Source of the DNA: Zootoca vivipara
Lineage: Eukaryota
DNA: 64,000 nt
NCBI RefSeq assembly: GCF_963506605.1
Contig: NC_083280.1
Coordinates: forward strand, 47,740,001-47,804,000
Reading direction: 5' to 3'
In this document: piece by piece, positions 1 to 64,000 of the stretch
Position numbering within the stretch: the first letter of the stretch is position 1
Layout: every line of letters starts with the position of its first letter
Made by a program: the position numbers and the translations under genes
Notes under the pieces: model-generated
The model's input: only the letters and a program-made list of their open reading frames with translations
Database searches by the model: none
What the model was told of the DNA's origin: nothing

Positions 1-57
1 CTGTTCTCACAATGGCTGAACAGTTGTGTGTGGAAAACCAGCAAGCAGGAATTAAGC

Positions 58-193
58 CAGGCTTCCTCAACCTCGGCCCTCCAGATGTTTTGAGACTACA
101 GTTCCCATCATCCCTGACCACTGGTCTTGCTAGCAAAGGATCATGGGAGTTGTAGGCCAAAAACATCTGGAGGTCTGAGGTTAAGGAAGCCTG
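58..193. mobile_element. 136-bp non-autonomous hAT (Charlie/Buster-type) MITE
   Basis: TIRs CAGGCTTCCTCAACCT / AGGTTAAGGAAGCCTG; perfect 8-bp TSD AATTAAGC (50-57, 194-201); core shared with 9054 and 10315 copies. Confidence 0.9.
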
Positions 194-2109
194 AATTAAG
201 CAGAACACTCTCCCCTTCTGTGGTTTCCAGTAAATGGTATTCAGAAGTATTGCTGCCTCCAGCCCCAACACACACAGTCCCCTCCAGCCATGGTAGCCCT
301 CTCCTCCATGAATTTGTCTAATCCTCTTGGACAAAAGGCCTGACTTCTGGTTTGGGCCACTGTAACATTGGGGACAACTAACAGTGTTCATTCAAAATAT
401 CTCGCTTGCTTTCGTGTGCCCCCCCCAAATCCCAATTTTACAGGAGCTACCGCAGTCAAGCAAAGAGCATACAGGACCATGGAGAGCTCCAACTGGCTCT
501 CCTAAGACCTGAGGTGCTGTCTCTGCAACTACGGTAGTTAAAGGTAAGCGATGCCCTATGATAGGTTGACTAGACTTGGGTTTTGATAGGCTGCAATTCC
601 CCAAAGGAGCTTTCTGCCTGAGCTTTTCTGCTTTTTTGTATCCTTTGGCTTCTACAAGGCTGAGGAGACAGAGATACTACAAGGGGCTCATCCTCTGAGT
701 CAGAGAATGGTAGTAGGGCTGCGTCCTTCAGCTCGGAGGGCCTTGAATGAGTTAATGCAGTCCTCCTGAAGAAGTAACCTGAATATGTTACTCATCTGAG
801 TCCACTTCCCATGCACTTCAGAGTTCCATAGGTTGTAGGTCATGAAAAATAGACGGAAAATCCCTTGATACAGATCTTAAGGAGTCCACGGGCACCTGAA
901 TACTAGCCTGTTATGTGAGTCTTGGGAAATGGTCCGGTAGTAGCCCCTCTCTGTCTTTGCATTACGTTTCCTTAAGATCCTGGTTCTGCATCACAAACAT
1001 GTGAAACAGTACTGGATGGGTAGTGCCAAACATTGCTGTTGCTTCAGTACTGGAGCAGGTAGAACATCATTTGAGAGGTTCCCTCAACACCACAGAAGCT
1101 GCCCTTTATACTATAAATCAGTAGCTTAATTGGGACTGCATCTGCTACTATTTTGAAGTAAATTTGAAATTTACTTCTTGAGCGAGTGCACAGAAAGTCC
1201 ATTAAGAGTTTCACTGATTCAGATACAAGTTTTTCATTTTATTACCGAGAAGAATAAAGAGGTCTGAACTGGAAATGCATGGATAAGGATGTAAAATCAG
1301 CCAGGTGTACAGTTTCAGAGGAAGAGAGTGAAATTCAAAAAGGAAAGTTAAAAAGGAAAGTTCTAAGTCTGGCTATCAAATGCCTTAATTGGTTTGTAGG
1401 ACAAGGTTCATGTGCCTTAGTTTTACAAGTGCAGAGCTTTGCTTAGTCAGCCAAAGTTCCCTAAAGATAAGTCTTAACGTGATATCCTCAATCAAAGCTG
1501 AGAAATTCATTGAATGATATGCTCTTTCCTCCCCCCAACCCCAAATAGTTACAAGTTAACATACTTCCTTCACATTCAGATGCCAACTTCAGCAAAATGC
1601 CATTTCCTCCAGGATCTTCACCTGGCCCTAATCACCATTTAATAGCTTGTTACTTTCATGAATATACATCACAATGACATTTCCACATGTGCACCTAGAC
1701 TGGTGGAATGGAAAATGAAGGGTTCATCCATTACTTTATTAACAAGGATGACACGACCCTCCATTTATTCCCATGGAACTTCTGCCCTAAAATGCAAAGG
1801 ACACCTCAGATTTTGCAGAGGCAAGCAAGCTCAGCATGGAAGAGCTTGGTTCTATATCTATGGCTATGTTGGCATGGGCTTTTCCTCAGGGATTAAGATG
1901 TGCTCACTGAGAGATATTTATTATTTACTCTGTGGTCCAAGTGCTGATGACTGGGTGGATAACAGACAATGCTGAAGGCATAAAATGCAGATGTTTCCTG
2001 TTCAAATAGCCAATGAAACTCAATAATATGTTTTCACAGAGGGGGAGCATAAATATAAAAAAGAACAGATGATCCTCATATACATACAAACAAACAGAAA
2101 GCTTCCAGC

Positions 2110-2360
2110 AGTGTTAAAGATGGATCTGTGCCATTAGTGTACTTATGTCTGGCTACAGGAGGTATTCTGAGCAGCATTGCCACAGGATATGGTAAAAGTC
2201 ACCAACCTAGATTAAACAAATGTATGAAAGATAAGGCTATTAGTCATGTTGGCTAAATGCTACTTCTGGGATCAAAGGCAGCAGGCTTCCAAATGCCGTT
2301 TGCTGGGAAACAAAAGTGGGAGAAGAATGTTGTCCTCAGTCCTGGTTGGGGGTATCCCTG
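2110..2360 (+). mobile_element. Old CR1-like LINE 3' end remnant
   Basis: Degenerate resemblance to the squamate CR1 ORF2 end and 3'UTR (GATTAAACAAATGTATGAAAGATAAGGCTAT...TTGCTGGGAA); a similar tail lies at ~47940-48040. Confidence 0.45.
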
Positions 2361-2575
2361 TAGGAAAAGAAGTGTTTAGTTTGGAAGTTTAACTCCAATA
2401 AAGCTCAAGTTCCATCTCTGGCATCTCCAGTTAAAAGGATCAGTCAGAAAAGTGATGCCCCCCACCCCCTGCCACCACCCACTGGACAGTTACCGCCAAT
2501 CAAAGTTGACAATACTGGGGTAGAATATATATGAGAGCTTCTTGTATTCTTGTGTGCCATAGTAGTCAAGTTGGT

Positions 2576-2812
2576 GGGCTGTGTTCAGCTAAGTGTTACT
2601 CGGCATAGACCCATTGCAATTAATGGCCATTGCTACTTAGGTCCATTCATTTCAATGGATCTGTTCTAAGCAAAAGTTAGTTGACTGCAACCCTGTGTGC
2701 TCCCGTGAAGGCTGCAGTTCAGCAAGCCACTAGGCATGTTTACTCAGAAGTAAGCCCCACAGAGTTCAACAGAGTGGACACTTCAGTAACTGTGCACATG
2801 ATTTCAGACTTA
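2576..2812. mobile_element. Two adjacent old palindromic MITE-like elements
   Basis: Imperfect palindromes (GGGCTGTGTTCAGCT...AGTTGACTGCAACCC; internal ACCCATTG...CAATGGAT); similar short palindromes near 11990, 28640 and 42150. Confidence 0.4.
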
Positions 2813-4508
2813 CTTGGAAGTGAGAACCATAAAAATTAATGAGGCATGCTGCACAATGGTGTCTTATAAATGATGGACCTCAAAAGGACTTCTTCACTAA
2901 CTATAAGATTGCAGCCTTCTGAATGCTTTTTATTCAGATCAGGCTCCCTGCCAACTAAGTGTCCAACTGGATGAGCGTTTGCTTGAAAGAGATTTCTAGG
3001 GCACCTTGTAATGCTTTTATTCGGGAATTCTGACAAACTTTCCAATTCATTCCCCTCAACTGGCAAAAAGGGGGCTAGTCATTTAAATAGTATAATTGGA
3101 TAAAAATTTCTCATTCACCTTTTGCTGTGTTATCCAACCCATGTAGGTTCCTATTGAGATTTCCCCTTATCTCTCACAGCAAGCAATAAGCTGGGCTTCT
3201 TTTGCTCCTTCTCCTTCCCTTATATTTCTAAAATCTTGTCTAATCTTGAGTTGCTCATCACCAATTTCCCTTCAAGCACAAATTACATCTTTACTGTAGA
3301 CTAGTGGCTGGGGCTCAGAACAACACTCTCAGTGAGTAGTTCATTCCTGAGCCTTATAGCAAAGCCACTATCTTTTTTGATTTATATTACATTTCTCTGT
3401 GAGCACACGTTGGAAGTATGATAATGCCCCACAGTGCATCTGATCACTGAACCAAAGGCTCCTTTTTCTTCTTCCCCTGGAGTCGTTCTTCGTGGATTGT
3501 TGCCAGTGAGCAGACTGCTTCATGCCACTCCACGGCATGGCAGCCGATTTCTCTCCCTGCTGTTGGTGAGAGCTTTTATATGGTTCTTTCTCTAACATCA
3601 TAAAAGATCCCTAAAGTGTGCTTCGTAGGTCTAGGATGACGCAGAGAGGTAGACAATAAACAGGTTTTATTGAAACAAGTCAAATACAAACTGGAAACAT
3701 AGAGAGGGGCCTACAAGAAAATTTTGTTGATGCCTGGCCAGTTCATTTCTATGAAGAGAGATGAAAACAGAGATTGCTACACTCTGGTACTTTAACACTG
3801 GTAGTGTGCACTGAACACAATATGTGGTTCAGATCCCAATTCAGTGATTTGGAAACTGATTGAATTCACTCACGCTCTTTGCCTCTGGTCTGAGTGTGAC
3901 TCTTGCTTTGGGAAAATTAAAATTTCACATCTCTCCATTCACTGATGGCTGCATTCAAAAAGAGCTGGATGTAATTTTCATGCACAGTAGGTTCTCCTCA
4001 GTGGATAAATTATGTCAAATTTAAGATAGATATAGCATTCTTAGTGTCTGGTGCATTTACATTTTATTTTTTAAAATCTAAAATCTATGTCTTTATTTTT
4101 TGTCAGAACTGAAGTCTGTAAGCATGGCAATCCCTTTTTAATTTTTTTCAATTAGATGATGACAACATATGACACATCATACACACAGAAAATGAGATAT
4201 CGCACCCTAATTCAGAATAGTATCCTTCAAGCTAACTTGCTATTGTGGGTGGGTAGAAGTTGATTAATATATACCTACATCTTTATATCCCACTAATCTT
4301 TGTGCCTGGGACAATGCCATAGTCTGGGGGGGGGGTCCTAATTGTATCCCCATAACAAGATCTCCTTGCTATAGCAACCTGGAAATGAAAGGGAATGGCT
4401 GTGTTGAAAAGAACTGGCACTAGATCAAGCCCCTTGTGAGCAGACATCAAACATCAGAATGTAACTAGCAAATGAACAAGGAAAGTTTCGTAATTCAAGA
4501 CTTGGGTG

Positions 4509-4882
4509 CAGAGGCACCAACTTGCACTAGAGATTGGGGGGCAATGGCGTGTGCATGATGTTGGGACATTGGGATATCAGGAAGTTGGGAGGGGGTGGAG
4601 CTGAATGTGACAGGAGTGCAGCTTCAATGGCTAGCGCCTCCTCCTCTCTTGCACCTCTCTGGCCTTTTCCTCCTCCTGCCTCCACCAGCCGGGGCCTCAT
4701 CTTTCCCTTATGTGACAAGGAGGAGGAGCCACTGACCACTGAAGCTGCACATGGCAGGAACAGGAGCCTGCCACTTGGCGTCCTCCACCCCCTGATCATT
4801 CGGAACACTGGGGGGCTGTGCCCCCATCCAAATTATTGTGGGGGCCCAAAATAACTTGGGCCCTTAGGAGTTGGTATGCCTG
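4509..4882. mobile_element. Non-autonomous hAT element
   Basis: Imperfect TIRs CAGAGGCACCAACT / AGTTGGTATGCCTG; perfect 8-bp TSD CTTGGGTG (4501-4508, 4883-4890); GC-rich interior. Confidence 0.8.
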
Positions 4883-4927
4883 CTTGGGTGTGATTACTAG
4901 TAAATTGGTCACAGAAGCAGTACCCAT

Positions 4928-5009
4928 CATAGCTGCCAAGTTCTCCCTTTTTTAAGGGAAATTCCCTTATGCTGAATAGGCTTCCTCGCGAGAAAACTTG
5001 GCAGCTATG
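4928..5009. mobile_element. 82-bp hAT MITE
   Basis: Perfect 15-bp TIR CATAGCTGCCAAGTT / AACTTGGCAGCTATG; perfect 8-bp TSD GTACCCAT (4920-4927, 5010-5017). Confidence 0.92.
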
Positions 5010-5313
5010 GTACCCATTCACTTATTTCCCACTTATTCTGGTTTCCTCCTCTTTGATAGCAAGTGGTATATGCAGAGCTGCAGCCAGACTTCATCACAAG
5101 GTGGTGGTTCCACAATTTTAGGTGTGATTTCAAAGAAATTAATTTAGATCTGACAAGTGTTTATGATTTCCCCCCCATTAGAAACATATAAATTAATTGA
5201 GAACAGTTAGTTTTAACTTCAGCAGCATTTACCTACTTACAGTGAACAGCTTATGTGGGAAAGACAGGTGTGTTTATTCAGGCAAATGAAAATCAACTAC
5301 ACTGGAAAAATTA

Positions 5314-5532
5314 CAGGTAGGTAGCCGTGTTGGTCTGCCGTAGTCGAAACAAAATTTTAAAAAAATCATTCCAGTAGCACCTTAGAGACCAACTAAGTTT
5401 GTCATTGGTATGAGCTTTCGTGTGCATGCACATGTATCTGAAGAAGTGTGCATGCACACAAAAGCTCATACCAATGACAAACTTAGTTGGTCTCTAAGGT
5501 GCTACTGGAAGGAATTTTTTTATTTTGTTTCG
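5314..5532. mobile_element. Penelope-like element derivative: two inverted pLTR copies forming a hairpin
   Basis: Both arms match 14401-14532; left arm is reverse complement and carries the 3' tail; 13-bp direct repeat ACTGGAAAAATTA flanks it (5301-5313, 5533-5545). Confidence 0.88.
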
Positions 5533-8349
5533 ACTGGAAAAATTAGGCAGGCACCCCTTGATCTAAAAGACTGGTGCTTTCTGTTTCAAAAGAGTTAAGT
5601 AAATTAATAGTACACAATGAGCAAGGTGAACAAAAGGTGTAAAATAAATAGAACAGCTTACTATAACTCAGAAGTGAAAAAAATGCCAAAGCTTATTTTC
5701 TCAAAGATTCAAAAACAGGTTAGGAAATAGTAAGGGCAAAACCCAATCAAATTAAGCACTTTCTTCAATTATTGTTTTAGATATGCTTCTCTCCCAGGCA
5801 GAGAATGGCAAGCTCTGCTGGCTGCAGCAACTCTAAACTGGACTTGCCAACTGACTAGAAAGCCAGTCTGGCCTGCTCTTGAATAGCAGCATCTCTGCAA
5901 GAGAAACTTGCCATGGAATGGAAATAAGCATTGCCATCTGCTAATGCTGTTGATCAAAGAACTATTATGGTGCATCAGCCAGTAACCAAGTTGTAACCCT
6001 ACTCATAACTGGTTTGTGGCACTATTGAGGCAAATAACGGATCCAGGCTTTGGTTGCCATCCTGATAAATTTCTAGGAAGGGAGCAAATAAGCTTAGCAT
6101 AGTGCTGCTTGAAAATCTAAATGTACTTATGAACATATGTTGTAAATATATAATGTTAAGTCATACCTGTATGTTTGAAGTTCATGGCTCCACCTAGCTT
6201 GCCACTCTCACCCGGGAACACTGAACTTCTCATAGCCAGTGTCTGCGTGCTTTGTGGACAATCTTTGAAACAATGAGCTCTTCGGTAGTTAATTAGCCAT
6301 TTATTCTTCGCCTTAATGCATTGTGGAGAGAAAACGGGCAGAAAAATGAAACTGTCAAATGCAGCCTGCAACCATAGAAAGTCTTCAGATGATCAGAGTT
6401 GCTCCTCTTGTTATCAGTCTCTTTCAGATTTGAGTTTCCTTGCAATTTTATATTTTGTACTCTTGAATGCATCTATCATTCTTCAGTGGAGAAGACACAG
6501 ACGGATGGGGATCTACTGGTTAATAGTTCCCAAAAGATGCAGCAGGCAGTTCTTAATTACCTGTAATGTGGTACAGTTGGCTTGTACTACTTTTCTGAAG
6601 ATTAATGAAACGCAAACAAGAGTTTTGCTGCTTTTTTTTCCTGAAGGAGCAGAGAAATTTGGCAGCAGAAACAGCTGAGTAATTCTGCAAACTATTTTGG
6701 GTGTCACTCATATTTCTTAGAAGGGAGAAGTATGTTATCTGATCATCTATAGAAACACACCTCTCTTTCTGATTTTACATCATCTCCACTGGAAAACTTA
6801 ATCTTTTGCCCCAGTTTGTTCACAGTAATTAAGTAACAAAAGGAGACTTAAAGTAGCCAATTGCATTCCTATCTCCAGTCCTGCAGAACTTCATGTTTCT
6901 CATCTTCAAAGCAAAAGTAGTTATTCACCATCTCAGAAGTGGTCACAGGAGACATTGCTTAAGAACAAGACCCAGTTTGCCTTATGAAAGAATTCAAAGT
7001 TTGTTTAGCGTTCACCTCATGGGCTGAATTTGCTTTTTGGAATTATATGCAGCAGCAGGTTTTTAATTTAATTTCCCCACTGAAGTAATTTTGCATAAAT
7101 ACACATTAAAAGTTTTGTTTTGCGTTATAGCACACCAGGCCACAGCTTTTCAAAATGCATAGCCATAGATACAGATACACCCTTTTCTAATGAATTAACA
7201 TAGTGTATAATGAAGTGATACCTTGGCTTCTTTAAAGGCAAACAATGGAATCCTTTATTAATGGAACATTGGTAATATCAAATTTGATTATTCTCGAGAA
7301 TGAAAGACTCTCAGGAACTGACCTTTGAAATTCAGTCGCTTCCTGATTACCTATTTATTTAGCATCCATTCTGATTTGTTTATAGGGAAGATAAACAATG
7401 CCATATCAAGCAATTGTTATCTCACAGTGACTTTTCTGATACATTCTTTACTACAGAAAGTACAAATCATTACCATATTGCCCTTGGGACTCTGTCAATG
7501 GTGATTTTCCTTCCTGTGCCATTTTTTTCAATGGGAAAGGGACAAGCATTGATGGAAGAGAAGTTTGTTCACCGTGCAGATGTTGCTCCTTCTTGCCCCC
7601 CCCCAATTCACTTTGATGACTCACATTGAACAAAATAAGCTTTGTACCATGCAACAGATTTGGGACCAGAATACTTGAATAATCATAGAAGCTTAGAAGA
7701 CTCCTGCACAAACAAGATACTCACTGCGACGTTTTAGATAAAATTTTCAGTGCCTGCCATAATGAAAGTGGTATCTGGTGATGCCATCACATCCACTGTT
7801 TAAATTAGCCATTTTTTAATAAAAAAGTTCTAAATTATTAACTTCCCCCCCAAAAGTGATATTTGATGGCAAAAGTAATATCCGTGTGCAGTATTAAGTG
7901 ATTCTTATGAAAAGAAAAAGCTGTAGAAATCTGACAGAGCATAATAATTATACTGTCAGAAAATACACAGTTCCATTTTCACAGAGCTGTCTAGATCACC
8001 AGGTTTCGCTTTTAGAGACTGCTCATCAGGGTAGTAAGATTTATTTTGTCTCTAATTACTGTGTGGTAGGTGTTGTTATGGAGAGCAATTCAAGAGAAGT
8101 AAGCTACAGTATATGCATTGTTGTTTTCAACGAGAACTTGTGAACCGATGCAGAACACCCACTTGCCAAACATATCATAGGACAATTTTGGGCAATAAGC
8201 TCCTGCAGTCCTGCGGTCCCGTGGAAAGCAACCATCACTGATAGCTGCCATGACTCTCCTTGCCTAGCTGCCTTGAACTAGGCATGGGCAGACCAGTCTA
8301 TTTCTCATCCTGTCAGTTACACATGTGTTTATTCATAAGTCCCTTCCAC

Positions 8350-8672
8350 AGTGCTGTTGCCCTAGTGTTTAAAGTCCTAAATGGCCTCTGTATACCTGAA
8401 GGAATGTCTCCCCCCCCCCATCATTCAGCCCAGACACTGAGATCCAATTCCCTGGTGATTCCCTCACTGTGAGAAGTGAAGTTACAGAGAACCAGGCAGA
8501 GGGCCTTTTCAGTAGTGGCGACCACCCTGCGGAACATCCTCCCACCAGAATCGTCAAACAGATCAATAACCATATGACTTTAAGACCTCTGAAGGAAGAC
8601 CTGTATAAGGAAGTTTTTAATGTTTGATGTTTTGTTGTGTTTTTTATATTTTGCTGGAAGCTGCCCAGAGGC
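8350..8672 (+). mobile_element. L2 LINE 3' end remnant
   Basis: FKVLNGL...YL-type ORF2 C-terminus, AGGGCCTTTTCAGTAGTGGC motif, T-rich 3'UTR ending AAGCTGCCCAGAG. Confidence 0.65.
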
Positions 8673-8861
8673 TGCTTAAAGCTGGAGTGGATTTCCAGTT
8701 ACACTAAACCTGGGGCCAGGCTAAGTTTCTGGTGGGGACTGAACAGGGTGAAGACTACCACTTTCCATCAGGTTCTAGATCTTCTCTGCAAATAAAGTGA
8801 AGATGGATGCTTTTACCTCCCTCTTCCTGCCTGTAGGAAAGGAACGTGGGGCCCGGTGAAG

Positions 8862-9045
8862 CAGCTGGTTATTCCTCCCTAGGTGCAGAACCTTACATTT
8901 GTTCCTATTGAAATTTATGTTGTTACTTTGGACCCAGTTCTCCAATCTGTTAAAGTCATTCTGGAGCCTGATTCTGTCTTCTGCAGCATTAGCTACCCCT
9001 CCCAGCCTGGTGTCATCTGCAAATTTGATGTGCATTCCCTCAATT
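8862..9045 (-). mobile_element. CR1 LINE reverse transcriptase fragment
   Basis: ORF 8775..9035 encodes IKFADDTRLGGVAN...DRIRLQNDFNRLENW...FNRNKCKVLHLGRNN, the CR1 FADD motif and downstream region. Confidence 0.9.
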
Positions 9046-9053
9046 CCTTAAAG

Positions 9054-9189
9054 CAGTGTTTCCCAACCTGGTGCCTCCAGCTGTTTTCGGACTACAATTC
9101 CCATCATTCCTAACCACTGGTCTTGCTAGCTAGGGATGATAGGAGTTGTAGTCCCAAAACATCTGGAGGCACAAGGTTGGGAAACACTG
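9054..9189. mobile_element. 136-bp hAT MITE
   Basis: Perfect 16-bp TIR CAGTGTTTCCCAACCT / AGGTTGGGAAACACTG; perfect TSD CCTTAAAG (9046-9053, 9190-9197). Confidence 0.92.
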
Positions 9190-10314
9190 CCTTAAAGAAA
9201 TTGCAGAGCGAACAAAGACCTTGAGCATCCCCACCTTGAACCCAGTTTTCCCTTTTCCCAACACTACCAGCTCTTGCAGGTTGTGGCTTTCAGAAACTGA
9301 AAGAAAAGTTAGGCTAAATCTCGCTTCTTCACGTATTTTGGCCAGTGAGCTGTAATTATCACAAAGAGAAGTTTGAAAATCCTTAGTAATTTGTTATTCC
9401 TGGCTTTGTTTTTTTTGTTGTTGTTGTTGTTTAAATGGCATTTTAATGCCTTCTTTTGCTCTCTTGATGTTGGTATGTAAAAAACCCTTTCCCCACAACA
9501 GCACATTTGTAAAAGTTATTTATTTGTAAATGTCCCGGAAACAACAGGTTGGGTATTTTTAATCTTCTGCAAAGGAGTAAGTGATAACACATATCCCTGT
9601 GATGTGTTGAAACATGGTTGGCAGCATATACATCCTCAGATGAACACGTGGCACCTGTAGGAGTTAAACTATGCTAAAGATGGGAATACATTTGTCAGTT
9701 GGTGCTGGCTGCTGAATTTCAAATCTGGATTTTACCTATGTATGCATCTGAATAAAAATGTAAGGGCAGAGAATATTCAAAAAGTTCTCGACAGTGACAT
9801 GGGGGGGGGGGGGAAGTCGCACACTTTGGCTGCTTTTAGGCATCACATTTACCATATGACAAAGTATGGCTGAAAGCACAAATCAATTAAATTCCTAAGA
9901 TTAAAAGTTCTCATGCCTTCCTGAGTAAAACTAGGGTAAATCAAAGGCAGGTTGTGAGGCACTCTGTGAGTCAGTGAAGAGCAATTTAAAGGAACAAGTA
10001 TGAAATGGATCCACAGGACCTTATAGTATGCTTTTAAACTACCTAGGAGGTATGTTAGGAGCTTACAGGCACAGATACAGTATATGCCTTGCTGCCAGGC
10101 AGCACTGATCAGTGGCATAAAAGAGCTCTCATGTTCCTCTATAGTGCTGAGTGGAGGGTTTGGGGTGAGCTGGGCTACCACTTCCTTACTCAGGGAAGGC
10201 TCCAGGATGAAAGGGCCCCAATAAAGTGCTCTCTTGTGGGTTTACTCCTTTGTGAATGGGAGCTGGCCATGGTGATCAGCAGCAGCAATGAAATCACCAT
10301 GAGGTGGCATAGAG

Positions 10315-10450
10315 CAGGCATCCCCAAACTTCGGCCCTTCTGATATTTTGGACTACAATTCCCATCTTCCCCTACCACTGGTCCTGTTAGCGAGGGATCA
10401 TGGGAGTTGTAGGCCAAAACATCTGGAGGGCCGCAGTTTGGGGATGCCTG
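10315..10450. mobile_element. 136-bp hAT MITE
   Basis: Perfect 16-bp TIR CAGGCATCCCCAAACT / AGTTTGGGGATGCCTG; TSD GCATAGAG / GCTTAGAG (1 mismatch). Confidence 0.9.
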
Positions 10451-10564
10451 GCTTAGAGCTACCATTTTAAATTTCCCACAATGCCACAGGACATTGTGGC
10501 ATAATTAAAATGGCAGCTGTAAGGTGCTAGGCATGGGAGGCCAGGAGAAGAGACAGTTTGGGGG

Positions 10565-10670
10565 GAGGGCTATAGCTCAGTGGTAGGGTGTCAGCCCCAG
10601 GTTCAATCCCGGGCATCTCCAGGTAAGGCAGGGAGAGACCCTTGTCTGAAACCCTGGAAAGTCACTGTGG
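10565..10670 (+). mobile_element. tRNA-derived SINE fragment
   Basis: A box TAGCTCAGTGG and B box GGTTCAATCCC with the anticodon arm deleted, then GCATCTCCAGGT...CTGAAACCCTGGA body; relatives at ~2400-2550 and 30852. Confidence 0.7.
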
Positions 10671-11018
10671 GTCACCTTCATTGTACTCTTTTCAGCACCT
10701 ATCAAAAACATCCCTGTTTAGACAAACCTACCCAGATATTTAGAAAGTTGAGGTAATTTAAATCTCTTTTAATAATTTAACTTTTGTATGTTTTAAAGTA
10801 GTGTTGTGTTTTTTTCTTGATTTTAGTCTTTTATCTTTTGTAAACCACTTTGGAGTTGGTTTGTTTTTACAATCAAGTGGTGTATAAACTTCATGAAATA
10901 CATAAATGGAATAAATTAATCTTGACAAATATCTTTAAGGTATTTTCATGCTAGCCACCTTAAAAAATTAAACAATTAAACGTAACACACATTTTTTGTG
11001 TGTGTTTTCTTCACATAG

Positions 11019-11080
11019 GTGCATGGAATTTGGAGACATATTAGCCGCTCAAGAGTTAAACCCTGCCGAATTGCAGGCAG
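11019..11080 (+). other. Candidate 62-nt exon of an unidentified host transcript
   Basis: Pyrimidine-rich tract plus acceptor (TTTTCTTCACATAG|G) and donor CAG|GTAGGT; not a repeat I recognise; two open frames; no protein recognised. Confidence 0.3.
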
Positions 11081-12974
11081 GTAGGTCATTTTTTGTGTGT
11101 TTACTAGTCACTTTTTTAAAAAATTAAGACTGTACAATTGCTTGAGTGTCCAGTCCTGCCAATGATCATGCTCCACTTGGGCCTGCCCTGCTGCAATTCA
11201 GTGTAATAGCTCAATTCCCCTTGCTGTTTCAACACTGCCATATGGGGTCTGTGGGTGCTAGTTTGGCAAGAATGCTTTCTGATAGTGTCTTCTTGCTTGT
11301 TTCTGTGAAGCATGAGGGCTGGGTGACTTCCCAATGTTTGTGATACGATACATTTTCTCACTGACGCACATAAACACACACAGCAGCACCCCCTTCCCAG
11401 TTACATCCCTCTTCCAAGCCCTTTGACTGGAAATTGTTGGGTAAGTTTCTTGTCCTAAACTGGAAGCTAGAACTCTCAGCCTCCCTCCTCTCACTACCCT
11501 GGCATTCTCCTTATATGGTGTTGTGAATAATAACTGCAACACTTCGCACACAGTCTGCCTTTTTAGAGACAATTTTGAGCTCTGGATTCACACAAATCAC
11601 TACAAATCAATTCAGGACATCTCAGCCCACTCTGTAATGATTTGTAGCTGTCCTCATCTTTTCCAGATTGTGCACAAATCACCCCTATTAGGCTCAGGAC
11701 TCAGCCAGGTCAGTTGGACAGCCCTATGGGCAACTTTTAGTCTTAGCTCCATGACTTCCATTTGAATGAGAGTGGGCAAGTCAAAATATATTTTTATGGG
11801 AACACTGACAATTTTTTAAAAGAGGAGACAGGGACATTGCAAGGTGGGAGAGCTGCTGCAGCATAATAGCTATGAGACTAGGTTTTAATAAAAAAAAGGA
11901 TTGACTCTCAACTCCGTGGTAAAGTCACTAGGTAGCTTAAAATAACCCACTCTCTTTCTCTGTATCACACACCCACTGACAATATTGAGATTGCACTTAG
12001 TTCCTGCTAAAATCTATGGGATTTTAGCTAAGTCATGATTTACCCCTATTGATTTCAATTGGGCATAATTAATCTGGAGCCTACTCCTATTTCCTAAAAG
12101 GAAGCCTATTGCATAGCAATCTGATTTAAAACAGCAACACTTAAACAGCAGTAACTATCAAATACATATAAAAGGCCCAATATTTATTTTGCTTCTCTTA
12201 AACGACATTTCATCTAACGTACATAAAACACAGCTGTCAATTCCTGTACACACACAAAATAGTAAGTATGTGGCGTAAACACATCCATCAAATTTGAACT
12301 TCACTTTAAAGTCACTTCTGAATTTATGCTTTGTAGGGTTAAAAGGGGGTTGCATTAATGCATGTCTTGCTGAGTATATGTGTCTAAGTATCAGGCACAT
12401 GTGTCACATCAGCATTTACAAAAACCTGTCAAATTGATCTTATTGAGCAGCTGTGACTCAGAGCCGCTAATACCTTGATGGCACAATTCACCTGTCTTGA
12501 ATCAGATAGTTTCATTTCTGGGTTCCTCAGATCATGAAATTGCACCCAACTGTTGTTAAAAATAGCCAACCAGAGGTCTGCACATCAGTCTCTGTATGCT
12601 TTTTAAGGCGAATGCTTCATCATGCAACAAGCTCATAAACAGTTATGGAAAAGGAATACTACTTAGCAGAAAGTAATTCTTGTTGAAACAGTCAGTGGAC
12701 TAACTGTTTCTATTACTAATTCATGCTTAGGTTACTTTATGTGCTTTTTTTCAGTATCGCATTACAAGAGCATAAGGAGAGAGAAAATACCCAGCCATCC
12801 TGGCAGAACGGCAGTTTGGGAAATAAAATCCTTGGAATGAACACCAGGGGAAATGGTATCTTCCTCCTCTGGAAGGTCTATTCTCTCTGAACTAGGAAAA
12901 GAAACCCCATACCTTTAATATTACAATTTAAATGTAAACTTCCATAAGGACAATATCTGTATTGACTGCATATT

Positions 12975-13102
12975 CCATGGATACAGATCCTGTGCAACTC
13001 GGTATGATGTTGGATTCTCAACCCCTAGCATCCCACACCACTGGACTTGCTGGCTGGAGTTGGAGTCCCACATCTGGAGGGCCACAGGTTCCCCCGACAC
13101 TG
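12975..13102. mobile_element. Degenerate hAT MITE (older relative of the 136-bp family)
   Basis: CATCTGGAGGGCCACAGGTTCCCC end and GATGTTGGA...CCCC core. Confidence 0.55.
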
Positions 13103-14367
13103 ATCCTTGGCATATCACCATCCCCCTGATGGAAGAATCCTCTTGGAATGATGACCTGGCGCTCCCCAAGGCAAACATCATGGAGGAGGAGACCATGTCA
13201 AGGGACCACCAGCTAGTACAGGTGGATCCAGGATCCTCAGGGGGATATAGCAAGCCAAACTTCTCTTCAAGACACTGGTTCCTTCATGGAACCAGACACA
13301 GAATCCCAGTGTTCACCTAAGAAACAAGGACTCGGTAAGATACTCCTCAGGGGAAGATCAAATCCTCGGCCAACCAAAATTACCTGCAGGCTGGGCTTCT
13401 GAAAGCTCAGGCTTAAAAGCCTTCAGTTCCAGTACAGAGTACTGGAATTGTGTCTTTACAACAGCTCTCTGCTTTGCGTCTTCATGTTTCTCTAGCTGAT
13501 CCTTGGATCCCCACTCCCCAACCCCTTCCCATGTTGGCTTTGGACTGCCTAGACCTTGCTGCCCATGGGGTTAAACAACAGATTGCTGTCTGCGATCCCA
13601 GTACTGTCAGTTGTTAACTCGCAGCTGTTCTGCCTGTGTGCCACCTGCAGCAGGGCACCTATGCCTTTGTTTGGCATAGATTATTATCTGACACATGGTA
13701 CTTCTGATTCACCATTGAATATATATGTATGACACTATATTAAAAATGAACAGGTTGATACCTGCAAATATCGACAACTACATTTTATCTCTCACATCAG
13801 AAAGTAGCATACAGTATGTACTCATCTTAACCCTGGATTGCCAATGGTGTTGTCTCAAATTGTAAAAGGACATTTTACAATATGGAAATTCCAGGTAGTC
13901 AGCCATAAAATTTTGCACGTTGCTATCTTTCAAGCTATCTTGTAGGATTGTTGTGAACATAAAAATACACTCACCCTTCAGCTCTCTATATTGGACAAAC
14001 AGGCCAAACCCTACGCCAAAGGATAAATGGGCATAAATCTGACACCAGGAATGACAAGACAGAGAAACCAGTAGGAGAACACTTCAATCTCCCAGGACAT
14101 TCTATACAAGATCTCAAAGCAGCTGTTTTATTACAGAAAATTTTCAGAAACAGACTGGAAATTGCAACTCATTAGCAAGCTTAAAACCATGGAGCCACCT
14201 GGTATGAACAGAGACATAGGATTCTTATCTCATTATGCATGATCAAGCTTTCTTTAGCACCTCAGCCCAGGACTAATTGCAGCCATCAGCAGCCATTAAC
14301 AGCCATCTACAGGTTTACCACTCCCACCAGCCCATCACCCATTCCCACCCACCCCCACCACCCTCTG

Positions 14368-14377
14368 TATATATATA
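14368..14377 (+). promoter_or_regulatory. Putative TATA box in PLE pLTR
   Basis: TATATATATAGG about 25-30 nt upstream of the point where three derivative copies begin. Confidence 0.5.
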
Positions 14378-14401
14378 GGGTCTGACACTTCTGTTTCTAG
14401 T

Positions 14402-14439
14402 GTATCTGAAGAAGTGTGCATGCACACGAAAGCTCATAC
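14402..14439 (+). ncRNA. Minimal type I hammerhead ribozyme motif (PLE type)
   Basis: GUAU-CUGAAGA-A-GUGUG(CAUG)CACAC-GAAA-GC-UC/AUAC: intact core, 4-bp stem I, 5-bp stem II, vestigial palindromic stem III (AGCU); predicted cleavage after 14435. Confidence 0.8.
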
Positions 14440-14619
14440 CAAAATAAAAACTTAGTTGGCCTTTAAGGTGCTACTGAAGGAATTTTTTTATTTTGTTTTG
14501 ACTCAGACCAACACGGCTACCTACCTGTAACTAGACCTATGGAGGAAGGGCATGATAAAAAAAATTAGCAAATAAATAGTGAATGCAGTGAATGCAGAGG
14601 TAGTGATCTAGCTATTTCA

Positions 14620-15050
14620 AGCAGTACTCCTGTATAGGAATCGTATTCCCAATACCCAGCCTTATGATTATCAGCTTGTGGCAACACAAGAGTTGGGCTT
14701 TTCCACTGCTGGCACCAGTGTTGTAGGATGCTCTCCTTGCTGAAATATAGGAGGCTGCATTGGTGCATTGGAATTCGCTTTTGCGGGCTCTGGAAGACGC
14801 ACCTCTTTAGACAAAAGTTTCCCTGATCTCCTGACTTGAATCTTCTGCTTTGTTGTTTTAACTGTTGCCCTGTTTTAATGTGCTCATTTATTATATATTT
14901 CAAATGTGGATGTTATCATGTAGTTATATTATGTATGGGTAACTGTAATTTTATAATTGCTTTTGTTCCAGTTATTTTGCTGTTGGCTTTTGTTTCTTTG
15001 CAAATCACCTTGGCATTTCTTCTTGAAAGGAAAGGTGACATATAAATTCT
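14620..15050 (+). mobile_element. Degenerate L2 3' end
   Basis: GGGCTTTTCCACTGCTGGCACC...CTGGAAGACGCACCTCTTTAGAC followed by T-rich tail. Confidence 0.5.
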
Positions 15051-16155
15051 TTTAATAGTAATGGTGATGCTACTAATACCTAACATAGTATTTCTTATTT
15101 AATTTATTTCATGTCAAAATGCAAGAACCATTGGGGATGTCAGAGCTTAATTATTTTGCATTGGAAACACTGTCCAAATAACCCATCAGGCAAAGGCTGC
15201 ACCCTTGAAACCTTCAACTAATATTTATAGAAGAAACACTGTTTTTTCCACAGATAACAGGTTGATTTCAGGGACAAATAGCTTGGGGTATGTTTGTAAT
15301 TGTTGGCACTGGAAATGAATAACATTGCATGGTCTACTATGATTTCTATAATGGAACCAGGGAATGACTGTTAACTGAAGTGGCAAGAAGAGCCTAGCAC
15401 AGTGGACAGCAGTGCAGTAGCAAAAAGGTTTTGTTACATCTGCCAATCAGCCTGATAAATTGGAAGTGAACAAGTCCTCACCAATTTGACCTGTTTCCTT
15501 GCCTCCTTCCTAATCACAGCAATCAATAGCAGATTTTCCTTGGAGGAAAAGAAGGCTGCGTGAAAAAGGCTGGCTGATCAAGAGTTTCTTTGATTGTCTT
15601 GAACTGGCTTCTTTTTCTGCGTTGCCATCACTAGCGATAAGCCAATTTTACAGTTAATGTTGAAAGGCTGTATTGGTCACAGGAATGAAAGAGAAGTTAC
15701 AAGTACAAGGATACTTTGCTCTCAGCTCAGGGTTGCTGGGAAAGGGAAAATAGGACGGCACAGGAGGATTTCTTCTACTTTATGGTTAAAATGCAGGGAA
15801 GAACTTTGTTGCAAGTGGGATTGAAAGAACTGCGGCAAGAGGTAATATTTGCACTAGAGCACCTTCAATGCAATGCATTTTACTTCTTAGGGCAGGCTTC
15901 CAAACCCTGCTGCCCTCCAGATATTTTGCACAACAACTCCAGTAAGCCTTCAACTCATGGAAGGCTGAAAAATGAAAGAGGCAGGTGATGTGCCAAAAGA
16001 GGTGGGACGTACGCAAGCACCACAATTTTATCATGTGAAGGAATATAATGCCCAAGCAGGGCTAGAGGCACAACGGAATGCCTTATCACTGGCTAAACAC
16101 ATTTAATAGAGTGTGTGAGTGAAATAATTCAGCAGTAAAAATTATGCATCTTGGC

Positions 16156-16188
16156 ACATACACATACACATACACATACACATACACC
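16156..16188. repeat. (ACATAC)n microsatellite
   Basis: About 5 hexamer units. Confidence 0.9.
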
Positions 16189-16411
16189 CACATTGCAGAT
16201 TCTCAGTTCTCAATGGGCATTTTGTTTTTGTTTAATGGTATGTTCTCATTACCACCCTGGAATCCAATGACGTTGGTTCCCCCACCCTGGGGCATTTCAC
16301 AGCTGTTCATATCAGCATGGCTTCAGGGGTGTCAGGCTCATTGCTGTTTGTGTATATACCAGGGGGTGTTGATGGCTGGGGATGTCTTTACCCCAAGCTA
16401 AGGTGGCTAGA

Positions 16412-16765
16412 TGGAATGCAGGTGGCACTGTGGGTTGAACCACTGAGTCTAGGGCTTGCTGATCAGAAGGTCAGCGGTTCGAATCCCTGCGACGGGGTGA
16501 GCTCCCGTTGCTCGTTCCCTGCTCCTGCCAACCTAGCAGTTCGAAAGCACGTCAAAGTGCAAGTAGATAAATAGGTACCACTCCAAGCGGGAAGGTAAAC
16601 GGCGTTTCCGTGTGCTGCTCTGGTTCGCCAGAAGCGGCTTTGTCATGCTGGCCACATGACCCGGAAGCTGTACGCCGGCTCCCTCGGCCAATAACGCAAG
16701 ATGAGCGCTGCAACCCCAGAGTCGGTCATGACTGGACCTAATGGTCAGGGGTCCCTTTACCTTTT
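16412..16765 (+). mobile_element. Sauria SINE, full length
   Basis: tRNA-like head with B box GGTTCGAATCC, core GTGCAAGTAGATAAATAGGTACC, BovB-like tail ending (ACCTTT)n; 13-bp TSD TAAGGTGG(C/A)TAGA. Confidence 0.93.
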
Positions 16766-18954
16766 TAAGGTGGATAGAGATGACTTAAGAATGGCTTAAG
16801 GACTCCCTTTGCTATGAAGCCAGTTGTGAAACAATGCATCAAATATTAGTATTGATTCCTGCACCACAGGGGACAACAGCACACCTCCATTCCTCCGCAG
16901 TGAACCGGAAGAGGATACATATGCAGTTTTGATAACGTGTGAACACAGTTTACAATCCCAATACTGGAAATCCAGTGAATGCACAACACATTAAAGGGGA
17001 GTGTTGTGTGCACAGCCTAAATTCCTGGCAATCATGCATCTGCTAACCACTGGTCAATGTTAGGTTGTGCCAGTACCTTTTTATGATGTGGTTCCAAGTT
17101 TCGCTCCTCCTCTTCCTCCTCCTTTAAAAAAGGTAAGTAGAGTACTGGGTATTTGTACAACTAGTGAATTGTGGCATAAAAGCACTACAGACTTTATTGG
17201 ATTGAGTCATAGTTCAGAGGAGGATTTGCTCCACATTCATGCACCCACCAGTTTTCCTGTCAATTCACTTTCAGCAGCTCAGTATAATGCTTTCATTCCC
17301 CATCCCCCAAACTTAAAAAAAGGAAAAACCTGTTGAGAGGTTTTGCAAAAGAGGGAAGAGATTGCAGCACGACAAATGGAAGTTCTTGAGGGCTGTTGCT
17401 AGCAAGCTACATGCTTCCTCTAGGGAGCACAGCTGTGGTCGTTTAAAAAATTCTAGGAGATATTATTCTGTGTTAGAACAGGGTATAAATTTAAATAAAA
17501 CAGAAGAAGTTTAGCAAGGAAGTTCCCAGAATCTTGTTTATATGTGTGCAGGTGTCTGATAATGATTATTAAAACGCAGAGCATAATTATAAAAAAGGAA
17601 AGGGGAAAAGGCAGATATTTGTTATATAAGCTGAGCTCTAGGGACTGTTTTACAAGCTCTGTGAGGCTGCGGTTGGTCTTTAAGGTTATGTGGTGTTCTG
17701 GTCCTGCTGTTTTAGAGGATAATAGGACAAGCAGCTTTTAGTTACAGATAAGAATTCTGTGTTTTAGAATAGCTCTAGGGAGATTCACCAGCTGGCCAAT
17801 TATTGGTTTGCAAGGATTTCCCACAGAAAATGCAATTTCACTCGGGTCAGCTTCAGTGTGAAATGTATTACTATTATTATTATTCCTAAAGCAGGGAATG
17901 TGTATAATTATCAAGAAGGACTTTTAAACCTTGCTTGTTCTTGTGTTTAGAACAAACACGTGTGGCTGTGCCTAAACAAAAACAGATGGCCAGTTGCCAA
18001 CATCTTATTGTCAGAAGCAGTTTCATGGCTTGCTATTTGTCATTGTGTCAAAATTATAAGCCAACATGTACTTATTGCTCTCTACCCTCACTAAGCACTA
18101 TAAAGGTGTGTGTGACAGAAGGGCTTGCAGAAATAATATCTGTCGCTCGCATTCACTTCTCTTTTTAGTGCTTAGTCAAACCTATAATTACATTCTATCC
18201 CAAAGTGTCTTCCATTAGTCACTAAGTAACCATAATACTCTTCACAATTTGTGCTTGTGAGCTCAACCTGCCAATTTAGGATCTTCCATTAGGATCTTCT
18301 TACATCATTCCCTAGATAACTATAATATTATGGTTATCTGTGCATACAAGCTCCAATTTCAATTCTACCCGTACACACAGACCTCCCAGATTTTAGGGTG
18401 CTCCTGGTGGAATAATGCTAAGCTCATCTTCAGAAGTCTGTGGCCACTTGCTTCCCAGATGCTCTCTCTCAGCTTTACAGCCAAGTCATAGCAGAGAGTA
18501 ATCCTCTTGCAAGAGAGACTGTGGAGACCATAATATGCGACAATAGATCAGGCAGAGAGCACGCTTTTGGCAAAGGGTATCCTGTAGCTACAGAAGACGA
18601 GATTGTGAAGAAATGGAAACTCCACCTTTATTTCCCCCATTTGTCACAACTTTCCCTTCCTTTGCTTGGGGCCAGGAATCTGGGAGATTCTTCAAGACTC
18701 TCTTATCTCCCTCTTCAGTTCCATGTGAATTCCTGCAACTGAAAAAAAGGAGCTCTGATAGTTTTATCTTTGCTTATAGTTTGCCCTGTTTCCCAAAATT
18801 CAGTGGACTGTAAGTATTGACAATGAAAGAGAATGCAAATGTTATTTAGTTCAAACCAGTGCAAATGGAATGTGTGAATAAACAACATCAGACAAGTCTT
18901 TGTTTAAAATGAAAAAAGGAAGATGGAAAGATAAAGACACCCACATAGCCAAGG

Positions 18955-19640
18955 ATATTTATTTAGTTATTTACCAGAGGTTTATATCCTGCCTTCTTGA
19001 AGTCAGTGCATCACTCAAGGTGGTTTACATAAATTTAAGTGACAATCTGACAGTGAAACCACAGCAAATGTTCCCATAGCAAAATGAAATCTCGGGGAAA
19101 TACAACAGAGGCAGGGATGGCAGATAAAAAACAGTCTTCAAATGAAAACATTTTCTATCTGGCAATGCAAAAGCCTTCTCAAATGGAAAGGTCTTTACTA
19201 GCCTGCAGAAAACAGTAAAGGAGAAGGCTAGCCCAAATGTCATGGGGCGCAATGTTCCACAGCTTGGGTGCTGGAATAAAAAAGGCCCCCTGTCTAGTTA
19301 GTCCCTGCCAGCTGCACTTTCATCATAGGTGGGACACAGAGAAAGGCATATTCACCAGATCATTGTCAATGAGCAGCCTGGAACAGGAAAGGTGCTTTTA
19401 GGTATCCTGGACCCAAAACATTTAGAATCACAGTGGTTCTCAATTAGCTAAGTGCTGCTGATTTTCAAAAGCCAAGTCCCTTCTTTTGGACCCCCTACTT
19501 TTGATATCTCTATGGTAGTTTTTGATGTGTGAATGGTGCCACAGACTACCTGGGTGGGTTGCATGGAACCCCTGAGGTCTGCAGACCACTAATTGAGAAC
19601 TAATGATTTAGAGCTTTGAACCAACACTTTGTATGTTCAC
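18955..19640 (-). mobile_element. L2 3' remnant interrupted by a hAT MITE
   Basis: Reverse-strand tail TTTATATCCTGCC...CTCAAGGTGGTTTACA and GTTCCACAGCTTGGGTGC...AAAGGCCC. Confidence 0.6.
19431..19605. mobile_element. hAT-Charlie (MER20-like) MITE
   Basis: TIRs CAGTGGTTCTCAATTAG / CTAATTGAGAACTAATG; ATTTAGA on both sides (left copy offset by 3 nt). Confidence 0.7.
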
Positions 19641-19899
19641 CTAGCCCCAGGTAACAATTGCCGGAAGCATATGCTATACAAGCAATGCAAATCAGAACCG
19701 CATGAGGTTTCTGCCAACTGGCAATGTGTATATGGCTTTTAAATTGCCCATTCCTATTAGATGCTGTACTTTTTATGTAAAATTTGTGTGCCACTTAACT
19801 ATAAATTTGGTTTACAAAGAATAGGAAAAAAATACATTAAAATTGTCAATAAAATTCAATGTAAAATATTGATAAAAAAGCAAAATGAAATAAAATAAA

Positions 19900-20650
19900 A
19901 TAATACATTATGAGCTAAAAGCACAGATTATAAGCTAAAAGCGCACAGTTTTTTGCAGGTACTGTACTGAAAAGAATACAATGAAGGCACCTGTCTAATG
20001 TCAATGGGGAATGAATTCCAGAGTGTTGGAACTGCTACACTAAAACATGAGTTCCTTAAAAAAAAAACTAAAACATGAGTTCCTTAGAAGAGCAGAAGAA
20101 ATTTTATGTGCAAGTTCTAAGTGGTTGAGTAGGCATATATAGGGTAAGACCCACTTCAAATATACTTGTTCCAAGTTGTTAAGGGGCTTTATATACTAAT
20201 AGTAACACCTTGGTCTGGGAACGAAATTGGCAGCCAGTGCAATCTCTGAGAAGGTGTGTTGCTCCTGTCAGCAACCATGCTGCAGCATTCTGCAATAACT
20301 TTAGCTTCTGAATCAAGCGGAAGGGAAGTCCCACATAAAGCACATTGCAATAATCCAGTCTTGAAGTTATTGGTACTTATGCTACTGTGGTCAATCTCTT
20401 CCAGTCCAGGAACCACCACAACTGTTGTACCAGCCAGAGCTGATAGAGGTCACTTGAACCCTCTGTCAGGATCATGCTGGATCTAGTAGTACCTCCAGAC
20501 CACATACCTGCTCTTTTGGGGGGAGTGCAACCCCATGTAGGGTAGACAATTGGCCAGTTCCTTGGACATACGAACCATTTACCAACATATGGTTCTGCTG
20601 TAGGATAAGTGAAATGTTGAAAGACTCTTTCTGGGATACTACTTGGAAAC
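19900..20650 (-). mobile_element. L2 LINE ORF2 C-terminal remnant
   Basis: Minus-strand frames give [34 protein letters not shown] and LHWLP. Confidence 0.8.
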
Positions 20651-20693
20651 TTCAGGTGGAAACCAATCTGATCTACTCTGTGTGACAGTAAGG

Positions 20694-20955
20694 CATGGGG
20701 CACCAACTTTGGGGGGCCGGGGACACATTTGGAATTTTGAGAAAGTTCTGTAGGCACCACGTACAAAATGGCAGCTGTGTATGTGTGTGGGGGGGAGGTG
20801 GCATAACACAAAATGGCTCCAACTCTAAAAGAGCAGGGGAAAGTGATAGGAACACAAAATGATGTGGATATTTCCCTCCCTTTGAGCAATGTGCATCTTT
20901 GAAAGAATATTTACTGAGACTTTTCATGGGCACCTTAGGTGTTGTCAGGCATACA
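20694..20955. mobile_element. Degenerate hAT element related to 4509-4882
   Basis: Starts CATGGGGCACCAACT; end GGGCACCTTAGGTGTTG resembles GGGCCCTTAGGAGTTG; no clear TSD. Confidence 0.4.
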
Positions 20956-22116
20956 GGCATTTGTGGGTGCTAGTTTGCCAAGCCCTGCAGTATAAATGCA
21001 GGAAATAACTTTGGGAAAGTAGTGTCTTCCTACAACTTTCTCTCTTTTTTCTTTCCTGATTGTACAGAGCAAGAAGCAGAGGATTAATGTGTTTATATGC
21101 TGAATTAGATAGGGTCTTGGTAACAAGCTGCTAGCAAGTGGTCTTTTTAGCACCTCTGTCAAAAGACTGTCAAGAAATAAGATCATTTCCCTTGTACCTT
21201 AGTCTGTACCTTAGTGCCAGAGTCTTTGGGAACAATAAGGTTAGCACTAATATATTCAAAATGAATATGGAGCATATTTTTTGAAAATATACTAGAAGGA
21301 TTCATTTCATATTCACAGCGTCTGTGACCTATCAGGTCTTTTTTGCTTATAATTTGCAGATGGCTGTCTTCACTTGCTCTGTAGATCTGAACGACCCTTA
21401 CAGTCACTGAAGTGCAAGAGGGCAGGAAATTTTAGCAACCGTCCAGCAATTAAATTATACTCTCCTTTCTTCAGTCTACTTCTGATACCAAGGCAATTTT
21501 AACACCATATTTTGGAAGTTGCAAAAGATACTGTAAATTCACAAATTCAGTCCATCCTTTGTAGTTAGGCTGAATGTATCCTGTGTCAAATAACAGAGGC
21601 CTGGCCACCCATGGGTCAGTTTTTGTCTTGTAGAAGGAAAAATGGGGCAGAATTTCATGTAGCACTAAGTCAATTATGTGTATGGGAAAGGAAGTCCACT
21701 CACACAATGGAGTGTTCCCTGGCTCTCTCCTCCACCTTCCTCTGGCAGGTGAAGGCCTTCCTATTCCAACAAACTTTTGGGGATGGACGGCTTTTAAGGG
21801 GCAGGGCAGGGCACAAGGTGGGAGAGAGCGGGGGAAGTCCTGTTGCATGAGCAGACCTCGTTCCACACATGTAGAAATTAAGTTGAATCACGCTCAATAT
21901 TTTGATCTTATTTATTGAAATTATATCATGCCCTATACCTGGAGGTCTCAGGGCAGTTCACAGAACAAAATCAAAATATAAAACCATAATATATATAATC
22001 AAAATAAAACCAGCAACCCAATAATACCCCCTACAACCCAACAACACCCCTGGATGTTCTATTCTAAATGAATGATCATTGGGACAGGAAGTGGGGAGAG
22101 GAGAGCTTCAGATATA

Positions 22117-22305
22117 CAGTGGTACCTCGGTTTACAACCACAATTGGTTCCAGAAGTCTGTACTTAACCTGAAGCGTACTTAACCTGAAGTGAACTTTCC
22201 CATTGAAAGTAATGGAAAGTGAATTAATCCGTTCCAGATGGGTCCGCGGTGTTTGTAAACCAAGGTGGTTGTAAACCGAGGTGGTTGTAAACCGAGGTAT
22301 GACTG
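22117..22305. mobile_element. Tc1/mariner (Tigger-like) MITE
   Basis: TIR CAGTGGTACCTCGGTTTACAACCAC / GTGGTTGTAAACCGAGGTATGACTG; TA TSD; internal 16- and 17-bp tandem duplications. Confidence 0.9.
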
Positions 22306-22662
22306 TATGTGAATTTGAGCCCTTTAGTAAAATGCTACTATTTAAATCCAGATTTTATTTTGTAATGTGGATGATTTCACTCATTGTCATCCCACCACCA
22401 CTGCTCGCACTCTGAGCTTTTCCCCCTTTGTGGTTCCCCAGCTGGTCCTCCCACCATTCCTGTGTCCAACCACAGTAGCCTGCTGAACATCCACTGCCAC
22501 ATCCACTTTTGCTTCCAGCCCCACCCAATCCTGGCTTGTGGTACTGGAAGGTTTCTCATGCAAAATGCAGCCCTCTGATTGAAAAAGTTATATGCTACCT
22601 GGAACCATGTATGAGAAACTGTGGGACAGCAGCCCCAATGTCATTCTAGGTAAGAAATAAAG

Positions 22663-22800
22663 TAGGGGTGGGGAACCTTTAGTTCTTCATATATTGTTGG
22701 TCTCCAGCTCCCATCAGCTCCAGCCAGCATGACCCAATGATCAGGGATAGTGAGAGTTGCAGTTCAACATCTGTAGAGCTGCAAGTGTCCCATATTTGGC
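22663..22800. mobile_element. Degenerate hAT MITE
   Basis: AGGGGTGGGGAACCT start and CTCCCATCAGCTCCAGCCAGCATG core. Confidence 0.6.
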
Positions 22801-23857
22801 CTACACCATCAATATAAATGCAGTCATTATGGAAACCTGCCAACCTCCCTGAAATAAACCATCTACAAGACGGGAGTCCTGATGTTGCTGACATGTGTGT
22901 CATTACTACAATAAATGTGATAAGCCCACAATAAATTATTTCAGGACTGCAGACTTCTGCGTCTCTGTATTCTCTGTTTCATGCTGCTTATCCCAAACTA
23001 CATATTTATGCATTATCTCAGCTTCCATTGTTCTGTTAATTGTTGGGGGGAAATGGCTTTAAAAAATTGTCATGCCTGACAAGTTCGTAAGTACTCTTTT
23101 AGCTAATTGCCTATCTGTCTTGCTTCCATGAGTTGCTGCCCTACAATGTCGTGTTTCCATCATGGTTCCGTTCATTACAATAATGTTGTCAGGCTAAGCT
23201 TTGGCTCTGTTGGACATTCCATTTTTGTATGTGGTGCAGGAGGAAGGGAACACAAAAGAGGAGACAAGAGGTTTTCTTTCAGGACATTTAATCACAACCA
23301 GCTCTGGCCCTGGGGAGAAAAACAACACATGCCATTTCAAGTTACTAGCTTTGAGGGGGGAAGAGATGACATCTGCTTGGTATGAGACAGATGGGCCACA
23401 GATGTAGCCAGGGCAAAGGGCTTTGCGCTACCCAACACACTAGCCTCGGAGCCAAGGAAGGCAGCTCCTGTGGGAAATGGCTGAACAGTCTCCAAGCCAC
23501 ATTTGTTTCTTTTTGCTGATGCCTCCAGCAATGGAAATACAAAAAGCATTTGCAGTGTTGCACTTCTACCATGAAGTCCGTCGTGATAACATTTTTAAAA
23601 GCCTGATGTTTCAAACGGCTCCTCTGCAACCATATAAAAAGCAGGCTGCTCTCCTTGGTACTGAAATGGTGTTCCTGCTTATAATCCTCGTGGCCCTTAT
23701 TTACAAAATCAAATATACAATTGGGTTGACTCTCTGCAAAGTGCATCATGTTTTTAAACCCCTCTTAACTCCCCCTTCTCAAAATTTATCTAATCTGGGG
23801 AAGACCTCCTCCAGAACTGTCAGAATGCCAATCCCTCTATTTTGGAGGGGACAAAAT

Positions 23858-37746: not shown

Positions 37747-37831
37747 TAGATATACACTGTTTCACTCATTGCCGTCAAACTCAGACATGCGGCAAAATAT
37801 ATGTTGGGTCAGATTCATTCAACAGTGCTCT
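37026..37831. repeat. Inverted duplication, ~78-bp arms (37026-37103 and 37752-37831)
   Basis: Arms are reverse complements with 3 substitutions and one 2-nt indel. Confidence 0.92.
37675..37752. repeat. (CT)n plus (AGAT)n microsatellite
   Basis: Direct reading; about 13 GATA units. Confidence 0.95.
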
Positions 37832-39142
37832 TCTCATGGCTTTCATGCCACATAACTATGAGATGAACTCAGCAAAAGTCAAATCGTTCCACCCATAGCT
37901 CAATCTGAAGAACTCCCTTTTTAAGGAATTCTAGTGTAAAATGTATTTAATATGCATGTGCGTTGTCATGAATGAAGTGTATTTTGCTGGGAAATAATCA
38001 ACTTTGTGACAAAACTAGATAAGACAGCCAGACATAGGGTTTCCAGAGAAACTCCAGGGCTGTTAATAGTTGTACAGAAATAATGGGGGGGCAGCTCCTG
38101 CTTAACATAGCTTACTGTTGCTACCCCCATAGCCTACAGGGGGGGTATGGGATTGTTGTTTATATTTTGATTATGTATTTTGTGGTTTTATATTTTGATT
38201 TTAGTCTGTGAACCACCCTGAGACCTCCGGGTATATAAATTCAATAATAATAATAATAATGATAATAATACTGCTCAGATTCAGAAGCATAAAACAAGAG
38301 GATGTGCCAACAAATAAGCTTCCTCACCATGCTCAACTAAAATGTCTCAATGGCTTTTCAGAAGGCTCATCACTGAAGATGGAAGGTAGTAGTTCTTTTG
38401 CCCCTTTCCTTTTTGGGCTTCCCTGCTGAGTTTGTCATGAGGGATGCCAATTAATGCCTATTTTTGTGTTGCTTAGTGGGGTGTGGACACTCTTCTGTTT
38501 AAAGTTGATGAGAAGCGCAACTCACTGTGCCCATTGACAGCTCAGCAGCTGTCACATAGTGATGCCACGCGAGTGACCTCCTATAGTCTCGGTGTGGATT
38601 TGAATAAGCAATCATAGAAGTGGAAAGCTTAGAGTAGCCTTGGACACCTGACCCTTTGAAAAGCCAACACTATTAAGAACTGACAGCTTTTCCTGCCTGA
38701 TGTATCACATTTGATATGAAAAGGAAGATTGTCTAGCACCAGGCAAGCCCAGAAACCAAAGTCATCCCTGCATAACACTACGGCTAGGAATGGATCGGGA
38801 ATCTGTATTACATGGATTTATAGCTGGAATGTGGTTGATCCAATCTGATTAGGCTTTTTTTTGCACTGGACTGCCTCTTTCATGAAGTGCCCCCTTATGT
38901 TTGAGCGACTTGTGCATTGTAATTATTTTTAAGCCTGACTGTTTATATGCAAATTTTTGCAAAAATGTGTATATTATGCAAATAATATGTATGAAAAGAG
39001 TCAGGTCCCATGCTGTACTATATTTCTGCTGTGTAATTTTTTAAGCATATTAATGCACATGCATTTTATACAGTTTATACACATTATTGCATATATACGT
39101 ACAAGTTGTTTTAGGAAACTGGGAGTGCATATGAGCATAATA

Positions 39143-39426
39143 CAGTGGTGCTTCGCTAGAAGAATGCCCTGTAAGACAAATTTTTCACTTAACGAAGAGC
39201 TTTTCGAGCAGAGGTTGCCTTGCAAGACGAATTCATTTTGCAAAAAAAATTGTCTAGCAAATCACGGTTTCCCATAGGAATGCTTTGAAATTCAATTAAT
39301 GCGTTCCTATGGGCAAAAAATAAAAATAAAAAATTCAATGCATTCCTATGGGATTCGCTAGACGAATTTTTCGCAAAACGAATTGACTCACAGAACAAAT
39401 TAAATTCGTCTAGCGAGGCACCAATG
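39143..39426. mobile_element. Tc1/mariner (Tigger-like) MITE
   Basis: TIR CAGTGGTGCTTCGCTAGAAGAAT / ATTCGTCTAGCGAGGCACCAATG; TA TSD; internal CCCATAGGAATGC / GCRTTCCTATGGG inverted motifs. Confidence 0.88.
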
Positions 39427-40717
39427 TATGTGTATAATACTGTATGTATAATAATGAACATAATACAATGCATATAAAATATACAAGAATCATTTTTATT
39501 GGTATGATAGGGCATGGGATCTTGTCTTGATTTTCATCAATATTAAGGAGAGAGACAGGAATTAGAAAAAAAAATCCATGTGTGTAATTTCAATATTGAG
39601 ATTCTCAGAAAACTCCATCTGTATCTATGTCACACTAGCTAGTTCTAATGAAAAATAAAGCATTTGATCAGAGGAGACATCACAACACACGGCCAACACA
39701 CATTCATTCCATATGGCAGAGGGAAATGAAATTCTACTTCTTTAGTAGCATACAGATAATACAGATTTCACTTTATGGAACCAAGCAACCAGGGAAGAAA
39801 TCCAAAATACAGTTACCAGGTGGAGGGTTATAAGCTGTTATGTGCAGCTATAAAGTGGGATAGCTTCAGTTTTTCTGGAACCAACAAGCAGCCCAGAGGT
39901 GTTTTCACGGCAGGATTTTCACCAAAAATGGCAGCACGATTGTGAAATGCTTGCAAAATCCTACAGCTCCTCCATATCCAATACTTGCAGACAACTGTCA
40001 TGTGCTTGAGACTGGGGGTGGGGGGTGGAGTACAGCATCAGACATTTATATAAGGCTGAGGTTGAACCCAGTCCCAAGCATATTTAGGGAAGGATAGGCA
40101 ATCTCGCCCACAAGCTGCCAAAATGTTGCACCAGCAAATGGAGGGTATATTTTAGCTCTAGGAAATAATAAAGAGTGTTGGATTAGATCATCCATTTCAG
40201 TTTCCCCATCTCTATGTAATGTGATTTAATTTAGCTGTATTCAAGTCAATAGACTAAATACAGCAAATCCAGTTACTTTGATTTAAGCCATTGACAGATT
40301 ACAGCATTAAGCAACTTATTTTTCAATCACCATCAAGCCTATGTTTGCTATGTTCCCATGTCATTAAGTTGGCCCAAAAGCCACTCTAGTTAAAGTCATT
40401 CTAGGGTTGATACTATGATATATGAAAGCATCCTTACTCTGCTATCATGCCATAATGAAACCTGCTTTGACGTTTATAATTCAAAATGGCTATGCAGTAA
40501 CATCTCTGGCTGCCACCTCAAAAAATGGCTTTAAATATTTTAAATAAACAAAACAAATATTTAGCAAGGTACTGCTTGATCTTATGTATGTTCATGCAGA
40601 TGTAATGAATATTACTCCCAAATATGTGTTCATAGGATTCCATCCTTAGGAGCTGTCAAGCTGGAATTCATAAAGTAACAGGAGAAAATCGAGGGGAGAG
40701 GGGGAACCTGCCACTGC

Positions 40718-40799
40718 TTCCTCCTCCTCCTCCTCCTCCTCCTCCTCCTCCTCCTCCTCTTCTTCTTCTTCTTCTTCTTCTTCTTCTTCTTCTTCTTCT
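40718..40799. repeat. Compound (CCT)n(CTT)n microsatellite
   Basis: About 80-bp pure pyrimidine tract. Confidence 0.97.
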
Positions 40800-41472
40800 G
40801 ATAACTAGCTAACTCATCTTTCATATATATCTGTCCCACTGTATCTATTCAGTTGTGGCACCAAACTGATGCTATTCAGCTTAGAAAACTGACATAGCAA
40901 AGCAATTTCTTTCGCACAGCAAAACTCAAGCAAAGTTAAGAAGATACCATCAGGGGGCTGGTAGATTTTGGCGAGGCAAGGCATATAAATAAATAATTAA
41001 GGGCAACCTAAAGGCACATTCTCTCTCGAAGGTGACATGGGAGAGAAAGAAATTGAACTTCGAATGTGCTGGATGCCTTAGATTCTGCCTCTAAAGAAAC
41101 AAGGCAAAAAAACCAGGCTTTTTTTTCATCATCAGGCTTTTTTATTATTATTGACGGCATATATAATGTGATACTTGGCTGCTCTCTGATTTATTTATTT
41201 TTTAAAAAAAGCCAACACATGGTATTTACTTGTTCAAAACTTTGTAATTCTCATCCTGCCTTTCTGAGAATAAGCAATCCCTCACCCTTTGATATAATTG
41301 GGCAATTATTTCTCAGCTTCAGAAGCCCTTCATTGGTCCCCTCAGTGTGTGTGTGGGCACCAGCACAGCCCCCAATTGTGGGTTTGTAGTGGTGTTTCCA
41401 GGGATGCTGTGGGTGGGGTTTTATTTGTCATTTTTGTATTTTCTGCTTTTGTGTCTTCCCCTCCTCCTAGGC

Positions 41473-41578
41473 CAGGGGTAGGCAACCTAAGGCCCATGGG
41501 CTAGATGCGGCCCAATCACCTTCTCAATCCGGCGGGACGGTGGACCAGCCCACGGCTGAAAAAGGTTGCTGACCCCTG
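41473..41578. mobile_element. 106-bp hAT MITE sharing one end with the 29996 element
   Basis: TIR CAGGGGTAGGCAACCT / AGGTTGCTGACCCCTG; perfect TSD TCCTAGGC; GGCAACCTAAGGCCCATGGGC equals the reverse complement of the right end of 29996-30389. Confidence 0.9.
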
Positions 41579-41644
41579 TCCTAGGCTGAGTGTGCATTGG
41601 ATATGGCTTCCATTACACTGGCACAGTGGTAGAAGATCTGCAGA

Positions 41645-41645
<1 letters not shown>

Positions 41646-41675
<30 letters not shown>

Positions 41676-41694
41676 TTCTCCTTCTCTTTCTCGT

Positions 41695-41724
<30 letters not shown>
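41646..41724. repeat. (CT)-rich plus (CA)n microsatellite
   Basis: Direct reading. Confidence 0.9.
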
Positions 41725-41725
<1 letters not shown>

Positions 41726-42291
41726 GCATAATGTGAGCATAAGATTGCTCTGTCAAGCCTGTGAAATGTATTTAATGTTGCAATTAAACATTGATATTAA
41801 ATGGAGTAATAACTAGATCTTTTCTTGGATATTTATTATCCCGGTAATATATTGCATGCATCGTTGCCTTTCTCTTATGGCATCTGTAAGCTGTTGTGAT
41901 TGGTTAAATATTCTAATACTGAAATGGGGAGGAATGATTATTAGATGTTCATTCACTGCTAATGAAGAAAACAGGACCAAAGCTTAATGACTTCACATTA
42001 GCATCCTAATTTCAGTTAAACATGGTTTGTTGGGGAGGAAGTGACTCGTTTACTTTCCTGTGTCTATCTTAAAAACATAGTTGTCCTCCAAGAAATTTCA
42101 GCCTTCAACTAGATAGAAGGAACCTTAAGGCCTCAAGTCTTAGACACACTAACCTGGGAATAAATTCCATGGAATTCAAACGGAAGCTCACTTCTGAGAA
42201 AGCATCAAGACTGTGTATTCTGCAACAAAATTTTAGTGCATTTTCATCTTACATCTCATCATGAATACTTTTCTCTCTCTCAGAATATATA

Positions 42292-42297
<6 letters not shown>

Positions 42298-42333
<36 letters not shown>
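42298..42333. repeat. (TG)n microsatellite
   Basis: About 17 units. Confidence 0.97.
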
Positions 42334-42337
<4 letters not shown>

Positions 42338-42502
42338 AACATTATTACCATCAGAGTGGTTGATCAAATGGCCAAGCATATTTACTAATCATGCAGTGTT
42401 ACGTTAACCATGGACAACATAAGGACAGCTATAATTTTCTAGCAGTGCAATCATATGCATGCAGAGGTGGTTTTAGGATAGCATAAGGTAGTTGTTTCTT
42501 GG

Positions 42503-42581
42503 TAGGAATGGGCAGTTCTGTTAATTTTAGTTTCTTCAAGTTTCTCATTTTTCCAGGCTTCAGTTTTCCACATCAGCCTGC

Positions 42582-42624
<43 letters not shown>

Positions 42625-42874
42625 TCATGAAAATTCACCAATATTTTAGTGCAAATTCCTCCTAAGGTGCACATGTTTCTATGCATTTTTTCCTAATACA
42701 GTACACTCATTTCTTGCAAAATGATTTTTCCTAATATAATGCATTTTGCATGCTATTTATGCACACTTTACTGCAGTATATGCTGTGTTTTAGTTCTCAT
42801 ATTGTTTTGGAAAGTGTGGAGCAGGGAGGTTCATCCTTAAATTGAAACTGAATTGCCTTTCTCCCCCATCTCTA
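42503..42874. mobile_element. Older TAG-terminated hAT non-autonomous element containing (ATC)n
   Basis: TIR TAGGAATGGG / CCCATCTCTA; perfect 8-bp TSD TTTCTTGG (42495-42502, 42875-42882); (ATC)n at 42583-42624. Confidence 0.75.
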
Positions 42875-43496
42875 TTTCTTGGTCTTCTTGAGCAACTCGT
42901 TAAAGTATAGCTTTTAAGAAACTTAAAAAATGAGTAAATCTGCTTTTTAAATTATATAGTTGATTCTGATGACATGGTTGTTGTTTTTTTAGAGAACTTT
43001 AAATGTAGATTTGCACGTTAGCTGCAGGTTGTGAGGAAGGTAAGCAAGCCAAATGATGTAAGCAAGCAAGCAAGAATGTAACTAGTGCTTTCTTCTCAAT
43101 ATGGTCTTCTTCTGCTCATGATCAGCAGGAGCAGAAGAAAAAAGGATAAGCTGTGTGGTAGGGTGACAAAGAAGCACAAGAAAGTACAATGGGTAAGGGG
43201 TATTGTGGTGGAAATGAGAGTAGCATTGGGTCTGAGGTGGATGTTTGTGTGTTGATCATCATAGCAGCTAATCTGGACTTAGGGGGTGAGGGTTACTGTG
43301 AGATATGGACAGGGTGATGAGGGCCAGAAGCCTCAGCAGTGGGCAGTGGATGTGGGAAGGGTGGTGGGAAAGGTATACACTTGATAACAATGGTGCCACA
43401 CAAATCTGTGAGCTACACATCTAGTGAAAAACATATGACATATGAAACATATGGAAAACATATGGTGTATATTGCATATGAGTGTATATTCCATAT

Positions 43497-44109
43497 GAGA
43501 GATTTTACTTTCTTGGGTTCCATGATCACTGCAGATGGTGACAGCAGTCACGAAAATTAAAAGACATTTGCTTCTTGGGAGAAAAGCAATGACAAACCTG
43601 GACAGCATCTTAAAAAGCAGAGACATCACCTTGCTACCAAAGGTCCACATAGTTAAAGCTATGGTTCTCCCAGTAGTGATGTATGGAAGTGAGAGCTGGA
43701 CCATAAAGAAGGCTGGTTGCCAAAGAATTGATGCTTTTGAATTATGGTGCTGGAGGAGACTCTTGAGTGTCCCATGGACTGCAAGAAGATCAAACCTATC
43801 CATTCTGAAGGAAATCAGCCCTGAGTGCTCACTGGAAGGACAGATCCTGAAGCTGAGGCTCCAATACCGGTACTTTGGCCACTTCATGAGAAGAGAAGAC
43901 TCCCTGGAAAAGACCCTGATGTTGGGAAAGATTGAGGGCACAAGGAGAAGGGGACGACAGAGGGCGAGATGGTTGGACAGTGTTATCGAAGCCACCAACA
44001 TGAGTCTGACCAAACTGTGGGAGGCAGTGGAAGACAGGGGTGCCTGGCATGCTCTGGTCCATGGGGTCACGAAGAGTCGGACACGACTAAATGACTAAAC
44101 AACAACAAC
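43497..44109 (+). mobile_element. BovB (RTE) LINE, 5'-truncated
   Basis: DFTFLGSMITADGDSSHE, 1-nt frameshift, then IKRHLLLGRKAMTNLDSILKSRDITL...RIDAFELWCWRRLL...EKTLMLGKIEG..RRGRQR.RWLD...GVTKSRTRLND*; (CAA)n tail; TSD ATATT(G/C)CATATGA. Confidence 0.97.
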
Positions 44110-46111
44110 ATATTGCATATGACTTCACAGTCTTGATGTGGCTGAGGTCAGTCCCTCTGAAGGAACCTCTGAAGTCATGTAGCCAAGTCCTAGTGCTGCA
44201 TGGTACCAATGAGAAACAGGTTGTGTGTAACTGTGTTTGCAAGTAAAAACCCCTCTTTACTTTAAGCAAATAGAGTTCCAGATTGCCTTTACGATGATAG
44301 AAATTTGAATATTAACTCTCTGTGAAATTTACCTTTGAATATTTGGCTTTAACGGCTCTGGTTTCTTTCATTTCCTTTCAACTTGCCTTTAAATATTATG
44401 TCTCAAAAACAAACACACCATAACTTGTTTATGATCTTCTTTTTTACTATCATAAAGCAGGCCTTTCATTCCTGCTGGAAACCCGCTCAGCTATGCGTGG
44501 CACCTAAGTATAAATTTCAAAAAGCAAACCAATAACACAAAAAGGGGCTAACGCTGAATTAATGATAACTGAGCACCAAAATCACAACAGACAAATTGGT
44601 AAGCCCTTCTCTGAATTAGTTCCAATCAGAATTCACATGTTGTGAGTTTAGAAAATTTGCCCACTTCAGACTTCACAATGAATATTCAATTTAGCTCTCT
44701 TTCTCACTACTTAGCCCTGCAGAAACAGAAGTGTCACCCCAAAGACAAGTTGTTCAGTGCTCCAGTAGCAATCCCAGAGACAATTTCAGAGAGCACAGGA
44801 CCTTTATGATGCAAGAATAAAAGCAAACTCAGGGAAAATACGTGGGGAGAGTCAAAGGGAGCAGTGCGGAGCGGAGTCAGGGCTTTTTCACCTGCCTCCT
44901 CTTATCTGTACAATCCTGACCTCGGGGGTTGCCTTTCCTGCTTTCAAAATCTAACTGACACCTCAGCTGTAGTCCCAAGTGTAGCACAAGATCAACTTGG
45001 AAAGGCTTTCCACATAAAGTATTGTTGGAAAAATGGGAACTGGCAGTCTCATTCATCCTAAATAAGTCTAAAACATAGAATGCATTCCAGATTGCATTTA
45101 ATAATTCTTTTACTATGGCCTGCATAGCCTGGGTGTGCAGAGCACTAAAATGGTGGTTTTCTTTTTGTATTTTCACCGCCAATAAATAGTAAATAAGTTT
45201 TCAGACTAATACCCAGCCCACTGCCACCACTGCAATCAGCTTGGTATTATAATGGTATGCCGTGCCTGACCTCCTCAATTGGCTTATGAAACAGAGATGG
45301 GGAGGGGGAGCCTGAAAGAAGCAGATGCAGAGCATTTATTTTATTCTTTAATTGGTTTTTGTTGTGAGCAATGCAGACAGACAGACAAAATGACTTTCAG
45401 TGTCTGAATTCCCCCCTAAGGTTAGAGTGACAGAATGCGGCTAGCCAATGTCAAGGTGTCCTTAAAGCCATGCTCAGCACCCTCTCTGCATGATGAATTC
45501 CACAGTAACAGCCTTTTTTTCTGTTTGGGTGAATGCCCTTTGCTTACATGCTGAAGGTGGATTAGGATGCTTACAGGTTGTGTTGGTGAGCTGGCTAGAT
45601 TAGCTGTCCACCTGAGTTCCTCATGGGGAATTTGATCATGCAGCCGATCCCCGAAGAAAGCAGATTTGCTAGCCCTATGCTCATCACTTGGGGAGCGCTG
45701 ATGATAGGGCTCGGGGATCACTCTGCTTGGCACTTTGACAAGCCACCTGTCAAAGATGGCCTGTGGGACAGATTAGGAGCCGGAGCTCCTGAAAAAATGT
45801 AGTAGTGATGGGGTAAGTTATGGAACAGTAACTGGTTAAAGAGCCTGAAGCAGAGAGCAGGAATAAAATTATACTTCTCACAATGGAAGGAAAGAAGTGA
45901 GGTCCACAAAGGATTTGTATCAGGACTCTTGCCTTTTAACTTGTTCATTAACAATTCGAAATTAGAGTTGAGCAGTGAGGTGGGCAAGTTTGCTGAGGTC
46001 TGACACCAAGTTATTCAGGGGTTAGTAACAGAAAGGGATTGCAAACAGTTTATTGTGAATTATAAAAGATTCACATATGTGCCATTTTACTTCATATAAC
46101 TGAATTGACTA

Positions 46112-46275
46112 TGAACTCGGCTATACAGCTGCAAATACAACGTTTTAAGTGTGTTTTAAGTGCATTATACAAATGTGACACTAGATGGCGATGGTGAGCT
46201 TAATGGCAAATTATTTTTCAATGCGCTTTTAAAAAAAGCATTTTCACAGCGTTTTTTTATGTGTGTCTTGATTCC
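46112..46275. mobile_element. MITE-like element, possibly PIF/Harbinger, related to 53400-53560
   Basis: Ends GAACTCGGCTATAC...GTGTCTTGAT resemble the reverse complement of the 53400 element. Confidence 0.4.
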
Positions 46276-47053
46276 ACCTATATTTACAATGTATCAGGAG
46301 AAGAGCCAGTGGATGGTTGGTTGCATTATGCCAAAATCAATGTGCGCTTTCATAAGTGAGGTCCTGGTTATTTATATAAATACAGAGAATTGAAATCTGA
46401 TGTATTTAATTGGCTAAAGAAATGGACATTCTGACCACAGTGGAAGGGGAATCTGTGTGCACCTTGAAGGAGAGGTCAGGAGATTTAACTAAGAGAGAGC
46501 TGGAAGCCGGACCAGCTAAGGGTCAGTGTGGCTTAAAGAGGCCTGGAGAGCCTCAAGAAAAACCCAAATAGCTGCAATTACTGGCTTGAACAGGAGAAAG
46601 CTGTGAGGATTAGGATACTTTTCAGGAGACAGTCTTTGAAGGGGCATGGAAGCCAAAAGTCACCCTGGAGTGTTGAGTTCCTGAGACAACAGAGGATTGC
46701 TGGACCAGGAGGAGAATTTCAGCAGGAGCCCTGAATACAATGGGCTCCAGAAGCTCTAAAAGAATCTTTCCAAAGTGTTGACAAGTGAGCAATTCAATGG
46801 AAAATGCAATTTAATGTAAGTTAAGTGCAAGATTATGCACAGTGAGGCAAAATGTCCTAACTTTACATATCACTGATGGAATCTGAGCTGGCAGACTAGC
46901 TACAGGTAGGTAAGAGCTCTAGGTGGATAACTGAATAACTATGCAGCAGCTGTGGCCAAGGCTAATTCCATGTTAGTGACCATTAGGAAAGGATATCAAA
47001 ATAAAAATAATGTAATGCAATGTGAACTTGAAATACTGTGTATTTTTCTGCTT

Positions 47054-47290
47054 GTTGTTGTTGTTTAGTCGTTTAGTCGTGTCCGACTCTTCGTGACCCC
47101 ATGGACCATAGCACGCCAGGCACTCCTGTCTTGCACTGCCTCCCGCAGTTTGGTCAGACTCATGTTTGTAGCCTCGAGAACACTGTCCAACCATCTTGTC
47201 CTCTGACGTCCCCTTCTCCTAGTGCCCTCAATCTTTCCCAACATCAGGGTCTTTTCCAAGGATTCTTCTCTTCTCATGAGGTGGCCAAAG
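47054..47290 (-). mobile_element. BovB 3' fragment
   Basis: ORF 47065..47277 MRREESLEKTLMLGKIEG...GVTKSRTRLND; (CAA)n tail; perfect TSD TATTTTTCTGCTT (47041-47053, 47291-47303). Confidence 0.97.
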
Positions 47291-50051
47291 TATTTTTCTG
47301 CTTACTGTATCTCAAAAAACACATTGTAGAGCTAAGGAAAGCACAGAAAAAGACAACTAAATGGACCAGGTCACAGTCATTGAAATTAATCCAGCCTCAC
47401 TAGGCCAGATGGTGCTCTAGATGCCTCCATCAGATGTGTCCAAACTGTAGTGTCTAATTTTGAATTAATATGAGCAATTTTATCTTCAAAGTGCCTAGGA
47501 AACTGATCACAGCAGACTACTGGGGGTGCCATCAACTCTTCTTCCTGGGCAGTTCCCACGAGCCACTATCTCTACACAGAAAAGCTTTATAGGGCAGCTA
47601 CTTGAGGATGCAATGATGCTGGTGACAACTTCCACATGGTAGGCACATGTTGTCCTTCATCATTTGCAGCTCCCCAGAATACCAGGGGACTCTGTGGGCC
47701 CTGCAATTTCAGAGAGAGCATTTAGGAGTGATCCTGTCAAGAGCCCTTTCCACCTACAAGTTCTACAGTGAGACCAGAGCATCAACAAAAGTACCAATGG
47801 TGTTGGCCAGAAGGTCTCCCAGAGCTACCACCAGGCTCAGAGGTTAGAGGCATCAAAAGTCATTTTGTCCAACCCCCTGCCAATCCAGGAAATCCACAAC
47901 TACAGAATTACTAGTTGTTGTAGAACAATAGCAGGAGCTGACTACTGTCCTCAAGTCTGCTTCTGGGCATCCAAGAGGAGATTGGTTGGTGACAACCAGA
48001 AACAGGATGCTGGAGTAGATGGACGTAGGATTTGATCCATCTCCCCCAACCCCTGCCCTGAGGCACCAAGAATTGTCAGAAACAATAATAATTGCTTTCA
48101 TTAAAGAACAGGATTTTCACCCCTGGCAGTGGGCCTTGAATCATATTTTACTTCACCAGTCATCCAAACCATTATACTTTACTAAAACAATATTAGTACT
48201 GAAAGAAGAAGAAAAGGTGGGGAAAGGAAATCTGTATTACTTCAGTGACTCATAACAAAACCACCTAACCTCGCAGGAGATGTAACATATCCACAGTTGG
48301 TGTTGCTGAAAATGCTTCATGCGTATGCATCTCCCAGACTATTAATAAAATCCTAATTATGCACCCTGGGTGGGAAGCTCTTAATCATCATAGTGATCTT
48401 AATTAGGATTGATTTGTAGTCCAGCTGAGAGTTCTTCCTTTGCCACAGGAGATACCTGTTTGCAGACAAGTATGGCATTAATCTGAAAAGGGGGGTTGGG
48501 GTGAAATGAGGTTTTGTTTCCTATTTGCTTACTCCTGAATATCATTATTACAGGCTATCAGACAAAAAGGAAGCCCCTTCGTACTCATTTCTTTTTTCCC
48601 TTTGCAAAAATCTCTCTGCCTTTCTTCACTTTGTGCTTTATCCAAAATATATACTCTCTGTTTCCTAAGCATGTGCTCACTGAGTAGACATCCAGTCAAT
48701 TGCCAGATTTGTGCATTTTCAAAATGATGAACACTGAGGGGTAAACAAAATATTTTATAAGATAGCCCATTTGTTAAACATATGGGGTGCAGTTCTTCTG
48801 CTGAAATCACTAACAAAACCCACATTTTCTTTCTACTGGGCAATCTTCCTTTGCCTACAATTACATTACTCAAAGGGCTAAATTTAGTATCTTTGCATTG
48901 GAAAAGTACCTTTACATTGGATTTTGATTACTTGAGGTCAGCTAACTGAATTTTATTTAAACAGCCTTATCTGGCACACCCACAAAGCGCAATTATGTAT
49001 TTGGATTTTCTGTCGTGAATTTTGAAGCAAGATTCATGAGAAGAATCTCCTCGGTGATCAGCAGCTGAAGAACTGGATTTGGGGTCTACACATCTTAGCT
49101 TGTGGCAACCTTGCATCTTAGTCTAACGCCCAGTGATTTTCTTTAGACTACCCATTGAGCTTCGAGCGGACCTGGTTTACCACATCCAAATCCCGCAATC
49201 AACTCATGGTACCTTACTGGCTCTCACTGCTGCTGAAGGGGCAGGCCTTGAAGATGATGGTGTGCTGGATTCTTAATATGATCCATCCATCGTTGGTAGT
49301 TTTTATGAGAATGGCTACACAGCCTATGGGAGGAAATCCAACTACTAGACATATTGTATGGCAATTTTGAAAGAACAACTGGTTTATAGCTTTGCCCACC
49401 TTATTTATGGCTACCTATGACATTCAGCTCAATAGTGCAGATGTTATCAGTGCTAAGAGGAGGCAAGACTGTGGTGTTTTATCCCCCTCTAATGGTGACT
49501 TGCAGATACTCATGTGATATATTCTTACCTTCCTTGTTGCAGTGCAAGAATCGAGGAATCTAGATTTTGGCATGCTGAGAATCTCACATCATATTTATAA
49601 CAAAATACAAGCATCTAGCCCTCATTAATGTGAAGCTTGGAAATATGTGAGCAGTATCTGTACCTGGCATTTAAAATAAGGGTGAGGGGCTTCCCTTCTC
49701 TGCAATGTCTCTGGTACTCACCATGTGGGTAATTTAAAGCTTTCCCCAAACAATTTTGTTAGGATGATTTAATACAAAATTCAGTGAAGGAAAAAGTAAA
49801 TGGGGGAAATAACAAATGTGATTAGTAGAAGATCACATTTTTTTGTTTGTGGCTAACACTAAGCTGAAATGTCCACATGGTGTGTGTTAACCCTGTTTTT
49901 CCATTTCTGGCACTCAACAAGGGATTAGATCTCAGAATTATCCTTGTGCATGCCTTACATTATTACTAAATGTAAGTTGGGTAGCCCAGTGGCTACAACT
50001 GTACTGTCTTCACAACTGTATAGAATGGTGGTTTTCTCAAATACAGCCTGT

Positions 50052-50406
50052 AAAGGTGAAGGGACCCTTGACCATTAGGTCCAGTCATGGACGACTCTGG
50101 GGTTGCGGCGCTCATCTCGCTTTACTGGCCGAGGGAGCCAGCGTACAGCTTCCAGGTCATGTGGCCAGCATGACAAAGCCGCTTCTGGCGAACCAGAGCA
50201 GCACATGGAAACGCCGTTTACCTTCCCGCCAGAGTGGTACCTATTTATCTACTTGCACTTTCATGCGCTTTCGAGCTGCTACGGTAGGTTGGCAGGAGCT
50301 GGGGCCAAGCAACAGGAGCTCACCCCTTGCAGGGATTCGAACCGCCGACCTTTCAATCAGCAAGCCCTAGGCTCAGTGGTTTAGACCACAGTGCCACCTG
50401 CGTCCC
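50052..50406 (-). mobile_element. Sauria SINE, full length
   Basis: Reverse-complement match to 16412-16765; probable TSD AGCCT(G/A)TA. Confidence 0.93.
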
Positions 50407-50800
50407 TAGCCTATAGGTGCCCCCAATAAATAAATAAAACATATTATTTTAACTGTTCTTGACTGCTTTCATAAGGGATACTTCAATCTGAATTCCACAT
50501 TTGTGTAGTAAGGATAGGTTATCACACATATTATAGGTATGTTTAGCTAATACTTGTACTGTATATGTGTTTTGGTGAAGCTTACAATGGTGTAAAATCT
50601 TTACCTGAGGTATGTGGAAATAATGGATGGTGGAAGTTCATGTGGATTTGAATTTTCCACTCTGCTCCAAAAGAAATGAAAAATGACAATGTCTTGCATG
50701 CTTTTACTCTCATAGTATTCAACACAGCCTTGAAGCAATGTGTCACAACTTTGTTTCCATTCTAAAAACTTTGGAAACACTGTTCAAACAACCCTGCCCA

Positions 50801-51146
50801 TGCACTAATAATGCTAGATGATAGATGGGAAAATAAATGCCAAAAAAATTCAAATAAGTGGGCATTTTATAGGAACTAGATAGAAAGGGGGAAAGCCAAC
50901 CCGAATATACAAGCACGAATGAATAGACTGTGTACATGGCTAAAGATCTGAAGAAGGAAGGCCTGACCTGGGAAGAGGGTGGGAAGGGAAGGGGAAGGAT
51001 TAGGGGAGAAAAATGGACTTTGTTATGTAAGCTTTTGTTATGTAAGCCTTTACAGGAACTATATACAACAATGTTATATTGTTATACATTGTAGTATGAA
51101 AATTAAATAAAATGTAATTTTAAAAAAATAAAATAAAGGGGGGGGG
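50801..51146 (+). mobile_element. L1/Tx1-like 3' end, 5'-truncated
   Basis: G-rich tract, AATAAA and A-rich tail; flanking direct repeat ACAACCCTGC(C/A)CA (50788-50800, 51147-51159). Confidence 0.55.
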
Positions 51147-52049
51147 ACAACCCTGCACACATGCTTAGTGAGCACATGATGAGGTAGTGAGTTTGTATCC
51201 AATAGCCCATCTGTTCATTTGACGATAGTGAAACATGTACAAATTAAGGCTTTATTCACCCTCCTTGATTGGCCAGAGTTCCTAGTCACAGAGGGTAGCA
51301 CTGAGCGTGTAAATCTGTATACATATAAGTCCCCTTTTGCACTAAGTGTGTGGTCATGGGGCAGGTGGCCAGCAGGTGCATCCATACAGAGAAATATGGG
51401 AAGGAAGGAATCACAAACCATTTCTGAATGCCTGAAGACGGGGAAAGCATGACTATTCCAATCACTGTTTGTTGTTTGTTTGTTTGTTTGTTTGCAATTC
51501 TCGGGTGTCAGATAGTGAAATTTTGGTTTATTAAAAAAAAAAATTTCTCATGCCCACAGAGTTACATGAACAGCTGTTGTTTTAACGTAGCCTATAATTG
51601 ATTCTCCAGTCTCCCACAATTAACTGAAATTAGTTTTGAATTACGCTTGGGATTTAGAATCCTCTGATACATATTGGTATGTCCATGTCATGTAGACTTC
51701 AGGAATATTATACATAAACCTAAAAGGGGCCTACAATAAGATTTTGCAGTATGGAATGCAAGACCAATTCTTCAGCTAAAGGGGCCTTATGGAAAATATA
51801 CAACTTAAAATGAAAAAAAATGAGGCGGACAATCTTATTTCCAGAGAAATGAAATTCCATATATTGAGTTCCATTAACAGAGAAGGCCCTACTCTAAGCT
51901 TTGACATTGCAAACTACACTTCTTGGTGCATGGGGCAGTGGCATGAGGCAACAGATAATGATTCATATACTTTGATCCCAAGCAATACATGGCTTTATAC
52001 ACCAATGTCAGCACCTTAAATTTGGCCTAACAGCAAACCAGCAGCTAAT

Positions 52050-52900
52050 GAAGATATATAGGTATAGGTGTCACATGAAAGAATTGTGCAGAACTGCACC
52101 AGCTGCATATTCTGAAGTGCCTTGAGGGGCAGCCCCACATAGAGCACAATGCAGTAGTCTAAATGATGTCCTGCTGTGGTTATCTCAGTCCGGGAGGGGC
52201 AATAACCATCAAGGTTCCTTATGTCTCAAGTGACAATGATGGTTGTAAGATCACTTCACCAAGCTATGCATCTGCTTTGTCAGGTGTGAAACTCCATCCA
52301 TAGCAGGCTGTTTACCAAAGTACCAGACCAGAGAACCACCCACAGACCTTACCTCTTAAAAGAATTCAGTCATAGGCTCTCGTCCAGCCTATTACTTCTT
52401 CCAGACACTAGATTAGCACATTGTATCTCCTGATTCAGACAGAATGGAGAGATAGAGTTAGGAGACTTCCACATAATGATGATACCACACTCCAGATCCT
52501 TCAGTGACAGCTCCCAATCTTTTCATTTAGACGTTTAGAAAGAGGGTAGAACTCTATAGCACAAATGCCAAGGAGCTGAGCAGGGAACTTCTTAATCTGT
52601 TTTCTGGTGGTGGTCCTGCAGATAGGAGTGGAACCACAATAATACTGTGGGCCCAATTTGCAACCCACTGAGCCAATCCAGGAGAAGACTCTAATTACTA
52701 GTATCAAACCAGAAAGAGACAGAGAAGAACCAAAAGAGTTACCTCACCTCTCTTCCAAAGGCACCCAAGGTCGTTTCAATGCCCAACATAGGTCTGAAGT
52801 CAGGTTGAAATGTGTCTAGAGAATCCACACTGATTCATGGGTGGGAAGAGAATCCACACTGATTCATGGGTGGGATATTCCTTCACAAATCTGTAGTGAC
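52050..52900 (-). mobile_element. Highly degenerate L2 RT remnant
   Basis: Minus-strand traces of LDYCIVLYVGLPL and a PQ.S.L.P-like segment. Confidence 0.55.
52818..52875. repeat. Perfect 29-bp tandem duplication
   Basis: AGAGAATCCACACTGATTCATGGGTGGGA twice. Confidence 0.97.
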
Positions 52901-53025
52901 ATTTCCATTTTAGAAATGTTAGTGATGATGACTACACTCCAACAAAGATAAGAGTGCTTAAGCTTTTGGTCTTCAATAGGCTTAAGTGTACTGAATTCTC
53001 TGTCCAGTTGTGGCTAACATCTGCA

Positions 53026-53372
53026 TGGCACTGTGGTCTAAACCACAGAGCCTAGGGCTTGCCGATCAGAAGGTCGGCAGTTCGAATCCCCGCAATGGGG
53101 TGAACCCATTGCTTTGTCCCAGCTCCTGCCAAACTAACAGTTCAAAAGTATACCAGTGCAAATAGATAAATAGGTACCACTGCAGTGGGAAGGTAAACGG
53201 TGTTTCTGTGCGCTCTGGTTTCCGTCACGGTTTAGTCATGCTGGCCACATGACTTGGAAAGCTGTCTGTGGACAAACGCCGGCTCCCTCGGCCTGAAAGT
53301 GAGATGAGCGTTGCAACCCGTCGCCTTTGACTGGACTTAACCTTCCAAGGGTTCTTTACCTTTACCATTACC
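53026..53372 (+). mobile_element. Sauria SINE, divergent subfamily
   Basis: Same head and core; different middle (GGAAAGCTGTCTGTGGACAAAC) and tail; (TTTACC)n end; GCTAACA on both flanks. Confidence 0.9.
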
Positions 53373-53399
53373 ACAGCTAACACAGATCTTAATGACCTA

Positions 53400-53560
53400 G
53401 GCTAGATCTAGACACATCCAAAAACTGTTTCAAGAAATTGCGTTGTAAACCCCAAAGTGGGAAATCATGTTGATGAAAGACGGAACTCCACAGCGTCATG
53501 TCATGTCACAGCATTATAACACATATAAAATGCTTTTTCTTTACTGGTGTAGCTGAGTCC
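53400..53560. mobile_element. MITE-like element, possibly PIF/Harbinger
   Basis: GGCTAGATCTAGAC...GTGTAGCTGAGTCC ends; CTA on both flanks. Confidence 0.4.
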
Positions 53561-54144
53561 CTAGTCACAAGTCTGCAATTTCAAAATGATGGACAAGATG
53601 CATCAACAGGTTATAGAATGCAGTGAAAGCTTTACTGAATTTTGTATTTATTTGTTGTGAACTGCCCTGTGATCTTCAAGTGAAGGGCTGCAAAACAAAC
53701 AAACAAATGCTGAAAAAGATTCACTTCAATAAATCCATGCTCATGTTTGGTTATATCCAGGGCTTTCATTGATGCATGAGAAGCCAGGAAGGCTGGTTAC
53801 CAATCGACTGGGATCAGTATGCTTGCTAATTTTGTTTTAAGAAATGTCATTCCTTTCATTAAAATAAAAGTAGATGTCACTTTTTATACAACAGCAACAG
53901 TAATATGGAACACCAGCCAGGAGTGTGGCACACAGCTGCCCCAGCTTCTCACACTTAAAAGCTCAGCTGAGGGTGTCATAGGGTTTTCACTTGTCTAGGC
54001 ATCTGGGAAGGTTGCAGAATGTGAACCACAGGAAATGTAGTTTGTATTATGGCTTGTAAAATTCACAAAACCTCAAAAGTAAGAATCACAAGAAGACTCC
54101 CATAGCCCCAAATCCCATTCTATGAAAATTTCATAGAAACATTA

Positions 54145-54455
54145 ATAATAATAAAATTATTTATACCCCTCTTTTTCCTTAATGGGACTCAAAGAGGCTT
54201 ACAGATAAAAACAAGAACTACTAAAAACACAAAAAAATCAATCATAAAAATGCAATTAAACAATGGTAGAATTAAAAATCATATACATATTAAAAAATCT
54301 GTTTAAAACACACCAATAATTACAAGAAAAACAGCACGGCACCAGCCCTTTCATTAAAAGCAGTCAATTCCCAAAGGCCTGTTGCAGCAAGAAAGTCTTC
54401 ACCTCATGTCAGAAGGACAGCAAGGAGGGAGCCAGTCTACCTTCTCGAAGGAGGA
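54145..54455 (-). mobile_element. L2 3' end
   Basis: TTTATACCC...GACTCAAAGAGGCTTACA tail; AAAGGCCTG...GTCTTCACC...GGAGGGAGCCAG. Confidence 0.65.
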
Positions 54456-55086
54456 CATCTTTGGTAATACAATTTGTTTTCTCATTAATTGAGGAAGAAT
54501 GGCTGGGCGGGGATGAGATAAGGAAAAATGTTCAGGACAGCACTACTTTAGACATAAGTAGCTGCCCTCAATAATGATGACAATGAAACGTCAGCATTAG
54601 ATGGTGAGGGCGGGCGGAAATCTTCCAAGAAGCTTAGGGAATAAAAGATTACAGATATTAACAGAAGGCATGAAATGACAGGGTGAAATTGGAAATAGAT
54701 GAATTATCTCAGTGATATTTACAAATGAGATGTAAGACTAGAATCCTAAAGGCGCAGAAGACTAGGAAGGTTTACAAAAACATACTTGCATACAACTGGA
54801 GAAGTATGAAAAGCCATCAAATGCTCCATTTCCCTGACAAAACAGAGCTGGAAGATCCATGTTAGGAACGGATATTTCCATAACTTTGCCCATGAATTAT
54901 ATATATTACCTGGTATCCTCTGATAACCTCTTTGTTCATTACTCATTCTAGTTCGTTCTCTCTTTCCCTTTTGTGTGCAAGTTCCAGCTAAAATTTGGTC
55001 TTATGCCAGCTCAGATCATTATCACATCTGTATTGACAGCTAGTGATGCTTGATTGCACCTGACAGCAAACAGTCTTGGAAAGAAA

Positions 55087-55089
<3 letters not shown>

Positions 55090-55118
<29 letters not shown>
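55090..55118. repeat. (AG)n microsatellite
   Basis: About 14 units. Confidence 0.95.
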
Positions 55119-55121
<3 letters not shown>

Positions 55122-56696
55122 CAGAATGCCTAAAACTTCACTGAAGTTACTAACAAAATCTCCCTTTGATTTTGGTAGGCTTTCAATGAGGCCTGGGATG
55201 TGTTCTGTGATTCAGTTTCAAATTGGGGTTTTTTTATAAAAAAAAATGTAAGATATAACGTGGCAAGGGAAAATTAAGAGGAGGAATGAAAACAATCTTA
55301 AAGCTTCATTCCCTCAGAGATCTTGAAGTGAAGTTTTTTTTCCTTCCCCTTCACAGATCTAATGTTGAAGAATTTTCAGCCCCCTGAGCAGGTAGCATAT
55401 GAATTAGGTTTTCAGGATTGTCTGACTTAATGGCAGAATAATTGGAACTTACTGCATCAAATCTATATTGACATTCAGGAATAGTTTCACTTTTATTGTG
55501 CGTTATCCTACCGCACAGAAAGCTGCTGCAATTATCAATTACGAACCAATATCAATATTTAGTCAAGATCATTTTTAACACCTGCAGCTGAAATTTGTTT
55601 TAAAAATAAAAAGCCAGGTTTATGGACTCCTGGCATGAGGAAATCTACTATGCTTTTAACAAATCTGTGGTATGTGCATGTTGCCAAGCTTATGTCAATA
55701 AACATGTTAGCCCTATGCACAAGGTTGGTCCAAGACATTATTCTGCCTGAGGCGAAAGATAAAATGATGTCTCCTCCCCTTCTTAAATGTATAAAAGTTA
55801 AATTGTAAGACAACAGGACATTGTCCTCTACTGCAATTGTGGTCAGCAAGTATTTACCTCCCAATGAAAGTTAAGCATGAGGGTTTCAACAGCATTCATC
55901 ATGATGCCTTTCAGATTATGGCAAAAGGATTGCACCTAAAGATCAGCACTAGAAAGCTGCATCCCACAATCTTAATTTTCAATGCCTTTCAGACTAACCT
56001 TGGCATGGTTTTAAGATTTAAACCATTTGTGTTCCCCTTTCCTCCAGGCCATGTATTGGTCTGGCTCTTATGGCGAGCCCTTTAAAAGACAGGGAGCTAA
56101 CGATTTTATTCAGAACTATTGTTCCCTGCCCTAAACCCTGGAGATGAGATGAAGTTCAAATCAAAATATTAAGTGTGGTCCCATAAATTGCCAGGAAAAA
56201 AGAAGTGCAGTTTCTGTAACGACCTTTATTGCTTTACAGAGAAGCTCACATATTTAGTGTCTTCGGCAAACTATTGAGAAATACCAGCAGAGATTCAGCA
56301 GGCACTTTCTGTTTCAACTTTTAAATGCTTCCTGAAAACTTTTCTATTCAATCCGGCTTATGTAGGCAATTAATAATACATTTCCCCCCATAATAGCTGA
56401 TTTCTGATTTCAACATTTTAATACGGTTTTAATTTTATGTTATACATATAAAATGGTTGTAAAGCATCCTGGGGTGTTTTTTTTTTTAAGGAGCAGAGGT
56501 ATATAAATATTTTTATAAAATAAATAAATAAATAAATATATTGGTAGCTTAGTAAACTGTTATGGAAAACAGGAGTAGATCACACAGATCCTTAGTAGGA
56601 ACTGCAGCACCAAATAAAGCCAGCTGTACATTAAAATTTCACATGACATGTTGATTGGTTCATCATTATGGCTTATCAACATCAGTTCCTTTAATA

Positions 56697-56890
56697 AATA
56701 AATTCCTTCCAGCAGCACCTTAGAGACCAACTAAGTTTGTCATAGGCATGAGCTTTCGTGTGCATGCACACTTCTTCAGATATATACCTATGACAAACTT
56801 AGTTGGTCTCTAAGGTGCTGCTGGAAGGAATTTTTTTTATTTTGTTTCGACCACGTCAGACCAACACGGCTACCTACCTGTAACTACCGT
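56697..56890. mobile_element. Penelope-like derivative: inverted pLTR hairpin with intact hammerhead core on the minus strand (56746-56783)
   Basis: Arms match 14401-14532; 13-bp direct repeat AGTTCCTTTAATA (56684-56696, 56891-56903). Confidence 0.88.
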
Positions 56891-57816
56891 AGTTCCTTTA
56901 ATATTATACTGTATATATTTCTTCAACATCTGTTTTGAGGTGCAACCCCCTCTAGGATTTGGACGCTAGCAGCAAATCGACAGCAGAAATGATTCCATTT
57001 CTTTGTGCTGGTTGTAAAACTGAGAATGAATGACTTCAGGCTTCTTTTTGAAAGGTTAACCCCATACTGCACTTTTTTGATCCCGAAGGACCCTACTACT
57101 TTGGCAGCATCTCTTTCAATTAATATAATTCACATCATGGTGCGTTTAAATGTCAGCAAGTCATTTGACCTGGCTTGCTACAATACAACATACAGAATAC
57201 AACATAGAAGAATGTTGGCCTGAGCTGTATAGAAAGTGAAAGATACACAAACACAGCCCAGAGAATCAGACTGATATGTGCCTTTTCTCCATTCATGCAT
57301 TCTCCTGATTGTGCATCTTTAGTTAAAGGAATTGCTTTCAGAGCAAATAGTGATCGGATCCCCACCCCACCCCGGTAACATTTAAAAATGCATATAGATT
57401 GTGTGTGTGTTAATACTGAGGAGAGGAATATAGACACAGCAATATATCTTTTTTTTTGAGGGGGAGTGGGAAATGGGGTGTGTGTGCTTAAAAGTAAATC
57501 AACTCTGACCCTTAAACATGTTCACTGTGTGCATGTTTTTCTAACAAAATGTTAACATTTACTGGAGCAGTCTGGGAGAAATCTCTGGTTTCTGACATTT
57601 ACTGATTATTTTCAACAATACCCCCACAGCAATGACCCAAAGAAGATTCCATAGCCATGCACTCAAGGCAAGTCCAAAAGGCAACTGTGTTGATCCATTT
57701 TTATATATACATGGACCAGTCCATAGAATAATACCCCATTTATTAGGACCAGGCATGACCACAATCCTATGAACAGCCTACGGGGAATAAGCTCCATTAA
57801 ACTCAGTAATCCTGCC

Positions 57817-58145
57817 TAAAGGTAAAGGTAAAGGGACCCCTGACCATTAGGTCCAGTCACGGATGACTCTGGGGTTGGGGCGCTCATCTCGCTTTACTGG
57901 GCAAGGGAGCCGACGTACAGCTTCCGGGTCATGTGGCCAGCATGACTAAGCCGCTTCTGGCGAACCAGAGGAGCGCACAGAAACATCGTTTATCTTCCCG
58001 CCAGAGCGGTACCTATTTATCTACTTGCACTTTGACGTGCTTTCGAACTGCTAGGTTGGCAGGAGCTGGGACCAAGCAACGGGAGCTCAGCCCATCGCGG
58101 GAATTCGAACCGGCGACCTTCTGATTGGCAAGCTCAGTGGTTTTA
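57817..58145 (-). mobile_element. Sauria SINE with deleted/truncated head
   Basis: (AAAGGT)n tail and body match 50052-50406; head shortened. Confidence 0.92.
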
Positions 58146-59162
58146 ACTAAATAGGTGCACAAAAATGCATTGAGTTTTAACATAAGATCTTCAACCAGCT
58201 GAAATGGAACTTTAATTGTATTTAGTTAGAAATGCAAACACGATCTTGCAATTTAGCACCCAGCATGAAGTGGAATCCACATCAAAGAAAGGGAAAGAGG
58301 TACTGTATCAAGACTCTGTATGATTTCCCTGACTTCCTTTTAAGTTAAACGCCAACAAACAAAAGCCTCATTTATCATCTCATTGACTAGCAAGAGCTAG
58401 GAGAGTCTTGCCAATCACTTTGGAAAATGACATCTTTGCTTCTCCTCTGAAAAAAGGTACCAGAGCTGCACTCCTCTGTGTTCCCCATCCACTGCTGATC
58501 AAGAAAACCTCTGCTGTGCTCAAGGCACGCTCAGTCCCATTGAGAATTGCTTTCCATATTTCCTTTCCATCACAGCCAGCATCAAGTCCTTGCTCTAGTT
58601 TGTGGCTATCATAAAAACTCCCAAGACCAATCAAACACCCAATGACAGGAATAATAGGGAATTTATAGACAAATTTAAAAGAACTTTGCACAACATAATC
58701 CTTTCGTGGAAGAATCATTACAGTTTGCAGAACTGCCGTTTTCTCCTCCCAACAAATGGCTGTTTCCTTGGCAGATATTTCAGATCAGAGCTTCACTTGG
58801 CAAGGCAAAGCAAAGTTCCCAGGTAAGGCAGGTGAGGTTATTCAACATTTCTCCAAAACCAGAATCTATGTTTCACAGTGAACCTATCAGCAGCACTGGA
58901 TTTAGGGAGCTGTGGGTGGTTCTCCTGCCAAAAGCGCTGAGCCAAGGGTGCACAAAATAATGATGATATATTTATACAGATACCTACTGAAAAGATCCAT
59001 TAAAAAAGCAGCTGTACCAAAAGAAATTATTGTGAAAAGAAGAAATATTGGAGGAGGTACCAAATTTTGTCCTTGCTCAGGGTGCCATATTACTAAAGTC
59101 TTTTTAGATACACACATGTTGTTGTTTTTCCTTGTGAGGTTGCTTTAGAAAAGGTTAAGACT

Positions 59163-59891
59163 CATGGGCATACCCAGCGAGGGGCAGGGGGGCAGCTGCC
59201 CCCCAAAGCAAAAAATTTTAAATGGTTATAAAGTGATGAAACGAAACAAAATTAGGTAGGGCGATGGTGAATAATCAGTTGTTTACCAAACTGAAATGGT
59301 GTAAAAACCGAGAAGTATCTAGAGCCACCTAGCGACTGGTAGAGGAATCTATGTCAGCCATTGGGATTCAAGGGAGGGGGGGTCTCTAGTGGGCTCTAGC
59401 AGAGAGAAGAGGGAATCTTCTAGAGGGGTCTAGTGAGTTCCGCGTCACTAAACTGAGCCGCCTGCTATTAGTTTACCTTCTTATTTACATTTAGAAGACA
59501 TCGAGGCTGCCTAAATGGACATAAGAAACTGGTTCCAAAAAGGTAAGGTAAGTAATTTCTGTAGAAAATTAAATTTTAAAGGTTAAAGACCTGGCTCAGA
59601 AGTACAATGGGAGAGGACAGACTGACTGGGTTGTGTTTGATGAGTGTCCATCATAAATTCTTCAAGGAAAATCAGGACTGGAGTGAAACAAAAACCCAAG
59701 AAAACCCAAGAAAAATGATATTAGTAACTAGAATAAAAAAAAATTCAAGCAAATAATTGTAATAACTACCGTAATAAAGCACTGCTATAATTATATATAA
59801 TTTTCTTAAAATTTTGGTTTCATTCGCCTTTTCCGTGCTGAAATGTCACAACCTGAACGACCATGGCTCCCCTCCCCCCGTTTTGATCCTG
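59163..59891 (+). mobile_element. Internally deleted hAT element; right TIR partly lost
   Basis: Left end CATGGGCATACCCAG..GGGGGGCAGCTGCCCCCC; right end CTCCCCCCGTTTTGATCCTG; flanks TTAAGACT / TTAAGACC. Confidence 0.6.
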
Positions 59892-62800
59892 TTAAGACCC
59901 CTACTTTTATTTTTATTTTTGCAAGAAGATGATTTATTATGCCTTGCCTTCTGTAAACTGGAGCCAGAGAGACTGGGTAGTTTTCATTCAGAGTTGGGAG
60001 CAGCAGAGCTCCCTGGCAAGTCTGCCAGGTTCAAAAGCAATTTAGTGCTGAGAGAAGGACAAAAGATGTATAAAGAATATAACTCCTCCTAGTTGTGGCA
60101 GTTTTTTCACCTGCATAATGCAGGATGGCTTTGTCCTACCTCCTTAATTGGAAAAGGGCACATAGGGTGCGAGGAAAGCGCGATTTCTGTGACCTGAATT
60201 GGGGGCAGACTTGTGAGATGTACTTTATTTTTTACTAGATCCGCCGAGTGGAAGCTTAGTGCAAGACTAGCAGTTGGAATTAAAGAATTCTGAGCCTAGG
60301 AATGAGTTTTGATTATCAGAAACTGAATGGGGCTTGCAGACCTTCCACCCAAATTCTGTTCCTGGTCACCCACAGCTTTCTTCATTTCAGCAGTATAATT
60401 TAGTCTTGATTTGATATCATTCTCACCCTTTGGTCTAACCTTGCACTCTTCTCTTCATCTTTTTATTACTTTGTTCACATTTGGTCTAGGCCGTGTCGCT
60501 TCATCAGGTAACTTGTGATACATTGAAATTGGTGTGCTTTAAGTGTACCGAACCACTATTGAGCTAGAAATCACAGAACAGACTTAAGCATTCCACCTTT
60601 AATGAGAGCCCCAGAGAGCAGGTGTATATGTAACAGAAACAAGGTGAATGGCACTGCTTTGAGCTGGCATAAAATGATTGGCATAAATATGCTCACCTAC
60701 GGTCAAAAAGCAGCACTAATGACCGAAGGAAACAATTAGCATGCCTCAAGCTAAAGTGCAAGAGCAGAGGGACACAGATCGGAAACCAGGACTGCTGGAA
60801 GAAAACAAGTGCAATCATTTCAATGCTCCCATGAAGCATACCTTGATGAAAAAGCAAGAGACATATACAATGCAGGGAAAATGCTACCAACAAATAAATG
60901 TAAAGTAACAGACTTCTCCTCTGACTGAGTGAGATTTGTCAGGTCTTTTACTACTTCCTTTTGATTTTAGCGTTAATGTTTTCCTTTTTTATATAACACA
61001 CTTTTTTGTTTTTCATCCCTTGAACTTTCGAAGACATATCTTTGGCAATGCCAGAAACACACATAGAATTTTTAAAAATAGGAAGTAGCTGAAAGTGACT
61101 TCTTATTTATGATGTCTTACAGTGAAATCCTATAATGTCTATGCAGAAGTAGTCACAATGAGTTCAGTGGGGTTTAGGTATGTCTGAACGGAAGCCTAAA
61201 ACACCGCCTTTTCATTATGGCCCACTGTGAAAGGAAACATAAAGCTGAAACTTCAAGCAATGAAGTTTATTTTATATATCACCAATTGAGCTCAAATTTG
61301 AGATACCAGCAAGCTATTTCTCCGAGGGTTTTGCTTTATTACAGAAACGGACTGGTAATAATGTGAATCGGAGACCTTGTTTACATGGTTGGTTGCCTGC
61401 TCGAGCAAACTATTGACCATCTGCACAGAAATTCTGCCTGGCAGTAGATTGACCAGAGACATGCAATGATGATCACACAGTAACAATAGAAAAGCAAAAG
61501 AAAGGAAGGAACTAGCCTTGGGGTGGAGAATGTGGAGGAAATCAAATAAATGGTTTAATAACGCTAACTTCACTCCTGTCTGGTGTCTGTTTGTGGCAGT
61601 TTACAGAGAGGTGAAAGAGGAGTGATACTTACGAAAAACACAACTTAAAACTTTTGTTTTCCTATACAAAGATATGATAAAAATAACATGGAATAAGAAA
61701 TCCTAAACCTTTTCTTCTTAAGCTGTTTATTTTAGATTTCAATCCATTCATTTATTTAATCTTATTTATTAATTTTAATAATTTATATACCTCTTAATAG
61801 CAGTTTCTTGATGAGGACAATGGAAATATAAAAAGGACACAATAAGAATGGTTCTCTTCATAAAAGTTTCTGGTTTCTAACAAGTTAATTGCATCCAAGC
61901 TACAGGGTCCTTCTGGTTCCATTTCCTATTTTGCCACTTTGTCATTTTCTAATCGATGTTCCGGTAAACTTCCCTTCAAAGAAGTGAGAAAATGACTGCT
62001 GTCCATTGCAGTCACAGTCACGCTCTCCATATGCAGCTAATGTTCACTCATTATCCCAACATCCATAGCACTCTCCAGGAACATAAAATTAGTTCATCTG
62101 TGATATTTTTCATTATGAAGTGTAACAACCTCATGCATACAGATAGAAATATAAAGACATCAGTGCAATTTATCGTATTCATTGTGGAGAAAACAGAAGG
62201 AAAATACCAGCTGTGAGATGGATTTTCATAATAAGAGAAGGGGGGGAATCAATTTTCTGCACTTTGGCTTACCAATACTTACTTTAATACCACAGAAAAA
62301 AAATCCAGATGTGAGATCCACTGGGAATGGAGTACTACTGTGCTATCATTAAAATTACTAGAAAATTGCTAAACTTTATAGTTAAAATGGGAAAAAATTA
62401 TCCAGGCTAACACAATACTGAAAACAAAACTACTCAATGTTTAGCTTATTTTCAAAAGCTTTAATAAAAGTGGGGAAATTGATACAAACTGCAGTAATTG
62501 TTTAATGAGGAGGTAAAATGATGCTTCATTGCCTTTTTTAAAAAAGAAATCACTTGGAATGTTTCACCTGCTTGGCTCTTTTCTTCTGTATGCTGCTACA
62601 GCTGATGGTACAGGAAACCACTTTTTACATTGAGATAATAAAATATGAAATATGAATTAAGCTCATATAAATATAAATTAACCAAATGCATAGTAAACTC
62701 TGCCCATTAAGTGCCACTTCTACCAAACCATTCTGCATTTTCTCTCTCTAGAAAATGGCCAAGTTTTGACAAACCTCCAAGATTCAAAGTTGTAAAAACA

Positions 62801-63887
62801 AGCCCCTGGGTGATGTATTTCAAGTAACCCAAGCTTGATTCACAAGTTACAGAATCAGAAAGTCCTTCTTACTTCTGACATTGGGGGCAACCTCATAGCT
62901 CTTTATACAGCTGCTACATATAGATGATAAGAAGATTCATAGCCAATATATTTTGAAACGCTAGCTTCACCTTGTACAGTATGTCCTACCGTGATATTCC
63001 ATCAAGTGACCCTCCTCCATAATAGAGATTTTGAAAGACTGCCTTTTAAAAGCGCTAATTGTACAAAGCTGACTTTCAAAACACAGACATTGCTGGGAGA
63101 ATAATAAGGTGTGCATGGAAGAGAGGATAAAAGGGCAGCGAAGCAGAACGAGAGTCTGGATATCAAAAGGAAGATTCTAACAATCACTTCCTGGCTGCAA
63201 TTACCTTCATCCCCTACGGTGGCTAAGTGACCTGTCAAGATGCCAAGGAACCCGAGAATGCAAGAAAATTCTGTTTTCATTCCGGCAGCCTTCTTCATCG
63301 CATGCATTTTCCCTAGGTTAATTAGGGGAATGCACAAGGTGGATTGGATGAGGAATAAAGTCAGGTGTTTACAATCGTGGAAAGACAGATGGATGGGCAA
63401 CAGAACCTATAGAATTATTTCACAAGGTGATCATCCTCAGGAAAGGGAGGGAATAAGTCACCACCTGTATTTCCCCCTACCTCCTTCTGCCTGAGTTAGT
63501 CAAGCAAGGAAAGTTCTCTGCCTTCTGTTCCATTTGCCCTTGGCCTGATCAGTGTTCCTGATGTTACACCATTCTGAATCTCCCTTTTGCCTTCATCCCT
63601 GTCTCCTCTGCAGGGAGCCAACAGACTGTGCATATGGTGCAAGGACTGGAGTGTTCAATGTCTGCAGTCTTGTGATACTTCCAAATCTTCATCCCATGTA
63701 GAGGTTTTTGTGCTAGGATCTGCTTCATCTGTGTTCTGCCTGTACTATACCAAACTTCTAAAGTTATTTATGATGCGTCACACATCTCTTTTCGCAATCC
63801 CTGCCCTGTCTTCCTTCCTTCCCACCCTGCCTGTTCCCTGCCTAGGACAAGCCGCATCCCACTGGATCTTAGTAATAAGAGATATTA

Positions 63888-64000
63888 CAGGGGGGATGGG
63901 AAACTCTGGCCCTATGGATGTTGGTGCGATACACCTCCCTTCATCCATGGCCATTGGCCGTGCTGGCTGGGCCTGAAATGAGTTGTATTCCTACAAGGCC
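63888..64000. mobile_element. Degenerate hAT MITE, runs off the window end
   Basis: GGGGATGGGAAACTCTGGCCCT start; CCATTGGCCGTGCTGGCTGGG core as at 35426. Confidence 0.6.

Follow-up and report, generated by a model that had tools for sequence, protein, structure and literature searches.

Hammerhead ribozymes in Penelope-like element (PLE) pLTRs, a TATA box in the pLTR and the PLE tail have all been published before. Minimal hammerheads with weak activity as dimers were described in PLE pLTRs including those of turtle and snake (PMC4209133), and the role of the hammerhead in endonuclease-bearing (EN+) PLEs has been called unclear (PMC8557442). For PAc, the Poseidon element of Anolis carolinensis, two internal RT starts were reported to define the tail, both strands were found to be extended, and the hammerhead was described as assisted by protein and dispensable for insertion (PMC11167929). 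Elements of the Neptune/Nematis clade have the motif CX2-5CxxC in a linker that joins RT to EN (PMC8557442). A 2026 retrozyme preprint names Neptune and Poseidon as the vertebrate PLE groups and describes a non-LTR retrozyme as a tandem repeat with a hammerhead in every unit. For L1 insertions it is accepted that an extra G reflects copying of the cap (PMC11702581).

A copy of a related element is found in the stretch of 64,000 nucleotides from Zootoca vivipara analysed here, which is called the window (NC_083280.1, positions 47,740,001 to 47,804,000). The copy is an ordinary broken repeat, 5'-truncated and frameshifted, and reaches from 13974 to about 14543 on the plus strand. Over 13974-14532 it aligns to the intact copy L032 with 533 matches, 26 mismatches and 14 gap columns (95% identical), and its 3' end at 14533-14543 was judged by the tail-to-ORF sequence of a second intact copy, L188. 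A first-pass annotation had given the piece as 13975..14532; the start was therefore one base off, and the 3' end is probably at about 14543, taking in the ATG of the element ORF. The endonuclease stop at 14242 named there is the stop of the family, but as the window copy has lost 14 nt after 14159 its own frame ends before that stop. The copy begins upstream of the YIG (13987-95) but past the first half of the GIY-YIG motif. No TSD adjoining it was visible in the flanks of the alignment. It is a single unit and not a tandem, and thus no retrozyme in the above sense.

Table 1. Features of the Penelope-like copy in the window
Feature	Position	Strand	Basis or remark
5'-truncated Penelope-like retrotransposon copy (EN end, pLTR, tail, first bases of next ORF)	13974..14543	+	alignment to L032, L188
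GIY-YIG endonuclease, C-terminal part	13974..14242	+	Pfam GIY-YIG E=1.2e-4, 22.7 bits; alignment; ORF list
End of GIY-YIG frame in window copy	14173-75		frame shifted by 14-nt deletion (alignment)
Family stop codon TGA	14240-14242		
C-rich pLTR tract upstream of TATA element	14320..14363	+	varies among subfamilies
TATA-like element TATATATATA	14368..14377	+	putative promoter element
Initiator-like region, likely main capped start G14402	14396..14402	+	5' breakpoints and extra G
Minimal type I hammerhead	14402..14439	+	matches consensus in PMC4209133 supplement
Helix I, GTAT/ATAC	14402-05/14436-39		
Core CTGAAGA, then extra A	14406-12, 14413		
Helix II	14414-18/14423-27		within 14-nt palindrome 14414-27
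GAAA	14428-31		
Loopless helix III remnant AGCT (AGCU)	14431-34		palindromic
C17	14435		predicted cut after C14435
Upstream AUG in loop II, opening 11-codon uORF in the window copy's subfamily	14420..14455	+	
AATAAA	14443-48		differs in sister copies
Short 3'-end zone, T-rich, putative RT start 1	14484..14502	+	82 of 173 pieces end here
PLE tail, with long 3'-end zone 14524-14536, putative RT start 2	14503..14536	+	80 of 173 pieces end at 14524-14536
Element ORF start remnant (ATG at 14539)	14539..14543	+	L188 continues into 901-aa ORF

The window contains three further pieces of this family. Two of them, at 5311-5535 and 56696-56886, are head-to-head fold-back pairs whose joint lies at or close to the helix II palindrome, and hairpin RNA could arise from them; Rfam miRNA matches at 5379-5500 and 56715-56818 scored below the gathering thresholds and were rejected, as they are these fold-back pairs. 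At 36420-36468 on the minus strand there is a short deleted copy which begins at the equivalent of 14403. Apart from the element, a 62-nt stretch bounded by AG and GT (11020-11081, plus strand) may be a host exon, which would place the element in an intron, and an Rfam tRNA match above its gathering score (30852-30920, plus strand, 36.6 bits) may be a tRNA-derived SINE. Palindromic MITE-like repeats at 52-199, 9048-9195 and 10309-10456 gave mir-5408 matches below threshold, and 240-nt inverted repeats, 93% complementary and 2.9 kb apart, delimit a possible DNA transposon at 43871-47292.

The family is abundant: a 29-mer from its downstream part occurs 31,065 times in the genome as an exact match. 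It has the make-up of an EN+ PLE: a single ORF with RT and, at its C-terminus, the GIY-YIG endonuclease (RVT_1 3e-12 and GIY-YIG 4e-5 in L032; 901 amino acids in L188), pLTRs in partial tandem or inverted arrangement together with 5' truncation, and a tail of 30-40 bp at one end. The nearest named homologues among the 120 listed are turtle proteins with 60-74% identity, and none of these 120 bears a clade label. In the L188 ORF the endonuclease is preceded by CX4CX2C, a linker of the Neptune/Nematis type. The family is assumed to be of this type by its linker, and Neptune is taken since Neptune and Poseidon are the vertebrate groups; the same zinc-finger-like linker speaks against the Penelope/Poseidon clade, which has none. 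Tandem arrays of internally deleted units were also seen, one with a period of 598 bp and four copies (L169, G000:C1:2777435-2779741), which keeps the hammerhead in each unit and is thus retrozyme-like, and one with a period of 293 bp and ten ORF-start matches (L277, G000:C3:91909017-91911680).

All motif positions in the first-pass annotation were borne out by a check of the sequence, including the palindromic AGCU of the stem III remnant. The reading as a PLE pLTR with a minimal hammerhead also held, with the conserved core (C3-A9, G12-A15.1, U16.1 and H17) and a palindrome at 15.2-16.2 within 14402-14439, and with the endonuclease end and pLTR anatomy around it. The hammerhead search which had been proposed along with it was carried out with a relaxed minimal-hammerhead descriptor, and yielded three matches in the window and 93 in 585 kb of targeted DNA from contig 1, but none in 10-kb stretches taken at arbitrary places, 190 kb in all, and none in each of the reversed controls. 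The hammerhead is thus not a product of chance. Exact hammerhead cores number 19,841 genome-wide and none in the control. The Rfam scan did not detect the hammerhead at 14402-14439, and its fold was unremarkable compared with shuffles (MFE z -0.4 to -0.6), though the helix pairs do form. A second hammerhead family was not found by the relaxed descriptor in the 585 kb of targeted and 190 kb of arbitrary DNA.

The start of transcription was read from the 5' ends of genomic copies. In the 585 kb, 159 pieces could be anchored, mostly from the first 3.5 Mb of one contig. Thirty-nine of them begin at 14398-14408, 20 at 14345-14397, 33 at 14409-14433 in the body of the hammerhead (mostly inversion joints), two at 14434-14438, five further downstream and 60 beyond 14335. 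Per base, the hazard of a 5' break amounts to 0.030 at 14398-14408; it drops to 0.005 further upstream, and to 0.003 where the cut is predicted. The same pattern was obtained with 100 pieces picked regardless of the hammerhead (23, 11, 21, 1, 4 and 40 in the same order). Genome-wide, the templated T before G14402, the first base of helix I, is lost in 5,188 of 18,736 copies. No pile-up was seen at the cut site, where 236 of 7,677 copies were affected, point mutations included, in the only subfamily whose spacing fits the pattern, which is not that of the window copy. As 5' ends do not pile up at the cleavage site, the RNA was likely copied uncut. Contigs under four other organism labels were compared; X8 and X9 gave no match, while in X10 and X12 loose ends occur at the base equivalent to 14402. 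Pieces bearing the ORF start (n=54) add little to the mapping because their 5' ends are scattered: 25 are downstream of 14448 or unanchored, nine long, nine in the hammerhead body, eight in the start zone, two upstream and one at the cut site.

Mapping to a single reference had also produced 5' ends at 14338, 14387 and 14401; these were false, being due to subfamily divergence, and were gone when 41 real upstream references were used. A capped start at 14400 was rejected as well. These ends are mostly preceded by a T (72 of 100), probably reflect microhomology with the helix II palindrome, and were hence not counted as capped. Directly 5' of helix I, at 14382-14400, the sequence looks like a 3' splice site, as in Drosophila virilis; its AG is missing in one subfamily.

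The base in front of G14402 was informative too. In the first 100 listed copies in which the T is replaced, it is G in 66, A in 19 and C in 15 (hand count; 30% G expected, p=3e-13), compared with 16 G of 100 before 14400 and 10 of 34 at ordinary upstream truncations. All 20 G-type copies inspected out of these 66 are devoid of upstream pLTR sequence, so they do not represent a subfamily. Joints of the ORF to 14402, for which the sequence on either side is known, number 12 when counted as distinct; in 10 of them there is a G which comes from neither side, one is ambiguous and one has A (three loci sharing one joint were counted once). The contig joints to 14402, among those listed, have the G in six of six. 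Four G-type copies out of the 20 have a G in the target as well, so that microhomology is possible in these, and by their TSD only one to three of the 20 are clearly non-templated. At the cut site the ratio of G to A is 30:21 versus 66:19 before 14402, a modest difference (p=0.03). The G is likely the signature of a reverse-transcribed cap, by analogy with L1, although terminal transferase activity of the RT could also add C to the cDNA end. In three sets of loci (L038-L067, L208-L237 and L258-L276) pieces whose end lies 28-265 nt into the ORF are followed by a new piece which begins at the cap; the extra G there is often preceded by A or TA, which suggests template jumps and added bases.

Together, the 5' breaks and the extra G support the claim of the first-pass annotation that transcription starts at the ribozyme, and the main capped start is likely G14402, the first base of the hammerhead. 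The TATA-like register at 14372 lies 30 nt before it, and in sister subfamilies TA(C/T)ATA is retained with roughly this spacing while the spacer has diverged. The spacing of about 30 nt to a purine start and the extra G, as read from genomic copies, fit a TATA-driven Pol II promoter. Three RNA-seq runs (X21-X23), of which about 6% each was read, are fragment libraries dominated by read-through and therefore could reveal neither a start nor a cut. Reads were on both strands, 87-89% of them ran into unrelated sequence, no molecule started at 14402 and no reads piled up at 14436. RNA and DNA depth both formed a block over the equivalent of 14402-14533, and RNA depth past the ORF start was 12 or less.

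At the other end, the 3' ends of the 173 pieces fall almost entirely into the two zones of Table 1, with 11 elsewhere. Head-to-head pairs (n=44) have one short and one long end in 34 cases and share at least 8 flank bases, as target duplications, in 33, and many inversion joints coincide with the helix II palindrome. Such paired short and long ends match the two-strand, two-site priming shown for PAc (PMC11167929), and priming of this kind is proposed for this family. The first-pass annotation had postulated an RNA of about 130 nt. This was not supported: in intact copies the tail runs directly into the 901-aa ORF, whose ATG is equivalent to 14539, there are two zones of 3' ends, and the AATAAA is not shared by sister copies. 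Tail followed by ATGG gave 165 exact matches, and of 30 inspected about half extend further. Given an ORF start at 14539, and lengths of 90 and 130 nt that are more simply taken as those of cDNAs reaching from two internal RT start zones to the cap, the RNA likely exceeds 130 nt. A separate short RNA may exist besides the longer transcript.

Conservation of the ribozyme was examined in 47 long copies. Shared variants occur in only one of 38 hammerhead columns (N7) versus 13 of 21 in the spacer, and loop II is invariant apart from private changes; 31 copies picked regardless of the hammerhead gave the same picture. The hammerhead is thus more conserved than the spacer, but the part of the downstream UTR that was not used for anchoring, with one of 14 columns variable in the unbiased subset, equals the hammerhead in conservation (p=0.47), and conservation within the family is therefore not specific to the ribozyme. 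Helix covariation was not found in the 47 copies, and in the contigs X10 and X12 no frequent variant falls inside the hammerhead. Compared with a single turtle motif, one compensatory change each is seen in helices I and II. Co-folding with a nearest-neighbour model, which leaves out tertiary contacts, gave a 14-bp duplex dimer through the helix II palindrome at -30.6 kcal/mol, with pairing that crosses the AGCU helix, and a double hammerhead at -11.1 kcal/mol, which is less stable than two monomers at -13.6. In the double hammerhead the pairing via AGCU is nested, giving a helix III that exists in the dimer only. The palindromic stem II does favour dimers, as had been suggested, but it is no help to an active one, since the 14-bp duplex excludes the nested helix III; the turtle loop II is also not palindromic.

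Taken as a whole, the data are probably best explained by a pLTR with a TATA promoter and a capped RNA which starts at G14402 and is copied uncut into DNA. The observations behind this are the anatomy, the copy number, the 5' breaks at 14398-14408, the extra G, the two 3'-end zones, and the head-to-head pairs with their target duplications. The RNA would begin on the first base of the hammerhead and run on into the 901-aa ORF. The RT-EN protein would nick both target strands, and one cDNA would be primed from each of the two internal start zones, about 90 and about 130 nt from the cap. RT would run off the cap and copy it as G, and the two cDNAs would be joined by microhomology, often within palindromic helix II, with tens of thousands of short hammerhead-bearing pieces as the outcome. 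The window copy would belong to the longer class and have the downstream pLTR as its template. In active lineages the hammerhead is predicted to be functional, though weak alone and in need of a partner for helix III or of the element's protein. Its cleavage would lie off the insertion path, and the likeliest effect of cutting would be loss of the cap and of the AUG in loop II.

Only tentatively, and as something we regard as possible rather than expected, the hammerhead may further be seen as a cap-proximal switch between two fates of the RNA. The uncut capped RNA would be the RT template, held back by the loop-II AUG, and assisted cleavage would free the rest for cap-independent translation or decay. 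Speculatively, protein- or dimer-assisted cleavage would remove cap and AUG together as a 34-nt piece. Ribozyme-linked translation in viruses and LINEs (PMC13725137) offers an analogy.

Other explanations have to be weighed against copying of an uncut capped RNA. It is rather unlikely that the hammerhead does not cut and has been retained as a structure which binds protein or serves the promoter. The poor cleavage of published minimal hammerheads (PMC4209133), the low stability of the double hammerhead and the conservation of the entire 5' UTR would suit such a role; on the other hand the catalytic positions are all kept, with only N7 varying among subfamilies, and the hammerhead of PAc cuts once its protein is added (PMC11167929). 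A discrete RNA of about 130 nt, made of ribozyme and tail, self-cleaving as a palindrome-aided dimer and mobilised like a SINE, seems improbable. Both-strand RNA reads enter unrelated flanks and mirror the DNA profile, the tail goes on into the ORF, two fixed 3' ends fit internal RT starts, and the dimer via helix II excludes helix III, against which stand the depth block over 14402-14533, the shortness of most pieces and an AGCU remnant that is palindromic like those of the published minimal hammerheads (PMC4209133).

The model of PMC4209133, in which tandem transcripts are cleaved into single units by the hammerheads of the two pLTRs and the resulting circles are the RT template, appears quite improbable for this family. 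Sixty of the 159 pieces do extend past the start site as far as the endonuclease, there are perfect tandem repeats with spacings of 598 bp and about 3030 bp, and a religated circle would leave no scar. Priming from the downstream pLTR explains the long pieces equally, however, linear cut RNA should give ends at 14436, which were so rare both locally and genome-wide, and uncleaved RNA was the dominant substrate of PAc, for which cleavage was dispensable in vitro (PMC11167929). It is very doubtful that the pile-up at 14399-14403 reflects, in place of a transcription start, stalling of the RT or a 3' splice site with CTGAC as a branch-like motif, a stretch of pyrimidines and its AG at 14399-14400. 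The sequence is acceptor-like, and in D. virilis the 3' end of an intron abuts helix I (PMC4209133), but 13 of the 47 long copies have C at 14400 and thus no AG, the extra G sits before 14402 and not at the AG, the ORF-side joints are not at GT donors, and no GT..AG skip to 14402 was found among the joints listed; stalling at a hairpin would be expected on its 3' side. One point against a capped start at the hammerhead is that the D. virilis Penelope promoter is TATA-less, with the start upstream of the intron (PMC2377424).

If a capped uncut RNA is the template, thousands of genomic copies serve as a fossil map of 5' ends by which the RNA likely starts with the first base of helix I, and the inserted cDNAs from uncut RNA agree in vivo with the in vitro result on PAc. 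Such a start and an uncut template narrow the possible jobs of the ribozyme to cap removal, translation control and turnover. The presence of short hammerhead motifs in the genome, about 20,000 of them, would also be accounted for with no need of a small RNA of their own, and the switch, if true, would mean that PLE hammerheads act in regulation and not in the production of RT templates. The start of a PLE on the first base of helix I with a cap-type G, as judged from genomic copies, is likely new; neither was found in a literature search with scant coverage of subscription papers and some unreadable supplements.

In its ribozyme the locus is closest to a motif of Chrysemys picta bellii in the supplement of PMC4209133, with which it shares the flanks and the GC at 15.2/16.2. 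Common to the minimal hammerheads of that paper and the window motif are the core CUGANGA/GAAA/UH, an extra base after A9, the G10.1-C11.1 pair, a loopless palindromic helix III, a short helix I, and U-rich 5' and AU-rich 3' flanks. The two differ in loop II, a 4-nt palindrome with AUG here and 7 nt without a palindrome in Chrysemys picta bellii, and the part of PMC4209133 available to us puts no transcription start at helix I, where it likely lies in the window family. Penelope of D. virilis likewise starts within the pLTR and has a hammerhead in the 5' region, but from a TATA-less internal promoter and with a 75-bp intron 46 bp past the start (PMC2377424), which sets its hammerhead apart from the cap. 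In Adineta vaga, Pen2a_Av (PMC3846280) resembles the window family in a pLTR motif of TATATATA plus an Inr-like sequence, an inverted shorter pLTR, a 31-bp tail and a TSD; its promoter was proposed from motifs only, whereas here the start was located by breakpoint statistics. Full-length LINE-1 insertions (PMC11702581) share the non-templated G at the 5' junction, but LINE-1 is another class of element, and the cap-type cDNAs of the window family are mostly 90-130 nt long. PAc (PMC11167929) is likewise a squamate EN+ PLE with a hammerhead at the junction of pLTR and ORF, two internal 3' ends, extension of both strands and no RNA ends at the cut site. Its ORF begins in helix II and its RT starts lie 111-118 nt inside the ORF, whereas in the window family, with its CX4CX2C linker of the Neptune/Nematis type, the ORF begins 100 nt past the hammerhead and both 3' ends are in the 5' UTR.

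Follow-up and report, generated by a model that had tools for sequence, protein, structure and literature searches.

The window, which is the whole 64,000-nucleotide stretch of Zootoca vivipara DNA that was analysed, holds at 56697-56890 a 194-bp head-to-head insertion with a tail on one arm and a hammerhead motif in the other. Positions within the element are numbered so that +1 is the first base past the predicted hammerhead cut, -1 is C17, and -34 is the first base of helix I. A repeat comparison found exact 13-bp direct repeats, the target-site duplication (TSD) given in the preliminary description, flanking the unit on the plus strand at 56684-56696 and 56891-56903. TSDs in the family range from 5 to 16 bp, with a mode of 12-13 bp in 73 hairpins. 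The inverted, tail-less arm (56697-56782, minus strand) runs from pLTR position -33 through the hammerhead to a U-rich tract at about +54, as read from the sequence and the family pattern. The forward, tail-bearing arm (56784-56886, plus strand) runs from +1 to the tail end, and its start at the predicted cut stands as first described, 56784 being the first base past C17. The end of the inverted arm, placed earlier at the 5' edge of the hammerhead, held in part: the arm does end in CAGATA at 56782, but the match to the element stops at -33, one base short of the helix-I edge at -34. Between the arms lies a T (56783) that is templated by neither; it may be filler, or the -34 base may have changed from C to T.

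The arms form a 54-nt inverted repeat (56696-56749 and 56784-56837) that is 96% complementary, and they are not identical, differing at +3 (56747) and within the U-rich tract. In the forward arm this tract occupies 56831-56846 (plus strand), where the inverted arms of the family end, and it would be the region of a second RT start. The PLE tail (56838-56886, plus strand) belongs to the forward arm only, and an inverted arm with a tail was seen in just 2 of 78 hairpins. In long copies (L078, L062), the tail continues into sequence that would be the start of the ORF. Four bases at 56887-56890, between the tail and the right TSD, match neither the continuation of the element nor the TSD. Tail end, extra bases, and the beginning of the right TSD together (56882-56895) make up a 6-bp micro-palindrome, which is either chance or a trace of priming.

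The hammerhead is a minimal type-I motif at 56746-56782 on the minus strand, read against the features given in PMC4209133. It comprises a core box (56779-56773), one unpaired base, a 5-bp helix II, GAAA at 56757-56754, and a 2-nt palindromic loop III, with the cut predicted between 56750 and 56749. The G10.1-C11.1 pair, the unpaired base preceding helix II, the core boxes, and the palindromic loop III are all present, as in other pLTR hammerheads. Across 180 arms, core position 7 was A in 161, C in 12, and T in 7, and it was the sole non-CpG core position to vary markedly. Rfam scans returned no hammerhead model matching the motif. A miRNA precursor was rejected, the Rfam hairpin hits reflecting shape only and all falling under the gathering score.

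The family and its long copies

The 30-nt tail motif has 4497 exact matches in the genome, and the subfamily-A arm motif has 11,984. Long copies continue upstream via a CCAAT/TATA region into an ORF that is absent from the focal stub. An 841-aa frame in long copy L069 holds RVT_1 (PF00078) and GIY-YIG (PF01541) domains above the Pfam cut-offs and stops some 300 nt upstream of the pLTR and tail that the copy shares with the stub. A single ORF with RT plus a GIY-YIG domain at the C terminus, as found in these long copies, defines an EN+ Penelope-like element (PLE), which confirms the earlier assignment of the unit as a PLE derivative. By eye, the L069 frame also shows a Cys cluster between RT and GIY-YIG, corresponding to the Zn-finger-like Cys motif in the RT-EN linker that characterizes Neptune/Nematis (PMC8557442). 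The inverted 5'-truncated copy, the 30-40-bp one-ended tail, and the TSD expected of such elements were likewise found, and inverted arms end at about +40 to +75 relative to the forward arm in 71 of 73 hairpins. The focal unit is the 3' end of a Penelope-like element encoding RT and GIY-YIG, of which the genome has thousands of short copies, often shaped as hairpins. The variants that its two arms share, first taken as private, proved to be subfamily alleles: among 211 subfamily-A arms across all fetched loci, CCTATG occurred in 73, the GCTG allele in 24, and both in 13.

Two other classes were considered. A MITE was rejected on account of the asymmetric arms, the variable junction, the TSD range of 5-16 bp, and the retroelement ORF in long copies. 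A non-LTR retrozyme requires head-to-tail tandem units that each carry a hammerhead, and the focal unit is head-to-head with one motif. PLEs are typically arranged with head-to-head arms, a tail on one side, and a TSD (PMC8557442, PMC3846280, PMC2377424). The focal locus itself is ordinary and its arrangement already known.

The same window contains a family hairpin that has both halves of the hammerhead and is flanked by what looks like a 12-bp TSD (5311-5534), a solo family copy beginning just above -34 (14403-14533), and a fragment of the family (36400-36468). It also contains a repeat at about 57820-58140 that resembles a squamate Sauria SINE, and a weak tRNA match (36.6 bits) at 30852-30920 that is probably a tRNA-derived repeat. 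At L082:3987-5020, a palindromic PLE insertion of about 1 kb lies some 4.5 kb upstream of a frame resembling HSP70.

Where the arms start

The start-site histogram was sampled on the tail only, from 90 loci representing most of the first 100 places with the tail motif and 90 from the first 100 of 206 further places, with their neighbours. From these 180 loci came 178 unique arms that bear a tail and have a recognisable anchor, including 78 in hairpins; 30 similarity-ranked loci were left out of the histograms because they are biased toward the query. Among the 178 forward arms, 36 extend past -45 and 52 begin at -36 to -31, with the mode at -34 (21 arms). Only eight begin at -1 to +2, comprising six scored by script and two helix-I overlaps that had been mis-extended to -22. 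The inverted arms (n = 78) behaved similarly, with 44 beginning at -36 to -31 (mode -34, 16 arms) and 2 at +1/+2. The preliminary description had predicted peaks at a putative transcription start site (TSS) and at the cleavage site; arm starts do peak at -34 in both arms, and no peak was found at the cut (8/178 at -1 to +2 vs 52/178 at -36 to -31).

For a closer look at the cut, we classified arms lacking the upstream AA (500 genome-wide), using the 89 that were unique among the first 90 fetched. Setting aside 7 indels along with 3 joins in tandem and 15 by microhomology left 64 of these, and a few short inverted arms are probably classed among them as solo. Start counts from -5 to +5 were 3, 8, 1, 8, 6, 8, 5, 7, 7, and 11, which is flat outside helix-I overlaps, with 8/64 at +1 (p = 0.31) and 5/40 in solo copies. 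Matched whole-genome patterns gave 60 starts at +1 vs 37 at -3, or 53 vs 34 after 7 and 3 insertion mutants were removed by eye; this difference has p = 0.03 against equality and p = 0.18 against a rough composition-based ratio of 1.25. Given the flat profile and this weak difference, there is therefore no sharp peak at the cut. A weak +1 excess and a small contribution from cleavage are possible. Small insertions at the cut, which would be the trace of nicked and religated RNA, were not in excess either (3 clear cases of 45, by eye). Taken together, the genomic proxies for cleavage after C17 appear negative or weak.

The check in RNA reads used three raw RNA runs of one study, of which about 6% each was read, placed on one long copy. 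Neither at the cut (locus 4874) nor at -34 (4840) did read starts or ends pile up, and 87-89% of the placed reads continue into unlike sequence. This check is a weak one, since most reads come from stub copies inside host transcripts. None of the listed sequence sources containing the stub is recorded as RNA. At L078:4560-5060, runs X21-X23 gave thousands of RNA reads with the stub inside unrelated transcripts on both strands, and read depth jumped about tenfold near -34 and dropped at the tail end, mirroring the boundaries of the genomic stub.

The -34 edge has further regularities. A TATA-like box lies 30-32 nt above it in 6/6 long reference copies. The base at -35 is T in long copies, and the base preceding arms that start at -34 is G in 2865 of 4277 cases genome-wide (67%), against a composition expectation of 30.5%. 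With helix-I overlaps removed, G was observed at -35 in 26/37 tail-anchored loci (p = 7e-7) and in 50/70 of all loci, compared with 6/32 before starts at -32 to -28 (p = 3e-5 vs 26/37). In solo copies alone the excess was weak, at 7/13 (p = 0.07) for tail-anchored loci and 9/16 (p = 0.03) for all loci. Apparent starts at -36 and -37 lacked the G (1/11 and 0/6), and starts at +1 showed no G excess (10/60, by eye).

An untemplated 5' G is an accepted cap signature for L1 and SVA (PMC4859970), and the extra 5' G here is likely a copied cap, though a C added by terminal transferase, not templated by the cap, could also account for it. From these patterns in the genomic copies we infer a capped transcript whose first base is G(-34), where helix I has its 5' end, made from a TATA-type promoter in the pLTR, where PLE start sites are described to lie (PMC6765202). 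A copied cap would extend the helix-I match to five bases. Because the extra G is on the sense strand, it argues against antisense self-priming (PMC3846280) in the Zootoca family. Two other sources of the pattern were rejected. In D. virilis, helix I marks the end of an intron (PMC4209133); a 3' splice site would here put the edge at -35 by its acceptor AG, the AG is missing in one reference lineage, and no constant upstream exon was seen in 100 contexts. A subfamily with G at -35 does not fit the diverse upstream contexts, of which 5/100 were point mutants of long copies (by eye).

Junctions and routes of formation

Of the 400 hairpins with an inverted arm extending to -33, the first 100 had their junctions surveyed by eye, and 30 were checked by script. 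Forward starts clustered at -17 (12), -13 (12), -12 (9), -10 (13), and +1 (7), and every cluster coincides with a predicted short match between the end of the inverted arm and the forward arm. At +1 this match is helix I itself (4-5 nt), and +1 is the smallest of the five microhomology classes. All 65 near-cut junctions were then read by eye, and 29 overlap at ATAC; on one strand, these 29 would yield a predicted hammerhead whose helix I is longer by about 50 bp. The focal junction type accounts for 7/65, six reading CAGATAC-ATACC and the focal copy differing by one C-to-T. The six parse as an end at -35 plus a 2-nt CA overlap that includes C17, a base that a cleaved 3' product would lack, which counts against a cleavage reading of this junction type. 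In 49/78 hairpins, the focal copy among them, the junction gap is 0 or more, with no overlap and with fillers present, so annealing explains only part of the joins. Short fillers copied from the 5' end of the element are common at junctions. The route of formation cannot be assigned from a single junction. In one hairpin (G000:C4:68079220, L168/L169), both arms start at +1 across a 2-nt palindromic overlap and differ in their +6 alleles; no other single locus is as good a candidate for a pair of templates or for cleaved ones.

The relation between arms is also informative. In 34 hairpins it is the tail-less arm that extends to -34, in 6 it is the tail-bearing arm, and in 9 both do. Since the TSS-reaching arm mostly lacks the tail, the tail-bearing arm is not its fold-back copy, and the best fit is with two priming events. 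At the +6 A/T site, 7/150 hairpins are discordant, against 59 expected if the arms were independent, which bears out the earlier suggestion that both arms usually come from one template or source. Compared with a background of 1.55 at other A/T sites, the discordance is in slight excess, which may reflect two RNAs in some events.

The explanation we favor, with a probability of roughly 0.7, is that the unit is a short head-to-head insertion of a PLE 3' end, in which both strands of a staggered target cut primed RT on capped, uncleaved RNA and the cDNA ends were joined. It builds on the observed family membership, TSD, one-sided tail, start-site histogram, G at -35, and microhomology at many junctions, and adds promoter, cap, priming, and annealing as putative steps. 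A TATA-type promoter in the pLTR would start a capped RNA at G(-34). One target strand would prime at the tail end, the second some 40 nt upstream, within the U-rich tract. Both arms would be antisense cDNAs that grow in the direction of the cap, each from its own end of the TSD, and that often include a terminal C copied from the cap. An end of one cDNA would then anneal to its partner over a short match, or be joined to it via filler, before the flap is trimmed; the start of the shorter arm would mark the position of the join, not the end of its RNA. In the focal copy, the join may have fallen at +1, favored by helix I and the CA match, without cleavage.

The preliminary description had instead joined a copy of the hammerhead's cleaved 3' product, as the forward arm, to an inverted copy of uncleaved RNA, and we now consider this unlikely. 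The exact +1 start of the focal forward arm, a hammerhead core that looks selected, and the excess of non-canonical +1 over -3 starts (53 vs 34) speak for it, and the 29/65 ATAC overlaps would also be expected from two flap-free ends at -34 and +1. However, the -5 to +5 profile is flat, including in solo copies, the ATAC class does not outnumber the 2-4-nt classes between -10 and -17, and neither G before +1 starts nor small insertions at the cut are in excess. A capped end butted to a cleaved product should give the extra-C form in the majority of cases, yet this form was found once, against six without it. In vitro, the main template was uncleaved RNA, and no RNA-seq read is reported to end at the cut (PMC11167929). 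A genomic record of self-cleavage in vivo is thus unsupported across the family, where +1 starts are flat and the +1 junction cluster corresponds to helix-I microhomology, and the focal copy makes a poor case for cutting by the ribozyme in living cells. Overall, the earlier observation was partly confirmed and its interpretation partly supported.

Less probable still is that one cDNA, or an antisense RNA as for rotifer PLEs, primed itself and the second arm was copied from the first. Self-priming on an antisense template has been proposed (PMC3846280), arms agree at diagnostic sites, and six hairpins have a tail-bearing arm at the TSS with a shorter tail-less arm. The common fillers copied from the element's 5' end also indicate that snap-back priming happens. 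Against this, a fold-back copy cannot gain a tail, and in 34 hairpins the TSS-reaching arm is tail-less while the other is tailed; in addition, a template of sense orientation is indicated by the extra G at the sense 5' end, and the +6 discordance hints at two RNAs in some events. We give very little credence to the remaining alternative, in which a longer palindromic insertion lost its center after integration and the +1 junction arose by chance. Long perfect inverted repeats are unstable, and an asymmetric deletion would yield the focal shape, but the junctions retain RT-like fillers as well as the extra C, and the end of one arm usually falls on the same base, features that a later deletion would not preserve.

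Related elements and implications

EN+ PLEs of the Pen2a_Av type (PMC3846280; layout in PMC8557442) share with the Zootoca family the head-to-head arms, the tail on one arm, and a TSD, of 9-13 bp, as well as TATA and initiator-like motifs in the pLTR and an RT with a GIY-YIG partner. Unlike Pen2a_Av, the Zootoca unit consists of only the part below the putative TSS, has no ORF, and is present in thousands of copies; its data indicate a sense, capped template, whereas antisense self-priming was proposed for Pen2a_Av (PMC3846280). The protein of Poseidon from Anolis carolinensis cuts and extends both strands in vitro, with two internal RT starts bounding the tail; uncleaved RNA is used and ribozyme cleavage is dispensable, and none of that study's RNA-seq reads is reported to begin or end at the hammerhead cut (PMC11167929). 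Priming on both strands from two start sites is thus described in vitro for Poseidon and suggested by genomic copies in Zootoca. In its main text, the Poseidon paper (PMC11167929) does not deal with 5' junctions, cap copying, or inverted arms, unlike the present analysis. The Zootoca family also differs from Poseidon in being a different lineage with a Cys-motif linker and in having its hammerhead upstream of the tail, outside the ORF as read.

Inversions in L1 cover non-overlapping parts of one RNA, whereas both Zootoca arms copy the same 50-90 nt and so form a hairpin. Otherwise, L1 twin priming and the 5' G of L1 and SVA offer close parallels, with two primed cDNAs joined as an inversion and an extra G at the RNA 5' end (PMC4859970). 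The Zootoca unit resembles the minimal hammerheads of PLEs (PMC4209133) and the non-LTR retrozymes (bioRxiv 10.64898/2026.07.22.740005) in having a minimal core of type I, a helix I that is short, a palindromic loop III, closely spaced opposite-strand pairs, and a derivation from PLE pLTRs. Unlike the retrozymes, the Zootoca unit has one motif, no head-to-tail array, and no sign of a circular template; the retrozyme preprint deals with tandem forms. A literature search, covering mostly titles and abstract openings, found no report of twin priming, strong-stop, or cap copying in PLEs, nor of the extra G. The putative cap signature and the arm asymmetry across the family are of more note than the focal locus.

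On balance, we lean toward regarding the stubs as 'strong-stop-like': the PLE enzyme would start some 135 nt away from its own mRNA's cap, copy through the cap from both strands of a single staggered cut, and fuse the cDNAs. Single junctions at the hammerhead cut are weak evidence for cleavage in cells, because helix I supplies a 4-5-nt match there. The family statistics, namely the start site, the cap signature, and the arm asymmetry, can be tested with the existing in vitro system, and they bear on how PLEs form inverted and tandem insertions, a process that has been called undefined (PMC8557442). If the strong-stop-like reading is true, the stubs would be a base-precise, cap-marked genomic record of the PLE template, settling whether it is sense or antisense, and head-to-head pLTRs would be explained without ribozyme cleavage.
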